A DNA stretch of 64,000 nt from Octopus vulgaris. Its lineage: Eukaryota. Every line of letters starts with the position of its first letter. Position 1 is the first letter of the stretch. The notes under the pieces were generated by a model. The model searched no databases, was not told where the DNA came from, and worked only from the letters and a program-made list of their open reading frames with translations. Location: positions 171,864,001-171,928,000 of the forward strand of contig OX597814.1 in assembly GCA_951406725.2 (NCBI GenBank). The letters run 5' to 3'. The translations under genes and the position numbers were made by a program. Shown here in pieces: positions 1 to 64,000 of this stretch.

Positions 1-1000
1 GCTCTTAATCAGTATAATGGATCTTGGGTTTGCCATGAGTGACGCAAAAATCTTTCATAGATTGATTACAATAAAAACGTTTGACTGCTTCCTCCTAGCT
101 GAATTGAGGAAAGCTTGGAAATATATAAAATCTCTCCAATTATTGGTAGTTTTTTGTCGAATAGTATGAAGTATTAGAAAACAATTCTTATAATGAATTC
201 ACAGACAGTTTTGAACACTGATGACATTGACGGAAACTGCAACACTTTGAAGGTGATTCTCTATCCTCACTAGACTTTTGTGTGACTCTTAGTCTCCTAA
301 GTAAGCAACTATACGACACAAAACATAGGTACAGAGTATACGATAGTCAAATCAATCACCTCCTTTATATGGGTGATTTAAAGCTTTTTGTGAAAGGTGA
401 TAATCAAATGGAAGGACTTTTAACTATAGTTCAGTGACGATACTAGAATAGAGTTGTGCTTTGTGCTTAAGCCACATTTTTCAAGAGAGAAATCCTGAAA
501 CGAACAACATACCTATACAAAATCTTACCATCACGATGGAATTAAATTCCGAAAAAAATTACTAATATGTAGGTAAATATGTAGGTGGCATCTAGAAGTC
601 ATAAATGCGTGAAAAAACACGGAAGGAAAGTTATCTTAGAGTTAGAGTCATCTTAAAGAGCGAAGTTAATGCGAGAAACAGGATTGACATAATCAATACC
701 TTAGCTATACCACTTGTGACCTACAGATTTAATATCATAAAATGGCCCATCAGTGAGATCTGTAAAATTGATATAAAAATACAGTTCCTCACGATGCATT
801 GCATGCATCACCCAAAGTCAGATATAGATATATTATAGATCCCATGAAAGGGAGGAAGATGGGACGGATGCCGTTGCAACTGTCTCTAAAGACAGCAACT
901 ATAGGAGTAGATGCCTATCTAAAGAACACCAACGACTAGATGCTTAAACTTGCTTGCAAAAATGTGTGCTCAATATCAGAAGTGCAGATGTACAAGAATT
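1..1000 (+). pseudogene. Degenerate R4/Dong-clade non-LTR retrotransposon fragment (reverse transcriptase and post-RT region)
   Basis: Manual translation gives GDSLSSLDFC...INHLLYMGDLKLF (about 252-390; YMDD mutated to YMGD). ORF 605-838 (RVRVILKSEVNARNRIDIINTLAIP...MHHPKSDIDIL) matches the R4/Dong pattern. Many stops and frameshifts. Confidence 0.8.
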
Positions 1001-1619
1001 GAGGATAAACGAGATTGAGGCGTAACTAAATGAAACAAGAACACAATGTGATATAAAGCAAGGGTGTTATCAATTGTGTTCGGAGCACATGGGTCAATGG
1101 CTAGCCCACTCCGGAAAAACCTTGACACAAATGGAATCTGTCACAGCATTACGGCATTGCCAAAGACAGTAGTTTTCGGAACAGCAAATATCCTGTGGAA
1201 AGTGCTATCTGAGGTTACATAACTGCATAGGGAGTCGATTAAACGATCCAATTAAACGATCCATTGTACAAATGAAGGAATAATAATAGTTAATTATTTA
1301 ATGAATTTATCGGCAATAAGAGAAGATAATATAGGTATATTTCTACATCATTATTCATTTTCATTATCTCATAATATTGCTAGTTAAAATCAGTCTTAGG
1401 GTTAGTGTTAGGGGTGGTAAACATTTGATGGCAAAATACCATGATAAAGATTTCTGATAATATATAGGTTCATAGAACTGTATCATGGAAAACAAGATTA
1501 TTGAAACTGTGCATTAGATAATGATTTTGACTTCAGAATGTCAAAAGGTACTCATTTGTTCAGAAAAAAATATAAGATCTCGGAGTACACTCGTAATACT
1601 GTATGGTATAATAATGATA

Positions 1620-1820
1620 TAGAATTTTGGCACAAGACCAGCAATTTCAGGGTCGGGAGGAAGTCGAGTATATTGACACCAGTGCTCAACTGGTACTTAT
1701 TTTATCGACTCAAAAAGGATGACAAAGTGGACCGTAGCGGAATTTGAACTCAGAACATGAAGGCGGACAAAATGCTTATCATTTTGCCCGGTGTGTTAAT
1801 GATTCTACCAGCTTGCAACC
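1620..1820 (-). mobile_element. SINE-A, diverged copy with old-type tail
   Basis: Reverse complement of the SINE-A body, tail type ...ctggtcttgtgccaaaattc. Confidence 0.75.
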
Positions 1821-1861
1821 TTATTATATAGTATAATAATGTAATGTGATATAGTGAAATA

Positions 1862-2075
1862 TAATCCTTTCCACTGTAGGTACAAGGCCTGAAATTTAGG
1901 GGAGAGGGACAAGTCGATTAAATCGACCCCAGTGCTCAACTGGTACTTATTTCATCGACCCCGAAAGGATGAAAGGCAAAGTCAACCTCGGCGGAATTTG
2001 AACTCTGAACGTAAAGACGAACGAAATGCCGCTAATGCCCGGCGTGCTAACGATTCTTCCAACTCGCCGCCTTCA
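1862..2075 (-). mobile_element. SINE-A with old-type tail
   Basis: Reverse complement of ggcggcgagttgg...gagttcaaattccgccgagg...ggggtcgattt; tail ...aaatttcaggccttgtacct. Confidence 0.85.
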
Positions 2076-2115
2076 ATGTAATGTAATAAATACATATATG
2101 TTTGTGTGTATATGA

Positions 2116-2346
2116 AGGCGGCAAGCTGGCAGAATCGTTAGCACGCCGGGCGAAATGCTGATCGGTATTTCGTCTGCCGCTACGTTCTGAGTTCAAATTC
2201 CGCCGAGGTCGACTTTGCCTTTCATCCTTTCGGGGTCGATTAAATAAGTACCAGTTACGCACTGGGGTCGATATAATCGACTTAATCTGTTTGTCTGTCA
2301 TTGTTTGTCCTCTCTGTGTTTAGCCCCTTGTGGGCAATAAAGAAAG
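2116..2346 (+). mobile_element. SINE-A, young Tx1-tail subfamily
   Basis: Head with A-box-like tggcagaatcg and B-box-like gagttcaaattcc; tail ...tagccccttgtgggcaataaagaaa. acatatatgtttgtgt occurs on both sides (2092, 2347). Confidence 0.9.
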
Positions 2347-2468
2347 ACATATATGTTTGTGTACGTGTGAGTGTGTGTGTGAGAGAGACAGAGAGTATGT
2401 ATTTATGCATGTGTGCATGCATGTATGTATGTATGTGTGCGCATGCACAAACACACGCACACACAGAG

Positions 2469-2510
<42 letters not shown>

Positions 2511-2599
2511 TAATACATATGCCTGTGCGTACGATCGAAATAAATAAATACTCCCGAAGATATGGTATGTTAAACTCAATATCATGTTTAAAAACGTTA

Positions 2600-2895
2600 A
2601 CACACCATCATCATCATCATAAACAGGATAGCGATGATGACGACTCGCACTACCACCATCTTCACCACAACCACCCACCCGACTACCACGACCGCCATCA
2701 TCACCACCTTCACCATAGTTCTCCTCTCTTCATCATAATCACCATCATTATCATAGTCCCTAACCACCACCACCACCACCACTACCACCACCACCACCAC
2801 CACGTTAAGCTTAAACAACAGCAACTTCGCATTAAACTTAAACAACGACAACGACAACGACAACAACAACAACAACATCAACAGCAAAAACAATA
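2600..2895. repeat. Compound trinucleotide microsatellite (CAT/CAC/CAA)
   Basis: Directly visible; source of the His/Gln-rich ORF 2330-2896. Confidence 0.85.
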
Positions 2896-3039
2896 AACCA
2901 AACGCTTGTCTCTCGACTTGTCCTAAACTATGCATTCATCATAGTTTAGAATAAACAATATTTCTAATGATGGGTAGACACCTGGTTACGTTGGATATTT
3001 AACATTTCATGTACGTACATACGTATGCATATATAAACG

Positions 3040-3306
<267 letters not shown>

Positions 3307-3919
3307 GATTCTCTGTATGAATGTGTATGTATGGGAGTCGGGTGGACGAGTATGTCAGCTATGTTAGAATGAGCATGTTTCTGTCTTTCTCAGAGAATTC
3401 GGATATCTGTCGTAGATATTTCGTATAATAGAATGAAAAACTGCCCGTATGCATATACATACGTATTGATGTTCTTCTTACGCTTGCAAACGCATAATGG
3501 TATACGCACAAATGCACGTTCCACCCACCACACACATATATGTGTGTACAAGAAGATTGAATATATATATAACCGCACACACCAATGCATATGACTATTG
3601 TGTGTCTAGCACATACCAACAGAGATACATACATACCATACGTGTACACGTATGCACATACAGACATACATGTTTATATGCGTATATAAACGTGTTTGTA
3701 TGTGTATGTGAGCACAACCCTTCAGTGTTTTGGTGTGATTGTATGATTATCTTTACGTATGTATATAAGTATGTACACACACACACGCACAAACACACAC
3801 ACGCACACACACACATACACATATATATATATATAAGTTTATATGCGTCTCTATGTTTGTGCATGTGTTTAAAACGCGTTCACGTCTGCTTATGTCTTTT
3901 GGTATGACAGCATGTATAT

Positions 3920-4375
3920 TTGTATGTATGCATGTATGTATGTGTGTATGTGTGTGTATGTGCGTTTGTATGTGTGTGTGTATGTATGTATGTATGTATG
4001 TATGTGTGTATGTATGTATGTATGTATGTATGTGTGTATGAGTGTGTGTATATATGTATGTATGTGTGTATGTATGTATGTATGTATGTATGTATGTATG
4101 TATGTATGTATGTATGTATGTATGTATGTGCGTGTGTATGTATGTACGTATGTATGTATGTATGTATGTATGTATGTATGTATGTATGTACGTGTATGTA
4201 TGTATGTAAGTATGTATGTATACATGTATGTATGTATGTGTGTGTGTATGTATGCATGTACGTACGTATGTATGTATGTATGTATGTATGTATGTATGTA
4301 TGTATGTATGTATGTATGTATGTATGTATGTATGTATGTATGTATGTATGTATGCGCGTATGTATGTATGTATGT
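3920..4375. repeat. (TATG)n microsatellite
   Basis: Directly visible. Confidence 0.95.
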
Positions 4376-4644
4376 GGAAAGTATTTTAATGAAGGAAACA
4401 GATAGAATAATTGTAGTTCGACGGGTTTGACATGAGTTGTAAACATCTGCCTCGCGAAATACTATATCTGGATGAACTCTCCGTCTATCTCTCCCTCTCT
4501 TGCTCTGTCTGTCTATCTTTCTGTCTCTTCCTCTCTCACATACATTATACACACACACTCTCTCTGGCTCTCTATCTGTTTATGTATCTTTTCCTTTGAG
4601 TGTGTGTGTGTGTCTGTGTGTTTATGCGTTTGTGTGTGTGTGTA

Positions 4645-4715
<71 letters not shown>

Positions 4716-4717
<2 letters not shown>

Positions 4718-4945
4718 GCGGCGAGCTGGCTGAATCGTTAGCATGCCGGGCGAAATGCTTTGTGGTATTTCGTCCACCGCTGCGTTCTGAGTTCAAATTC
4801 TGCCGAGGTCGACTTTGCCTTTCATCCTTTCGGGGTCGATAAATTAAGTACCAGTTACGCACTGGGGTCGATGTAATCGACTTAATCCGTTTGTCTGTCC
4901 TTGTTTGTCCCCTCTGTGTTTAGCCCCTTGTGGGTAGTAAAGAAA
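4716..4945 (+). mobile_element. SINE-A, young Tx1-tail subfamily
   Basis: Full head, body and tail ending gggtagtaaagaaa; sits within a (TA)n tract. Confidence 0.9.
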
Positions 4946-5668
4946 AAAAAATATATATGTATGTATGTATGTATATATGTATATGTAGCTATATATCTAT
5001 ACAAACATACATATACATACATTGCACGCGCACGAACACACACAAACACACATAGAAAGACGATGGCCTAGCAAGCATGGCTGTCGTCCAGTGACTAGAA
5101 ACAATAAAGTGACACAAAGCTCAACAGAGAATACATATATATACCTATATATATATATGGATAATATATTCGATAAAGAAGCACACTTTAAAAGTTACAA
5201 CGGTATTGTATTTACACGAAGTTAAATATATGTCTGGTCATAGAGTGACCAATGATTTCGCATCCCTAAAGTGCTTAGCGTTATAGACGTCTCGTCAGAC
5301 TCCTATGGCCGCGAGCAATCCCGTATTTTTTCTCGTCCACCAATTTATTCCGTCTTTGTCAATCGTCTTAAATTACATTTGTTTACTTTCCTACCCCCAC
5401 TCTGTATCACTTTGTTTGTTCGAGCCCTTAATTTTCCGCAAATTTTACGGGTGCCGCCGATAAGTTCTCAGTATTATCATTAAAAGAATGAAACTGTGTA
5501 TTAACATTCGGTTGATAACTGATAAAGAATTAGAACCTTTTGTGTCTGTCCTACGTGTATGTTTTTTTAACCATCGTTGTTTATTTAATGCATTTTTTAT
5601 TTATTGAGTAACTAAACGCCACGCATCCCGACTTTAGTTAATAAGTCTTTCACACACACACACACACA

Positions 5669-5713
<45 letters not shown>

Positions 5714-6067
5714 TACCTTCGAAACACGCTAGAGTTGAACTAGGGACAGCTGATGAAGGGAATTTTTCCTTGTGTAGTTTGTCTTGTACTCTGTTTTTCT
5801 GTTGTAAAAAATGGTTTGTTCCATGCTTGTTTTTCCGTTTTCGTTTCTCGTTGAGTTCTACGTCTCGTTGTGGTGTCCTGTACTCACGTATATATATTTA
5901 TATATGCATGTATATAAACATGTAGATGTAGGTACGTACATATATGTATGTATGTATGTATGCATATATTTTACTTATTACACTATTGTATGACAGCGCC
6001 CTCGCGTCGATTCGATTCGATTCGTTCGTTTTGTTCCGTTCTTATTCTCCAAGTACTGTTATATATG

Positions 6068-6322
<255 letters not shown>

Positions 6323-6327
6323 ATGTA

Positions 6328-7235
6328 AAGGGGTTGGACAAAATAATAGAAACACCTTAAAATTTCAAACAAATTAATTTTAATATGGGGTAGGACTGCC
6401 TTTGGCAGTAATTACAGCTTGAATTCTACAAGATATGGACTCGTACAAAGTTTGAATTGTTTCCAAAGGAATTTTTGTTCTTTCTTCAGGATATCGACTC
6501 CTTACTTGTTTTGCTAAAATGCACCATAAGTGTTCAATAATATTGAGATCTTGGGACTGTGTTGGCCAAATAAGATGTTTAACTTCACTAGAATGTTCAG
6601 TAACAACTTTAGCTGTGTGAATTGGTACATTATCATCCTGAAATATTGCGTTTCCCTCCAGAAACAGTTTCACAACCATCGGATGAATTTGATCAGAAAA
6701 AATGCTTAAATAGCCTTAACTGTTAATTCTGCCATGAATGGAAACTATTGGACTGGCGGATTTCCAAGATCATCAGATCATCACTGTTCCCCCTCCATAT
6801 CTAACAGATGGAAGACAGTCAGTGTCAAATGGTTCTTTTGGCTATCTCCACACGTATCCTCGACCGGTGGTGAGAAATAAGGTAAAGGATAACTCGTCCG
6901 AGAAAATAAATTCTTCCACTGCTCTAGGGACCAATTCTGTAGGATTTTACTTCACTCTTAACGCTTTGCAACGTTTGTTTTTTAAATTAGTGGCTTTCTG
7001 ATTGCAGTCCTCCCGTGAAATCCGGCTTTGTATAGCTCCTGGCGAATAGTTTTTGTGGAAACTGGGTTCTCGAGGTGGTCATTAAGCTCTGCAGTGATTT
7101 TGGGAGCTGTACTTTAGTGATCGTTTCTAACAATTCGTGTAAGAGTCCAACGGTCCCTATCTGAAAGTTTTGGTTTTCTTCCGGAGTTTTGTTTCGACGA
7201 GGAGCTTCTATATTGCTCCCAACATGTCTCAGTTG
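6328..7235 (-). pseudogene. Tc1-family transposase relic with one terminal inverted repeat
   Basis: ORF 6380-6679 has FQDDNVPIH...WPTQSQDLNIIEHLW...AKGSPTPY (Tc1 DDE C-terminus). SGRKPKLSDRDR in ORF 7114-7338. TA followed by a Tc1-like end aggggttggacaaaataatagaaacacc at 6328. Confidence 0.85.
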
Positions 7236-7532
7236 AAATTTCACTGAGAATGACTTTACCTTTTATCCATTTGGAGTCGATAAAATAAGAACCAGTCGAT
7301 AACTGGAGTCGATGCAAACGACTAATCTCGCTCCTCAAAATTTCAGGTCTTGTAGTTATAGTTTGTAAGAATTATGAATTGAAAATTATTTCTTAATTAT
7401 TAAATATTATCATAGATATCGGCTTAAAAAATATTGGTGGAACATTACCATCAGAAATATTACTTAATTAGAGAATGTGGTTGCAGCGAGAAAGTATCTA
7501 CGCATCATCTAATATTTAATAAATTTACAAAA

Positions 7533-7578
<46 letters not shown>

Positions 7579-7878
7579 CAAGCACACACGCACACACACA
7601 TATAAAAGGAGAGAAAATAAAGAACTTGTGGATTTAGCGTTCAATCATGTATGCATGTGTGTGTGTATTTTGAAGAAAGTTCTTGTCCGAAGCGTCATAA
7701 TCTGGCTCTTCAATTTTTACTAGTATCAAATCAATAATTTTGACTGTGAATTCATTTCTCCAACGCTTTTTATGTATAGATTTCTGCCTCCCTGTTTCTA
7801 TGCAAGTATGCATATACGTTATGTATATATATTTATATGTATGTGTGTGTGTATGTTTAAATGTATGCACATGATGTG

Positions 7879-7961
<83 letters not shown>

Positions 7962-8565
7962 ATATGTAATATGTAGGTATGTATTGACACGGTTATATAT
8001 CTAAGTATACTTACGAGGACTTAATACTTTTTCATGGGTGGGAAGAATACAAAGCCCTGTTTGCATTTAGTTTCACTGTTTTTTACATTACCGTTGCTTT
8101 TACGAGGTAGCGGTGGTGGTGGTGGTAGAAGTCATACTGGCATAGGTTGTGTTGGTGTCAGTGGGTGTCAATGATACTGACGAAGGCGGTGTTGTCTTTC
8201 GCATTCTCTACTTCTGAATGTTATTTGTATTTGTTTTCTTGTTTTTTTTTTGTTGTTTTTTTTTGAAAGAGTGTGTTGTCTACTCGCTATTTATGTTGTT
8301 ATTTGCCTTGTTGCTGTTGTCACTGATATTTTTATCACCGCACCTGCTTTTATTCTGATGGCCTTAATTTATTTTTTTTGTTTTTGTTCATTGGATAGGT
8401 CTGCTATTTGTTGCAGTTGTTGTTGTAGTTTCTCCGACTCTCAAATTTACTGTGTTCAGAAATGTCCATGAAACTTTTGGATGGCAGAAATGATGACTGC
8501 AGGCGGATTTGTTGTAGTCAACGTTAAGAATGTTTGTTTTTGGCGGTAATAGCAGCGGCAGTAGT

Positions 8566-9110
8566 GGTGTGTAGGTGAGTAGCCTAATGGTTAAAACATT
8601 GTACTCATGATCGCGAGATCGTGGTTTCGATTCCTGGTAAGGGCGGTGCGTTGTGTTCATGAGCAAAACACTTCATTTCACGTTGCTCCTCGACCATTCC
8701 GACATCTTATTTCTTTATTGCCCACAAGGGGCTACACATAGAGGGGACAAACAAGGACAGACAAAGAGATTAAGTCGATTACATCGACCCCAGTGCGTAA
8801 CTGGTACTTATTTCATCGACTCCGAAAGGATGAAAGGCAAAGTCGACCTCAGCGGAATTTGAACTCAGAACGTAGCAGTAGACGAAATACCGCTAAACAT
8901 TTTGCCCGGCGTGCTAACGTTTCTGCCAGCTCATCGCCTGATCATTCCGACATCTGCCGTGTGGTGCACCGTAAACTTGTACTGGTAATGCTGATTGGTT
9001 GGCGGGAGTGAACTAATGTATAGTACAAGCATTTGATCATTATAAACAAACTATCTATGCTGGTTGTTCAGCAAGAAATTGCAGAACCCGCATCTATCGT
9101 CTACGAGTAG
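8566..9110 (+). mobile_element. Older tRNA-derived SINE (head related to SINE-C), interrupted by a SINE-A
   Basis: tagcctaatggttaaa (A box) and ggtttcgattcc (B box); split at cattccgacatct. Confidence 0.6.
8708..8940 (-). mobile_element. SINE-A, young Tx1-tail subfamily, nested insertion
   Basis: 13-bp duplication cattccgacatct on both sides (8695-8707 and about 8943-8955). Confidence 0.9.
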
Positions 9111-9112
9111 TA

Positions 9113-9114
9113 GA

Positions 9115-9183
<69 letters not shown>

Positions 9184-9186
9184 ATA

Positions 9187-9245
<59 letters not shown>

Positions 9246-9500
9246 CATTATTATAATGAAACTCACAGCTTATTTTGGTGGGTATGATGGAAAGTGTCGG
9301 CTGTCCACAGCCAGCAGACTAAGGTGACACTTGTTTACTGGTCATGCTTCAAGAACCTTGCGAATAATTCTTGCAGTTCCAAGGAATACTGATTTTTGTA
9401 GATGTTCTATTTTCACACTTGCACCGATCTTTTTCGGCTATTCTGGGGATTGAGTGCTGATATTTTCAAGTAAACCAATTACTATTGGTATCAGGATCTC
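9113..9500 (-). mobile_element. 3' end of an R4/Dong LINE with (TAA)n tail
   Basis: Minus strand encodes IPIVIGLLE...HLQKSVFLGTARIIRKVLEA*, then a short 3'UTR and about 140 bp of (TAA)n (9113-9257). Confidence 0.75.
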
Positions 9501-11336
9501 GCAATCGTAACTGCAACACCCTAGATACTAGACCAAGCACCCTTGCAGTAAAACAGTTATATACACTTTATTGACTATTTGATACGGAGGTAAAACCTTT
9601 TACCAACTAGGGACAAAATTGTTAGTAGCAGTCAACTAGTATGAGAGTTGAAAATATTTTACTAGCTTTCCTAAAATTTGATGCATTTTAGACGGAATAT
9701 TTCGAATATTTCTTTTTAGTTTACTTCATCTAATTGTCGTGGAGAAGAGGTGAATACATTAACTAAGTCTCTGATCAATGCATGATTGCCACACAATTAT
9801 ATTTTTCCTATTAACCCTTTTGATACAACCCTACCCGAAACCGCTACCTCTTTCTATGATATAATGTTCCTGTTTGTATCAGTTACAATCATTCAAGTTA
9901 GAACTTTCCATTAAAATTTCATGTTGATTTATGTTCGAGACACACGTTAAATAACAACAAAGTTATTTTACTAAACTCTTAATTATTTTTAAAATTAATT
10001 TTCCGAAAAACCAGTGTCTCATAATATGTGAAAAATAGTTACCAGTCAAAAATCACATGCCTGCTCTATAGGCAGAGCTAAGTTAGTGGCGAGACTAGAC
10101 TCTAATCCAATTTGCACTGATCCTGAGAGATAGTTTCCTTCTGTTACTCCAATAATAGTCGTGAAGTAAATAGACGTGAAGTATTGCTGTTCCATTAATA
10201 TAGAAGGTCGATCTCTCTATTCTGCAGTCTTCCACTTGAATGAATTGATGTAATATCGCTGGTTGTAACTGGAGGGAAAGTGCTCAAAAATTCTTATAAA
10301 GAATTGAGCGTTCGATACGATTAATGTTAAGCATGAGTTCCTGAAGGTAAAAGGAATCGAGAGAAAATACTTGGACAAGGATGAAATTCCAGAGAGATGT
10401 TACCGTTGATTTTGTTGTTGTTGCTATTCTTATCGTCATTGCAGTCATCTCTATATACGAAAAACTTCGACCGACGCATACATACGCACGGATACTGATG
10501 ATTTACAATGCCAGTCTGTTGAAATCCCCATTGGGACGAGTCTTTAAATTTTCATACAACAAAAGTTGCTATAAAATTGATTGTGTTTACGTCCAAATTG
10601 TCTATAAGGAGAATTTCTCTTCACAACACAACGTATGTAGCGTGTTGTCTCTTCATGTCCGAATGTACACGAACACTTTAAATAAGACCATCTATCTACA
10701 TTTCTACATTTCAGCGCTGATTAGTGCACCTTTAATTAATTTATTCCAACTTGACAAAGTTTTTCGCACCAGCAAATGTACCATTTGCTATTCTAATATA
10801 AGGGCGATCAGCTCATAGTCAGCACGACCGACGGCTCGGTATACTTAGCTGATGAAGTGTAACTACGCAGAAGTACATGCATCCTTTGGTTCGGTGACAT
10901 CATTCATGGTCTAGTGGTGTGTTCACACGCTTATTGTCTACAAAGAGAATTTCTTCTCTCAAGACACCGTCTGCAGTGTACTGTCTTTCTATGTCCAAAT
11001 GTACCCGAACATGTTATATAAGATTGAACACAATTATACACAAATCCAAAGATTCCATTATGGAAGCTGTGTGAATATTGTCACGAAGAGAAATAAACGA
11101 ATTATCATCAATGACAATTGTAATGGCATGCGCATCATATCATACCTCTAAAACAAGTTATTGTTTCTGATTAAAAGAAATTAGCATTAATGCAAATTGG
11201 TATTTCCGTGAAGATATAAAGAGTTGAGGATATATTAAAAATAATTTTTACCGTCTACGCAGAAACGTTAAGGCTACGCCAAATTTGGGAGAAAAATTTC
11301 AGACATTAGGAAGTTATTTAAAAAATGCTAATAAGT

Positions 11337-11770
11337 TGGCAGTGTGGTATAGAAGTTTACTTCCCAACTATATGTTTCGGGTTCAGTCCCACGCAGAGGG
11401 ACCTTGAGTGGGTGTCTTCTACTATAGACTCGGGTCAATCAAACGATTGTGAATGGGTATGGTAGACAGAAACTGAAGGAAACCCATTGCGTGTGTACAT
11501 AAATACACATATATACATATTTATTTGTATATATATGAGTTTGTGTACGTGTATGTGTGTGTGTGTTTGTGTATGTGTGTCTGTGACCCCTACCTTAGAA
11601 CCCGTGTTGGTTTGTTTACGTCTCTGTAACATAGCATTTCGGCAAAGGAGGTCGATAAATTATCACACATTAAAACAAAAGAAATTACTGGTGCCGATTT
11701 GTTCGACTAAAACTTCTTTAAAATGGTGCCCCAGCATGGCCGCAGTTCTACGACAAAAACGAGTAAAAAA
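11337..11770 (+). mobile_element. SINE-B, near full length, diverged
   Basis: Head, internal TA/TG microsatellite, tail ccagcatggccgcagt. Confidence 0.8.
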
Positions 11771-12038
11771 TGAATGATGAACGAAAAATGCTACAATATA
11801 TAAAGAAAATTGCTAGAACAAACTGCAGTAGAGATGTATATAATTAAACAACTGTGTATAGGATATTGGTTCGTTATTCGGTGTTTTAGTAAAGTTTTTG
11901 TTGTTAATGTTGAAACATTGTGAAATAGTTATGACAGAAAATGTAAAAGAAATTGACTTATGTCAATATTCTAATGTTTTTGTTTTGTTTTTGTTTATAT
12001 TTCTTTCTAATAAGAATATGGTTCACCCACGAATTACA

Positions 12039-12700
<662 letters not shown>

Positions 12701-13117
12701 GCAGAAATGTATAGAAACATGCCGCAGATAAATTTGACATGATATGTGTATTCGGTATGTAAAATGAATACGTTTTAAACGTATATGAGACACTTTAAAA
12801 GGCACAGCTGTTATTCAGAGGCGGCAATGTGAATAGATTCATTCATGCTTCAAAAGAACTTTTTGGTATTGAAAATAGTCGCAGACATTTAGGAATATTT
12901 TCTTGACATGAACAGATCACCTTGTGGTTCTCCGCACACTACTTCCGCCCGTTCTCAAATATTTTGTCATATTTTCCATACTTGGTCTTTGTTTTCACGG
13001 TGATTCTTCATAGCACTATTTTATTTTATTCTCTTACTAATTTCAGTCATTGGATTGCAACCATGCTTGGAGTCGTACTTTAACTGATTTAATTTTGTTT
13101 TTCTTTTTAGTCGATCA

Positions 13118-14023
13118 CTAGCTGAGGTACCCGGTAATACCCGGGAGTAGGGATATTCCCTGTACACATTACAATGCCTAATTTCTCACAGACGTAAACT
13201 GAAATCAAGGCATAGGACTGATAATAGAAGGCGTAAGCAAATTCCTTCGCGAAACAATAATACAAATAAATACGTGTGGAATCGGAAAATTACAATCGTT
13301 GGGTCTGATTTTCGACATTTTGGGGCAAATTCTCTTGAAACCCGAGAGAAAATTCTAAGCGCACATGCACTTAATTTGACGACTGTGTTTCATGGGTATA
13401 GTTCCACAGTTCGTGAGAATCAAATATCGATTGCAACGGTTAGAACCGACAATTTTAAGTGCAGGTATTAAGAATATACATGTTACATGTTTTAGCACAC
13501 AACGCTACAACGTTTAGAATCGATAATTTTAAGTCCAGGTGTTAAGAAAATACATGTTATAGCAATGTGAGAATGCTGAAATAATTGATGAACATTTTAA
13601 CTGCACAACAATTTAGGCTAAATTTCGTTAATTAGTTAATCAAAAATCAACTTACACTTTGGTTGAGTGGACTAGGTAAAAATTTATTTGTCCCAGCACA
13701 TCCTTAAAACGCATATTCCATCTGTGTATAAAATTTCAAGAAAATCCGTTGAAAACTTTAAAAGTTATGGCAGAAAATAACATTCATATGAGAATTTGGA
13801 TTGAAATGTCCAATTGATTTTTGAAAAATCGATGCTGACTAAAAATGATCGATTCTTTGAAATTCCAAGTGCGTACGTGACCGCATGGGCATAAGTCCCC
13901 GCTCACACACACATGTGTCAAGTTTCATCAAGATCGGTTGGATAGTCTCGGAGGAATTAAGGTAACAAATTCACAAACACACACAGTCACAAATAGACAG
14001 AAATTGTCATTTATGTATATAGA
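13118..14023 (-). mobile_element. Non-autonomous Helitron
   Basis: On the minus strand: A|TC start at 14023, CTAG|T end at 13118, subterminal GC hairpin (acccgg taatac ccggg, about 13129-13145), no TSD. Internal aaatttca/aagtttcatcaagatcggtt motifs and a CA tract typical of such elements. Confidence 0.75.
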
Positions 14024-14482
14024 TATAACAATCCGTGTGCGAATAACAAAGGCGACGAGGCAATGGATTGGGTCACAAATACTAAACAGATGAAAAAAAT
14101 ATGCTTGAAGTTAATAGATAGCCATCATCTGCCCAAGAGCAACTCTTTAGAAACGTTTTCTGAATTTGCTACTCTTGAGAAACAGTAGAGCTGATGCAAT
14201 TTGCAAGGCCGTCCGTATCGATGACAAATTCAAGTCCTCCTTAGGTAAATGCTTATCAAACAAAGAAGAATTCCATAAAACCATTGGCTAATATCGCAGC
14301 TCACACTGATCTCCCTGTTCAGTGCAACTTTTAACTAATGTATCCATTTATTTGGCTACAGATAAAACATTCTTGATCAAAAAATTCTGAGTTATTCTTC
14401 GTAAAACTCAATTTTCAACTCCATTCTCTTCGCACATCAACAACAATATGCTCGCTCATACCATCTAATACAAACTTCAGTT

Positions 14483-14871
14483 GAGGCGCAATGGCCCAAA
14501 GGTTAGGGCAACGGACTCGCGGTCATAGGATCGCGGTTTCGATTCCCAGACCGGGCGTTGTGAGTGTTTATTGAGCGAAAACACCTAAAAGCTCCACGAG
14601 GCTCCGGCAGGGGATGGTGGTGATCCCTGCTGTACTCTTTCACCACAACTTTCTCTCACTCTTACTTCCTGTTTCTGTTGTACCTGTATTTCAAAGGGCC
14701 GGCCTTGTCACTCTCTGTGTCACGCTGAATATCCCCGAGAACTACGTTAAGGGTGCACGTGTCTGTGGAGTGCTCAGCCACTTACACGTTAATTTCACGA
14801 GTAGGCTGTTCCGTTGATTCGGATCAACCGGAACCCTCATCGTCGTAACCGACGGAGTGCTTCCAAGGTCC
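14483..14871 (+). mobile_element. SINE-C, full-length tRNA-derived SINE
   Basis: A box tggcccaaagg and B box ggtttcgattcc; duplication aatacaaacttca at 14467 and 14872. Related copies at 35450-35770(-), 53393-53520(-) and 15560-15900(-). Confidence 0.85.
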
Positions 14872-15132
14872 AATACAAACTTCAAACTATAAAAACCCAG
14901 ACGTGGTTTCCTGTTCTCTTCGCTCTTTAGAAGAGATCATTTTCATCCAAGATGTTTCTATTATCTTTAATCGTTTCAGAATTGCATTGTCCTGCCTTAT
15001 TGGATTTTGTATTCGGGAAAACTTAAATTAAACACGTGTATATTTGTGTATACATGTATCTCTAATGTGAAGATGCAATATAATATTCATATTTGTGTGT
15101 GTGTGTGTGTGTTTGTGTGTGTGTGAGTTTGT

Positions 15133-15165
<33 letters not shown>

Positions 15166-15217
15166 TGTGTGAGTGTTTTTTTGTGTATGAAGTAGCTTAG
15201 GGAATCTTAGTGAATCA

Positions 15218-15447
15218 AGGCGGCGAGCTGGCAGAATCGTTGGCACGCCGGGCGAATTGTTTATCAGTATTTCGTCTGCCGCTACGTTCTGAGTTCAAAT
15301 TCCGCCGAGGTCGACTTTGCCTTTCATCCTTTCGGGGTCGATTAAATAAGTACCAGTTACGTACTGGGGTCTATATAATCGACTTAATCTGTTTTTCTGT
15401 CGTTGTTTGTCCTCTCTGTGTTTAGCCCCTTGTGGGTAGTAAAGAAA
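15218..15447 (+). mobile_element. SINE-A, young Tx1-tail subfamily
   Basis: Full length; imperfect duplication gaagtag(c/t)ttag(g/t)gaatct on both sides. Confidence 0.9.
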
Positions 15448-16284
15448 GAGAAGTAGTTTAGTGAATCTCTGTCGTTTAGCGATTTGGGTTCTATTACTTA
15501 ATTGTCTTAATTATCTGCTCATGAATTAAGGTATACGTTATGGAGTGTGTCGCAGAAACGCGTACCCATTACGTAACTTTTAGGCAGAATCAGCGGAACA
15601 CTGTGTGACAAGACTGTACCATTTGAATTACAAGTACAATCAATCCAGCGATTTACTTGTATACAGTTCCTGTCTTTACAGTTTTATTCGCAAGATATAG
15701 ATCGATCCGAGGCTATGGTTCGTTGACCGACATTACCCTGTAAGGAGCATAGAACCGACTTTCGGGGTTCTCTGGCGTGTATATATTCCTCTCCGGATGG
15801 GACGTCTGTACGACGCTGGATTAGTCATTTTTACCAGCTGAATGGATTGGAACATAAAACATAAAAAGTATTTTACATAAGAACAAAACTACACAGCTAC
15901 TCTACCCAGATTACAAGTTTAGGTTTATACCTGTAATTATTGGGGCACTGGAATGTGTGACACACTGCCTAAATAACAATCTTGAGAAATTAGGCCTCTC
16001 ATAATCAAAAGGTAGAAAGCTGATTCGAAGGCTACAGAACCGAGCCATCACTGCAACTATACAAAACTGTAAAACTACCCAGAATTTTATCATTTAAATA
16101 TGTATGAGTATGTCGAGACATGAGAATGCATATATAAAACAAAACATACAAATCTGCATATATACATACATTCATACCCTGTTGATTATAATTGAAATTC
16201 CAATGAAGGACCCTTGGATCTAGGTTAGAAATCGGCTCCTTCCCTATTGGAAGGAAATCTTGAAATAAAACTGAATGACATAGC

Positions 16285-16350
<66 letters not shown>

Positions 16351-16378
16351 AATAGATAGATAGATAGTTAGATAGATA

Positions 16379-16562
16379 AGTTTCTTTATTGGCCACACAG
16401 GGCTGCACACAGATGGGACAAGTTACAAGGTAGAGCTTTTCTTACGGGGGATGGAAAAGACAAAAAAACAAAAGAAAAAAAAAGGGGTGGCGTAGGTTTT
16501 CGATCAAGAGGGATCGTAAAAGGGAAGAAAAGAACAAAAAAAAAAAAAAAAATAAAAAATAA
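16379..16562 (-). mobile_element. 3'-terminal fragment of the Tx1/L1-like LINE, inside (GATA)n
   Basis: Homologous to 49233-49400 (tttctttatt(g/a)gccacacagggctgcacacagat...acaaggtagagcttttctt...tttcgatcaa(g/a)agggatcgtaaaagg); gatagata on both sides. Confidence 0.85.
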
Positions 16563-16637
<75 letters not shown>

Positions 16638-17193
16638 TACATACATACATACATACATACATACATACATACATACATACATACATACATACATACATAC
16701 ATACGACACATATGTATACATGAAGTAATATATTAAACGACATTTTAGTCTCCGCGAAAGCAATTTTATACAGCGCAGTAAAGTATCCATGAAATTCTTG
16801 TTCATGAATTGTATATATTCATAACAAATCTGTGGTCTCTAAACATCCTGTCATATCCGACCACCCTCGCGACCCACCGCTCTACCTTTTCTCTATATAC
16901 AACTGTTATTTGTCGAGGCATAAATCGTATTTTTCTGTTATTGTTATTGTTTTTGCTGTTGTTATTCCAGCCCGCCAAATAGTCAACCGTCACCGTTACC
17001 GTTACCCTGGAAAATAAAAGAAAGCACTGTAGTTACAATCATTACCTTGACAACAACAAATCCTAATGATATTAATGTATACTTGGCTCAGGCGTGGCTG
17101 CGTGGTAAGAAGCTTGCTTCCCAGCAACATGATCCGGGGTTCAGTCCCACTGCCTGGCACCTTGGACAAGTGCCTTCTGCTATAATCTCAGGC

Positions 17194-17224
<31 letters not shown>

Positions 17225-17227
<3 letters not shown>

Positions 17228-17351
17228 GGTTTCCCCAAAAAATGTATACACACCTTAAATAATTGTAAATTTGTTATTCTTTGTAAGCCTAGTACTTATT
17301 CTATCGTTCTCTTTTGCCGAACCACTATGTGTATACATTTTTTGGGACACC

Positions 17352-17354
<3 letters not shown>
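17225..17354. mobile_element. Tc1/mariner-type MITE in (TA)n
   Basis: TIRs cagggtttccccaaaaatgtatacac and gtgtatacattttttgggacaccctg; TA flanks. Confidence 0.75.
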
Positions 17355-17398
<44 letters not shown>

Positions 17399-17647
17399 TA
17401 TATGTATATATGTATGTATATATTATGTATGTACATACGAAAGAAAGTCAAAAATTATCCCCACTTTCACCATAGCATATCTTTATTATTGTGACATTGC
17501 CTTTTACACATGCGTGCTTATAGCTGGTACTCTTGTGGTCACGTGATCGAAGTTTAAGCGTGATTGCGCCATTTTTCTTTCTGGCTTGACAGAGTAAGCA
17601 TAGCCGCTCCACTAGCAATGTGTCCTAATGATTCGTAACAAATGTTA

Positions 17648-18285
17648 AGGTGGTGAGCTGGCAGAATCGTTAGCATACCGGACAAAATGCTTAGTGGCAT
17701 TTCGTCCGTTTTTACGATCTAAGTTCGAATTCTGCTCAGGTCGACTTTGCTTTCCATTCTTTCGGGGGGGGGGGTCCATAAAATAAGTATCAGTTGAGCA
17801 CTGGGAACGATATAATCAACTTACCCATACCCCAAAATTGCTGACCTTGTGCCAAAACTTGAAATCAATATATCTTAAGGTGGCGAACTGGCAGAATCGT
17901 TAGCACTCCGAGCAAACTACTTAGCGCCATTTCGTCCGTTTTTTATAATCTTAGTTCAAATTTCCTTCCTTCCTTCCTTCTTTCCTTCTTTCTTTCTTTT
18001 TCCTTCTTTCCTTCTTTCTTTCTCTCTTTCTGCCTTCCTTCGTTCCTATCGTTCTTTCCTTCTTTCCTTCTTTCCTTCTTTCCTTCTTTCCTTCTTTCCT
18101 TCTTTCTTTCTCTCTTTCTGCCTTCCTTCTTTCCTTCTTTCTTTCCTTCTTTCTTCCTTCCTTCCTATCGTTCTTTCCTTCTTTCCTTCTTTCTTTCTCT
18201 CTTTCTGCCTTCCTTCTTTTCTTCTTTCTTTCTTTCCTTCTTTCTTTCTTTCCTTCTTTCTTCCTTCCTTCTTTCCTTCTTTCCT

Positions 18286-18333
<48 letters not shown>

Positions 18334-18900
18334 TCCTTCTTTCTTTCTACCTTCCTTCCTTCACTCTTTCTTCCTTTCTTCACTCTTCCTTCCTTCCTTC
18401 CTTCCTTCCTTCCTTCCTTCCTTCCTTCCTTCCTTCCTTCCTTCCTTCCTTCCTTCCTTCATTCATTCATTCATTCATTCCCTCTTTACTTCCTTATTTC
18501 TTTCCTTCTTTCTTTCTGGGTCGATGAAATAAGTACCACCTAAGCATTGGAATCAATGTAATCGACTTACCCCTCCCCCAAAATTCTGCCACGGTCGACT
18601 TTGCCTTTCATCCTTCCGAGGAATCGATAAAATGCGTACCAGTTGAACACTGGAGTCGATATAATGAATTTATTCCACCCCAACACGAACCTGCTGGCCT
18701 TGTGCCAACATTTGAAACCAATTTGCATGCAATATATGCCCAAGTTCAGAAATTTGGGTCGAAGGAATCAGTCGATTTTATTGGCCCTAACATTTGGCAA
18801 GTAGTTTTATCATCGACCGCGGAAGAACCAATTGTGAGTTGATCTTGGCACAATTTGAACTCATGCAGCTTAACGAAATACTGTAATGCTTACAAAGGCA
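17648..18900. mobile_element. Cluster of four older SINE-A copies, one split by a long pyrimidine microsatellite
   Basis: Copies at about 17648-17870(+), 17878-17962 with 18518-18585(+), 18582-18722(+) and 18745-18900(-). Confidence 0.7.
17962..18517. repeat. (CTTT)n/(CCTT)n polypyrimidine microsatellite
   Basis: Directly visible. Confidence 0.95.
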
Positions 18901-18953
18901 GACAGACACCTTATCGTTTCGGCAACTCCACAGACCTGACAATGCTAATAAAT

Positions 18954-19178
18954 ATTTCTTTATTGCCCACAAGGGCTAAACATAGAGGGGAGAAACAAGG
19001 ACAGACAAAAGGATTAAGTCGATTATATCGACCCCAGTGCGTAACTGGTATTTCATTTATCGACCCCGAAAGGATGAAAGGCAAAGTCGATCTCGGCGGA
19101 ATTTGAACTCAGAACGTAACTGCAGACGAAATACCGCTAAGCATTTCGCCCGGCGCGCTAATATTTCTACCAGCTCGC
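18954..19178 (-). mobile_element. SINE-A, young Tx1-tail subfamily
   Basis: Near full length; gctaataa(a)tat on both sides. Confidence 0.9.
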
Positions 19179-19204
19179 TAATAATATAAGTATCAGTGAT
19201 ACAG

Positions 19205-19256
<52 letters not shown>

Positions 19257-20089
19257 GTGTGTGTGTGTGTGTGTGACAGAGAAGTCGAGATATAAGAGAG
19301 AAAAAGGTAATTACAAATAGTTAAAATATAAGGTAACCTAGTAATGCATTATTGCCTTCGCCACCCTTACTCTTCCTAAAACTCCACATACGCTAAACAA
19401 ACACCTACATACAAACTGACACATAAGCACACACACAGGCACACTTACGCACAGAAATAGATAAACGAACGCACTAAGCAACCACACCAATACAAACACA
19501 CCACAGCCACCGCAACCACCACAAACGCAAAACCGTCGCTACGAACCATCATCGTCTGCTCCGCCGTACCACACAAGCGTCTGGGGCGAAAATGTCAGTG
19601 CCGCTGTTTGTTTATGCTGTCAGTGATATGTTTGTTAATCGTTTCGAATTTATGTTCAATCTGTGAACAGGTCAGGGATAGGTCTCGGCTACGTCTGTCT
19701 ATATTCGTGGAACCTTCAGGAAGCCAAGGTAAATAAAGGAGGAAAAGGAGGAGGAGGAGGAATGGGAATAAGAGGAGGGATACGAGGAGGAGGAGGGAGA
19801 TAGGAAGAGAGAGTGAATAACGTACGTACTTTCACATCACAACGTGTGTGTATGCTTTGTGCACTCGCCCGTTTATGTGTGTGTGTGTGGGTATGTGAGT
19901 CTGTGTGTAATGTGTGTGCGTGCGCTTATATGTATGTGTGCATGAATGCGTTATGTGTGCGTGTATGTCAACACTTAGGATACATCTGTTTCTAAATTAT
20001 GTATGTGTCTATGTACGTATGTATGTATGTACGTACGTATGTATGTATGTATGTATGTATGTATGTATGTATGTATGTATGTATGTATC

Positions 20090-20128
<39 letters not shown>

Positions 20129-20209
20129 CTTTCTATCTATCTAGCTATCAATTTATCTATGTAAATGTGTGCGCGCACGTATATAATACACACACACTTA
20201 CACACACAG

Positions 20210-20260
<51 letters not shown>

Positions 20261-20339
20261 CTATTTTCTCCGATTCTTTGACTGTTTCTCTCATTTTCTC
20301 TTTTCAGTTTGCGTTTCTTTTTATCAGGAAAAATATTGC

Positions 20340-20810
20340 CCTGCACTTAGCGCGTTGGATTCATGTTCCATAGGTCGAGTGTTCGATCTCAGGTCACTCT
20401 AGCCCACTCAGATGAAAACAAGCACTCACGATAGCGAGTGGGCTGTAGGTAGTAGACCTGTAATGACCGGTCGTTTCATTCTCACTTGTATGATTAAAGC
20501 TACAAATTTAGCTGTTTTTTTTCTTGCTGTCTCTTTAGGAATATGGATTTACTAGAGAAGATTCCTAGTCCACTCGCTCCTGCCCCTTTTAGTCACCTCT
20601 TACGCCACGCAGGGAATACAGCGACTGCATTCTACCGATCTCACCCAACCCCGATCGCAGGAGGGTTTGCTAGTTAACCCATAGCTGGGACCCTTACAGG
20701 TGCTGCCACTCCGGGCCGGAGTAGACCTGGGAACAATAGTGGCTAAGAAGTGATTCCACACTCCTCAAACTCTGAAACCGGGGCCCAGGGTCCACTATAG
20801 TATCACCAGG
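20340..20810. mobile_element. Degenerate SINE/LINE-derived fragments (unclassified)
   Basis: B-box-like gtgttcgatctc; tagtcacctcttacgccacgcaggg and gggacccttacaggtgctgccactccggg resemble, from memory, invertebrate retroposon motifs. Confidence 0.35.
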
Positions 20811-21844
20811 TATACGTTTATTATCGCATTCATATTTATTGATTTGGTTACGTGTTGTAATCACTTACAGTTGATAGATTTTACTGATTGATCTTTTGTG
20901 ATCAGAAATATCCATAAAGGTGTTATAACCGCACTTTAGTGAAGAGAGGGAATGGAAGATTTGGCATTCAGGTTTCTGTCATTTATTGTGCAATAGACAT
21001 TACTATAAGATGGAAATATGCAAGCTAAATGAATTGCAGGTTCCGCTTACGTAGATGTAACAGCTATGTAATACATGGTGTACGCTACAGACACACGTAC
21101 AAAACCATCGAACGCGCATACACATACACAAACACATCTAAGCATGAACAAAGGACTCTCGTACTCACCCAGACATGTGTGCGTACGTATACACAGACAC
21201 TTGTGCATACGTACAATTTATAGCCATGAAACTTCTGTATTAAATTTATCCAGAAGTTACTACGTATTTATTTCACTACCAGGATGGAGGTGGCGTTCTT
21301 GTTTAATCCCCTAGCCACAGAGTTTTAGAGCTTTACACGACTGTACTATCTGATATGCTTTTAGCATATTATCCTCTATATTTTTGTTCAGAGATGTCTA
21401 GTAAATATATATTTGAACGAAAATATACGTTCACTGTACTCTGAAGTATCTATCACTTATTTCTAACCCGAAATACTTCGTTCATAAGGTTATTCCTGTT
21501 GTCTATCATTAACTTTCAGTAACTATAATTCCTATCAGTAAATTCATATTGTATTTATTCTTCCTTTTATGCAAATTCAAAATAGAGGATTAAAAAAATG
21601 ATATTTTTTGTATGGAAATTGAAAAAAATAATGTGTATGTTAAGAGGTTGAGACCGACTGTACGATGTTATTTGCGATTGTTTTGGTTATTATTTTTATC
21701 AAGAGAAACGACAACACAGAGGCTCGTTCATTAAGCTGAAGTTTTGTTTAATTGTATTATGGCTGTAATGTAATGGTGACAATGTCACTGCAACAAATTT
21801 CTGTTGGTGATAATAATGGCTTTCATAATCATCATCATTATAAT

Positions 21845-21988
21845 GGTTTCAAATTTTGGGCACAAGGCCAATAATTTCGATGGAGGGTTTAAATTGATTA
21901 CATCGACCCCAGTACTCAACAGTACTCAACTGGTACTTATTTTATCGGCCCCGAAAGGATGAAAGGGTACTGTCGACCTCGGTGGAAT
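21845..21988 (-). mobile_element. SINE-A 3' part, old-type tail
   Basis: Reverse complement of the SINE-A body and ...ggccttgtgcccaaaatttgaaacc. Confidence 0.75.
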
Positions 21989-22264
21989 CATCGTAATAAT
22001 AACCATTTTAGATTAAATGCTGTAATGTATTCCTTTAAAAATTTAGTTGAAGCAAAATACCTTTCATAATAAGCCAGCCACTCAAATGGACAATGACACT
22101 CACGTGAGACTGGTAAAATTCCTGTAGTCATAACAATATTTAGAAAAGCTACATTGTAGAGGTTCTTTGGGGCACGCAAACACCACATCAGTTTCACTTG
22201 AAACAGAAAATTCTTCAATGAAACAATGCCAGATGTATAATGCTGGGGGTGGAAAGAAAACAAA

Positions 22265-22663
22265 TTCTTTTCTACGGGTTTCAGTCATTGAACTGCGGCG
22301 ATGTTGGGGCACCCACTGAAGGGTTTATCCAAATAAATCGATCTTAGTACTTATTTTTTAAGGCCTGGTACTTATTCTCTCGATCTTTGTAGTCTAACTC
22401 GTAAGTTACGGGAACATAACGAAACGAACAATAAACAAGACAAACACTAACACACTTATAAATACACACACATACGCACATGCACACGCACACGCACACA
22501 TACACGGCTGGTTTCTTTCAGTTTCCATCCACCACAGCCACTCGTAAAGCTTTGGACAGGCTGGGGTTATAGTAGAAGGCACTTGCCCAATGTGCTATCC
22601 TGTGTGAGTGAATCCGGAATCAGACAGTTGAGGAACAAAGTTCTTACCACGCAACCACACCTG
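22265..22663 (-). mobile_element. SINE-B, diverged near full-length copy
   Basis: Collinear with 61362-61762. Confidence 0.75.
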
Positions 22664-24830
22664 AGCATAGAACTAACAAACGCTCAAAGAAAAAACAAAA
22701 TGCTAGACACACAAATGGCACCTAAAGAATCTCAAAATTATAATGTCCAAACAAAGAGTATCTTAAAGAATTTCTTGAATCAGAGCATTCCATTTCACAA
22801 TGTAAAGCACCGCAAAGAGTAGATGACGTCAGCAAAATGGAAAATGAAGTGAACGGTCACTATAACTGTGTGTGTAGTATTATGATTGATTGATTTTAGT
22901 TTCAGCTCATGAGCTGTGGCCATGCTGGGGCACCGCCATTTTGAAAAGATATTGTTGAAAAGATATTTATAATATTAGTGAATTCAATGATAGCTAATTA
23001 ATCATTCGGTGTTGTCAGTGCAAGCGCTGTTCTGTCAACTAGAAGTACGAGGTTACCTCTGTCCAACATATTATGCACTAAAAATAGCTCTAAGCTACTA
23101 GTCTCTCTCTGTGGACAGAATACTAGTAACCTATCCTTTGCAAAAGTTTAACAAAACCACAAACTAATCAGATCGTTATATTTTCCTGTATACAAAGAAC
23201 TGAAATTTGTAAAGTAATCATTTTGCTTTTTTGCAGCTTTATTTATCGAAAAGGTATGACGTACAATATTTTTAGCTAGGTATTTTTTTTAATAATCGCA
23301 ATTTGTTAGAAAGAGCAACAAGGGTTACAACATAAACATAAAGGTGTTTTTTTTTTTTTCATTAGATCAGTGTAAGCACAAACGCACAAACACACTCACA
23401 ACTTATACGTGTGCACATGTGTGTGTGTGTCTGTTTGTGTATGCGTTTTGAACAAACGAATGCATAGGTGTATGAAAGAGCATTCAAATGTTTATGTGTC
23501 AGTGCGTGTGTATGAATTCATCAGTGAATCTTTATACAACACTTTGATTTACGACTGGGAATCTTTAGCAGACCCGGAAAACCGCTGATATCGGTCCAAG
23601 GTGTGCTGAGAAGCTGTCAAATTTTCTATACTAACCACACAGTAAATTTAGAAACATTGATGAAAGAGCAATAACACACGGAATTGTAAAAGAAAATTAA
23701 GGAAGGTGTGCCATATATTAAAGATATTGTCTTATATGGTGGAGAAAGTCTTCGAATAAAAGTCAATAAAAATATAAACAATATCAAAATCAATTGATGT
23801 AGTTGTTTTTCATAGAAATAATTCATTTACGATTTTCAGCTAAATGTTATTTTTTTCTTTCTTTTTCTTTTTTTTTTTTTATATTCCTCAGTTACTAAAT
23901 TCTACGATTTATTCTCTGAATATAATTTATCTGAAGCAAAGTTCGACTGTACCCTATCTGAAGAAAAATCGTGTGTCCCCTTTATATGTTGATATAGTAG
24001 AGTCAGTTGTACCCTACATTCGCGAAGAAACTGTAAAACAGTTCAGCTGTACCTTACGTATTCAAATTAGCAGTGTCATTTTCTTCTACCTTACATTATG
24101 AAAGTGTAATGTCAGCTGCACTTTATAACATTAGAATGGTTAAGTTTGTTTGACTTTTTTACTTCCCGTACATCACATATTGGAATTAACAGATTCAACA
24201 GTTCTTTTCTATATTATTGTTTGTTGTAGTTAGTTTCTTTTTACTAAACAGTAAAGAAAAGGAAAACGGAAATATATAGTTATCTAATTACATTACCAAG
24301 TATACTATTGTTGCTGCTGCTTAACTCCAGGTCAGGCCTGGTCAAGCGGAGCTATGATCAATAGCATTGCGGCTTTGATCAATCTATATATCAGGAATGT
24401 CATTGTCAAATCTATCCTTTATTTAAGACACTAGAATGTAATTTGAAAGAGATTTGGTTGTTATTTCTAGCATATCAAATAACCCGCGTACAGGCTCCTT
24501 CGATTGTTCATTTCCAAGGGTGTTAGTGACACAAGTTATGTGAAGTGGCTTAGTCTGGAAACTGAAACCGCGTAAAAGCCACAAATCTTATCTTCTGTGT
24601 TTCATACATGAAATTCTTAGATGATAATATTATCCAGTTTATAACAATGTGGAATGGGTCTTTGGCACAACCAGAATTTTAAAAACTGGGCTTCACCTTT
24701 TGTTTGATCCGAGTTAATGTTTAGAACTTGTAGAGTTTTATGAATTTTTCCTGTTTGACTAGGCACAAAAGCCAATATTTTTTTTTTTTTTTTTGTGGGA
24801 GAGAGTAAGACTAAAATATTATGACGTTTA

Positions 24831-25245
24831 AGGCGGCGAGCTGGTAGAATCGTTAGCACGCCGGGCGAAATGCTTTGTGGTATTTCGTCCGCCGCTGCGT
24901 TCTGAGTTCAAATTCCGCCGAGGTCGACTTTGCCTTTCATCCTTTCGGGGTCGATTAAATAAGTACCAGTTACGAAGTGCGGTCGATATAATCGACTTAA
25001 TCCGTTTGTCTGCACTTGTTTGTCCTCTCTGTGTTTAGCCCCTTGTGGATAGTAAAGAAATAGGTATTTCGTCTGTCGTTACGTTCTGAGTTCAAATTCC
25101 GCCGAGGTTAACTTTGCCTTTCATCCTTTCGGGGTCGATTAAATAAGTACCAGTTACGCACTGGGGTCGATGTAATCGACTTAGTCCCTTTGTCTGTCCT
25201 TGTTTGTCCTCTCTATGTTTTGTCCCTTGTGGGCAATAAAGAATT
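24831..25245 (+). mobile_element. SINE-A dimer (head-body-tail-body-tail)
   Basis: Junction aaagaaata|ggtatttcgtctg at about 25062; outer duplication aatattatgacgttta on both sides. Confidence 0.9.
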
Positions 25246-25727
25246 TAATATTATGACGTTTATGGGTTTCCTAAGTTTATCAAAAACGTTAGCGAAATTG
25301 AGACTGTCAGAAAATACAAAGAGAATCGACTGTAACGAATGAATGAATATGACATTTGCGGGTGAAGCAATGTGGTGTGACTAGCTGCGGCTGTGAATCG
25401 AAACCAAATGACATTCGGTAGGCCACGAAGTTACCACTTAATCCAAGATGCTATACACAAGCTATTTTATACAGGAAAAACTGTAATAGCTGCAAAAGCA
25501 CAAATCAACGGATTGTTAACGTATTAACGCTCAACTGAAGTGACAAGTATACGAATACTGATGTTTCTGTGTCCAAGACACTTAATACGAACAGGTCAAT
25601 CTTCTTAGCTTTAAATAAAAACCACGTAGGTAAACACAGCTCTAAATTTCAATGGGAAATTATCCTTTTGCTGTTAATGAATTCGGATCGATCGGAGCAT
25701 TGGTGTAACTTCAGAGGTGTATCTAGG

Positions 25728-25913
25728 CAGTGATCCGCAACCATTTTTCATTTGTGGTACATTTGTATTATTTTCAAAATTCGAAGGTACACCTGAACTA
25801 AAAATATAACTAAAAGTCCAAGGGAAAAAATTATATTCAGGTTATAATGCGGCACACCTAGCATCGTCTTGTGACACACCAATGTGCCGCGGCATACCGG
25901 TTGCGAAGCACTG
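25728..25913. mobile_element. hAT (Buster/Charlie-type) MITE
   Basis: TIRs cagtgatccgcaacc and ggttgcgaagcactg; atctag on both flanks. Confidence 0.7.
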
Positions 25914-26599
25914 ATCTAGAGCACTAGTTATCAAACAATCTACTACAGAATATCAGAAATACGATTCAAAGTTTTACAAAATTAACATTAATGTTTGGAG
26001 AGTTTTAAAAAGATGTGATATTCATAATTTTCACATATTTATCAAGGATTTCCTTAAGAAACACCGATATAGTTGAATGGACTACAAGTGCCATCTACGA
26101 TAAGCTTACTACAAGCAGAGTGGGGGAAAGCGGAAATTAAGGACCAATTTCCTCTCTCACCCTATATTTAGTAAACTAATCTTACATTGTCTTTCCAGAT
26201 TTTATTTACACAACAGTTAGAAGGGTCACCTTCTTCAATGCCCTTCCTTTATAACTATATCTCTTTTCAGTGTCTCACTTCCCCTAACAAATACTCTTTC
26301 TCTTTCTTCTCTCTCCTAGTTTCTAGTTTCTATTTTTTCTCTTCTTCCTTTCTGTTTTACTCTCACCTTTCATTAATATGTATAGAGAGGGCACTCGAGT
26401 TAAATTTGACAGTTTGTATACTTCAGAAATATAAAACTTAATGAATCATACATTTCTTCTTTATAATAAAGTATAAGTGCATTTCTTACCATCTTTTCGT
26501 CCCTTCCTTCATTCTCTCTATCTCTCTTCCTACCCCTGTAATGATTTCGTCATATTTCCATTTTCTTCTTATGTCTCCCTCCACAGCATCTGCCAATCA

Positions 26600-26905
26600 T
26601 TCTCACTCACTCACTTACTCATTCATTCACTCATTCACTCACACACTCACTCACTCACTCATTCATTCACTCACTCACTCACTCACTCACACACTCACTT
26701 ACTCACACGCTCACTCACTCACTCACACACTCACTCACTCACTCACTCACACACTCACTCACTCACTCACACACTCACTCACACACTCACTCACTCACTC
26801 ACTCACTCACTCACTCACTCACTCACTCAGTCAGTCAGTCACTCACTCACTCACTCACTCACACACTCACTCACTCACTCATTCACTCACTCACTTACTC
26901 ACTCT
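26600..26905. repeat. (CACT)n microsatellite
   Basis: Directly visible. Confidence 0.95.
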
Positions 26906-27269
26906 CTGGTCTCTCTACATCTTTACTTACGCAATAATATCTTATTAGACTATTACATTGACATATGTATTTAAATACTATACTCTTAATACACGTCGCC
27001 TTGCTTTTACAATTTTTTAATAATTATATAATATTCACCAGTAAATTAAAAAAATAAAAATGTCATTTCTTTTTAGTAAACAACCCTAAGAAACCTGGAC
27101 AAAACAACGGGGGAAAGTGACTATCGTTTTTGTACTGATATTGTTATCAATAACACTTCTTTATGTTCCAAATATTTCCCTTGTGTTTGTATATGCTGTG
27201 ATACACATTCACAGACATATATCACATGTTTAATAAATATCAACGAGTTCACGCATCTATTCGATTATA

Positions 27270-28300
27270 ACTTGATCAACAGCTATTTAATTTTAGCTTC
27301 CATGGATTGGAAATGAAAATCGGCTTTCATCACTGTTTTGTATATGGATATAACATGATAAATATGTACTTTCTGGCAAAACTACATAGTCCAATCTTTG
27401 AGGAAACGATTCAAATTATTCTGAAAGAACGTCAGAATAACAAGAAAAACAGGTATATATTTTTAGAAGTATAATAAATATAATAACAATTTCTGCAAAA
27501 GGTTCAAATTGCTTCTTATGAAACAGTTACACAAAATGAAGTCTCATATTTTGCTGGAGTTAATTATTTTGTCTGCAAAATGTTAAGACATTGCTAGAAG
27601 ATTAAGCAGAACAAGAAACAAGTAAAATTCCTCTCTCAAATAATACACTTTGCAGACGCATCTTGGCACTGGTTGTTTAAATCAAGCAAATTGTATGCTA
27701 CAATATTCATATTATGCTTAGCAAGTTGATGAAACAGCAAGCAGACATTGCTAACAAAGCGCAAACTCTACAGACGATGAATACGCTTTTCATATCTCTC
27801 TTATGATAATCTTAAATAAATACCTGAAAAATTGTAATTATCATGGAAGTCATGTGCTGCTATTTGTATCGATGGAGTTCTCGTTACAGTAAAGTTGTAT
27901 GAAAGAGCTTACAAAGTTTGTAAAAAAAAAAAAAAAAACTCCCAAAATCAGGTTGATACTGCAAAACATTGTGTACTGAAGTCATTTTACAACCAAGTTG
28001 GTGAAGTGGTTAATTCTGTTAAAACCAAGATATTAAAGGCTCGTATATTTTAGAAAATATGTATTGACAGGAATTCGCAGAAGAATGGCTGTCAATGTGG
28101 AAAGTGATCTGCGATGTGCATGAACTTAGAAAAAAAGCTTTTTGCATAGTTTGAAGAAGTATATAAAAAATCGTTTGTGTATATCTCCAATGAGAATTTT
28201 GTATTTCTAACCTGCAATATTTGACAAGCATATTTCAGCCCTTTATTAGCTTGAACAGGAATATGTCAGGTTAAAACTGAAAATAGCTAAAATCTCCTGA
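27270..28300 (+). pseudogene. Highly degraded Buster/Charlie-type hAT transposase
   Basis: Manual translation, in the correct order: KIPLSNNTLCRRI (about 27624), YA*QVDET..DIANKAQ (about 27713), CAAICIDG (about 27855), VVNSVK (about 28007). Confidence 0.65.
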
Positions 28301-28494
28301 TAAACTAATATACTGTTAGTTAGTTTATCTAAATATTTATATATTTATTTAAATATTCAAAAGTTTCTCTAGATATTTACATATTTAACTGTTTACATAT
28401 TTAAATATTTTCTTAGTTTGTCTAAATAGTTTCCTTAAGATTCTGTTGTAATACAACGTGATTTTATTTCTCAAGCGTTTAATGGCATCATATA

Positions 28495-28979
28495 CCGTAA
28501 ATCCTCGAGTATAATCCGCATTTTCCCCCCAAAATTTAACGGTCAAAATCCCTAGTGCGTACTATACACGAGGTTAAAAATGAAATATAATTTCTAAGCA
28601 ATGTCCGAGTCTCTATTTGCTGTCCGGCAATGTTTATTTAGACGCATTTTGTGATGTCGAGCGCGAAAATACCTTAAGCTAAGCCTGAAAGCAATGAAGT
28701 CATAAAAGAATCATCCATAACTTGCAGTAAGCAACATTTATTAAACGTTATTACTGTTATCTATTTATTTTCTGCAAACAAAATGCACAAAAAAGCCACA
28801 CGTTTGCATTATGTTATATATACAATAATAATAAAGGACGTTACCGTATACATTTTTACAAACCAAGTTAGAGAAGGGGTGCGTATTATACACAAAATTT
28901 AGGTTTTTTCAGAGGTACAGCCCCCTAAAAATCCCCTGCGTATTATATTCAACGGCGGACTATACTCGAGGATTTACGG
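28495..28979. mobile_element. pogo/Tigger-type MITE
   Basis: TIRs ccgtaaatcctcgagtataatccgc and gcggactatactcgaggatttacgg; TA on both sides; subterminal gcgta(c/t)tata repeats. Confidence 0.85.
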
Positions 28980-29296
28980 TATAGTCTGTGATAATTGCTT
29001 ATTGTATAGTCGCAAGAGAATGTCCATAACTCTTTTCAGAATCTTTAAAACTGGTGGTGGGGAGGCAGAAGTTATATATTTTCAGTTGATAACCAACGCA
29101 TGATATTTAATCATTTTAACTCTATTTATGGTACTTACAGAAGATTCTCTTCCGTCCAGGTTATTTTTTCTAGTTAAATAAGAATATATATCACCAGCCA
29201 CGGATGCATGTTCCGTAAGCTTTCTTATGTAAGTCAGTACAATAAGTGCTATTCGGTAAAACACAAATCAACTGGTTAAAGACATAAGAGGTTTAA

Positions 29297-29508
29297 AGGC
29301 GGCGAGCTGGCAGAAACGTTAGCACCCCAGGCGAAATACGTAGCCGTATTTCGTCTGCCGTTACGTTATGAGTTCAAATTCCGCCGAGGTCGACTTTGCC
29401 TTTCATCCTTTCGGTTTCGATTAAATAAGTACCAGTTAGGCACTTAATCTGTTTGTCTGTCCTTGTTTGTTCTCTCTGTGTTTAGCCCCTTGTGGGTAGT
29501 AAAGAAAT
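29297..29508 (+). mobile_element. SINE-A, young Tx1-tail subfamily (small internal deletion)
   Basis: Head and tail present; decayed duplication gacataagaggtt / gatataggaggtt. Confidence 0.9.
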
Positions 29509-29902
29509 AGATATAGGAGGTTCACTGGTGTTTGGCAATCTGCAACTCAAGGAGTATCCAGAATTAAAGAGGACTTCACCATCGTGTAAAATAACAATAA
29601 AAACAGGTGAATGGATTGTACGGTAAGCTGTTGAGCTGTGCTGTCCAGCGACACGTCGATATTTGCTCTGATGCAACACGATACAACCAGAAAGTTTGAG
29701 AGGGTCTCTGCAGTATTTTGTCGTATCGTAAATATGTTGAACTAATGAAATGATTGTAGATGCCGTATTATCAATTCGTTTGTTTCTATTTATAACACAT
29801 ACACACACATACACACACACACACACACACACAGAAAGACAGTGGGGAGAGGGAGAGAGATGTAGGTATGTAAATAGATATGTAAATAGGTATGTAAATA
29901 GA

Positions 29903-30133
29903 AGGCGGCGAGTTGGCAGAATCGTTAGCGCGCCGGACGAAATGCTTAGCGGTATTTCGTCTACCGTTGCGTTCTGAGTTCAAATTCCGCCGAGGTCGAC
30001 TTTGCCTTTCATCCTTTTGGGGTCGATAAATTAAGTACCAGTTACGCACTGTGGTCGATGTAATCGACTTAATACCTATGTCTGTCCTTGTTTGTCCCCT
30101 CTATGTTTAGCCCCTTGTGGGTAATAAAGAAAT
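29903..30133 (+). mobile_element. SINE-A, young Tx1-tail subfamily
   Basis: Duplication ggtatgtaaataga on both sides. Confidence 0.9.
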
Positions 30134-31141
30134 AGGTATGTAAATAGATAGATAGATAAAGAGTCTGAATATATGACTATATTTCTAATGTCCTTCAGTT
30201 TTAGACAGTGTGTTCATGGAAATTTGGTTGCTACATCTACCAAGTCAAGTGCTTGCGTAAGAGCTTTCCTTCATTGTCTGGAAGTAAACTTTATTGCTGT
30301 TGTTGTGCAGTCGTAACCAAACAAAACTATTGTAAAACGTCTTTGTAATCCCATCATTTATAAAAACGAACGCTATATTTCAATAAGCATACCCTCTACT
30401 TGACACGAAAGTATATGATTTGTGAGAATTTTGGCTACTACTTTCAGCAGCTTAAAACAGTCAACTGTCAAGTTCCCTGTTTAGCAAAATCATGTGTCAA
30501 TGAAAAATGCTTTCTCTCACTTTCCTCCCCCTCCCTATCGCAGCCGTGTAACAGCTTCTATCTCATATCTTCAGTGAAGGTGGCTGAAGTAACAGGGTAG
30601 TGAGTTCGACGTTTGTCTTTCCAACGATATGAATTTCCACTTAGAGAAGGTGATAAAAATTTGTATAAGAGCGATTACGTTATCAGTATTACTACTGGAT
30701 TTAACTAGTTGTTAGCTTCATCAACCTATCCTTATTCATATTCAACTGTTCCCATCCTACCAACTTTCTGGTCTTATATCTAATTTAGAAATAATTATTC
30801 ATAATATTATTTACATTCATTTCCTTACCAAAAAAACTTCTGACTCTTGGCGCCAACGTAGAGCTTTCTTAACCTGGGAGAAATAATAGCTACAACTCCC
30901 TTAAACATGTTTTCTGCCGACTTAAAAAAGAAGAAAAGATGTGTTGGATAATGTGGTTCTATATAGACTGCGTCTCGTAAAATGTGACAGGCACACCTTT
31001 TGACTATGGAGCTTATTTAATCAGAGTTAGCCAAGGCTCAGCAACAAGTTTCTACTCCTTATTGCAAAATGTAACCTTATTTATTCTTTAATCTTAATTT
31101 TTCAATACAAATTCTATATTTTCACTCTTAATTCTTTATTC

Positions 31142-31540
31142 GGATCTTTTCGGTTTGAACGGCAGTTTTTTCTAGCGGTGTCACCCATAATTATGACCCT
31201 AGTATCGATCTATTGCATTTCAATCTGTTTTAGGGTTAGTTAGGGTTAGGGGTGGGGGGAAGGGTATCTGTTTTTCTTCACAAATGTAAATAAACCCAAT
31301 CTGTTTTTTAAACAAGGGACATATTCATATGGCACAGAATGTTTTTTTACCTCACTAGACATCACTGATTGGTTGAAATTGCAGAAATTGAAGAAAAAGA
31401 ACAACAAATATCTTACAAACTATAGAATTTTCTCAAGAGAAAAAGATGTTTTATAAACACATTCTACCAGTATACGAAGTTAAAAAAATTTTAGTTACCT
31501 AGAAATTATGTTAAAAACTGCCGTTCAAACCGAAAAGATC
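31142..31540. mobile_element. MITE with GG termini and 8-bp TSD (Merlin-like), copy 1
   Basis: TIRs ggatcttttcggtttgaacggcagttttt and aaaaactgccgttcaaaccgaaaagatcc; ctttattc on both sides. Confidence 0.85.
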
Positions 31541-32067
31541 CCTTTATTCTTATGCAAAGTAGATAAAGCCATGAATAAAAGAACTGGTCAAACCTACCCT
31601 CACACCTTTACCTCCCCTTAACATTATCCCATAAAATACCAGCACTATAAACACACTATAACGATTTTATGTTTATTGCAGCGCTGAAAGATAATCACCT
31701 GTCTGACCTGAATTCATTGGGAAAGTTTTACACGCCAACTGGATTGAATTAGTGAGTTTTGGAGACCATTTCCGGTTTATATATAAACTCCTCCTGTAAC
31801 TCTTTTTGTTGTTTGTTGTTTTTGTTCGTGTTTTCTTTTCTTCTTTGTTAAAACATTTATGTCACCAGCTCTAATAGCTTTTCCCCATTTGTAACAAACG
31901 TTCTACTCAAGTTTATTATTATTTTTTCCACTCTATGAAGTATTGTTTGCAATTTAACGCGAACTTTCCTTTCTGTGTCCGTTTTCTGCTCTTGTGAATA
32001 CATCAATTTAGAAAAAAAACTTCCTGGTTCAAGTTAAACCTGTGTATAAACACTTACAGTCTTAAAA

Positions 32068-32498
32068 AGCGGCAAGCTGGCTAAGGCGGCGAGCTGGTAG
32101 AAACATTAGCACGCCGGGCGAAATGCGTAGCCGTATTTCTTCTGCGTTACGTTCTGAGTTCAAATTCCGCCGAGGTCGACTTTGCCTTTCATCCTTTCGG
32201 GGTCGATTAAATAAGTACCAGTTACACACTGAGGTCGATGTAATCGACTTAATCCGTTTGTCTGTCCTTGTTTGTCCTCTCTGTGTTTAACCCATTGTGG
32301 GTTGTAAAGAAATAGGTATTTCGTCTGCCGCTACGTTCTGAGTTCAAATTCCGCCGAGGTCGACTTTGCCTTTCATCCTTTCGGGGTCGATAAATTAAGG
32401 ACCAGTTACGCACTGGGGTCAATATAATCGACTTAGTCCGTTTGTTTGTCCTTGTTTGTCTCCTCTGTGGGTAGCCTCTTGTGGGCAGTAAAGAAATA
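32068..32498 (+). mobile_element. SINE-A dimer with a short duplicated 5' end
   Basis: Junction aaagaaata|ggtatttcgtctgcc at about 32314; outer duplication acacttacagtcttaa. Confidence 0.9.
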
Positions 32499-32513
32499 CA
32501 CTTACAGTCTTAA

Positions 32514-32725
32514 CCGTTTGCATACCCTGTGTATCATGTAACACACTGGATATATTTCCCTGGAGTCTGAGCATCATATATGATATACATTCCTAATTTT
32601 TTTTCAACTGCCAGAGTAGGATTTCTGAAAAGAAAGCTTTATAGTACTCGAGACGTATGAAACAAGGACTAATTTAGAGTCTGAAAACAAGCCTTATGGA
32701 CATTTAGGACAAATTTACGAAGGGG
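32514..32725. mobile_element. Possible piggyBac-type MITE
   Basis: ttaa|ccgtttgc ... acgaagggg|ttaa; the inverted repeats are weak. Confidence 0.35.
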
Positions 32726-32998
32726 TTAAATAAGACACCTGACAACAACAAGAGAGCAAACTTATCAGAAGATCATGTGGTTGATGCGGTTTGTAACATT
32801 TCGTTTAGCAGCCCTCAATCTGGAACTAGAGAACTCTAAACATACATACATACATACATACATACATACATACATACATACATACATACATACACACATA
32901 CACACATACATACATACATACATACATACATACATACATACATACATACATACATACATACATACATACTTACACACACACATGCACGCACACACTAT

Positions 32999-33335
32999 AT
33001 CTTTTATCTTTTACTTGTTTCGGTCATTAGACTGCGGCCATGCTGGGGCTCCGCCTCGAAAAGGTTTAATCGAACGAATGGACCCCACTACATATTTTTA
33101 AAAACCTCTTACTTATTCTGTCGATCATTTTTGCCGAACCACTAAGTTACGAGGACGTGAGCATACCTAAGTAAGTTGACAAGCGGTGGTAGGGGAACCA
33201 GCACAGACGGGCTTCTCTCAGTTTTCGTTCACCAAAACCCACTCACAAGGATTTGGCCGGCCAGGGCCTATAACAGAAGACATTGGACGCGGAACTATGT
33301 GGGTAAGAAGTAATGGTCTTACCACACAGCCACAA
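32999..33335 (-). mobile_element. SINE-B, diverged
   Basis: Collinear with 61362-61762, with deletions. Confidence 0.75.
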
Positions 33336-33964
33336 CTACAAATAATGAAAGCAATTATATATATATATATTTACATTACCTACTTTATATTTATATATAT
33401 ATATTTATATACATGTAATATTTGTATATATGCCTTTCATATATTTAGCCAGTACGCATACACATGATTGGCATTTCGTATTTTTGTTTATTTGCTTGGA
33501 AGAGTGACAGAAGCAAAATCTACACAAGAAAACAGAAAAATGAACAAAAGGAAAAACAAAAAGAACTGCAAGAAAAAATAATTGTACAATAGCAACAAAA
33601 TGAATAATAGAAAAGAAACACAATTTATTTGTGTTGTTCATATTTTATTTAGGTTTTTAGTGTTTTCTTTGCGTAGATTTTTTTTCTTCTTCTCTCTTCA
33701 AAATAGATAGAATTTTATCATAGGATTATTAGCTGTTAGATCTCTTCCGGGTAGGAGTTTTGTATTTCAGTATTTTGTTTGGTGTAGGCGGCGAGGTGAC
33801 AGAAGTATTTTGCCTGTCTTTATGTTCTGAGTTCAAATTCCGTCGGGATCGATATAATTGACTTACCCCTCAAACGAAATTGATGGCCTTTTGTCAAAGC
33901 TTGAATCCAATATTTCGCTTAAGCGTAGCAATATGTGTGTTTGTGTGTGTTTGTGTGTGTTTAT

Positions 33965-34009
<45 letters not shown>

Positions 34010-34587
34010 TGTGTGTGTGTTTGTGTGTGTGTATGTTTGTTACAATTATTCTGCTTGTTCTTCCGTTACCTAGCCCGTCCGTAACGCTTCACGGGATTAG
34101 TTGAAGGGGTGAGGAAGTGGAAGGTGGGAATGAAGAGAAGGAGTGTGAAGGGAGGAGTAGTATTGAGGGAGATGGAGTGGAGAGAGTGGGAAGCAGAGTG
34201 GAGAGGAGGGAAGGGCGAGGTGGTGGTGAGTGAAATGTGTAATTTATTTTTTGAACTAAGTTTTTTCCTCCGTTACTTAGCCCATCTATAACGCTTTTAC
34301 TTGTGATTAGATGAAGGAAAAGGCGAAAAGCGAGAGAAAAAACGAGGGTAAGGCGAAGAGTGAAAGAGAAAGTGGGAGAGTGCTGTATATTAAGTCTATA
34401 AAATTGTGCATAACATGTATAAAGTGTATATATAAAGTACGTTAAGTAATCATCGTACTCCAATTTCTTTCACTTTTGAATGAGTAGCTGATGAGCGACT
34501 ATTTTTGATACAGACACGAGGCAGGCTACGCTTTCAGGTTTACAATTAATTCTGTGAAATATTCACAGGTCTCGCTAGTATATATAA

Positions 34588-34808
34588 AGGCGGTGAGCTG
34601 ACAGAGACGTTAGCACGCGGGGCGAAATGCGTAGCCGTATTTTGTCTGCCGCTACGTTGTGAGTTCAAATTCCGCCGAGGTCGACTTTTCCTTTCATCCT
34701 TTCGGGGTCGATTAAATAAGCACCAGTTACGCACTGGGGTCGATATAATCGACTTAATCCGTTTGTTTGTCCTCTCTGTGTTTAGCCCCTTGTGGGTAGT
34801 AAAGAAAT
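34588..34808 (+). mobile_element. SINE-A, young Tx1-tail subfamily
   Basis: Full head to gggtagtaaagaaata. Confidence 0.9.
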
Positions 34809-34889
34809 ATATATGAATTCTTTTACGTCTTTCAGTCATTGGATTGTGGCCATGCTGGAGCATCACCCTGTTTGTGCGAGTGCATGTGC

Positions 34890-34935
<46 letters not shown>

Positions 34936-35449
34936 GGAGGATTGAAGTATTGCTAACTAACGAAATCTGTGAGTCTGTCGAGCATATAGTTTCTCATTTA
35001 AATTATATAGCATTTGCTCGATTAAAGGCGGTGCTCCAGCATGGCCGCAGTCAAATGACTGAAACAAGTAAAAGAAAAGAAAGAAAGAATTACATTAAAC
35101 TTATGTGTGTTGCTATTTTACAGATAAGTAGACTGAGAAAGCAAGTCGGTACAGCAGAGAGAACCAATGGATGCAGATAGGAACTTCACTTCAATAGAAA
35201 ACTCGCCTCCTTATCATTTCTACAAACCTTCAATAGCATGATTTATCGTAATACTCATTGGATTATATGAAGCCGCTCCCATGAAAGATAACGAAAACTT
35301 ATGTGAGTCTGCCGCTATCAATAAACTCTGAAATTAATTTTAAACAAGCCTAACGCTATTTTAAGAGTTAACAGAGGACACACATACATATACATCAACT
35401 GGGTCTTACAAACAGCATATTTCGGATAAAATTAATAAACACCATTAAG

Positions 35450-35770
35450 TGGCAATCCGTCGATCACGACGATGATGGTTCCAGCAGATCCGATCAACAG
35501 AACAGCCTGTTCGTGAAATTAACGTACAAGTGGCTGAGCACTCCACAATCACACGTGTACCCTTAATGTAGTTGTCGGGGATATTCAGCGTGTCACAGAG
35601 TGTGGACAAGGCTGGCCCTTTGAAATACTACTAATTTTTGCAAGTTTGGTGGACTAGAGCAACGTGAAATAAAGTGTCTTGCTCAAGGACACAACGCGTC
35701 GCCAGGAATTGAACTCACGACCTTACGATTGTGAGTCGAATTCCCTAACCACTAAGCCACGCGCCTTCAC
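35450..35770 (-). mobile_element. SINE-C-related copy
   Basis: 3' part matches the reverse complement of 14690-14860; tRNA-like head ggcgcgtggcttagtggttaggg. Confidence 0.8.
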
Positions 35771-35803
35771 ATATACAATTACAACCTGGTATTTAGTAAA
35801 GAG

Positions 35804-36032
35804 GGCGGCGAGCTGGCAGAAACGTTAGCACGCCGGGCGAAATGCTTAGCGGTATTTCGTCTGCGTTACGTTGTGAGTTCAAATTCCGCCGAGGTCGTCT
35901 TTGCCTTTCATCCTTTCGGGGTCGATAAATTAAGTACCAGTTACGCACTGGGGTCGATGTAATCGACTTAATACCTATGTCTGTCCTTGTTTGTCCCCTC
36001 TGTGTTTAGCCCCTTGTGGATAATAAAGAAAT
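35804..36032 (+). mobile_element. SINE-A, young Tx1-tail subfamily
   Basis: Duplication ggtatttagtaaa on both sides. Confidence 0.9.
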
Positions 36033-36801
36033 AGGTATTTAGTAAATATAATTTTACTCTCACTGTGAATATGGATCCCATGATAATATCCAAGAAGCTT
36101 AGGACAACAAGTTGAAAAGAGCGAATAGAATAGTTTCCACTACCGTTAAAAGTTAAACTGACATTCTTTTATTTCCTCTCGATTGTTGAAAATTATATGA
36201 TTATATTGAAACATGCGGGCACATGGAGGTTAATATTCTTGAGTTGGTAAACCTGGAAAAGTACAGGAAAGCATATTTATGCTTAAAATATTGCAGCTAT
36301 AGTTAAAATTTAAAAATATATTTAGATTTAAAAACTAAAAATAATAGCTTTAATTAGCTACTCTATAATAATAAAATTAACTCAAATAATAAATTTAAGG
36401 CTAACTGTCAGCAAAAAATATAAAAAATTTCAATAGCCCCATTAATAGGGCTATTGAAAATTTTCAATTACAAGTGTTTAGAACTACTAAAAGTTCGTCA
36501 GTAGTATTCAATTGAAATTCCATTTTTACTAATCTTTTTATAGAAATTGGCACACTATAATTCATTGGTAAAGACACCACAAGGCTGGTCTTCTGGAAAT
36601 TTCAAACAAGGAAAGTTCAATTGAAACCTTTATGGTAGGGTTGAGGTTTAGGGGAGAGCACTGTGATATTTTCCGGAGAAGGCGGTACTCTTACTAATCA
36701 TATTTTTTGAGGGGTTGCAGTTGAAAGGTCCGCATTCTGGATGCTAGCAATGCATACAACCGTTAAAACACACTCTATTGGCTATAAAATGTATGAATAT
36801 G

Positions 36802-37234
36802 GGATCTTTTCGGTTTGAACTGCAGTTTTTAACATAATTTCTAGGTAACTAAAAAATTTTAAACTTCGTATACTGGTAGAATGTGTTTATAAAACATCTT
36901 TTTCTTTTGGCTTTATTGAGAAAATTCTATAGTTTGTAAGATATTTGTTGTTCTTTTTCTTCAATTTCTGCAATTTCAACCAATCAAATACGTCTATTGA
37001 GGTAAAAAAACATTCTGTGCCGTATGAATATGTCCCTCGTTTAAAAAACAGATTGGGTTTATTTACATTTGTGAAGAAAAAAGATACCCTTCCCCCCACC
37101 CCTAATCATAACCCTAACTAACCCAAACCCTAAGACAGATTGAAATGCAGTAGATCGATACTAGGGTCATAATTATGGGTGACAATTTCATATGACACCG
37201 CTAGAAAAAACTGCCGTTCAAACCGAAAAGATCC
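36802..37234. mobile_element. MITE with GG termini and 8-bp TSD (Merlin-like), copy 2, opposite orientation
   Basis: Same TIRs and interior as 31142-31540; flanks tgaatatg and cgaatatg. Confidence 0.85.
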
Positions 37235-37875
37235 CGAATATGTTATACATTATAGTATTCGCTATAAAATGATATTGGCTATAAAATGTATGAATATGTT
37301 CTATATTATAGCAAGGAAAGAAAACTCTGTTAACACGCAAGTTATTTGATCGTCTTTTTTACTGAATTCAGTCACATTTGTTTTGCAATGTTTTCTCCTC
37401 CTAATTTTTTTTTTGTTTTGTCCTTAAAACAATGGGCACCTTTTGATTAATCTGACACATGAAAAATCTCTTTAAAATATCTAGGCGTGTATTAATACTG
37501 GAAACCTTATTTACATTAAATCTGAAGTAAATAATACACTGTATATACTGAAACTGTTTATTCATTATCTAATCACCAAAACCATTTGTTTGAGAATCAG
37601 AATGTATGTAGCCTACAAATTTTAGAATTTAAGCAAACAAAAGAATATAATGCTTGAACATACATACATACATGCATACATACATACATACATACGTAGG
37701 TACGTACATACGTACGTACATACATACATATATGCATACATACATACATCGTTTTATTGTTTTTATTTAACTGTCTAAATCTAGTTTGTGTAACTCCAAA
37801 AACGTCGCAAAATATAATGCAGTGATAGTGTAATGTTAAGAGGCATTGTGGCTTCGTCAGATGTCTATACTATAA

Positions 37876-38320
37876 GGGCGTGGCGAAGTGAGAGAATCGC
37901 TAACGCGTCAGATATAATGCATTGCAGTATTTAATAACGTTAGCACGCCGGGCGAAATGCTTAGCGGTATTTCGTCTGCCGTTACGTTGTGAGTTCAAAT
38001 TCCGCCGAGGTCGACTTTGCCTTTCATCCTTTCGGGGTCGATAAATTAAGTACCAGTTAAGCACTGGGGTCGATATAATCGACTTAATCCGTTTGTCTGT
38101 TCATGTTTGTCTCCTCTGTGTTTAGCCCCTTGTGGGTAATAAAGAAATAAGTATTTAATAACGGTTCTTTACGTTCTGAGTTCAAATTCCATCGTGGTCA
38201 ATTTTTGTATTTCATCTTTCCTGAATCGTTAAAATAAAGTCCTTGCCAAAACGGGGAAGGCAGTATAATTGACTATTCACCACTCTCAAATTTCAGGACA
38301 AGTGTTTATGTTAGAAATCA
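37876..38320 (+). mobile_element. Old SINE-A interrupted by a young SINE-A (37936-38149)
   Basis: Duplication agtatttaataacg flanks the young copy; the old copy resumes with ttctttacgttctgagttcaaattcc. Confidence 0.8.
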
Positions 38321-38324
38321 ACGG

Positions 38325-39200
38325 TGCGTGATTAACAGAATTTTAAGAATGTCGAATAAAATATCTTGAGCTATTTAGGGACGGATCTTTATATTCTGAG
38401 TTCAAGTCATGCCGAGTTTATCTGTGATTTTTATTCTTTTAGATTTGATAAAATAAGAACTTGGTTACAGTCAAGTACTTGGGTCGGTATAATCAATTAT
38501 GCTCCTCTCCCGAATATGAAGTATTTAGGCATTGTATTTCTAATCAATATTATGAAAGTGCATTGGATTATTAGTAATACGAAAGGAATTTACCATTTAT
38601 TTCTAGCAGTTCAATTGACTATGTAGAAGCTATGTCACGGCAGGACCAGTAGAGCTGGTAAACTTAACGAATTTTGTTTCATCTCTCTTTCGATTTAAAT
38701 TTAATTCCAATATACCTGTAAATAGGTATCTCAACAGATTGCTTTTTCAGCCTTATTATATGAGATGATGCATATTTCCGTATATTACTGGTATTTCATC
38801 ACAATTACTAGTGATATTCTGAGCAGTTTTAAGCGACGAACTGGTAGAATCGTTAGCACGCCGTGCAAAATGCTATGTGACATTTCGTCCGGTTTAACGT
38901 TCTTAGTTCAAATTCCTCCGAGGTCCACTTTACATCTCCAGTTGAACACTGAGGTCGATGTATCCAACTTACCCCCTCCCCCGAAATTGCTGGCCTTTTA
39001 CCAAAATTTGAAATCAATATTCTGAGCAGTTTTAAAGAATTCATCAGCTAATATAATTCAGAAGAATCATTAGATCAGCGAAAAAGTGCCTACAGTATAT
39101 AGATGCAGTTCTGTACATATTCAGTTCAAATCCCTTCGAAGTTAACTTTACTTACCATTCTTTCCTTTCGATAAATTCAGAATCAGTCGTGCAAGGGAAT
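38325..39200 (+). mobile_element. Three diverged SINE-A copies (about 38325-38550, 38830-39020, 39060-39200)
   Basis: Recognisable gaatcgttag, (g)agttcaaat and tail motifs. Confidence 0.6.
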
Positions 39201-39456
39201 TAATTTAATATTTCTATAAAGCCATCTTGATGCAAGAGTGATTATAACAGAAGACTAAAACTTACGAAAACCACTTCTCTACTAAGTTCGGATTTACTCG
39301 ACTAGGGAATTTGGTAGAAGATACTTGCTCATGGTGTCATGCTTTGCGATCCGTTCCGGAATCCCCTACTTTAGAGCTCACTTCCCTAACTTCAGAACGA
39401 TCCTTCTGTCTGTCTGTCTGTCTGTTCGGCTGTATGTATGTATGTATATATGTATG

Positions 39457-39490
<34 letters not shown>

Positions 39491-40385
39491 TGTATGTATG
39501 TATGTATGTATGTATGTGTGTGTGTGTATGTATGTATGTATGTATGTATGTGTGTATGTATGTATGTATGTTTATACGTGTGTGTGTGTGCGTGCGCGTG
39601 CGTGTGCTTGTGTAGTTGGACAATGTTAGATACCTAACCCATATTCTTGCTTTACTCCATATTTGTTTTCCTTTCTTTCATTCTTTCTTCTTTCTTCTTT
39701 CTTTCTTTCTTTCTTTCTTTCATTCATTCATTCTCTCTTTCTTCCTGTCTGTCTGTCTGTCTTTCTTTCTTCATTGTTTCCTTCTTTCTTGCTTTTCTTT
39801 ATTTATCCTTTGTAATTAATTCCTACCCCTGGAATCCCGGAACACATAATCCATCGTTCTTACTGTACAGAGAGAAAGAGAGAGAGGATGGAAGGGAGTA
39901 GAGAGAGAGACAGAGAGTGGGAGAGAAAGAGGCTGAGCGAGAGAGAGAGAGAGAGAGAGAGAGAAGTGACTCAATACTTCTCACCAGGTCACACAACACA
40001 TTAAGTAAATCTCAGTTCTATCATACATACATCCTAATGGCAACTTTACTTTTTCTATGATCCATTAGAATGCCAGGGATCACGGCAGGCAGGTTTTGCC
40101 TTTTATGATCCACTGCAGCAGCCAGAAAACAATGACATTAGGCGATTCCTTTTTGTTGCCATCGATTTATTTAGTAGGGATCGGAGAAAGTAATAGCTTC
40201 TTTCTCTTTCACCGAGTTTACCCCGCCTCGTCAGTGAAAGGCATTATAACTATATCAGTGAATTCAATTTCATACCATCACATATTATTTTCCTTCTTCT
40301 AAGATTTATTGCTCTCAGGATTAGGAGACAAACGGAAGATTATGTAACTTGTTTGTTTAAATTACTTGATGGTACTGTTATGTAA

Positions 40386-40539
40386 CAGTAGTAGTTGCAG
40401 TAGTAGTAGTGGTAGTAGTAGTAGTGGTGGTAGTAGTAGTTGTAGTAGTAGTAGTAGTTGTAATAGTAGTAGTAGCTGTTGTTGTTGTTGTTCTTCTTCT
40501 TCTTCTTCTTCTTCTCTTCTTCTTCTTCTTCTTCTTCTT

Positions 40540-40570
<31 letters not shown>

Positions 40571-40614
40571 TTATTATTATTATTATTATTATTGTTATTG
40601 TTGTTATTATTATT
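40386..40614. repeat. Compound (GTA)n-(GTT)n-(CTT)n-(ATT)n microsatellite
   Basis: Directly visible. Confidence 0.95.
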
Positions 40615-40615
40615 A

Positions 40616-40840
40616 AGGCAGTGAGCTGGCAGAATCGTTAGCACGCCGGGCGAAGTGCTTAGCAGCATTTCGTCCGTCTTTATGTTCTGAGTTCAAATTC
40701 CGCTGAGGTCCGCTTTGCTTTTCATCCTTTCGAGGTTGATAAATGAGTGCTTGTTGAGCACTGGGGTTGATAAAATTGATTTACGCCCTCCTGCAAAATT
40801 TTGGGTTTTATGTTTAAAGTAGAAAAGATTATTATTATTA
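40616..40840 (+). mobile_element. SINE-A with old-type tail, flanked by (ATT)n on both sides
   Basis: Full head and body; ends ...aaagtagaaaagattattattatt. Confidence 0.85.
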
Positions 40841-40856
40841 CTGTTGTTGTTGTTGC

Positions 40857-40927
<71 letters not shown>

Positions 40928-40984
40928 TTGCTGATGTTGTTGTTGTTGTTGTTGCTGCTGCTGCTGCTGTTGTTGTTGTTGTTG

Positions 40985-41124
40985 TTCAGGTCACAGTCTG
41001 GAATGGAGCTCGGAATATTGGGGTTAGTAGCCAGTGCTCTTAACCTCTACGCGATATGCCTACGGACATAGCGCGGGCTATTAACCCCCAAGATTCCGAG
41101 TTCGATTCCATGCTGTGACCTGAA
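40985..41124. mobile_element. Head-to-head inverted pair of short tRNA-derived elements
   Basis: 40985-41035 is the imperfect reverse complement of 41071-41124; A/B-box-like motifs; anticodon-arm-like gggcta(c/t)taaccc. Confidence 0.7.
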
Positions 41125-41189
41125 TAAAAATAATAATAATATAGAACTGTAAACTATCTATATATTACAGAAAAAAAAATCGTTACTGA

Positions 41190-41257
41190 CCAGCCATGAG
41201 ACTCGAACTCACATCCCTGTGATTACGCGTCAAGTGCTTTACCTCGAGTTAGAACTA
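41190..41257 (-). pseudogene. tRNA-Thr(CGT)-like pseudogene or SINE head
   Basis: Minus strand aggtaaagcacttgacgcgtaatcacagggatgtgagttcgagtctcatggctgg: D-loop, CGT anticodon loop and TTCGA T-loop; acceptor stem not intact. Confidence 0.45.
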
Positions 41258-41749
41258 ATAGAATAGGTTTTTCAAACCGGGTCCAGCTCTTCATACATTC
41301 CCAAATATACTATTTCTATCACCACACAATATTCAGGTCGTGTTACTATAATGGTGGGGGGCATTGTTCGTAGCAGTGATGGAAGAGTTAGTAAGGAGTC
41401 GGGGTGAGACCGAATTTGCATTGTTTATGCTGTTTTTATTTTTAGCCCCACATTATCTCTTATCAAGAAAACATATACCCAAAATGCATTGCGGCCGTGA
41501 CTTTACCCGTGCAACTACCAACGTCGCGTCAGTTCTTTCAACTTATACCTTACTCCCACTCTTGTCACTCATATTATATCTAGGACTACATTATCCAGTG
41601 TGTCCTTACTTTTTTTTCAGACAGAGCAGACTGTAATATCAAGCGGATTTAGTATTTGTCTTTAGCAGTTCGAGAGGCAATATAGAGGCACATTAGTTGG
41701 TATTTGTGGTTGTCATGGAGTTATTTGTAATTATGTAACATCCAGAAGA

Positions 41750-41965
41750 AAAGCGGGTTGAATTGACAGAATCGTTAGAGCGTCGAACAAAATTATTTGC
41801 GGTATTTCTCATGACCCATTAAATTCTGAGTTCAAATCCGAGGTCAGCTTTACCCTTCATCTCTTCAAGGTCGACAAAATAAGGTACCAGTCAAGTACTG
41901 GGTAAATATGTTCGACTAACCCCTTGCCTTCAACATTTCAGATCTTGTGTACGTGTTAGAAACTA
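41750..41965 (+). mobile_element. Diverged SINE-A with old-type tail
   Basis: gacagaatcgttag...ctgagttcaaatcc...tttcagatcttgtg. Confidence 0.7.
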
Positions 41966-43111
41966 CCATTTAATATACATATCAATCTTGATGGAGCGTA
42001 TATTTGATCCAAGTCGTTCCAGCTGTGGCCATTCCTGCTACTTTGTATATGGGTGATTACATTGTTCAATGTATGGACCATTGTTCAATGTAAAGAAGAG
42101 AGTGAAGATTGACGAAAGCACTCGGCAGCCATTTTGCCGGTCTCATGTATGTGTGTGTGTTTGTGTGTGTGTGTGTATATATATATATGTGTGTGTATAC
42201 ACACAAACATATATATATATATATATATACATATATACATATAATATATATATAGTATATATGTATATACAGAGAGAGAGTGTGTGTATATATGTATAAT
42301 TGTGTGTGCTGTGTTTGTGTACTCAGATGTGTGTGTGTGTGTGTATAAGCACATACATATGATATATATATATAACAAAAGGACACATATGCACATGTCT
42401 CTATGTGTGTATAAATAAATAGGTACGTATATATATACTCATGGATAAATATATGTTTATATATGTATATATATACACTTATATATATATATATGTGTGT
42501 GTGTATGCGCGCGGTTGTGAGTGTGTGAGTGCATGCATGTATATATATATGTGTGTGTATATTTATGCATATATATATATATATATAGCGCATACAAACG
42601 CACAAATATACACCAACACACGTATACACGCACACATCCCCACTCTCACTGACAGCCAATCCATCATGAAGAAGAAAAAGAGACTCGACTGTAGAATTAG
42701 ACGGAAGGACAAGTCGAGTAAAGTGGCGGTTAGGTGAGTTGTGGCAAATGCGATAATGGTGGTTGAGGGCAGCTTGCAATCGCACAGAGACATATGTCGA
42801 AGGCCTGTGTAACGAGGGCGCATTGGAAAGCCTGCAGGGATCCATGGCAAAAATACGGAGAACAATAAAACAAATAATGTGGTATAGGCAGTAGGTGCGC
42901 CTGGCTGGTTGGCTGGCTGGCTGGCTGAGTGTATACGTAGGAAGATATATGTGTTTATGAATTATACCTTACACGTATGTTATGTGTGTGAATTTGCAAC
43001 CTATCTCTGTGTAAGTATGTATGTATCTATCTTATGTATCTATGCATTTGTGAGTGTATATGTGGGGGCATATACTCTTATGCACGCACGCGTGCATACA
43101 CACACACATAA

Positions 43112-43168
<57 letters not shown>

Positions 43169-43293
43169 TAATCCAAACAAGAAAACAAAAAGACAACAAC
43201 GCAAAGAGGTGGTACAATTAAAGTATTATTATTAGGTGCTCAGGAAAAAAGGGAAGAAGGAGGGTATGACGTTTCGAGCGGAGCTCTTCGTCG

Positions 43294-43324
<31 letters not shown>

Positions 43325-43327
<3 letters not shown>

Positions 43328-43657
43328 GGTGACCCAAAAGTAGGTTTGCAGTTATCACGTAGGCACTTTAAATTTCTTTTAAAACATTTATCATATTTAA
43401 ATTTCTATCCTACAAACTGAAAAAGGGAGCTTGACAAAACTAAATTAGCGTAGTATAATGGTTTCAGATTTTCTAATAATTAAAATCTAAACTGAGTGGC
43501 TGTGTGGTAAGAGGCTTGCTTACCAACCACATTGTTCCGGGTTCAGTCCCACTGCGTGGCACCTTGGGCAAGTGTCTTCTACTATAGCCTCGGGCCGACC
43601 AAAGCCTTGTGAGGGGATTTGGTAGACGGAAACTAAAAGAAGCCCGTCGTGTATATG

Positions 43658-43739
<82 letters not shown>

Positions 43740-43996
43740 TGTGTCTGTGTTTGTCCCCCCAACATCGCTTGACAATCGATGCTGGTATGTTTACGTCCCC
43801 GTAACTTAGCGGTTCGGCAAAAGTGACCGATAGAATAAGTACTAGGCTTACAAAGAATAAGTCGATTTTTTCGATTAAAGGCGGTGCTTAAGCATGGCCG
43901 TAGTCAACTGACTGAAACAAGTAAAAGAGTAAATGTTAATATATGAATGCGAAAGAGATAGTTCAATAACGGTAAACCTACTTTCGGGCCACCCTG
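43325..43996. mobile_element. Tc1/mariner-type MITE carrying an inserted SINE-B
   Basis: TIRs cagggtgacccaaaagtaggtttgcagttat and ataacggtaaacctactttcgggccaccctg; TA flanks. Confidence 0.75.
43494..43931 (+). mobile_element. SINE-B, full length
   Basis: tRNA-like head (tggctgtgtggtaag; gggttcagtccc), CORE-like ccttgggcaagt, internal TA/TG microsatellite, tail agcatggccgtagtc...gaaacaagtaaaagagta. Confidence 0.9.
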
Positions 43997-44059
43997 TATA
44001 ATACGCATATATATAAACGAGTATGTTTAGAAACGAAAGAAAATGAACTCAATTCATGA

Positions 44060-44288
44060 TGTAGAGTAAAGGCAACAAACTGTCATAATCGTTTGTACGC
44101 CCGGCAAAATGCTTGGCGGCATTTCACCCGGTTTTACGTTCCTAGTACATAAATTCCGCCGATGTTGACTTCGTTCTTCATCCTTTCGGGGTTGATAAAA
44201 ATAGGTACTAGTTGAGGACTAGGGTCGATGTAGTCGCATTACCTCCTCCCTCGAAATTAATGGCCGCGTACCAAAATTTGAAACCAAT
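44060..44288 (+). mobile_element. SINE-A with old-type tail
   Basis: Ends ...ggccgcgtaccaaaatttgaaaccaat. Confidence 0.75.
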
Positions 44289-44299
44289 ATATGATATAG

Positions 44300-44713
44300 T
44301 CCACAACGTGTGGACAATGTTGAAGGCAGACGTGAAAAGAGTGAGCGCTTTTGAAATGTGGTGTTACTGCAGAATCCTTAGAGTGTCGTAGACGGAGAGA
44401 AGGACGAACAACTGGGTACTAGAAAAGCTCGGTTGCGAGATGACGCTTCGGCGAGACATCGTGAAGCGGAAGCTAAGGTTCTTTGGCCACGTCATGCGCC
44501 GAGATGGACTTTAGCGAACGATCATAACAGGTAAGGTGAACGGCAGACGTAAAAGAGGCAGACTACCCACTTCTTGGCTGAGAGACATCACAGCCACAGG
44601 ATTGTCTTTATTCTCAGCTGTCCTTGGGGTAGAGGACAGGAGAAGGTGGCAAGAAACTGTGATGACCACAGCATCACATAGTGCGACACCTGACTAGGAT
44701 GATGATGATGATG
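44300..44713 (+). mobile_element. 5'-truncated RTE-clade LINE with (GAT)n tail
   Basis: WTMLKADVKRVSAFEMWCYCRILRVS*TERRTN...RKLRFFGHVMRR...GKVNGRRKRGR is the RTE C-terminus; duplication atatgatatag on both sides. Confidence 0.85.
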
Positions 44714-46705
44714 ATATGATATAGAGTTGATATTAGAAATCAGTTTAGGATTCTAACTGTTACCACTCAGATTTTTCACATTCGTCTAGACGTATGCGTG
44801 GGCTCGTCCAGGCAATATTTGGTGAATGGAAGTAACATAGCATCAGTGGCAAACTAGTTTAGCTAATACTCATTGATCAAGGTGTAAGAAGTGATCCAGT
44901 ATATAGAAGCCAAGAAATATCCTTATTGCTTGACAGTTATTGTGTAAAAAAAAAAGAACTCGATTCCGACCTAGAATCACCTGGAGGAAGGTGCTTCACG
45001 ATGTACAGAATCGTTTGGGTGTGTGGTGAATCGTCACTCCGTAGATTTCTGAAATTATGGAAGCTTTTCAGGGAGAATTTTTGTTCTCTGATGATGATGA
45101 TGATGATAAGGTAATACACCTCTGATATACGTTTGTGATATCACTGGATGTTTTAATATGTGCGACTTCTTAGTTGTGCATAGCTAGATTTTGGGAACTC
45201 AGTTTGTTGCAAAGTATCAAAGCCGATAATGGTTCTCTTTTAAAACCTGCGATCTTTGAATTTTCAGTCGAATTGGAACAAGATCGAGGAAGTAGTCCTG
45301 TCAGTACTTCTTCAAAATATTATAAATATGCTGTATGTCCTTACTTTGGAAAGGCAAAAAACCCTTTGATTAGGCAGAAAGAGAAATTTCTATAGCTTCT
45401 AGTAGGCTCTTGGAATGCCAACTCACTTATAACTGATGTTGACCGAGCAGGAATAGATGTCCTTAATGTTACTGGTCTCAAATGGATTGTTTTATTTGTA
45501 TTATAGGTGGGAACTATCTTAGCAGAGACACTACATCCCTAGCAATACTAGTAGCAACATTTAGAATGAATAGTGGAGAAAACCAAGTTACCTTCATGTT
45601 TCTCACACACACTAACACTCAGAAATAAAAGAATATATTTTTGAGGTATAAATTATTACTGATTTACTCATATTAATAGGTTCTTACGTTGCACACCAAT
45701 CTTGGAATCTGTATGGTTACTCTCGTCAAGCTCCTCGAACTAAACTCATATAGAAACTGAGAGTTGAGTATTATATGATACGTATACATGGGTTACATAT
45801 GTATCAAACGCACAAAAATCACGCACGTGCACACAAACAATTTGCAAAATCTGTGTCAATACATGCAGAAACTGTGTACGTTTGTAAAATATGGTTATAA
45901 TATAGTGTCATACATTAACTGGTGTATGTATTCCTTTACATACTTGTCGGTGTATCTTTCTATCTTAATTCCAGTTATACATCTATACATGTATACCGTT
46001 ATGTTATGATATAATATCATAATATATTGTGTTGCTAATATCATTGTATTATCTCTGAGGTGCAGGTATGCTTCATATCATACTTAGCATGTATTAATCT
46101 CAAGACGAGCAACAATTCTTTTTCTCTTCTACTAAAGCAGCACTCGTCTTCCGTATGTAGACAGATTCAGTAACTTGTTAAAATGACGGATCTGTGGGTG
46201 CGTGTATAGGATTCACAAGCTATCCTTGTTTATCAACCTGTCATGTGTATTTTTTTCAAGGCAGTTAGCAAAGTAGAAGCGCTAGTTTCTTTTCATTGCT
46301 TGTGTACATGTGCTTCACAAATACCTCAAGTGTATTATGGCTACATCTTACCTATAAATAAACGTATTGCTTCTACACATATGCACACAAATATACAACA
46401 CAAGTATACGTGAACAAAGAGACTTACACATATCCATACGTTGTTACGTAGACTAACATCTATGGCCTCCCTCACCGCCACCACTATCTCCAATTGGAAC
46501 ACAACGCCAATATATAATGTACAAAGAGCAAAGAGAAAACGTAAATGATAAGTTCGTGGGAAAGACTACATACGTATAAATAATATCGACAGCAAAGTCA
46601 TTTAATAACAAAGAGTGCATGTCATTTCCTTGAAAGAACGACACTTCCCAATTATACTGATATTGCATTCAGCACACTATTTCATATTCATAACCTTGCG
46701 AAATA

Positions 46706-47049
46706 AGGCGGCGAGCTGACAGAATCGTTAGCACGCCGGGCGAAACGCTTAGTGGTATTTCGTCTGCCGCACTGGGGTCGATATAATCGACTTAATCCGT
46801 TTGTCTGTCCTTGCTTGTCCTCTCTGTGTTTAGCCCCTTGTGGGTAGTAAAGAAATAGGTATTTCGTCTGCCGCTACGTTCTGAGTTCAAATTCCGCCGA
46901 GGTTGACTTTGCCTTTCATCCTTTCGGCGTCGATTAAATAAATACCAGTTACGCACTGTCCTTGTTTGTCCCCTCTGAGTTTAGGCCCTTGTGGGTAGTA
47001 AAGAAATAGGTATTTCACCCGTTTTTACTTTCTAAATTCAAATTCCGCT
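46706..47049 (+). mobile_element. Nested SINE-A trimer
   Basis: Two Tx1-type tails, each followed by ggtatttc. The outermost old-type copy continues at 48370-48490. Confidence 0.85.
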
Positions 47050-48369
47050 GGATCTTTCCTGTTTGGTTACCAGTGGCTCCAAAAATTAAAGTTTACTGAA
47101 AATTTTATAATTTGGCACAATGACACACTTTCCCAAACGGAACTGCTGGACATATTTCATTTTTTTTTTATTTCCAGAAAAATGTTTTAAAAAAGTTATA
47201 GAGGTTTAAAGTGTGTCGGATCTTTCCTGTTTGGTTACCAGTGGCTCCAAAAATTAAAGTTTACTGAAAATTTTATAATTTGGCACAATAACACACTTTC
47301 CCAAACGGAACTGCTGGAGATATTTCATTTTTTTTTGTTTCCAGAAAAATGTTTTTAAAAAGTTATAGAGGTTTAAATTTTGTTCATTTTCACCCAGTCA
47401 GGAAACAGGATTTGAAAGCTGTCATTTTGTGCGTGACTGCACATTTTGCTGTCAAAATCCTGAAAATAGAAGGTATTGTCAATATTTGTAAACAAAACGT
47501 GTTGTGTTTCCGGTAATTTTCTTTCATGCAAATAAATCTTATTTAGCTGTTATTTTTAGCACACCTCACAACCACCAGTATTTAATGCAAATGCGATAAA
47601 CAACATATTACATGCATTAAGCACATTACAATTTCTAACAGAAAGATTTAAAAGAATTAGATGAAAGTTCTCCGGTAATTTTCTTTAATGTAAATAAATG
47701 TTTATGTTAATTTAAAAGCGAAAAAGAGTTAGTTTTAAATCTGTGATCGAGGTGTTGGCAAATAAACTTTAATTTAAAAGATTTATTTAGCTGTTATTTT
47801 TAGCACACCTCACAACCACCTCAATGCTCAATAACGAAACGATACAAACATTAAACAAACAATTTAAGTATGTTTAATTACAATTTAAATGCGCTTAAAA
47901 AACAAACATTTAACTTTCGGTTTCAATTTTGAAAATATCCTCCTCTGTTTTTAATGTTTCCATAATAGAAGCTAAGTTACTGGAGCATGCTGCCATAATC
48001 GCACAGAACACAGAACACAACATCAAATTCGTCAACACGTGCTTCCTCGCAGATAAAAGACTTCTCAAAGACTGCTAGGATTCGCTTGTTACTATGGCAA
48101 CAGGCACGTTGAAAAAAAAAAAAAAGAGTTCTCATGTTCCGCTTCTTACTATCGAAATAGCCATGAATGTATCTGTGGCTTACGAATGGCTAAAATTACC
48201 AAAAATTTCAAACTTTAATTACTAATAACTCTTTATTTATTGATTTATAGGGAAAATTACTTTCACGTCATTAATTAGCCTATAAAAGTGTATCATTGCA
48301 CTGAATATGAAATCAATTCGAACAGTAAATTGACGGTGGCGGCCGCTGGCAACCAAACAAAAAATATCT
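47050..48369. mobile_element. About 1.3-kb non-autonomous TIR element (GGATCTTT terminus) with duplicated left end
   Basis: Left ggatctttcctgtttggttaccagtggc; right gccgctggcaaccaaacaaaaaatatc; 168-bp tandem duplication (units start at 47050 and 47218). Confidence 0.7.
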
Positions 48370-48506
48370 ACTTTGCCTTCTATCCTTTCGGGGTCGATAA
48401 AAAAGTACCAGTTAAACACTGGGGTCGATCTAATCGACTTACCCTACCCTTAGAACTTGCTAGCCTTGTGCAAAAATCTGAAATCAGTAATCATGCGAGC
48501 TAAGTG

Positions 48507-48660
48507 TCGTTAGCACGCCGGGCGAAAAGCATTTCGTCCGTCTTCAGGTTCTGGGTTCAAATCTGCCGCGGTCAACTTTGCCTTTCATCCTTTCGTGGTC
48601 GATAAAATAAGTACCAATTAAAAACTGGGGTCGATGTCATCGACTTACCTCCTCCCCCCT
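48507..48660 (+). mobile_element. SINE-A, partial old-type copy
   Basis: Body motifs present. Confidence 0.75.
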
Positions 48661-48984
48661 CGTTGAAGAGAGAGTGAGAGAGAAAAAAAGAATTCCTTAC
48701 AATGCATATTGATACGGTTGAGAAAGGCATCAAATTTGAATAATCGTGGGTAAAACACATAAGGTAATTCCCAAGCATTTTGCTTCATCTAAAAGAGAAA
48801 AAAAACCAACACCCCTACGAGGCGTCTCAGCCTTATTGAAATGGTAGCCAATTCTTCCATAAATTATATCCTACCACATTTTTTAAAGGGCAGAATGGAT
48901 ACAATGTTTTTCGAAAAAGACGGAATGAGTAAGGCTTAACAGTACCTTTGACCATAAGTTTACTCATTCAAGACTGAACAGGTC

Positions 48985-49016
<32 letters not shown>

Positions 49017-49232
49017 CTACTACTACTACTACTACAGAACAGCAACATCAGACATAATGTTTCTGTTGTTGCTACTTTTGTTGTGAAACATTTGAAAGTT
49101 TTAGAAACATCGAAACCAAAGACAGATAGATGAATGAATGAATGGATGGATGGATGGATGGATGGATGGATGGATGGATGGATGGATGGATGGATGGATA
49201 CATGGATGGATGGATGGATAGATAGATAGATA

Positions 49233-50485
49233 TGTTTCTTTATTAGCCACACAGGGCTGCACACAGATAGAACAAATTACAAGGTAGAGCTTTTCTTTTG
49301 AAGGTTTAAGAAAGAAAAAAAAAAAAAAAAAGGAAGGGGGAGTTTCGATCAAAAGGGATCGTAAAAGGAGAGAAAGAGGACAAAAAAAGAGGGGTTTAAA
49401 AAAAAGGGGGGAGGAAAAAATTGATCAATAGGGATCGTTATCACAGAAATGTCAATATGAAGTGTAAAGGGGAGGACAGGTGAGGTTTACCCGTGGAAAG
49501 AAAAGCCTACGGAAAAGACCACGGTAACCTCGGTCAATGATGTCACATTTTATATTTCTTTTTTTTTTTTTTTGCAAATAAGCAACTCTCTGTTTTCGAT
49601 TTCTGGGTTCATAGGACTATGCTCAAGGTGGCTTCGTCATTCATACGTGCCATTCTTGCTACATTCACCCATCTTTTTTTAAAACATTCGCTAGACAAAA
49701 CTTGCCTCTCTACTCTCACTTTCCTTTTCAAGTGGTACTTGAAGAAGTTGATGAGAGATTGACCAGAGAGGAAAGTGTTTGTCTCCAATCCTTTCAGACG
49801 CGTCCACCAGATACATTCTTTCGCCATAGCCACAAGGATGATGAAAATAGCTCTTCCTTCCCGTTTGAAGGAAGGAGGCGTGACAATATTGACGATAGAC
49901 TCAGCTGATAAACCGACTCGTCCCACACGTGACAGCAGTTGTTCGACATAAGCCCACAGGTCGGAAATTGTTGGACACTGAACGAGTGCGTGCAGAACGG
50001 TTTCGTCGCTCTGACCGCATCTCGGGCAGGTCGGCCCCGTGTTTCTCGAGCCGTGTCTGTAGAGCTTATCCCGAACGGGTAGCGCTTCTCGGTAGCACTG
50101 CCAGGCCAGGGATCTCTGGAAGTTGTCCATGGGCCCTGGCCCGAAAGTCGTCCTGAACAGGCGGGTCAGGTACTCCTCGTCGACGTCCAGGTTCGCCCCG
50201 AGCTCGTCGTCGTACCTCCCCTCCACTAAACCCCTATAGAATGCTTTGGTTGTGTTGAAGTCACTTAAGGTCGACCCAGGACGGCAGAGTTGCTTGAGAG
50301 CAACGCGACACTCGCGGTGCCATTCGCCCTTCCTCGGCCTCTTTTTGATCCACGACTGCAGTTCGGTCATGGAGACGAGCTGCGGGAAATCGTGCCTCAC
50401 AAACGGCGACCACACCTGTTCACCGTCGTCTACATAGAGCCAGAGATGCCGCAGTCTCAGCGCGTGTCTGCGCATCATCAACCAC
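49233..50485 (-). mobile_element. 5'-truncated Tx1/L1-like LINE (ORF2 C-terminus with zf-RVT-type zinc finger, plus 3'UTR) inside (GATA)n
   Basis: Uninterrupted frame 50485-49609 contains AWQCYREALPVRDKL...TCPRCGQSDETVLHALVQC...LW...AKECIWWTR, typical of L1/Tx1 ORF2. GC-richer than its surroundings. The N-terminal part of the listed ORF is microsatellite. Confidence 0.85.
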
Positions 50486-50570
<85 letters not shown>

Positions 50571-50590
50571 GTAGATAGATAGATAGATAA

Positions 50591-50623
<33 letters not shown>

Positions 50624-50780
50624 AAGAGAGAGAAGAGAATGAGAGAGAGAGAGGCGGAGAAAGGGAGTGAGAAAGAAGAGGGAAAGATGTTAAAAGACAA
50701 ATAGTGGAGCGAGAATTGAAAAAGAAATGGGAGAGAGAGAGATAGAGAGCGAAAGAGACAGTAAGAGAGACAGACAGAGC

Positions 50781-50812
<32 letters not shown>

Positions 50813-50860
50813 AAGAGAAAGAGAAAGAATGAAAAGCAAAAGAGAAATAAAGAGACAGAT
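50486..50860. repeat. (GATA)n followed by a GA-rich tract
   Basis: Directly visible. Confidence 0.9.
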
Positions 50861-51299
50861 AGGATGGAATGGCGAAGAATGAGAGTGTGGGAGGAGAATA
50901 GGAATAGGGTGGAGACTAAGTTTGTTATTTTAGCTAACCTCTTTATGACTAAGAAAACAACGGGTACAACAACAATAGTTTCTCATTTCATAACAACAAC
51001 AACAACGACGACAAGAGCAGAAAGGGTGGCATACATACACACTTCGCCATGTCATAGGTACTGCCCCCCCTTACCTCCCTACTTCATCTATTGCTAGTAA
51101 CTTACCCCCCAGCCCCGCACACACACACGCACGCACGCACGCATATACACATACACACAGAGACACACGGAGAGTGTGAGGTCTATCTAATTATGACACG
51201 ACCACCCACGCCTCCGCCGCCGCCGTCGCTGTCGACGTCGTGGTGGTGGTGGTGGTGGTGGCAGAACGAATGAGACTAAAGACAAGAAAGAAAAAAGAC

Positions 51300-51630
51300 A
51301 ACCATCGTTCGTCACCACCACCATCACCGCCATCATCATCATCATCGTCATCACCGCAGCCACCTTCACCAGCAGCACCACCAGTACCACCAGTACCACC
51401 ACTGCGACAACAATCCACTTCTCCGATATCCGTCGTTGCCGTCACCGTAGAAATACCATCGTCGTCACCGCTGCCGCCATCCGCCACCACCGGACCACCA
51501 CCACCACCACCGCCGCCGCCGCCATCCGCCACCACCGGACCACCACCACCGGACCACCACCACCGGACCACCACCACCACCACCACCACCACCGCCGCCG
51601 CCACCACCACCACCACCACCACCACCACCG

Positions 51631-51695
<65 letters not shown>

Positions 51696-51731
51696 GTTTA
51701 TTATCATCATCATCATCATCATCATTTTTAA

Positions 51732-51787
<56 letters not shown>
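51300..51787. repeat. Compound trinucleotide microsatellite (CAC/CGC, TAC, CAT, TAT)
   Basis: Directly visible; source of the Pro/Thr/His-rich ORFs. Confidence 0.9.
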
Positions 51788-51788
<1 letters not shown>

Positions 51789-51789
51789 G

Positions 51790-53010
51790 TAGTCCGCTAT
51801 AGTGCACCCATCCTGAAATGGACACAAGCGGATATTGACCAACTCGATCGCACAACACGAAAGACAATGACAATGCATGGTACCCCCCACTCAAAAGCAA
51901 ATGTACACAGGCTTTACATGGAGAGAGGTAAAGGTGGATGTGGGTTATTAGCATACGGGAGTCCATCAACAATGAAAGAAGAAACATGGCAGAATATTTG
52001 GTAAGCAGCAAACAAGACCTGCTACAGTATGCCGCTAATGTAAAAGGAGTTAACAAAAATGGACTTGAGAGTGCTCATGAATTCCGAATAAGAACAGCCT
52101 ACGAGAGAGAAGAAAACCTACTCCGTAAGGAATTACATGGTCAGTTCCACCCTGAAACCAATAGATTAAAAGACCAAGAAGCATCATGGAGGTGGCTCAA
52201 CAAGGGCGACCTAAAAAAGAACACTGAAAGCCTAATCATCGCTGCCCAGGATCAGGCATTGAATACCAACTCAGTGAAAAAGGATATATACCACACAAGT
52301 GCATCGGACCTCTGCAGAATGTGTGGGAATAGGGTTGAAAGCGTGACTTACATTGTTAGTTAGTGCTTGTGATAGTCTTGTGCAGAAAGAGTACAAGCGT
52401 AGACACGACAAGGTAGCCCAAAACTTCCGCTGGCTACTATGCCGTAAATATGGATTTGAGGTTATGGGTGCTTGTACCACAACATACACCAGAAAAGGTA
52501 ATGGACGAAAAGGGGAAGGCAAAAGTCCTCTAGGACTTTTATTTCCAGACAGACAAGGTGTTAGAGCACCGAAGGCTGGATATAGTAACCTTTAGGAGGG
52601 ACAAACAAGAGTGCCTAATAATCGACGTGGCAGTGCCAGGAGATCAACATATCATCATGAAAGAGAAAAGGTTGATAAACATGGGGGCCTAAGAATTGAG
52701 ATCGTTAAAATGTGACAACTATGAGAGTCGAATATAAAGGTTATTCTTATTATTGTCGGAGCATTAGGTTCAATACCACCCAATCTGAAAAAAAAAAGAC
52801 ATCTGAAAACCTTAGAAATACCTTACAATCTAGATGTATTGCAAAAGTCGGCATTTCTTGGAGCTGTACGCATGTTGCATAAAGTACTGTCTGTCTGAGG
52901 TCCTTGTTGTGACTTGACAAACGGTACAAACCCTGGGTAGACACAATATCTTCAATCAACAACCTCACGATATAGTATACTTTGCGACGTCTTTAATAAT
53001 AATAATAATA
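51790..53010 (+). pseudogene. 5'-truncated R4/Dong LINE (post-RT region, zinc knuckle, restriction-like endonuclease, 3'UTR, (TAA)n)
   Basis: YSAPILKWTQADIDQLDRTTRKTMTMHG..ANVHRLYMERGKGG; LHGQF; TESLIIAAQDQAL; CRMCGNRVESVTYIVS..C; YKRRHDKVA; IIDVAVP; IVGALG; LQKSAFLG. Frameshifted. Confidence 0.9.
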
Positions 53011-53012
53011 AC

Positions 53013-53200
53013 TCTTTCTACAAAAGGCGCAAGGCCTTAAGTTTTTGGGGAGGGGACTAGTCGATTACGTCAACCCAAGTGTTTCACCAGTACTTAATTT
53101 ATCGACACCGAAAGGATGAAAGACAAAGTCGACCCCGGCGTAGTTTGAACTCAAACGTAAAGATGGATGAAATACCTATTTCTTTATTGCCCCAACAACA
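53013..53200 (-). mobile_element. SINE-A with old-type tail
   Basis: Reverse complement of the body; shares the TAA tract with the Dong 3' end. Confidence 0.7.
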
Positions 53201-53392
53201 ACACTGGTCTGCATCATTTTCTTTATTGGCTGTATTGTGTCTTTTTCGAAATATATATGAAAAATAGTGATTCTTGGTTGTTTTGTAATCATCTCTATCA
53301 CATGAGGTTCTCAAGTTATACAGACACGTTATATCTCTTCTTCTATGACATAAGTACATGATAAAGTATATTACCAATGAAATATAAGATAT

Positions 53393-53520
53393 TGCCGGAG
53401 CATCGTGGAGCTTTTAGGTGTTTTCGCTCAATAAACACACACAATGCCCGGTCTGGGACTCGAAACCGCGATCCTCCGACCGAGAGTCCGCTGCTCTAAC
53501 CACTGGGCCATTGCGCCTCC
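53393..53520 (-). mobile_element. SINE-C 5' fragment
   Basis: Reverse complement of 14483-14610. Confidence 0.85.
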
Positions 53521-54383
53521 CACACTTAACATACATATTATATAATACTTCTTTCAACAGACACTCACTGACATATAATAAATAGCTCCTTCCCAAACAT
53601 GTTGCTTATGCATTAATTTGAACTTTTGCATATGATATACTAATTATATTCTTACAACATAATTTTTAATTCGTTTTTTCCAAATTCTCATTTGGCATCA
53701 TTCCTTAATATTTCTCTTTCTCTTATTCCTATATTTCCTCTTATTTTATTTTATTTTATTTTATTTCTTTTAATCTTCTTTTATTGCATTGCTTCATATC
53801 TATATCTTATTTTATAATTATTTTGAATTATCTACTCACATGCCTCGTTATTCTACTCTTAATACGTTTAATGTAACACTTTCGCTACACCCCTTAGAAT
53901 CTCTTAAAAAAATGAAATGAAAAAAGGATTTAGCTACAAATAGAGCCTCCGTTATGTGTTTATCTCAATAGGGGATGTCGTTTCGGTAATGAGTTTTTTT
54001 TTTTCCTTGGATGTGTGGTTAAGAAGCTTATTTCGCCCCAACTTGGCTTCGGATTCAGTCCCATTGCGCTGCACTTTGGGTAAGTGTGTTTTACCATACC
54101 TTCGGGCCGAGCAATGACTTATGAATGAATTTGGTAGGCGAAAACTGCTACGTAAAAGATTCTCGTACACACACACAAACACACGCACATTATATTATAT
54201 ACATTAATATCAAACAGTGAGAACGAGTGGATAAATTGGTGGATAATTTTTTTTTTAATTGTGGGTTAACCAGGCTACCATTGGTTTCATGTTAAGAGAG
54301 ATATATTTCTCAACAATTTTCAAGTCTATTGCATGGAACGTTGGAGTTTGTCTCCATCTTGGTTGAAAACATAAGATGACGAT

Positions 54384-54414
<31 letters not shown>

Positions 54415-54447
54415 TTGTGTGTGTGCGTGCCGCGTATATGTATATAC

Positions 54448-54518
<71 letters not shown>

Positions 54519-54609
54519 TGTATGTATATAGTGAAATTAATAAAGATCAGGATATTTAATATATAACAAGAAAATTATAAACCTATAGATTGATAATTAT
54601 AAAAAAAAT

Positions 54610-54820
54610 CTTTTCTGCTCTAGGCACAAGGCCCGAAATTTTTGAGGCGGGGAAGTCGATTAGATCGACCCCAGTACGCAACTGGTACTTAATTAATCGA
54701 CTCCGAATAGACAAAAAGTAACGTCGACCTCAGTGGAATTTGAACTCAGGACGTAAAGACAGACGAAATACTGCTAAGCTTTTCACCCGGCGTGCTAACT
54801 TTTCTGCCAGCTCGTTGCCC
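54610..54820 (-). mobile_element. SINE-A with old-type tail
   Basis: Reverse complement of head and body. Confidence 0.8.
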
Positions 54821-55125
54821 TATGAAAATAAACAATAAACCAAAAATGTAATTGAATACTTGAAAAAGAAAAAAAAATTTTTTTTTTTAAAATTAGTAGA
54901 ACCCACAGGAACCCTTAACCTTGATATATTTTAAGGCCAAACCCAGCAATAAATACTTAACTGGCCGAAGTAATCTACCTTACTCTGACACTCATTCTTA
55001 CCTAACTGGCCGAGGTCACGAGGAAATATAACTATTTATAGAAACACCAACACCTCCAAAACGATCCTTATTCGGTCATTCTCATAGTCTTTTTTTAGAT
55101 CATCTTCGAACGGCAGCAAACAACA

Positions 55126-55210
55126 GACCCTGAAGAAGCTGCACCAACAATGAATACCAAGGTGCACAAATAACAGTGTACGGCGGGCGCAGCCGAAACG
55201 CGCGTAGGTC
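55126..55210 (+). ncRNA. Minimal type I hammerhead ribozyme, probably from a Penelope-like element terminal repeat
   Basis: gacc (helix I) + CUGAAGA + a-gctgc...gcagc-c (helix II) + GAAA + c-gcgc-g (short helix III, palindromic loop) + UA^ + ggtc (helix I). Confidence 0.7.
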
Positions 55211-56899
55211 AAAGGGGAAAATGCTGCAAATAACTGTACATGAATGTGTAAACCTCCGTTCTCCTAATCCTTATTAATTTTATTATTTTCTCTACCGAAA
55301 CTATACAGTCCTTAAAAGGACATTCGGATTTACCGAGCGAGGATAACTGAATCTACTAAATTATCAGTAACTCGAGTACCACCAACATTGGCTGTGGTTA
55401 TCCGGCATTGAGAACCGCCAGGACTATATATCCCTTGAAACACACATACACACACACGTGTGTGTATGCGTGTGTGTAGGAATGTATGTATGTCTTAGTG
55501 TTTCTTCCCCACCACGTAACAACCATTGACAAAAGAGACCGATAGAATACGTATCAATCTTAAAAAAAAAACAAGTCCTGTGGCCGATTTGTTCGGCTAA
55601 AACCTTCAAGTTTGTGCCCCAGCATGGCCACAGTCTAATGACTAAAACAAGTAAAAGTGGGTAATAGGAAATATTTATCATTTCACTTTTATCTTTGTTC
55701 TTTTAAAATATATTTCGGCCCTGACCAAACCAAGTATTTGTAAACTGGCAAAACGCTCTCTTAAACGCGATAAAATGCTTTAGTTGAACAGACTACAATA
55801 AAGACTAGTTTTCGTGTTTGAGAGAACGAGAGAGAATGAGAGAGGGAGAGAGAGGCAGAGAAAGGGAGAGAGAAAGAGCGCTAGCATTTCGAATCTCGCA
55901 TTTCAAATACATATCGTTGTTTATTTTGTTTTGTGTGGCAGGTAATACCGAGGAAATGAACATCGGATGATACAAAACGAGAGCAATTAATTTCTGTTGC
56001 ATCTGTCTGTCTCGATTTTATTTTAAATCACGCCGTTAAGGAAAAGGAAATTAATAAATATTTCGTCAGCTTTGATTGAAGTGCCATCTGCCGGTGACGA
56101 TCTGCTTACCTGCGACAACTAAGGAGGTATTCACCAATCTCGCTTTTCCAGGTTATTTACTATGGTTGCGTTATTGCCTTCACATTGCCGAGGTGTTATC
56201 TGTTGCTGCGCTGTCCGTTATATATCTTCCTAAAACTTCAAGCTTTCTCATTTTATTGCTGGATTAATTAGGTATTCACTTGTTTGTGTCTACTTTTCCT
56301 TCCCGTATATCCATCCGATAATTTATGATTTTAATCATTACAGTGGTTCAACTTTTACCATTTCCTCTTAATAATTCGCAGGTTCTTTGCAACTGCTCTT
56401 TTATAGAACCTCTTGCCAAGAGTTACATTTGATGCTATGCTGGTTCTGTATGTAATTTACTTAATGTTCTTCGAAACCAAGTGTTAACGAGTGAACTTTT
56501 GAATATAGCGCTACAAATACGAAGGTGGTCATTTAATGTACTCAGTATAAAGATAAGAACTACTAATAGTTTCTTGCTGTGAAGACATGTGGCTTAGCAG
56601 ATTTTTATACCGTACCTTGTGTCTCTAAGCAATCTGCAGGCTTTGAGCACATGATGTATTCTATATAAAAATCAGGGCGCTGGTATATGAGAAACCACGA
56701 GAAAAAACGAAGAGACTGATGCAAATAGTGGAAGGGTGGATAAAAATGGAAAAAGAAAAGAAAGAAAATTAGAGTTGCGTTCCCTTTGGCCGTAGGAGCC
56801 ATAATTAAACTAGCTATAGCAGAAGAATTCAACGGAGAGGGGTCCAAAGTCTGCGAGGCAGTTGTGCTCAATCCAAAGACAATGGCGTTCTCTAGTTCA

Positions 56900-57230
56900 C
56901 CGAACAAAATTTGCCCATATGCTTGCATTTGCTGAAAAATTCGGATCTGGAAGTAAGTAGCACGGTAGAATATTTTGATCTAAAAAGAATGTGCGATCTC
57001 TCAGATACGCATAAGCTACATTTCTTAGATCCATTTGCACATATGGCATAGAGTTCTCTACGATTCTCCACTTGATCCTATATGGTGTGCAGTTCTTCAA
57101 ACCCCATAAGTAGTCAGCTAACTTAGTGGCTTTTACTTTTGTCGATGTGTCAGAAAGAAGACAGTTAATTTTATATAACGTCTTTTCAAATCAACTTTGC
57201 ATAAACCGATGTAACTTATCGTTTTCGCTT
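56900..57230 (-). pseudogene. Penelope-like element GIY-YIG endonuclease relic
   Basis: Minus strand ISYIGLCKVDLKRRY ... ATKLADYLWGLKNCTPYRIKWRIVENSMPY ... KKCSLCVSE matches the PLE C-terminal pattern YIG...TELSKYIW...IKW.I...PY...C.LC..E. Confidence 0.7.
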
Positions 57231-58029
57231 TATATAGATAAATGAGTGAAGAGTGAAAGTTTGTGGTTTAACGTTTATTCCATTGTTTACAACTGTTTCA
57301 ACAACCTGAGCTGAGCTCAACTTGTTGAAACCATGAAATAAACGGAACATCAAAAACTCCATTCTTCACTGATTTAAACTTATATTCTACAATGAAAGTA
57401 AACCTTATGATTTTTCTGTTTGTTCGAAATGAGTTTCTACTGAAACAATTCACTTTTAATACAACTTTAGGTAGCCACCGCTCAAGCGCTTCCTAATTAT
57501 CTAATTCCTTCAAGAATCAATAGACATGGACCCACTGGTTCAAGATGATTGAAGGTAGGTCAGGAACAACTAATGAACATGTAGAAACTGGGGTGTAGCA
57601 AGCTTTCCCACGCTAAATAAACATGCACGGGTGCTTCCCACATTCTCTACATTTTTTCACAGTTTTTCATTGATCATCCCATGGCAGATTCGTGGTATCT
57701 GGGAGTTACTAATCCCAAAATATCATGAAGGTAATAGTTGTGCATGTTCGCGAGATACTGGACAGAGACAGAAGAATCCTTCAGTCGTTGCAAGTGCTTT
57801 TGAGCAAGTCCTTTCTATGATTCACTTTAACCTCGCTACATATTTCATTTCGCTGTGTCTGGAAGAAGGGTGTTGTCTGTAGCCACTGAAGACTCTACAA
57901 CAAACTTACCTTGCTGAAGTGCCTCAGCGTCAGAGTTGGCTCAGATATAAAATACCGCTTAGCCGACTTATTCCATAATTGAAGGTTAACCTTCACTACT
58001 CTCAACCTGCTTTCCCGGGGTTGTTGCCC

Positions 58030-60942
58030 TTTCTTCAGTACTTATCTAACCCACTATTCCCTCCGAATACATTGCTTATATAGCCACCGTAAACAGTGCT
58101 GTTAAGTTATTGGATATACCAATTTATATATTATGATGCATTTCTGGGGTTGGTATGTAACTATTAAAGCTTTGTAGGTATGTGGCACTTCGTTATGCAA
58201 AGACAATATACTATATGGTATATTAAATGTCTTCATAAGTCAGTACCACGTTCTATTGCGTTAGCAGTACACTTACATTACACTGGTCAACAAGTATTTT
58301 TCCTCAAGTATATGTCAAGGTGTACTGAATGTAGTTTTCAATGCTGATTTCACATGTACAATTAGGTTTTTGACATCACGTACAGAATTCAAGATGCAAA
58401 CTTTTTTTTTGTTTTAGCTCATGCAATATATAGAATTTGCAGTTGATGCTCATGCATAATAAAGAGCATCCAATTGCATGTATTTCATTTACACCATGGA
58501 AACGTACCTTTAAAATAAACTACATTATTCCTTGCGGCATAGTTCAGATGCAATATTTCATCATCTTGAATCAACCAATCAAGTTTTGTCTGATGAAATG
58601 GTTATTCAACATCTCAAATTGTTCATTCGTGATTGGTCTGATGAAATATTTTTTCATCCCAAATTCAAAATAAGTATAACCGTTTGTATCTATTTCCTTA
58701 CTTGTTTTACAGTGTTAGCAAAGTCAAGACAGTGTAGAAATCGTTTTGTTATGCCTGTGGACAATTTATTGTGAAAGCTCAAAAACGTACAATAACACTA
58801 GAGATCAAGAAGATTTATAAGCTATACTTTGACTGTCCTCTTGGAGATCAGGACAAGTTATGGACACCACATTTTATCTGCTTAGCTTGCTCAAATGGCT
58901 TACGTAACTGGTTCATTAAGAAGAAGAAGTCTATGCCTTTTACCATTCCAGTGATATGGAGGGAGCCGAAAGACAATTTTAATGACTGTTATTTTTGCAA
59001 AATAAATGTCACAGGATTTTCTATGAAGAATAAACACAAAATTGTGTAACCCAATTTGGATTCTGCAATGAGATTTGTGCCTCACAATAGAAGTCTGCCA
59101 ATTCCAGTTCCACCAGATGATGGCATTGAAACATCAGATGATGATGCTGACTGTTACGATAGTGCTGCTGAGGAAGATTACGTGGCTCATGATGATAGAT
59201 TTGAACCTCAGAAATTTTCCCAAGCTGAACTGAATGACCTTGTCAGAGACCTATCCCTCTCAAAAGATAAAGCGGAACTGTTGGGATCAAGACTGAAGGA
59301 GAAGTATCTGCTAGAGAAGGTACTTGTATAACTTATTTTCGGCAGAGAAATGTGGTTCTACAAACGTGTTTTTCGGTTGAAGGCTCGCTTTGCTTTTGCA
59401 GTAACACCGATGAACTTTTCGAATGTTTATCACAAAATCCTGATTCTACAGAGTGGCATTTGTTTATTGACTCTTCAAAACGAAGTTTAAAATTTGTACT
59501 TCCCACAATGTTAATTTGAAGTCCTCCATTCCTATTACACACTCCGTCATCTTCATGAATCATATGAGAATATGGAACTTTTACGTCATGCCATTGCCTA
59601 TGAAAGATACTCATAGAAAATATGCGGAGATTTAAAGGTCATTGGAATGTTAATGGGAATGCAAAATACTGTTGTTTCTCATGTCTGAGATAATCGGGCA
59701 ACTGACAGGCATCATTCGGAATCAAACTGGCAGACAAGAATATCATACCTCCAGAACTATCTAGCGCCAAGAATACACCTCTTATAGATCTATGTAATGT
59801 CCTATGCCTCCTTTGCACATAAGGCTTAGACTGATGGAACAGTTTGTAAAGGCACTAGGGGAGAGAAGTGCCAGAGGATTTGAGTATATTGTTGACAAGT
59901 TTCCCAAAATCACACAGGCGAAGTTGAAAGAGGGCATCTTTGTCGGACCCCAAATTAGAGAACTACTCAAAGATGTCACCTTCAAGACAATATTGGACGA
60001 ACTAGAACTGCCTGCCTGGACTACTTTCAATTGGATCTATAAGAATTTCTTGGGCAACAAGAAAGCAATGGACTACAAGGATGGCATCAAGAATCTTCTG
60101 AAATGTTACTCAGCAATGAGTTGTCGTATGTCACTGAAAGTTCACTTCTTGGACTCCCATCTGGATTTCTTCGCAGATAACATTGGAGCAGTGTCTGATG
60201 ACATTAATGCTATGGAGAAACGGTACCAAGCCTTCTAGAATGATAGTATTCTGGCTGACTACTGCTGGACACTTTACCGTGATCAACCAGATCAGGAACA
60301 CCGCAGGAAATCCAAATCACGATGTTTCTAACTCTGTTGTTCTAACTTTGTTTTGTCTGACCCATTTTTTGTGTATTCACTCTATGTAGAATTATGTAGA
60401 ATGAGTGATGATTTTTAGCTCAATAAACTCATTTGCTTTCTAAAAATAATATGTCTTTATTTATTACGTTAATGATTTCAGATGTACAACTATGTAAATA
60501 TTTGCATCTACTGAAAAACTGATACGTGCTGCATACAAATGGAGTGAAACTTTGAAATCATCATGAAAAATTAGTCTAAAAAACGTTGGTTTGCATTCTT
60601 AATGAGTATAATACATTTAGCTTTGTTGACCATTGATATATAACGTTCTATTGCGTCAGCAGTGCTCTTACATTATATAACCTTAACAAAATAATGTTCG
60701 AGCACTGCTGACGCAATAGAACGTGGTACTGACTTATGAACACATTTAGTATATCTTATAGTATGTTGTGTTTGCATAACGAAGTACCACGTACCTACAA
60801 AGCTTTAATATTTACATACCAGCCCCAGGAATGCGTCTAATATGTACATTGGTATATCCAATAATTTAACACCACTGTATGCAGTGGTTATATAAGCAAT
60901 GTATTCGGAGGCAATAGTGGTTCAATAGAGTGCTGAAGAAGG
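58030..60942. repeat. About 250-bp long inverted repeat (58030-58280 vs 60692-60942) enclosing the Chapaev3 element
   Basis: Arms align throughout, e.g. ctccgaatacattgcttatata / tatataagcaatgtattcggag and ttcataagtcagtaccacgttctattgcg / cgcaatagaacgtggtactgacttatgaa. Confidence 0.85.
58281..60635 (+). mobile_element. Full-length but mutated Chapaev3-type (CMC superfamily) DNA transposon
   Basis: TIRs cactggtcaacaa and ttgttgaccattg; flanks tta and ata. Transposase fragments: YFDCPLGDQDKLWTPHFIC, IWREPKDNFNDCYFC, FSQAELNDLVRDLSLSKDKAELLGSRLKE, LFIDSSKRSLK, ICGDLKV, PPLHI, KLKEGIFVGPQIREL, MSLKVHFLDSHLDFF. Confidence 0.8.
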
Positions 60943-60943
60943 T

Positions 60944-61050
60944 GCAAAGTCGACCTCGGCGGAATTTGAATTCAGAACGTAACGGCAGACAAAATATCGC
61001 TAGGCATTTTCCTCGGCGTGCTTACGTTTTCTGCCAGTTCACCGACTTGT
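60944..61050 (-). mobile_element. SINE-A 5' half
   Basis: Reverse complement of head and B-box region. Confidence 0.75.
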
Positions 61051-61361
61051 ATGTATAATAAAATTACGATCATGAAATTAGCATTAGCTTATCTCACTCT
61101 TTCTTGTGGAACCCCCTATGAACTTTTTGCGGAACTCTAGGGTTCCGGGGAACCCCGGTTGAGAAACACTGAATTTGAGTATGAGACCAACATCTCAAAA
61201 GTCACAAATTCATATCCCATTATTTGGTTCTCAATATTGTTATGTAACCACAGGCCAGTCTGATCAAGGAAACTCTGAACTAAACAACTTCAACAGTAAC
61301 GACAATAACATATGCACGTACATATGAAGTGAACTATGAAGAATGTTTGTTGTTAAATACT

Positions 61362-61762
61362 CTTTTACTTGTTTCAGTCATGTGACTGCGGCCAAGCTGG
61401 AGCACCGCCTTTAGTCGAAGAAATCGACCCCATGTCTTATTCTTTGTAAGCCTAGTACTTATTCTATCGGTCTCTTTTGCCGAACCGCTAAGTTACGGGG
61501 ATGTAAACACACCAGCATCGGTTGTCAAGTGATGTCGGGTGGGGAAACACAGACGCGCAAGCACACACATAAATATACATATATATGCATATATACGACG
61601 GGCTTCTTTCAGTTTCCGTCTAGCAAATCCACTCAGAAGGCTTTGGTTGCCGCCCCCCCAGGCTATAGTAGAAGACACTTGCCCAACGTGCCACGCAGTG
61701 GGACTGAACCCGGAACCATGTGGTTGGTAAGCAAGCTATTTACCACACAGCCACTCCTGCGC
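61362..61762 (-). mobile_element. SINE-B, full length
   Basis: Reverse complement of 43494-43931. Confidence 0.9.
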
Positions 61763-62246
61763 CTAGATGAAATTGTGAAATGTTTTCAAGTATTTGAGGA
61801 GGAAGTGTGAACGACTCTATAGATAGATACTTTGTAGTTTTATTGTTCAGCACTTTGTGTTTAAACTTCGCTGAAATTTGATGTTGCTATTTCCGTTAGT
61901 TGTGTTTGATAATTAATTTATAAACAGTTATATCCAGCTTTCACATTACTCCAATAAAATATAATGAGGTTCATAGATTTAAAGTCATCCCATTATCACA
62001 TGTGGATGGTCGGTGCTGAATTTAAGAGCTTTGAATTGGTGCAATCAGATATTGCTAAAAATTAGTGTCAGAGTAAGGTAGATATTGACTAAAATTTCTT
62101 ATAAGGGTTCTCGTAGCATTATCAAGGACTGAACAATGGTAGTCAAGCGTTGGTAGGCGAAAACACAGACATAAGTAAAGACATGTTCATACATATATAC
62201 ATGGATACATTCATGCAAACCACGCATACAGATATGTATATACAGA

Positions 62247-62660
62247 AGGCGGCGAGCTGGCAGAAACGTTAGCACGCCGGGCGAAATGCGTAGCCGTATT
62301 TCGTCTGCCGTTACGTTCTGAGTTCAAGTTCCGCCGAGGTCGACTTTGTCTTTCATCCTTTCGGGGTCGATAAATTAAGTACCAGTTACGCACTGGGGTC
62401 GATATAATCGACTTAATCTGTTTGTCTGTCCTTGTTTGTCCCCTCTGTCTGTAGCCCCTTGTGGGTAGTAAAGAAATAGATATTTCGTCTGCTGATACGT
62501 TCTGAGTTCAAATTCCGGCGAGGTCGACTTTGCCTTTCATCTTTTCGGAGTCGATTAAATAAGTACCAGTTACGCACTGAAGTCGATATAATCAACTTAG
62601 TCTCTTTGTCTGTCCTTGTTTGTCCCCTCTATGTTTAGCCCCTTGTGGGCAATAAAGAAT
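62247..62660 (+). mobile_element. SINE-A dimer
   Basis: Junction aaagaaata|gatatttcgtctg at about 62478; outer duplication atatgtatataca. Confidence 0.9.
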
Positions 62661-62689
62661 TAATATATGTATATACATGTGTTTGTGTA

Positions 62690-62850
62690 CAACGGGTGTC
62701 CTTCAGTTTCTCTTTACCAAATACACTCACAAGCCTCTTGTCGACCAAGGGCTATAACAGAAGATCCTCGACCAAGTTGCAGAGGAACTGAACCCAAGAC
62801 CAAATGTTTGGGAAGCAAGCTTCTCAACGACGCGACCGCATTTTCGCCGA
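62690..62850 (-). mobile_element. SINE-B 5' half, diverged
   Basis: Reverse complement of the SINE-B head and CORE-like region. Confidence 0.6.
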
Positions 62851-63459
62851 TGCGTAATTATAAGGAAAAGTTGGTTTCTTTCCTAGTAGATTGAGCTACT
62901 AGGTACGGATCTTTCTCCTAAGGGAGGATACTTTAAGTTTGCTCTCGCATCGTGGCTGCCATTTTAAATTTTGATTTACTTTCCATCATGGCGTCACAAA
63001 GCAACGTGAACGGTCAATATTCTGATTTATTTCACTCGTTTCTTGTATGGAGCCATCTTTTCATTTCGTTTCCAGTGTTTCGTTTCTTCGTAACTCACAG
63101 AACATGAATAAATGTATATACACACATTGGCATATAAGCAAGCACACACACGCACGCACACACACACTCATACATACACATATACACACAGGTGCACACA
63201 AAGACATATATATACATACATGCATATCTATTTACATATATATAATATGCATTCACACACAAACATACACACATACGCATACAGACACACACACATGCAC
63301 ACACATACACGCACACATTCATATGCACACATACGCAAGCATATCTATTTACATATGATGATATACGCATACCTACATACATACATGCAGATGTAACATA
63401 CTCAAATACGCCAATAATTACATGCTGAAGCACATACATTCACACACACAGGCACACAT

Positions 63460-63495
<36 letters not shown>

Positions 63496-64000
63496 ATGCA
63501 CACACACGCAAGTATATATTTATAAGATACAGTATCGTTTGCAGAGTGGTAGTTATGAAAGACTACCTACACTCCCAAATCTACTTTTACGCTAATTCGC
63601 TGGCCACGACAACGAGTTTCCTAGAAAGCAACTAATAGTAAGAACATAGTATATTTTCAGTATTATTTATTGACCTTCAAGATATAGCAAACCTGACCTT
63701 TATTATAAATTCTTTATTATCAATGTCAATTCGAATCAGTCTTACAACAAACGCTGCTTATCGTTTGTGAATCCAGTGTCTAAGACTCTGAAAGTACAAA
63801 TCTATTTGTTTTCTTTGTTCTACTGTTGTTCTTATCATTAGAAGAACAGGCAACGCCGCTTGATGGCTCCGAGAAGGCCATGGCAAATAGGAAATCTATT
63901 CCTTTAAGCAAGTGTATAAGGAAAAAGAACTAGAAAGCAAGCAGATCAGCTAACAGCTCAAGGAACAAACGACTGGAGGAGAAGGTTAATGGGGAAGGTG

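What the first reader, a model, noticed from the sequence alone, without database searches (positions are those of the whole stretch)
8710..8750. Young SINE-A subfamily carries the 3' tail of the Tx1/L1-like LINE in this window
Seen: SINE 8710-8750 (tttctttattgcccacaaggggctacacatagaggggacaa) and LINE end 16381-16421 (tttctttattggccacacagggctgcacacagatgggacaa) are 35/41 identical without gaps. Both continue to acaagg. The same end lies at about 49235 on the coding LINE copy. Both keep a short stem-loop (gccc-cttgt-gggc vs gcc-ctgtgt-ggc) just before aataaagaaa. Established: many SINEs borrow the 3' tail of the LINE that mobilises them, mostly CR1/L2/RTE; Tx1-tail partners are much less often described. 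Inference: this Tx1-like family or a close relative drives the most recent SINE-A expansion.
Basis: partly seen in the sequence, partly recalled or inferred. Interest (0 to 1): 0.72.

Follow-up and report, generated by a model that had tools for sequence, protein, structure and literature searches.

The report
SINE carrying a Tx1-type LINE tail
A very common short repeat in this probably octopod genome ends in the same 45 or so bases as a group of L1/Tx1-like jumping genes, so it likely borrows their copying enzyme; the members of that group lying in this window land in TATC repeats and are likely only cousins of the real helper.

Summary
Window 8710-8750 and 16381-16421 are 35/41 identical. 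Both stretches are the exact 3' ends of minus-strand elements. None of 1000 shuffles reaches the score.

The SINE copy (8708-8939, 13-bp target duplication) belongs to a family about 5.7% diverged from its consensus. The two LINE pieces (16381-16563; 49235-50485) belong to L1-type families with APE, RT and zf-RVT domains and a CCHC ORF1. Their Tx1 assignment rests on habit and ORF1 type; no RT tree was possible.

- **Target:** the window's LINE families sit in (TATC)n repeats. Six of 6 truncated copies have the repeat on the 5' side too. None of 32 sampled SINE ends does.
- **SINE landing sites:** 12 of 32 SINE ends abut GGTAT, and 9 of 32 sit at one fixed spot in another SINE's head.
- **Sister branch S:** this is the landing site of LINE families elsewhere in the genome (S1, 36 of 37 copies; S2, 12 of 12). 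A third, S3, has the closest tail (24/25 terminal bases).
- **Age:** S2 and S3 overlap the SINE in divergence; the window's coding copy belongs to a far younger family.

The 45-nt end is conserved across all these LINE lineages (75% identity against about 50% upstream), so it is a LINE feature that the SINE borrowed. This scan had already noted the pairing on other DNA of this genome.

The parts
8708..8939 (-). One copy of the tail-bearing SINE subfamily ('SINE-A', 232 nt), inserted into another repeat
   Evidence: It is 6.9% from the 23-copy majority consensus. It has a box-B-like GAGTTCAAATTCC motif, read by eye. ARAGORN and Rfam recognise no tRNA.
8708..8755 (-).
   Evidence: Searches give the identity to LINE ends. 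address the 4-bp hairpin.
8695..8707 (-). 3' copy of the 13-bp target-site duplication AGATGTCGGAATG
8943..8955 (-). 5' copy of the target-site duplication AGATGTCGGAATG
16381..16563 (-). 3'UTR fragment of LINE family 'T2', 80% identical to the 49235 family over 163 nt. It ends ...GTGGCCAATAAAGAAAC.
   Evidence: In one search the 39 other hits scored are 92-96% identical. In one search sister copies carry an ORF2 C-terminus 88-99.7% identical to family T.
16287..16380 (.). (GATA)n/(GACA)n tract abutting the 3' end of the T2 fragment. A second tract lies at 16564-16603 on its 5' side.
49235..50485 (-). 5'-truncated copy (1251 nt) of LINE family 'T'. ORF2 C-terminus with zf-RVT lies at 49612-50436, the stop codon at 49609-49611 and the 3'UTR at 49235-49608.
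50486..50620 (.). (TATC)n tract directly 5' of the truncated LINE-T copy. (TATC)3(CATC)n lies at about 49124-49234 on its 3' side.
24831..25243 (+). SINE-A unit joined to position ~49-55 of a second unit (...AAAGAAATA|GGTATTTCGTCTG...). The whole is flanked by one duplication.
   Evidence: The same arrangement occurs at 32084-32498, 62247-62663, 46768-47008 and 37936-38237.

Best explanation
The SINE copy at 8708-8939 (minus strand) ends in a module of about 45 nt that is homologous to the conserved 3' end of a group of site-specific L1/Tx1-like LINEs, and it was likely copied into place by an ORF2 protein of that group that recognises this module instead of a poly(A) tail.

Shown:
- The module is co-terminal in the SINE and the LINEs.
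- It is kept at 75% identity between LINE branches whose ORF2 proteins are only 52-55% identical, while the UTR just upstream is at chance level.
- Older subfamilies of the same SINE have other tails.
- The LINEs have no poly(A) tail.

The SINE therefore took the tail from a LINE, not the reverse.

Inferred: which LINE did the work. The two families in the window (T at 49235, T2 at 16381) insert into (TATC)n microsatellites, and the SINE does not. The SINE's 13-19-bp target duplications start with GGTAT in 12 of 32 sampled copies. In 9 of 32 the insertion lies at one fixed position in the head of another SINE copy.

That is the landing site of a sister branch, S:
- **S1** is young and sits at that site in 36 of 37 copies.
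- **S2** is about 7.6% diverged, and 12 of 12 copies abut [GC][GAC]TATT.
- **S3** prefers GGAT and has the tail nearest to the SINE's.

The most likely mechanism is target-primed reverse transcription by an S-branch enzyme, or an unsampled close relative. The endonuclease would nick at GGTATT-like sites. The reverse transcriptase would start on the shared hairpin-plus-AAUAAAGAAAU end. The window's T and T2 copies would be cousins that kept the same RNA handle but changed their target.
For: Tail homology:
- 35/41 identity.
- BLAST E 4.5e-8.
- 0 of 1000 shuffles reach the observed score.

SINE anatomy and age: exact 13-bp duplication. 23 full copies are 3.7-9.4% (mean 5.7%) from their consensus.

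LINE class:
- RVT_1, Exo_endo_phos and zf-RVT in both T and S1 ORF2.
- zf-CCHC in S1 ORF1.
- A CCHC motif in T ORF1 (read by eye).
- Human L1 ORF2p is the best solved relative (E 6e-53 against 2.5e-19 for R2).

T targets (TATC)n:
- 6 of 6 5'-truncated copies with the junction in view, and both full-length copies, are preceded by the repeat.
- All 12 distinct copies are followed by at least a short run of it.
- For T2, 6 of 8 copies are followed by it.

SINE targets in an unbiased 264-kb sample (window plus 20 arbitrary 10-kb stretches):
- 0 of 32 in (TATC)n.
- 12 of 32 GGTAT, against a base frequency of 0.0008.
- 17 of 32 RRTAT, against a base frequency of 0.0062.
- 9 of 32 followed by SINE body.
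- The duplications include the GGTAT at non-SINE sites.

S branch:
- S1: 36 of 37 copies at ...AAAGAAATTC|GTATTTCGTCTG in SINE heads. 3'UTR divergence is 0.3%.
- S2: 7 of 12 copies in SINE heads and 5 of 12 at other [GC][GAC]TATT sites. Median divergence is 7.6%. Decayed ORF1 and ORF2 lie upstream.
- S3: mean divergence 3.1%.

Tail identity to the SINE consensus:
- Last 25 nt: S3 variant 23-24, S3 main 21, S1/S2/T/T3/T4 20, T2 19.
- Last 45 nt: 36-40 for all lineages.

Conservation of the module: last 45 nt are 75% identical between T and S lineages, against 43% and 54% for the two 45-nt blocks upstream and 50% for shuffled sequence.

Hairpin: 92.9% of cells are paired, against at most 57% when the partner is slid. 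One pair is changed on both sides.
Against: - No experiment shows mobilisation.
- Over the whole tail the lineages hardly differ (36-40 of 45), so tail sequence alone does not single out the S branch.
- The best tail (S3) and the best target match (S1/S2) belong to different families.
- 15 of 32 SINE ends lie at sites without the RRTAT motif. S1 is almost never outside SINE heads, so either the helper was less strict or several helpers acted.
- S1 is much younger than the SINE burst.
- The LINE copies measured are the best-scoring hits of capped searches, so their ages are biased young.
- The S2 estimate rests on 12 copies, two of them truncated inside the measured stretch.
- The hairpin has no thermodynamic support (z about 0 to +1.3).
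- Its covariation is modest: 22 of 500 shuffles reach the score, and the four T-lineage rows need a register shifted by one base.
- Membership in the Tx1 clade was not tested by an RT phylogeny, because no named Tx1 reference sequence could be obtained.
Confidence: 0.62

Rival explanations
1. One reading: the (TATC)n-associated LINE family seen in this window (T/T2) is itself the enzyme source for the SINE-A expansion.
For: - The ends are co-terminal and 36-37 of 45 nt identical to the SINE consensus.
- T2 copies are moderately diverged (92-96% to the window fragment).
- 2 of 8 T2 copies are not followed by a TATC run, so the family can land elsewhere.
Against: - 0 of 32 SINE-A ends lie in (TATC)n, whereas T copies have the repeat on both sides.
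- T copies are 98-100% identical, against 5.7% divergence for the SINE.
- The T hairpin differs in stem register and loop length.
- The SINE's preferred GGTAT site is that of another branch.
Confidence: 0.1
2. The direction is reversed: the LINE lineages picked up the end of the abundant SINE, for example by template switching or by read-through from a copy sitting in a SINE, so the tail says nothing about who mobilises whom.
For: - S1 sits inside SINE copies.
- One relative upstream of the full-length copy in L014 ends in (TATC)n without the module.
- SINE copies outnumber LINE copies by orders of magnitude. I extrapolate about 340,000 SINE copies from 32 ends per 264 kb. The S1/S2 UTR 24-mer has 152 genome matches.
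Against: - The module is present, each with its own substitutions, in all eight sampled lineages or variants (T, T2, T3, T4, S1, S2, S3 main, S3 variant). Their ORF2s differ by up to 48%. That implies an origin older than the roughly 6%-diverged SINE subfamily.
- Older subfamilies of the SINE have different tails.
Confidence: 0.08
3. The shared 'target' is an artefact: SINE dimers and stacks arise by tandem duplication, unequal exchange or amplification of a dimeric master copy. The GGTAT after the SINE end would then be carried along rather than chosen.
For: - Several dimers are flanked as a whole by one duplication.
- The first unit runs seamlessly from head to tail.
- A five-unit stack exists in L113.
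Against: - At non-SINE sites the GGTAT lies inside the target duplication on both sides: L038:559, L045:3370, and window 29903 and 35804.
- The downstream units include older, diverged subfamilies (window 37936 and 46956).
- Two LINE families use the same nucleotide position.
Confidence: 0.07
4. Chance or convergence: both ends merely contain a polyadenylation-like AATAAA and a GC-rich hairpin.
For: The region is short and holds AATAAA. The predicted fold is no more stable than shuffles.
Against: - 0 of 1000 shuffles reach the alignment score.
- Identity extends about 45 nt upstream of AATAAA across eight LINE lineages or variants.
Confidence: 0.01

Closest known systems
Crocodilian SINEU with Tx1-Mar LINEs (Kojima 2015, PMC4494074; abstract and passages read)
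   Same: A SINE is tied to site-specific Tx1-type LINEs. Shared target preference is the argument for who mobilises it, and the ages are compared in the same way.
   Different: - There the link is the shared target (a Mariner transposon) and shared snRNA-derived heads. Here there is in addition a shared, conserved 3' tail.
- The head here looks tRNA-like.
- The target here is a motif in the SINE's own head.
Stringent L1-clade SINE/LINE pairs: maize ZmSINE2/ZmSINE3 with LINE1-1_ZM, and Chlamydomonas SINEX-3_CR with L1-1_CR (Ohshima 2012, PMC3472496, passages read; Ohshima 2013, PMC3747384, passages read)
   Same: - An L1-group LINE lineage keeps a conserved last ~45 nt while the rest diverges. 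The paper gives divergence of 0.144 for that region against 0.570 for the entire LINE sequence. Here identity is 75% against about 50%.
- There is a small stem-loop with compensatory changes.
- The SINEs carry the same end.
   Different: - Those are plants and an alga; this is an animal genome.
- The LINEs here are target-specific and lack poly(A).
- The support for the hairpin here is modest.
Microsatellite-targeting Tx1 families: Kibi (TC)n, Koshi (TTC)n, and crocodilian Tx1 on (TTCC)n/(TTTC)n (as described in PMC4494074, passages read)
   Same: The window's LINE families T and T2 have the microsatellite on both sides, including at 5'-truncated copies.
   Different: The repeat unit here is TATC/GATA. 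No SINE sharing that target was seen here.
Classic tail-sharing SINE/LINE pairs of CR1, L2 and RTE type (Kajikawa and Okada 2002, as cited in PMC4494074; details recalled, not read)
   Same: The SINE's 3' end derives from the partner LINE, and recognition of a 3' stem-loop by the RT is the accepted mechanism.
   Different: The LINE clade differs (L1 group). These LINEs also have sequence-specific targets, which give an independent handle on the partner.

Membership tests
SINE/LINE pair with a shared 3' tail (stringent-type recognition) | The 3'-terminal sequence of the SINE is homologous to, and co-terminal with, that of the LINE | tested here: met
   35/41 identity. 36-40 of the last 45 nt match eight LINE lineages or variants. 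0 of 1000 shuffles reach the score.
SINE/LINE pair with a shared 3' tail (stringent-type recognition) | The tail is conserved among related LINEs beyond the rest of the 3'UTR | tested here: met
   T-against-S pairs are 75% identical in the last 45 nt. The two upstream 45-nt blocks give 43% and 54%, and shuffled sequence gives 50%.
SINE/LINE pair with a shared 3' tail (stringent-type recognition) | A stem-loop in the tail is kept by compensatory changes | tested here: inconclusive
   A 4-bp stem is paired in 92.9% of cells, against at most 57% when slid. One pair is changed on both sides, and 22 of 500 shuffles reach the covariation score. The T rows need a shifted register. MFE z is about 0.
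SINE/LINE pair with a shared 3' tail (stringent-type recognition) | Overlapping periods of activity | tested here: inconclusive
   SINE-A is 3.7-9.4% diverged. S2 has a median of 7.6% and S3 ranges 1.1-6.1%, so these overlap. S1 is 0.3% diverged, and T copies are 98-100% identical to one another, so these do not. The LINE samples are best hits only.
SINE/LINE pair with a shared 3' tail (stringent-type recognition) | The LINE protein mobilises the SINE in trans, dependent on the tail | not testable with these tools
   This needs a retrotransposition assay.
Tx1 clade (L1 group) of non-LTR retrotransposons | ORF2 with an APE endonuclease and an L1-type RT | tested here: met
   Pfam finds Exo_endo_phos, RVT_1 and zf-RVT. 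Human L1 ORF2p is the best solved match at E 6e-53, covering residues 6-877.
Tx1 clade (L1 group) of non-LTR retrotransposons | The RT domain groups with Tx1 references in a phylogeny | not testable with these tools
   No named Tx1 or L1 reference came back, and Repbase is not on hand. Indirect support only: L1-Tx1 is the only L1-type class listed among recently active LINEs of Octopus vulgaris (PMC13282606, Table 1 passage read).
Tx1 clade (L1 group) of non-LTR retrotransposons | Target-specific insertion | tested here: met
   T sits in (TATC)n. S1 sits at one site in the SINE head in 36 of 37 copies. S2 abuts [GC][GAC]TATT in 12 of 12 copies. S3 abuts GGAT in 18 of 28 copies, and 10 of 28 lie in one repeat.
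Tx1 clade (L1 group) of non-LTR retrotransposons | ORF1 of the CCHC-knuckle (Type I-like) kind rather than the mammalian Transposase_22 kind | tested here: met
   zf-CCHC in S1 ORF1 at E 7e-5. A C-x2-C-x4-H-x4-C motif in T ORF1, read by eye, with no Pfam hit for T ORF1. The criterion comes from PMC5203782 (passages read).
tRNA-derived SINE | A tRNA-like head with internal A and B boxes | tested here: inconclusive
   A box-B-like GAGTTCAAATTCC is seen by eye. ARAGORN finds no tRNA and Rfam has no match at E up to 1. The literature calls the main octopus SINEs tRNA-Core and tRNA-Deu (PMC8967140, passage read). Which of these this family is was not tested.
tRNA-derived SINE | A short non-coding element flanked by target-site duplications, in many copies | tested here: met
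   The consensus is 232 nt. Duplications of 10-19 bp or longer were recovered for 13 of 23 full copies. There are 32 tail-bearing ends in 264 kb.
SINE sharing its LINE's target site (SINEU/Tx1-Mar type) | SINE and LINE insertions pile up at the same sequence position | tested here: met
   The SINE junction is ...AAAGAAATA|GGTATTTCGTCTG in 9 of 32 copies. S1 is ...AAAGAAATTC|GTATTTCGTCTG in 36 of 37. S2 is ...AAAGAAATT|GGTATTTCG in SINE heads in 7 of 12. This is not met for the window's T/T2 families.

The most novel reading that the evidence does not exclude
One clade of Tx1-like LINEs has split into lineages with different landing sites: (TATC)n, GGTATT in the head of the genome's commonest SINE, and GGAT in another repeat. 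All keep one 45-nt RNA handle. The SINE stole that handle and at the same time supplies, in its own head, hundreds of thousands of landing pads for the lineage that copies it. Parasite and helper would thus feed each other and build head-to-tail stacks. In an animal this would be a stringent, hairpin-read L1-group system in which target choice and template choice can be separated.
Probability: 0.4. Interest if true: 0.7.

Novelty: new member of a known kind. Interest (0 to 1): 0.45.

Why it matters
SINEs make up more than a tenth of octopus genomes (11.6% in PMC13282606, passage read), yet I found no paper naming the LINE that moves them. A search for octopus, SINE and 'LINE partner' returned 0 papers. 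Tx1 and SINE searches returned only the crocodilian and plant cases.

A tail shared with L1/Tx1-type elements would add an animal example of stringent 3'-end recognition in the L1 group. That group is mostly known for poly(A)-based, relaxed recognition.

The related LINE lineages here have different, easily scored landing sites. Insertion-site statistics can therefore tell which lineage moved the SINE, which makes the question testable from genome data and with standard retrotransposition assays.

For this particular finding the practical message is narrower. The tail match is real, but the neighbouring LINE is a cousin, not the driver.

Tried and rejected
- **Combined pattern search.** I searched the genome for the T-type 3'UTR motif, the tail and the SINE-head site together. 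It gave 0 matches, so no T-type LINE was seen at the SINE-head site. The pattern was exact and narrow.
- **Named references for an RT tree.** The search for homologous proteins returned 312 relatives. The best named one was an Argonauta hians hypothetical protein (66% identity), and none was named Tx1 or L1. The protein atlas gave only unnamed RVT_1/Exo_endo_phos/zf-RVT clusters. No tree was built.
- **'Older' S1 copies.** Eight S1 hits at 92-96% identity have the same tail and target as the young ones. Their lower identity probably comes from the A-rich stretch. They are not an older layer.
- **A third lineage in a random stretch.** L035 is 45% identical to T ORF2, but it showed no recognisable tail downstream. 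It is probably decayed and was not used.
- **Thermodynamic support for the hairpin.** None was found.
- **tRNA origin of the head.** There was no ARAGORN or Rfam hit.
- **A miscount.** The binomial figures used my miscounts (14 and 18 of 32). One search gives the correct counts (12 and 17 of 32) and replaces them.
- **Papers not followed up.** The bivalve SINE paper PMC11481361 could not be searched, because two calls failed on term format, and I did not pursue it. No supplementary tables of any paper were read. Table 1 of PMC3747384 (58 SINE/LINE pairs) was not seen and might list a Tx1 pair.
Full report
**1. What is at the coordinates**

Window 8710-8750 and 16381-16421 are 35/41 identical without gaps. 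A third copy starts at 49235 and is 32/41 identical to the first and 38/41 to the second. All three make sense on the minus strand.

The first is the 3' end of a 232-nt SINE copy at 8939-8708.
- It has a box-B-like GAGTTCAAATTCC motif, read by eye.
- It ends ...GCCCCTTGTGGGCAATAAAGAAATA with no poly(A).
- It is flanked by an exact 13-bp duplication, AGATGTCGGAATG, at 8955-8943 and 8707-8695.
- ARAGORN and Rfam do not call the head a tRNA.

The second and third are 3' ends of LINE pieces.
- 16563-16381 is a fragment of 3'UTR.
- 50485-49235 is a 1251-nt 5'-truncated copy. It holds the last 275 residues of an ORF2 with a zf-RVT domain, plus a 374-nt 3'UTR.
- Both end ...GTGGC[CT]AATAAAGAAAC and run straight into (TATC)n-type repeat.

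The match is not chance.
- BLAST within the window gives E 4.5e-8 and 2.8e-4.
- None of 1000 dinucleotide-preserving shuffles of either LINE UTR reaches the observed local score: 30 against a maximum of 16, and 24 against a maximum of 19.

**2. The genome and the LINE of the window**

The window lies in a 2.8-Gb assembly of 227 contigs. The best named protein relative is from the octopod Argonauta hians, so the genome is probably an octopod's.

The 49235 family, which I call T, is very young. The 40 best of 1138 candidate matches are 98-100% identical to the window copy.

A full-length copy (L014) is about 6.2 kb.
- Its ORF1 is a 686-codon frame open from stop to stop, with a CCHC motif read by eye.
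- Its ORF2 is an 1149-codon frame with Exo_endo_phos, RVT_1 and zf-RVT.
- Among solved structures, human L1 ORF2p is the best match (E 6e-53, residues 6-877), well ahead of R2 proteins at 2.5e-19.

This places the element in the L1 group. I could not make the RT tree that defines the Tx1 clade, because no named reference came back. Three things support 'Tx1-like':
- The ORF1 is of the CCHC type. PMC5203782 (passages read) links this type to Tx1.
- Insertion is site-specific.
- L1-Tx1 is the only L1-type class among recently active LINEs listed for Octopus vulgaris (PMC13282606, Table 1 passage read).

**3. Family T inserts into (TATC)n**

I looked at 12 distinct copies.
- All are followed by at least a short TATC/CATC run.
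- All 6 5'-truncated copies with the 5' junction in view are directly preceded by (TATC)n. They are truncated at positions 888, 4034, 4313, 4828, 4916 and 4941 of 6225.
- Both full-length copies are preceded by it too.

The window copy shows the same arrangement, with repeat at 50486-50620 and at about 49124-49234.

The 16381 fragment belongs to a sister family, T2.
- Its ORF2 C-terminus is 88-99.7% identical to T.
- The 39 other hits scored are 92-96% identical to the window fragment.
- 6 of 8 fetched copies are followed by the repeat and 2 of 8 are not.

This is the habit described for Kibi, Koshi and some crocodilian Tx1 families (PMC4494074, passages read), with a different repeat unit.

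**4. The SINE family**

In the window, many copies match the SINE along its whole length. Others match only up to about position 170 and then carry different ends. Those ends are ...GGCCTTGTGCC...AGAAAGGA(TTA)n and ...GGCCTTGTGCCAAAATTTGAAATCAAT(ATT)n.

For unbiased numbers I added 20 arbitrary 10-kb stretches from other contigs, giving 264 kb in all.
- This holds 32 tail-bearing 3' ends, 18 of them in the window.
- 23 full copies are 3.7-9.4% from their majority consensus, with mean 5.7% and JC distance 0.059.
- That is close to the SINE/LINE wave at JC 0.065 reported for O. vulgaris (PMC13282606, passage read).

**5. Where the SINE lands**

- None of the 32 ends lies in (TATC)n.
- 12 of 32 are followed by GGTAT, against a base frequency of 0.0008.
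- 17 of 32 are followed by RRTAT, against 0.0062.
- 9 of 32 are followed by the body of another SINE from its position ~49-55 onward...AAAGAAATA|GGTATTTCGTCTG....

At non-SINE sites the GGTAT lies inside the 15-17-bp target duplication on both sides, so it belongs to the target and not to the element. The other 15 ends lie at assorted, mostly A/T-rich or AGA-type sites. The copy under study (AGATGTCGG) is one of these.

The window's 'dimers' are insertions of this kind: 24831-25243, 32084-32498, 62247-62663, 46768-47008 and 37936-38237. In two of them the downstream unit is an older, diverged subfamily.

**6. A sister LINE branch with that landing site**

A note from this scan (e1-8670513) pointed to a place 18 Mb away, which I fetched and checked myself.

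*Family S1*
- It is about 5.4 kb, with frames open from stop to stop of 451 (ORF1) and 1134 (ORF2) codons in copy L026. The ORF2 has the same domains as T, and the ORF1 has zf-CCHC.
- Its ORF2 is 55% identical to that of T over 1134 aligned positions.
- I examined 38 of the 40 scored hits and found the tail in 37. In 36 of those 37 it is followed by TTC|GTATTTCGTCTG plus SINE body, at the same nucleotide position that the SINE itself uses. Two of the 36 share identical flank variants and may be one duplicated locus.
- The ten full-length copies also have the SINE head directly 5'.
- The flanking SINE halves differ more between loci than the LINE does, so they look like pre-existing copies.
- S1 is very young: 0.3% divergence in the 3'UTR, n=13.

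*Subfamily S2*
- A 24-mer of the S1 UTR has 152 genome matches at up to 3 mismatches. Most one-mismatch matches share one change and define an older subfamily, S2.
- All 12 S2 copies have [GC][GAC]TATT after ...AAAGAAATT. 7 are in SINE heads and 5 are elsewhere.
- Median 3'UTR divergence is 7.6%. The range is 3.5-30%, with the top values from two copies truncated inside the measured stretch. Decayed ORF1 and ORF2 lie upstream.

*Family S3*
- I found it by chance in locus L112. Its ORF2 is 62% identical to S1 and 52% to T.
- Its mean divergence is 3.1%, with a range of 1.1-6.1% (n=30).
- It prefers GGAT (18 of 28 copies), and 10 of 28 copies lie in one and the same repeat.

**7. Whose tail is it?**

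Matches to the SINE consensus:

| Lineage | Last 45 nt | Last 25 nt |
|---|---|---|
| S3 variant | 40 | 23-24 |
| S3 main | 39 | 21 |
| T3 | 39 | 20 |
| T4 | 38 | 20 |
| S2 | 37 | 20 |
| T2 | 37 | 19 |
| S1 | 36 | 20 |
| T | 36 | 20 |

Tail sequence thus favours S3 mildly and does not separate the rest.

Between T and S lineages the last 45 nt are 75% identical. The two 45-nt blocks upstream are 43% and 54% identical, and shuffled sequence gives 50%. The same pattern was used to argue for stringent recognition in a monocot L1 lineage (PMC3472496, passages read). It also fixes the direction of transfer. The module is older than the split of LINE branches whose proteins differ by about 45%, so the SINE took it from a LINE.

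**8. The hairpin**

All ends can form a 4-bp stem next to AAUAAAG:

| Element | 5' arm | Loop | 3' arm |
|---|---|---|---|
| SINE, S3 variant | GCCC | CUUGU | GGGY |
| S1, S2 | GCCC | CCGGU | GGGC |
| S3 main | GGCC | CUUGU | GGCU |
| T lineages (5' arm shifted one base) | AGCC | CUGUGU | GGCU |

- On 14 natural ends, 92.9% of cells pair, against at most 57% when the partner is slid.
- One pair changes on both sides (C-G to G-C).
- 22 of 500 shuffles reach the covariation score.
- The fold is no more stable than shuffles.

I treat the hairpin as plausible, not shown.

**9. Reading**

*Shown*
- The tail is a conserved LINE module borrowed by the SINE.
- The window's LINEs are (TATC)n-seeking.
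- The SINE is not.
- The SINE shares a precise landing site with the S1/S2 LINEs.
- S2 and S3 overlap the SINE in divergence.

*Inferred*
- An S-branch enzyme, or an unsampled relative, mobilised the SINE by target-primed reverse transcription started on this module.

*Open*
- The best tail (S3) and the best target (S1/S2) belong to different families.
- About half of the SINE copies lie outside the motif.
- The LINE ages come from best-hit samples.

**10. What is known**

Tail sharing between SINEs and LINEs is textbook. For the L1 group the examples I could read are from maize, sorghum and Chlamydomonas (PMC3472496). For Tx1 the known SINE link is SINEU/Tx1-Mar, which was argued from shared targets (PMC4494074). 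My searches found no paper on an octopus SINE's LINE partner. Repbase, Dfam and SINEBase could not be consulted, and no supplements were read.

This scan had already reported the same pairing, the (TATC)n habit and the SINE-head targeting on other DNA of this genome. Those notes gave me one locus and agree with what I tested. They are not independent evidence.

**Verdict**

This is a new member of a known kind, of moderate interest.

Noticed in passing
window 24831-25243, 32084-32498, 62247-62663, 46703-47008, 37936-38237; L113:1561-2496: SINE units are joined head-to-body at position ~49-55 (...AAAGAAATA|GGTATTTCGTCTG). They form dimers, and in L113 a five-unit stack. Some dimers are flanked as a whole by one target duplication, which would fit 5' joining by homology with the target SINE.
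   Followed up: partly
window 1911-2072(-), 54653-54814(-), 40616-40783(+), 17648-17823(+), 1661-1816(-): Older subfamilies of the same SINE share head and body up to about position 168 but carry other tails ending in (TTA)n or (ATT)n. Both tail types contain GGC-CTTGT-GCC. That is the same loop as the SINE-A hairpin, with the stem letters swapped. Their partner LINE was not sought.
   Followed up: partly
window 8565-8707 and 8956-9030 (+ strand): The SINE-A copy sits inside another repeat whose start looks tRNA-like (GTAGCCTAATGGTTAAAAC...GGTTTCGATTCC). This appears to be a second SINE family, which I did not characterise.
   Followed up: no
L014 (G000:C15:38164950-38173950, minus strand): This full-length T copy has both reading frames open. 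The window's truncated copy is reported as 100% identical (rounded) over 1166 nt to copies on two other contigs. The family was therefore active very recently.
   Followed up: partly
L014, about 200 nt 5' of the full-length copy: A remnant of a related LINE 3'UTR ends ...GATCGAAATTCTACCACACTTTTTTC and runs straight into (TATC)n without the shared terminal module. This is either a lineage without the module or a deleted copy.
   Followed up: no
L124, L132, L134, L135, L137-L139, L141-L143 (3' flanks): Ten of 28 S3 copies are followed by the same sequence (G/A)GATGTAGAGGGTTTGTTGGACACAG... The S3 family therefore seems to target a specific site in yet another repeat family, which I did not identify.
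   Followed up: no
L104 and L107 (3' flanks): Two S2 copies abut the same non-SINE sequence GGTATTGCGTC[AT]GTGTGAGTTGGAAGTG. This may be a further repeat that carries the GGTATT motif.
   Followed up: no
window 42066-42968(-), 16386-16838(-), upstream part of 49609-50982(-): The long 'ORFs' in these stretches are translations of microsatellites and low-complexity DNA (for example IYLSIYLS from TATC repeats), not genes.
   Followed up: yes
L035:2865-4135 (G000:C6:40000001-40010000, minus strand): This is a further L1-type ORF2 remnant, 45% identical to T and 39% to S1. No recognisable terminal module lies downstream, and it is probably an older lineage.
   Followed up: partly

What the first reader, a model, noticed from the sequence alone, without database searches (positions are those of the whole stretch)
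46706..47049. Self-targeting SINE: triple nested insertion at the same internal site, with a diagnostic TSD
Seen: head, then ggtatttcgtctgccgc (46754-46770), then an 87-bp 5'-truncated copy (46771-46857, actggggtcg...aaagaaata), then ggtatttcgtctgccgc again (46858-46874). A second body and tail follow, then ggtatttcacccg... (about 47009), the body of an old-tail SINE that finishes at 48370-48490. So two successive young copies landed at the ggtattt site about 50 nt into the SINE, between its A and B boxes. With 24831, 32068, 37876 and 62247 this makes six such junctions in 64 kb. Established: Tx1-clade LINEs are often target-specific. Inference: the SINE contains its own preferred target, so it uses older copies as safe landing sites, and even truncated inserts can sit behind an existing Pol III A box. 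I do not know of this being described for this family.
Basis: partly seen in the sequence, partly recalled or inferred. Interest (0 to 1): 0.78.

Follow-up and report, generated by a model that had tools for sequence, protein, structure and literature searches.

The report
SINE that homes into itself
A very common short jumping sequence in this animal genome has inserted again and again into one fixed spot inside older copies of itself, likely steered by a few extra bases that its RNA carries past its own end.

Summary
31,071 of 101,678 exact SINE tails (31%) run directly into base 50 of the same SINE. True self-insertion is shown elsewhere in the genome. There are 115 head-in-head structures at +50; 24 of 29 examined return to +50, often with host-private duplicated bases and an older outer head. 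In 30 of 80 arrays the last unit is an older, independent subfamily copy. The excess over a plain GGTAT preference is more than tenfold.

New here:
- A second self-site at +17 (2,147 junctions) is used mainly by a different tail subfamily.
- Tail type predicts the target word even outside SINEs.
- A G50-to-C variant keeps the hairpin but is almost never hit.

This points to priming guided by read-through RNA rather than to endonuclease specificity alone (inferred). The focal 17-bp repeat is not diagnostic by itself, because deletion remains possible. Long arrays are mostly later local amplification, some dimers may have moved as units, and the partner LINE was not found.

The parts
46705..46753 (+). 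tRNA-like SINE head (A box; 5' arm and loop of a hairpin whose 3' arm starts at +50)
46754..46770 (+). Left copy of the 17-mer (SINE +50 to +66); candidate target-site duplication
   Evidence: L264
46771..46857 (+). Shortened young unit (positions 147-233) with Tx1/L1-like tail; likely a 5'-truncated insertion, possibly a deletion product
46858..47008 (+). Second young unit starting at +50, with a 33-bp internal deletion and an intact tail
47009..47050 (+). Old-subfamily host body starting at +50
47051..48368 (.). Element with imperfect inverted ends that interrupts the host body (not classified)
48369..48487 (+). Remainder and old-type tail of the host SINE
46691..46701 (+). Candidate old flanking duplication of the host (partner 48488-48498, 9 of 11 bases alike)
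24830..25243 (+). Single-head dimer, junction 25062/25063, 16-bp flanking duplication; carries the recurrent haplotype pair that may mark a master dimer
32083..32498 (+). Single-head dimer with a C50 head, junction 32314/32315
37874..38240 (+). 5'-truncated young copy inside a very old SINE at the equivalent site, with a clean 14-bp host-specific duplication (37926-37939 and 38150-38163)
62246..62662 (+). Single-head dimer with a C50 head, junction 62478/62479
53090..53192 (-). Seventh junction: a tail remnant of about 16 bp joined to an old-type body at +50
49235..50208 (-). 3' fragment of an active APE-type L1/Tx1-like LINE whose 3' end resembles the SINE tail; a relative of the likely partner, not shown to be it

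Best explanation
Young copies of this tRNA-like SINE have inserted repeatedly at base 50 of older copies of the same family, likely by target-primed reverse transcription with an L1/Tx1-type LINE enzyme, and likely steered by read-through RNA bases that pair with the target. A copy sitting at +50 would be transcribed past its tail into the host's GGTATTTC stretch. Its daughters would then prime best on that same stretch, so the preference would feed itself. The left end is usually resolved by homology with the host head or body, which leaves one head; about 1-4% keep two heads and a plain 10-17-bp duplication. Units are later amplified locally into 184-bp arrays. Shown: the site, independent events, older hosts, the subfamily-target linkage and the resistant C50 allele. 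Inferred: RNA read-through, the enzyme, and when the heads merge.
For: Counts: 31,071 of 101,678 tails sit at +50, and 51,573 are followed by GGTA. Head-in-head structures: 115 at +50 against 9 at a control position, and none of those 9 returns to the control position. 24 of 29 return to +50, and 10 of the 24 carry the same non-majority bases on both sides. The outer head is more diverged in 20 of 24 (22% vs 5.8%). Old hosts: in 30 of 80 arrays the last unit has the other tail and is more diverged than the first in 29 of 30 (0.086 vs 0.042). These last units are 16% apart from each other (minimum 8%) and are host-type from base 63 on. Young-young dimers differ like unrelated copies (0.104 vs 0.100; 1 of 28 within 3%). 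Excess: 26 of 711 free GGTAT words lie at +50 (3.7%), while 18 of 26 GGTA-class tails do. RNA guidance: a second site at +17 has 2,147 junctions. Tail type predicts the target word at non-SINE targets (8:1 vs 0:5, p=0.003; 14:1 vs 3:5, p=0.009). The right copy of the duplication is closer to the read-through words than the left copy in 16 vs 4 of 59 pairs (39 ties, p=0.012). An internal variant complementary to the extension is linked to it (13 of 16 vs 28 of 137). C50 hosts: 2 pattern matches vs 115, neither a true insertion, although C50 makes up 34 of 109 free sites and keeps the hairpin through G45.
Against: No RNA and no partner enzyme were examined; the partner LINE was not found. Different tail subfamilies could have used sister LINEs with different nucleases, which would also give the linkage. 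Most target words share a TAT core, as a nuclease preference would produce. In all 40 young-ending arrays the last unit is not older over positions 67-168 (17 vs 16); for the 28 dimers over 67-225 it is 17 vs 7 (p=0.03). First and last units of young-young arrays are correlated (Mantel 0.30, p=0.002), and one haplotype pair recurs in 7 of 28 dimers, so some dimers may have moved whole. Variant sharing between units is not confined to the duplication window. Head age in old-host arrays (3.07 differences) cannot be told from young (2.59) or late-old (3.73) copies. Most sampled loci were chosen by motif and come from one chromosome.
Confidence: 0.65

Rival explanations
1. Self-insertion is real but is set by the partner endonuclease, which recognises GGTAT-like DNA or the hairpin edge at +50, as for target-specific Tx1 families.
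For: Tx1 families are often target-specific, and target choice is attributed mainly to the endonuclease (PMC4494074, passages). The nick lies exactly at the loop-stem border. Target words share TAT. A single base change at +50 protects.
Against: It needs separate nucleases for +50 and +17. The right copies of duplications are shifted toward the extension words. No LINE was found at +50 (0 of 20). C50 keeps the hairpin, so structure alone is not enough.
Confidence: 0.2
2. Most junctions were copied from one or a few master dimers that were retrotransposed whole.
For: Over 95% of arrays have one head and a duplication around the whole array. One haplotype pair recurs in 7 of 28 young dimers, and its last-unit type is found in 10 of 28 dimers vs 5 of 76 monomers. 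Mantel correlation.
Against: No pair of arrays has both units within 3% (0 of 780 and 0 of 435). Old-tail last units are mutually 16% apart and show no linkage to first units (rho 0.02). It cannot explain head-in-head copies with private duplications. It probably accounts for at most about a quarter of young-young dimers.
Confidence: 0.1
3. The arrays arose by DNA-level duplication, unequal crossover or ectopic conversion, and the focal short unit is a microhomology deletion.
For: 33 of 70 adjacent units in arrays of 3 or more are within 3%. Repeated head blocks exist. 33 of 43 shortened units break beyond +68. 6 of 55 dimers share rare bases, 5 of them far into the body.
Against: This explains how arrays grow, not their fixed start at +50. 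The last units of old-host arrays are host-type within 13 bases of the junction. Dimer units are unrelated.
Confidence: 0.05

Closest known systems
SINEU-3 with Tx1-Mar (crocodilians; PMC4494074, passages read)
   Same: A Tx1-mobilised SINE with strong preference for a site in a repeat, and sequential tandem insertions separated by a duplication.
   Different: The target there is an unrelated Mariner element and the partner LINEs share it. Here the target lies inside the SINE itself, heads merge, there are two subfamily-specific sites, and no LINE was found at the site.
R1 elements of Drosophila and R1Bm/SART1Bm (PMC2718515 and PMC7265360, passages read; Anzai 2005 seen only as cited)
   Same: APE-type site-specific insertion with about 14-bp duplications and tandem arrays at the target. 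Flanking target sequence on the RNA anneals at the 3' or 5' junction.
   Different: These are autonomous LINEs with a fixed host-gene or telomere target. Here a non-autonomous element appears to supply both guide and target.
L1 'snap-velcro' priming (PMC3649969, abstract read)
   Same: Pairing between the RNA 3' region and the nicked DNA over 4-10 bases contributes to site choice.
   Different: L1 pairs a constant poly(A) with T-tracts. Here the paired bases would be flank-derived and heritable.
Tandem SINE multimers of the clam Scapharca broughtonii (PMC11481361, section 15 and passages) and squamate SINE-derived satellites (PMC10702118, passages)
   Same: One full head followed by repeated head-truncated units inside one flanking duplication; SINE-born tandem arrays.
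   Different: These involve about 3% of copies and are attributed to unequal recombination. No self-targeted insertion site is proposed in the passages read.
Octopus tRNA-derived SINEs OK/OR1/OR2 (Ohshima and Okada 1994; only the reference line seen; resemblance recalled)
   Same: A tRNA-like head in a microsatellite-rich animal genome; probably the same or a related family.
   Different: No sequence comparison was possible; the family identity and the octopus label are untested recall.

Membership tests
tRNA-derived SINE (SINE2) | Short, non-coding, dispersed in high copy number with target duplications | tested here: met
   233 bp; 101,678 exact tails; duplications mostly 11-20 bp in 59 of 65 pairs
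tRNA-derived SINE (SINE2) | tRNA-related head with A and B boxes | tested here: inconclusive
   A- and B-box-like motifs and a closed tRNA-like fold are visible; ARAGORN and Rfam found nothing
tRNA-derived SINE (SINE2) | RNA polymerase III transcription | not testable with these tools
   No RNA holder listed
Tx1-mobilised target-specific SINE (SINEU-3 type) | 3' tail shared with a Tx1/L1-type LINE | tested here: inconclusive
   The tail resembles the end of an active EN+RT LINE (80% over 41 bp). The exact partner was not found, and the clade was not tested by a tree
Tx1-mobilised target-specific SINE (SINEU-3 type) | More than 20% of copies flanked by one repeat site (the criterion in PMC4494074) | tested here: met
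   30.6% of exact tails genome-wide; 18 of 58 in motif-blind DNA; arrays inflate the first figure
Tx1-mobilised target-specific SINE (SINEU-3 type) | Partner LINE shares the target | tested here: not met
   The active LINE inserts in (TATC)n or (TA)n; 0 of 20 examined junctions were LINEs. An extinct partner is not excluded
SINE-derived satellite | Tandem near-identical units from part of a SINE | tested here: met
   Met only for long arrays: 33 of 70 adjacent pairs within 3%, up to 11 units; not for dimers
Octopus OK/OR SINEs | Sequence identity to the published families | not testable with these tools
   No Repbase, Dfam or SINEBase search was on hand; paper not read

The most novel reading that the evidence does not exclude
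A self-homing SINE with heritable target memory. Each copy's landing site becomes the RNA guide of its daughters, so subfamilies have locked onto two different positions inside their own sequence (+50 and +17). The homologous joins shuffle heads and bodies between subfamilies, and a compensatory hairpin allele (G45/C50) makes copies immune to invasion.
Probability: 0.5. Interest if true: 0.82.

Novelty: new variant of a known kind. Interest (0 to 1): 0.68.

Why it matters
If RNA guidance holds, a non-autonomous element can evolve site specificity with no change in protein. That makes directly testable how much of LINE/SINE targeting comes from the RNA rather than the nuclease, here with tens of thousands of natural events, two guide words and a resistant allele. 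It also gives a concrete route from SINE to satellite and a means of recombination among SINE subfamilies. Practically, such composites would inflate family counts and distort ages. One octopus annotation lists 893 unclassified recently active SINE families and its main text has no match for 'nested' or 'chimer' (PMC13282606, first third plus term search; supplements and library not seen). A link to that number is my inference.

Tried and rejected
- ARAGORN and Rfam: nothing.
- Partner LINE by tail pattern: 301 matches; none of the 30 examined was a LINE end.
- LINE-like tail at +50: 30 matches; all 20 examined were SINE variants.
- The inner/outer head figures had an offset error and were discarded; one search replaces them.
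- C50-headed short units as a negative control for deletion: rejected as uninformative (3 of 16 vs 7 of 27 early breaks).
- The distance-based Mantel test is confounded by locus age and was redone on shared variants.
- Empty-site test: contigs of organisms B and D carry the left flank into the head (to 46730) and then stop. Organism D contigs resembling the host body, with a head before them, could not be tied to the flank, so the test is inconclusive. Low junction depth in organism D is only a hint.
- No RNA holder listed.
- Rolling-circle copying of a circular RNA: considered and rejected as the main route, because dimer units are unrelated and hosts are old.
- Earlier findings: two unrelated hits by sequence, none in this genome.
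- Ten literature searches listed no paper describing SINE self-targeting at an internal site. The library lacks most subscription journals and Repbase reports.

Full report
Observation. The locus is as described: one head, a 17-mer, an 87-bp tail-bearing piece, the same 17-mer opening a second young unit, then an old-type body from 47009 that is split by a 1.3-kb inverted-end element and ends near 48487. A degraded 11-bp repeat flanks the whole, which fits the old copy being there first. The six junctions exist and there is a seventh. Positions below count from the head start (46705 = 1).

Scale. In G000 (2.8 Gb), 101,678 exact tails were counted; 51,573 are followed by GGTA and 31,071 by the +50 motif. 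An exact 29-mer junction occurs 20,831 times, often at 184-bp spacing. In 464 kb taken without regard to the motif, 18 of 58 tails sit at +50 and 4 at +17. Only 26 of 711 free GGTAT words and 26 of 133 free GGTATTT words are SINE +50 sites, whereas 18 of 26 GGTA-class tails are, so a short-word preference alone falls well short.

Independent insertion is shown. A full copy inside a host leaves two heads. That pattern occurs 115 times at +50 and 9 times at a control position. None of the 9 returns to the control position, and 3 return to +50. Of the first 30 loci (29 distinct), 24 return to +50 after the inner tail, 21 with 10-17 matching bases. The first 11 bases were in the search pattern, so only private bases count: 10 of 24 repeat non-majority bases on both sides, and in 9 of these at least one is absent from the inner copy. 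Outside the searched bases, the outer head is more diverged in 20 of 24. The window holds a clean case at 37926/38150.

Hosts are often older. I parsed 471 distinct elements from 259 loci plus the window (many loci were motif-chosen and on C1). Among 80 one-head arrays the last unit has the young tail in 40, the main old tail in 30, another old tail in 3, and is unclear in 7. For the 30, the last unit is more diverged in 29, is 16% from the other last units, and is host-type from base 63. These cannot come from a few masters, and the right junction is sharp. Young-young dimers consist of unrelated units.

Why mostly one head. Two-head products are roughly 1-4% of arrays (my estimate). Five of 33 old-host arrays carry the G45/C50 head, against 2 of 45 old monomers and 20 of 76 young ones, which suggests that the incoming head often replaces the host's. 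Six of 55 dimers instead share rare bases, five of them deep into the body. The join therefore seems to be made by homology at variable points. Tandem heads persist in the genome, which argues for joining during integration rather than wholesale later collapse (inference). R1 elements give a precedent for flank-derived RNA annealing at the 5' junction (PMC2718515, passages).

What steers it. The element ends AAAGAAATA and the duplication starts at once. A second self-site lies at +17 (2,147 junctions). T-type tails go with GGTA targets and C-type tails with AGA targets, also outside SINEs. Where the two copies of a duplication differ in their first five bases, the right copy is closer to the junction words in 16 vs 4 cases, as expected if those bases came from RNA. 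An internal variant that pairs with the extension in the predicted fold is linked to it. Base 50 is the first paired base after a hairpin loop. The G45/C50 variant keeps that pair yet gave 2 matches against 115, neither a real insertion, while making up 34 of 109 free sites at similar age. About half the hosts are old-type, so by my estimate about 27 would be expected after correction, still a large deficit. Sequence at the nick therefore matters, not just the fold. Annealing of 4-10 RNA bases is known for L1 (PMC3649969, abstract), and target-like 3' sequence aids SART1Bm and R1Bm (PMC7265360, passages). The nuclease-only rival is not excluded.

Partner. The window's LINE fragment belongs to an active family with a 1,145-aa EN+RT frame and a zf-RVT end. 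Its 3' end resembles the SINE tail, but it lands in (TATC)n, and no LINE was found at +50. The exact partner remains unknown.

Results against the simple story. Long arrays are largely local amplification (33 of 70 adjacent pairs within 3%). Young-young arrays show linkage between first and last units, and one haplotype pair recurs in 7 of 28 dimers, including 24830. Master dimers, long host duplications or older hosts could each cause this. The age difference in young-young arrays is weak. For the focal short unit, 44 comparable structures exist (43 distinct); 10 break at or before +68 against about 5 expected. With the 17-base identity I put truncated insertion at 60-75%. The orthologue test was inconclusive.

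Novelty. The closest cases are SINEU-3/Tx1-Mar, R1 tandem arrays, clam SINE multimers and squamate SINE satellites. Ten searches listed no description of a SINE homing to an internal site of itself. Repbase reports, the 1994 octopus SINE paper and all supplements were not seen and could bear on this. The octopus label is recalled, not tested.

Verdict. Real, genome-wide, a new variant of target-specific retrotransposition. Self-insertion about 0.9, RNA guidance about 0.6, interest 0.68.

Noticed in passing
window 49235-50208 (-); L230-L259, L334-L339: A very young L1/Tx1-like LINE family: all 150 scored copies are identical over 199 aa, many with full frames of about 1,149 codons, inserting into (TATC)n. 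Some SINE copies end in the same CATAT word as this LINE.
   Followed up: partly
window 47051-48368: A 1.3-kb element with imperfect inverted ends and an internal duplication of about 170 bp interrupts the host SINE; not classified.
   Followed up: no
G000:C14:84691109-84691413 and C13:69036075-69036325 (listing): Head-only tandem arrays (66-bp and 69-bp units, 4-5 copies), apparently amplified from head-in-head insertions.
   Followed up: no
L007, L055, L133, L183, L221: Old-tail SINEs often sit head-to-tail, with a new head right after the previous tail; this may be a separate tail-targeting habit of the older subfamily.
   Followed up: no
window 29903-30139 and 35800-36043: The subfamily with an internal TACCTAT variant is complementary to its own downstream GGTAT extension and would close a long 3' stem.
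   Followed up: partly
monomer set: Diagnostic sites are highly mosaic among young monomers (the 40 commonest haplotypes listed occur at most 3 times each among 76), suggesting exchange between subfamilies.
   Followed up: partly
window 46967-47020: Contig depth over the tail-to-+50 junction is far lower in organism D than in organisms A, B and C, a weak hint that self-homing expanded after that split.
   Followed up: partly
window about 53450-53560 (-): A second, unrelated tRNA-like repeat head also occurs near several loci (L006, L030, L128).
   Followed up: no
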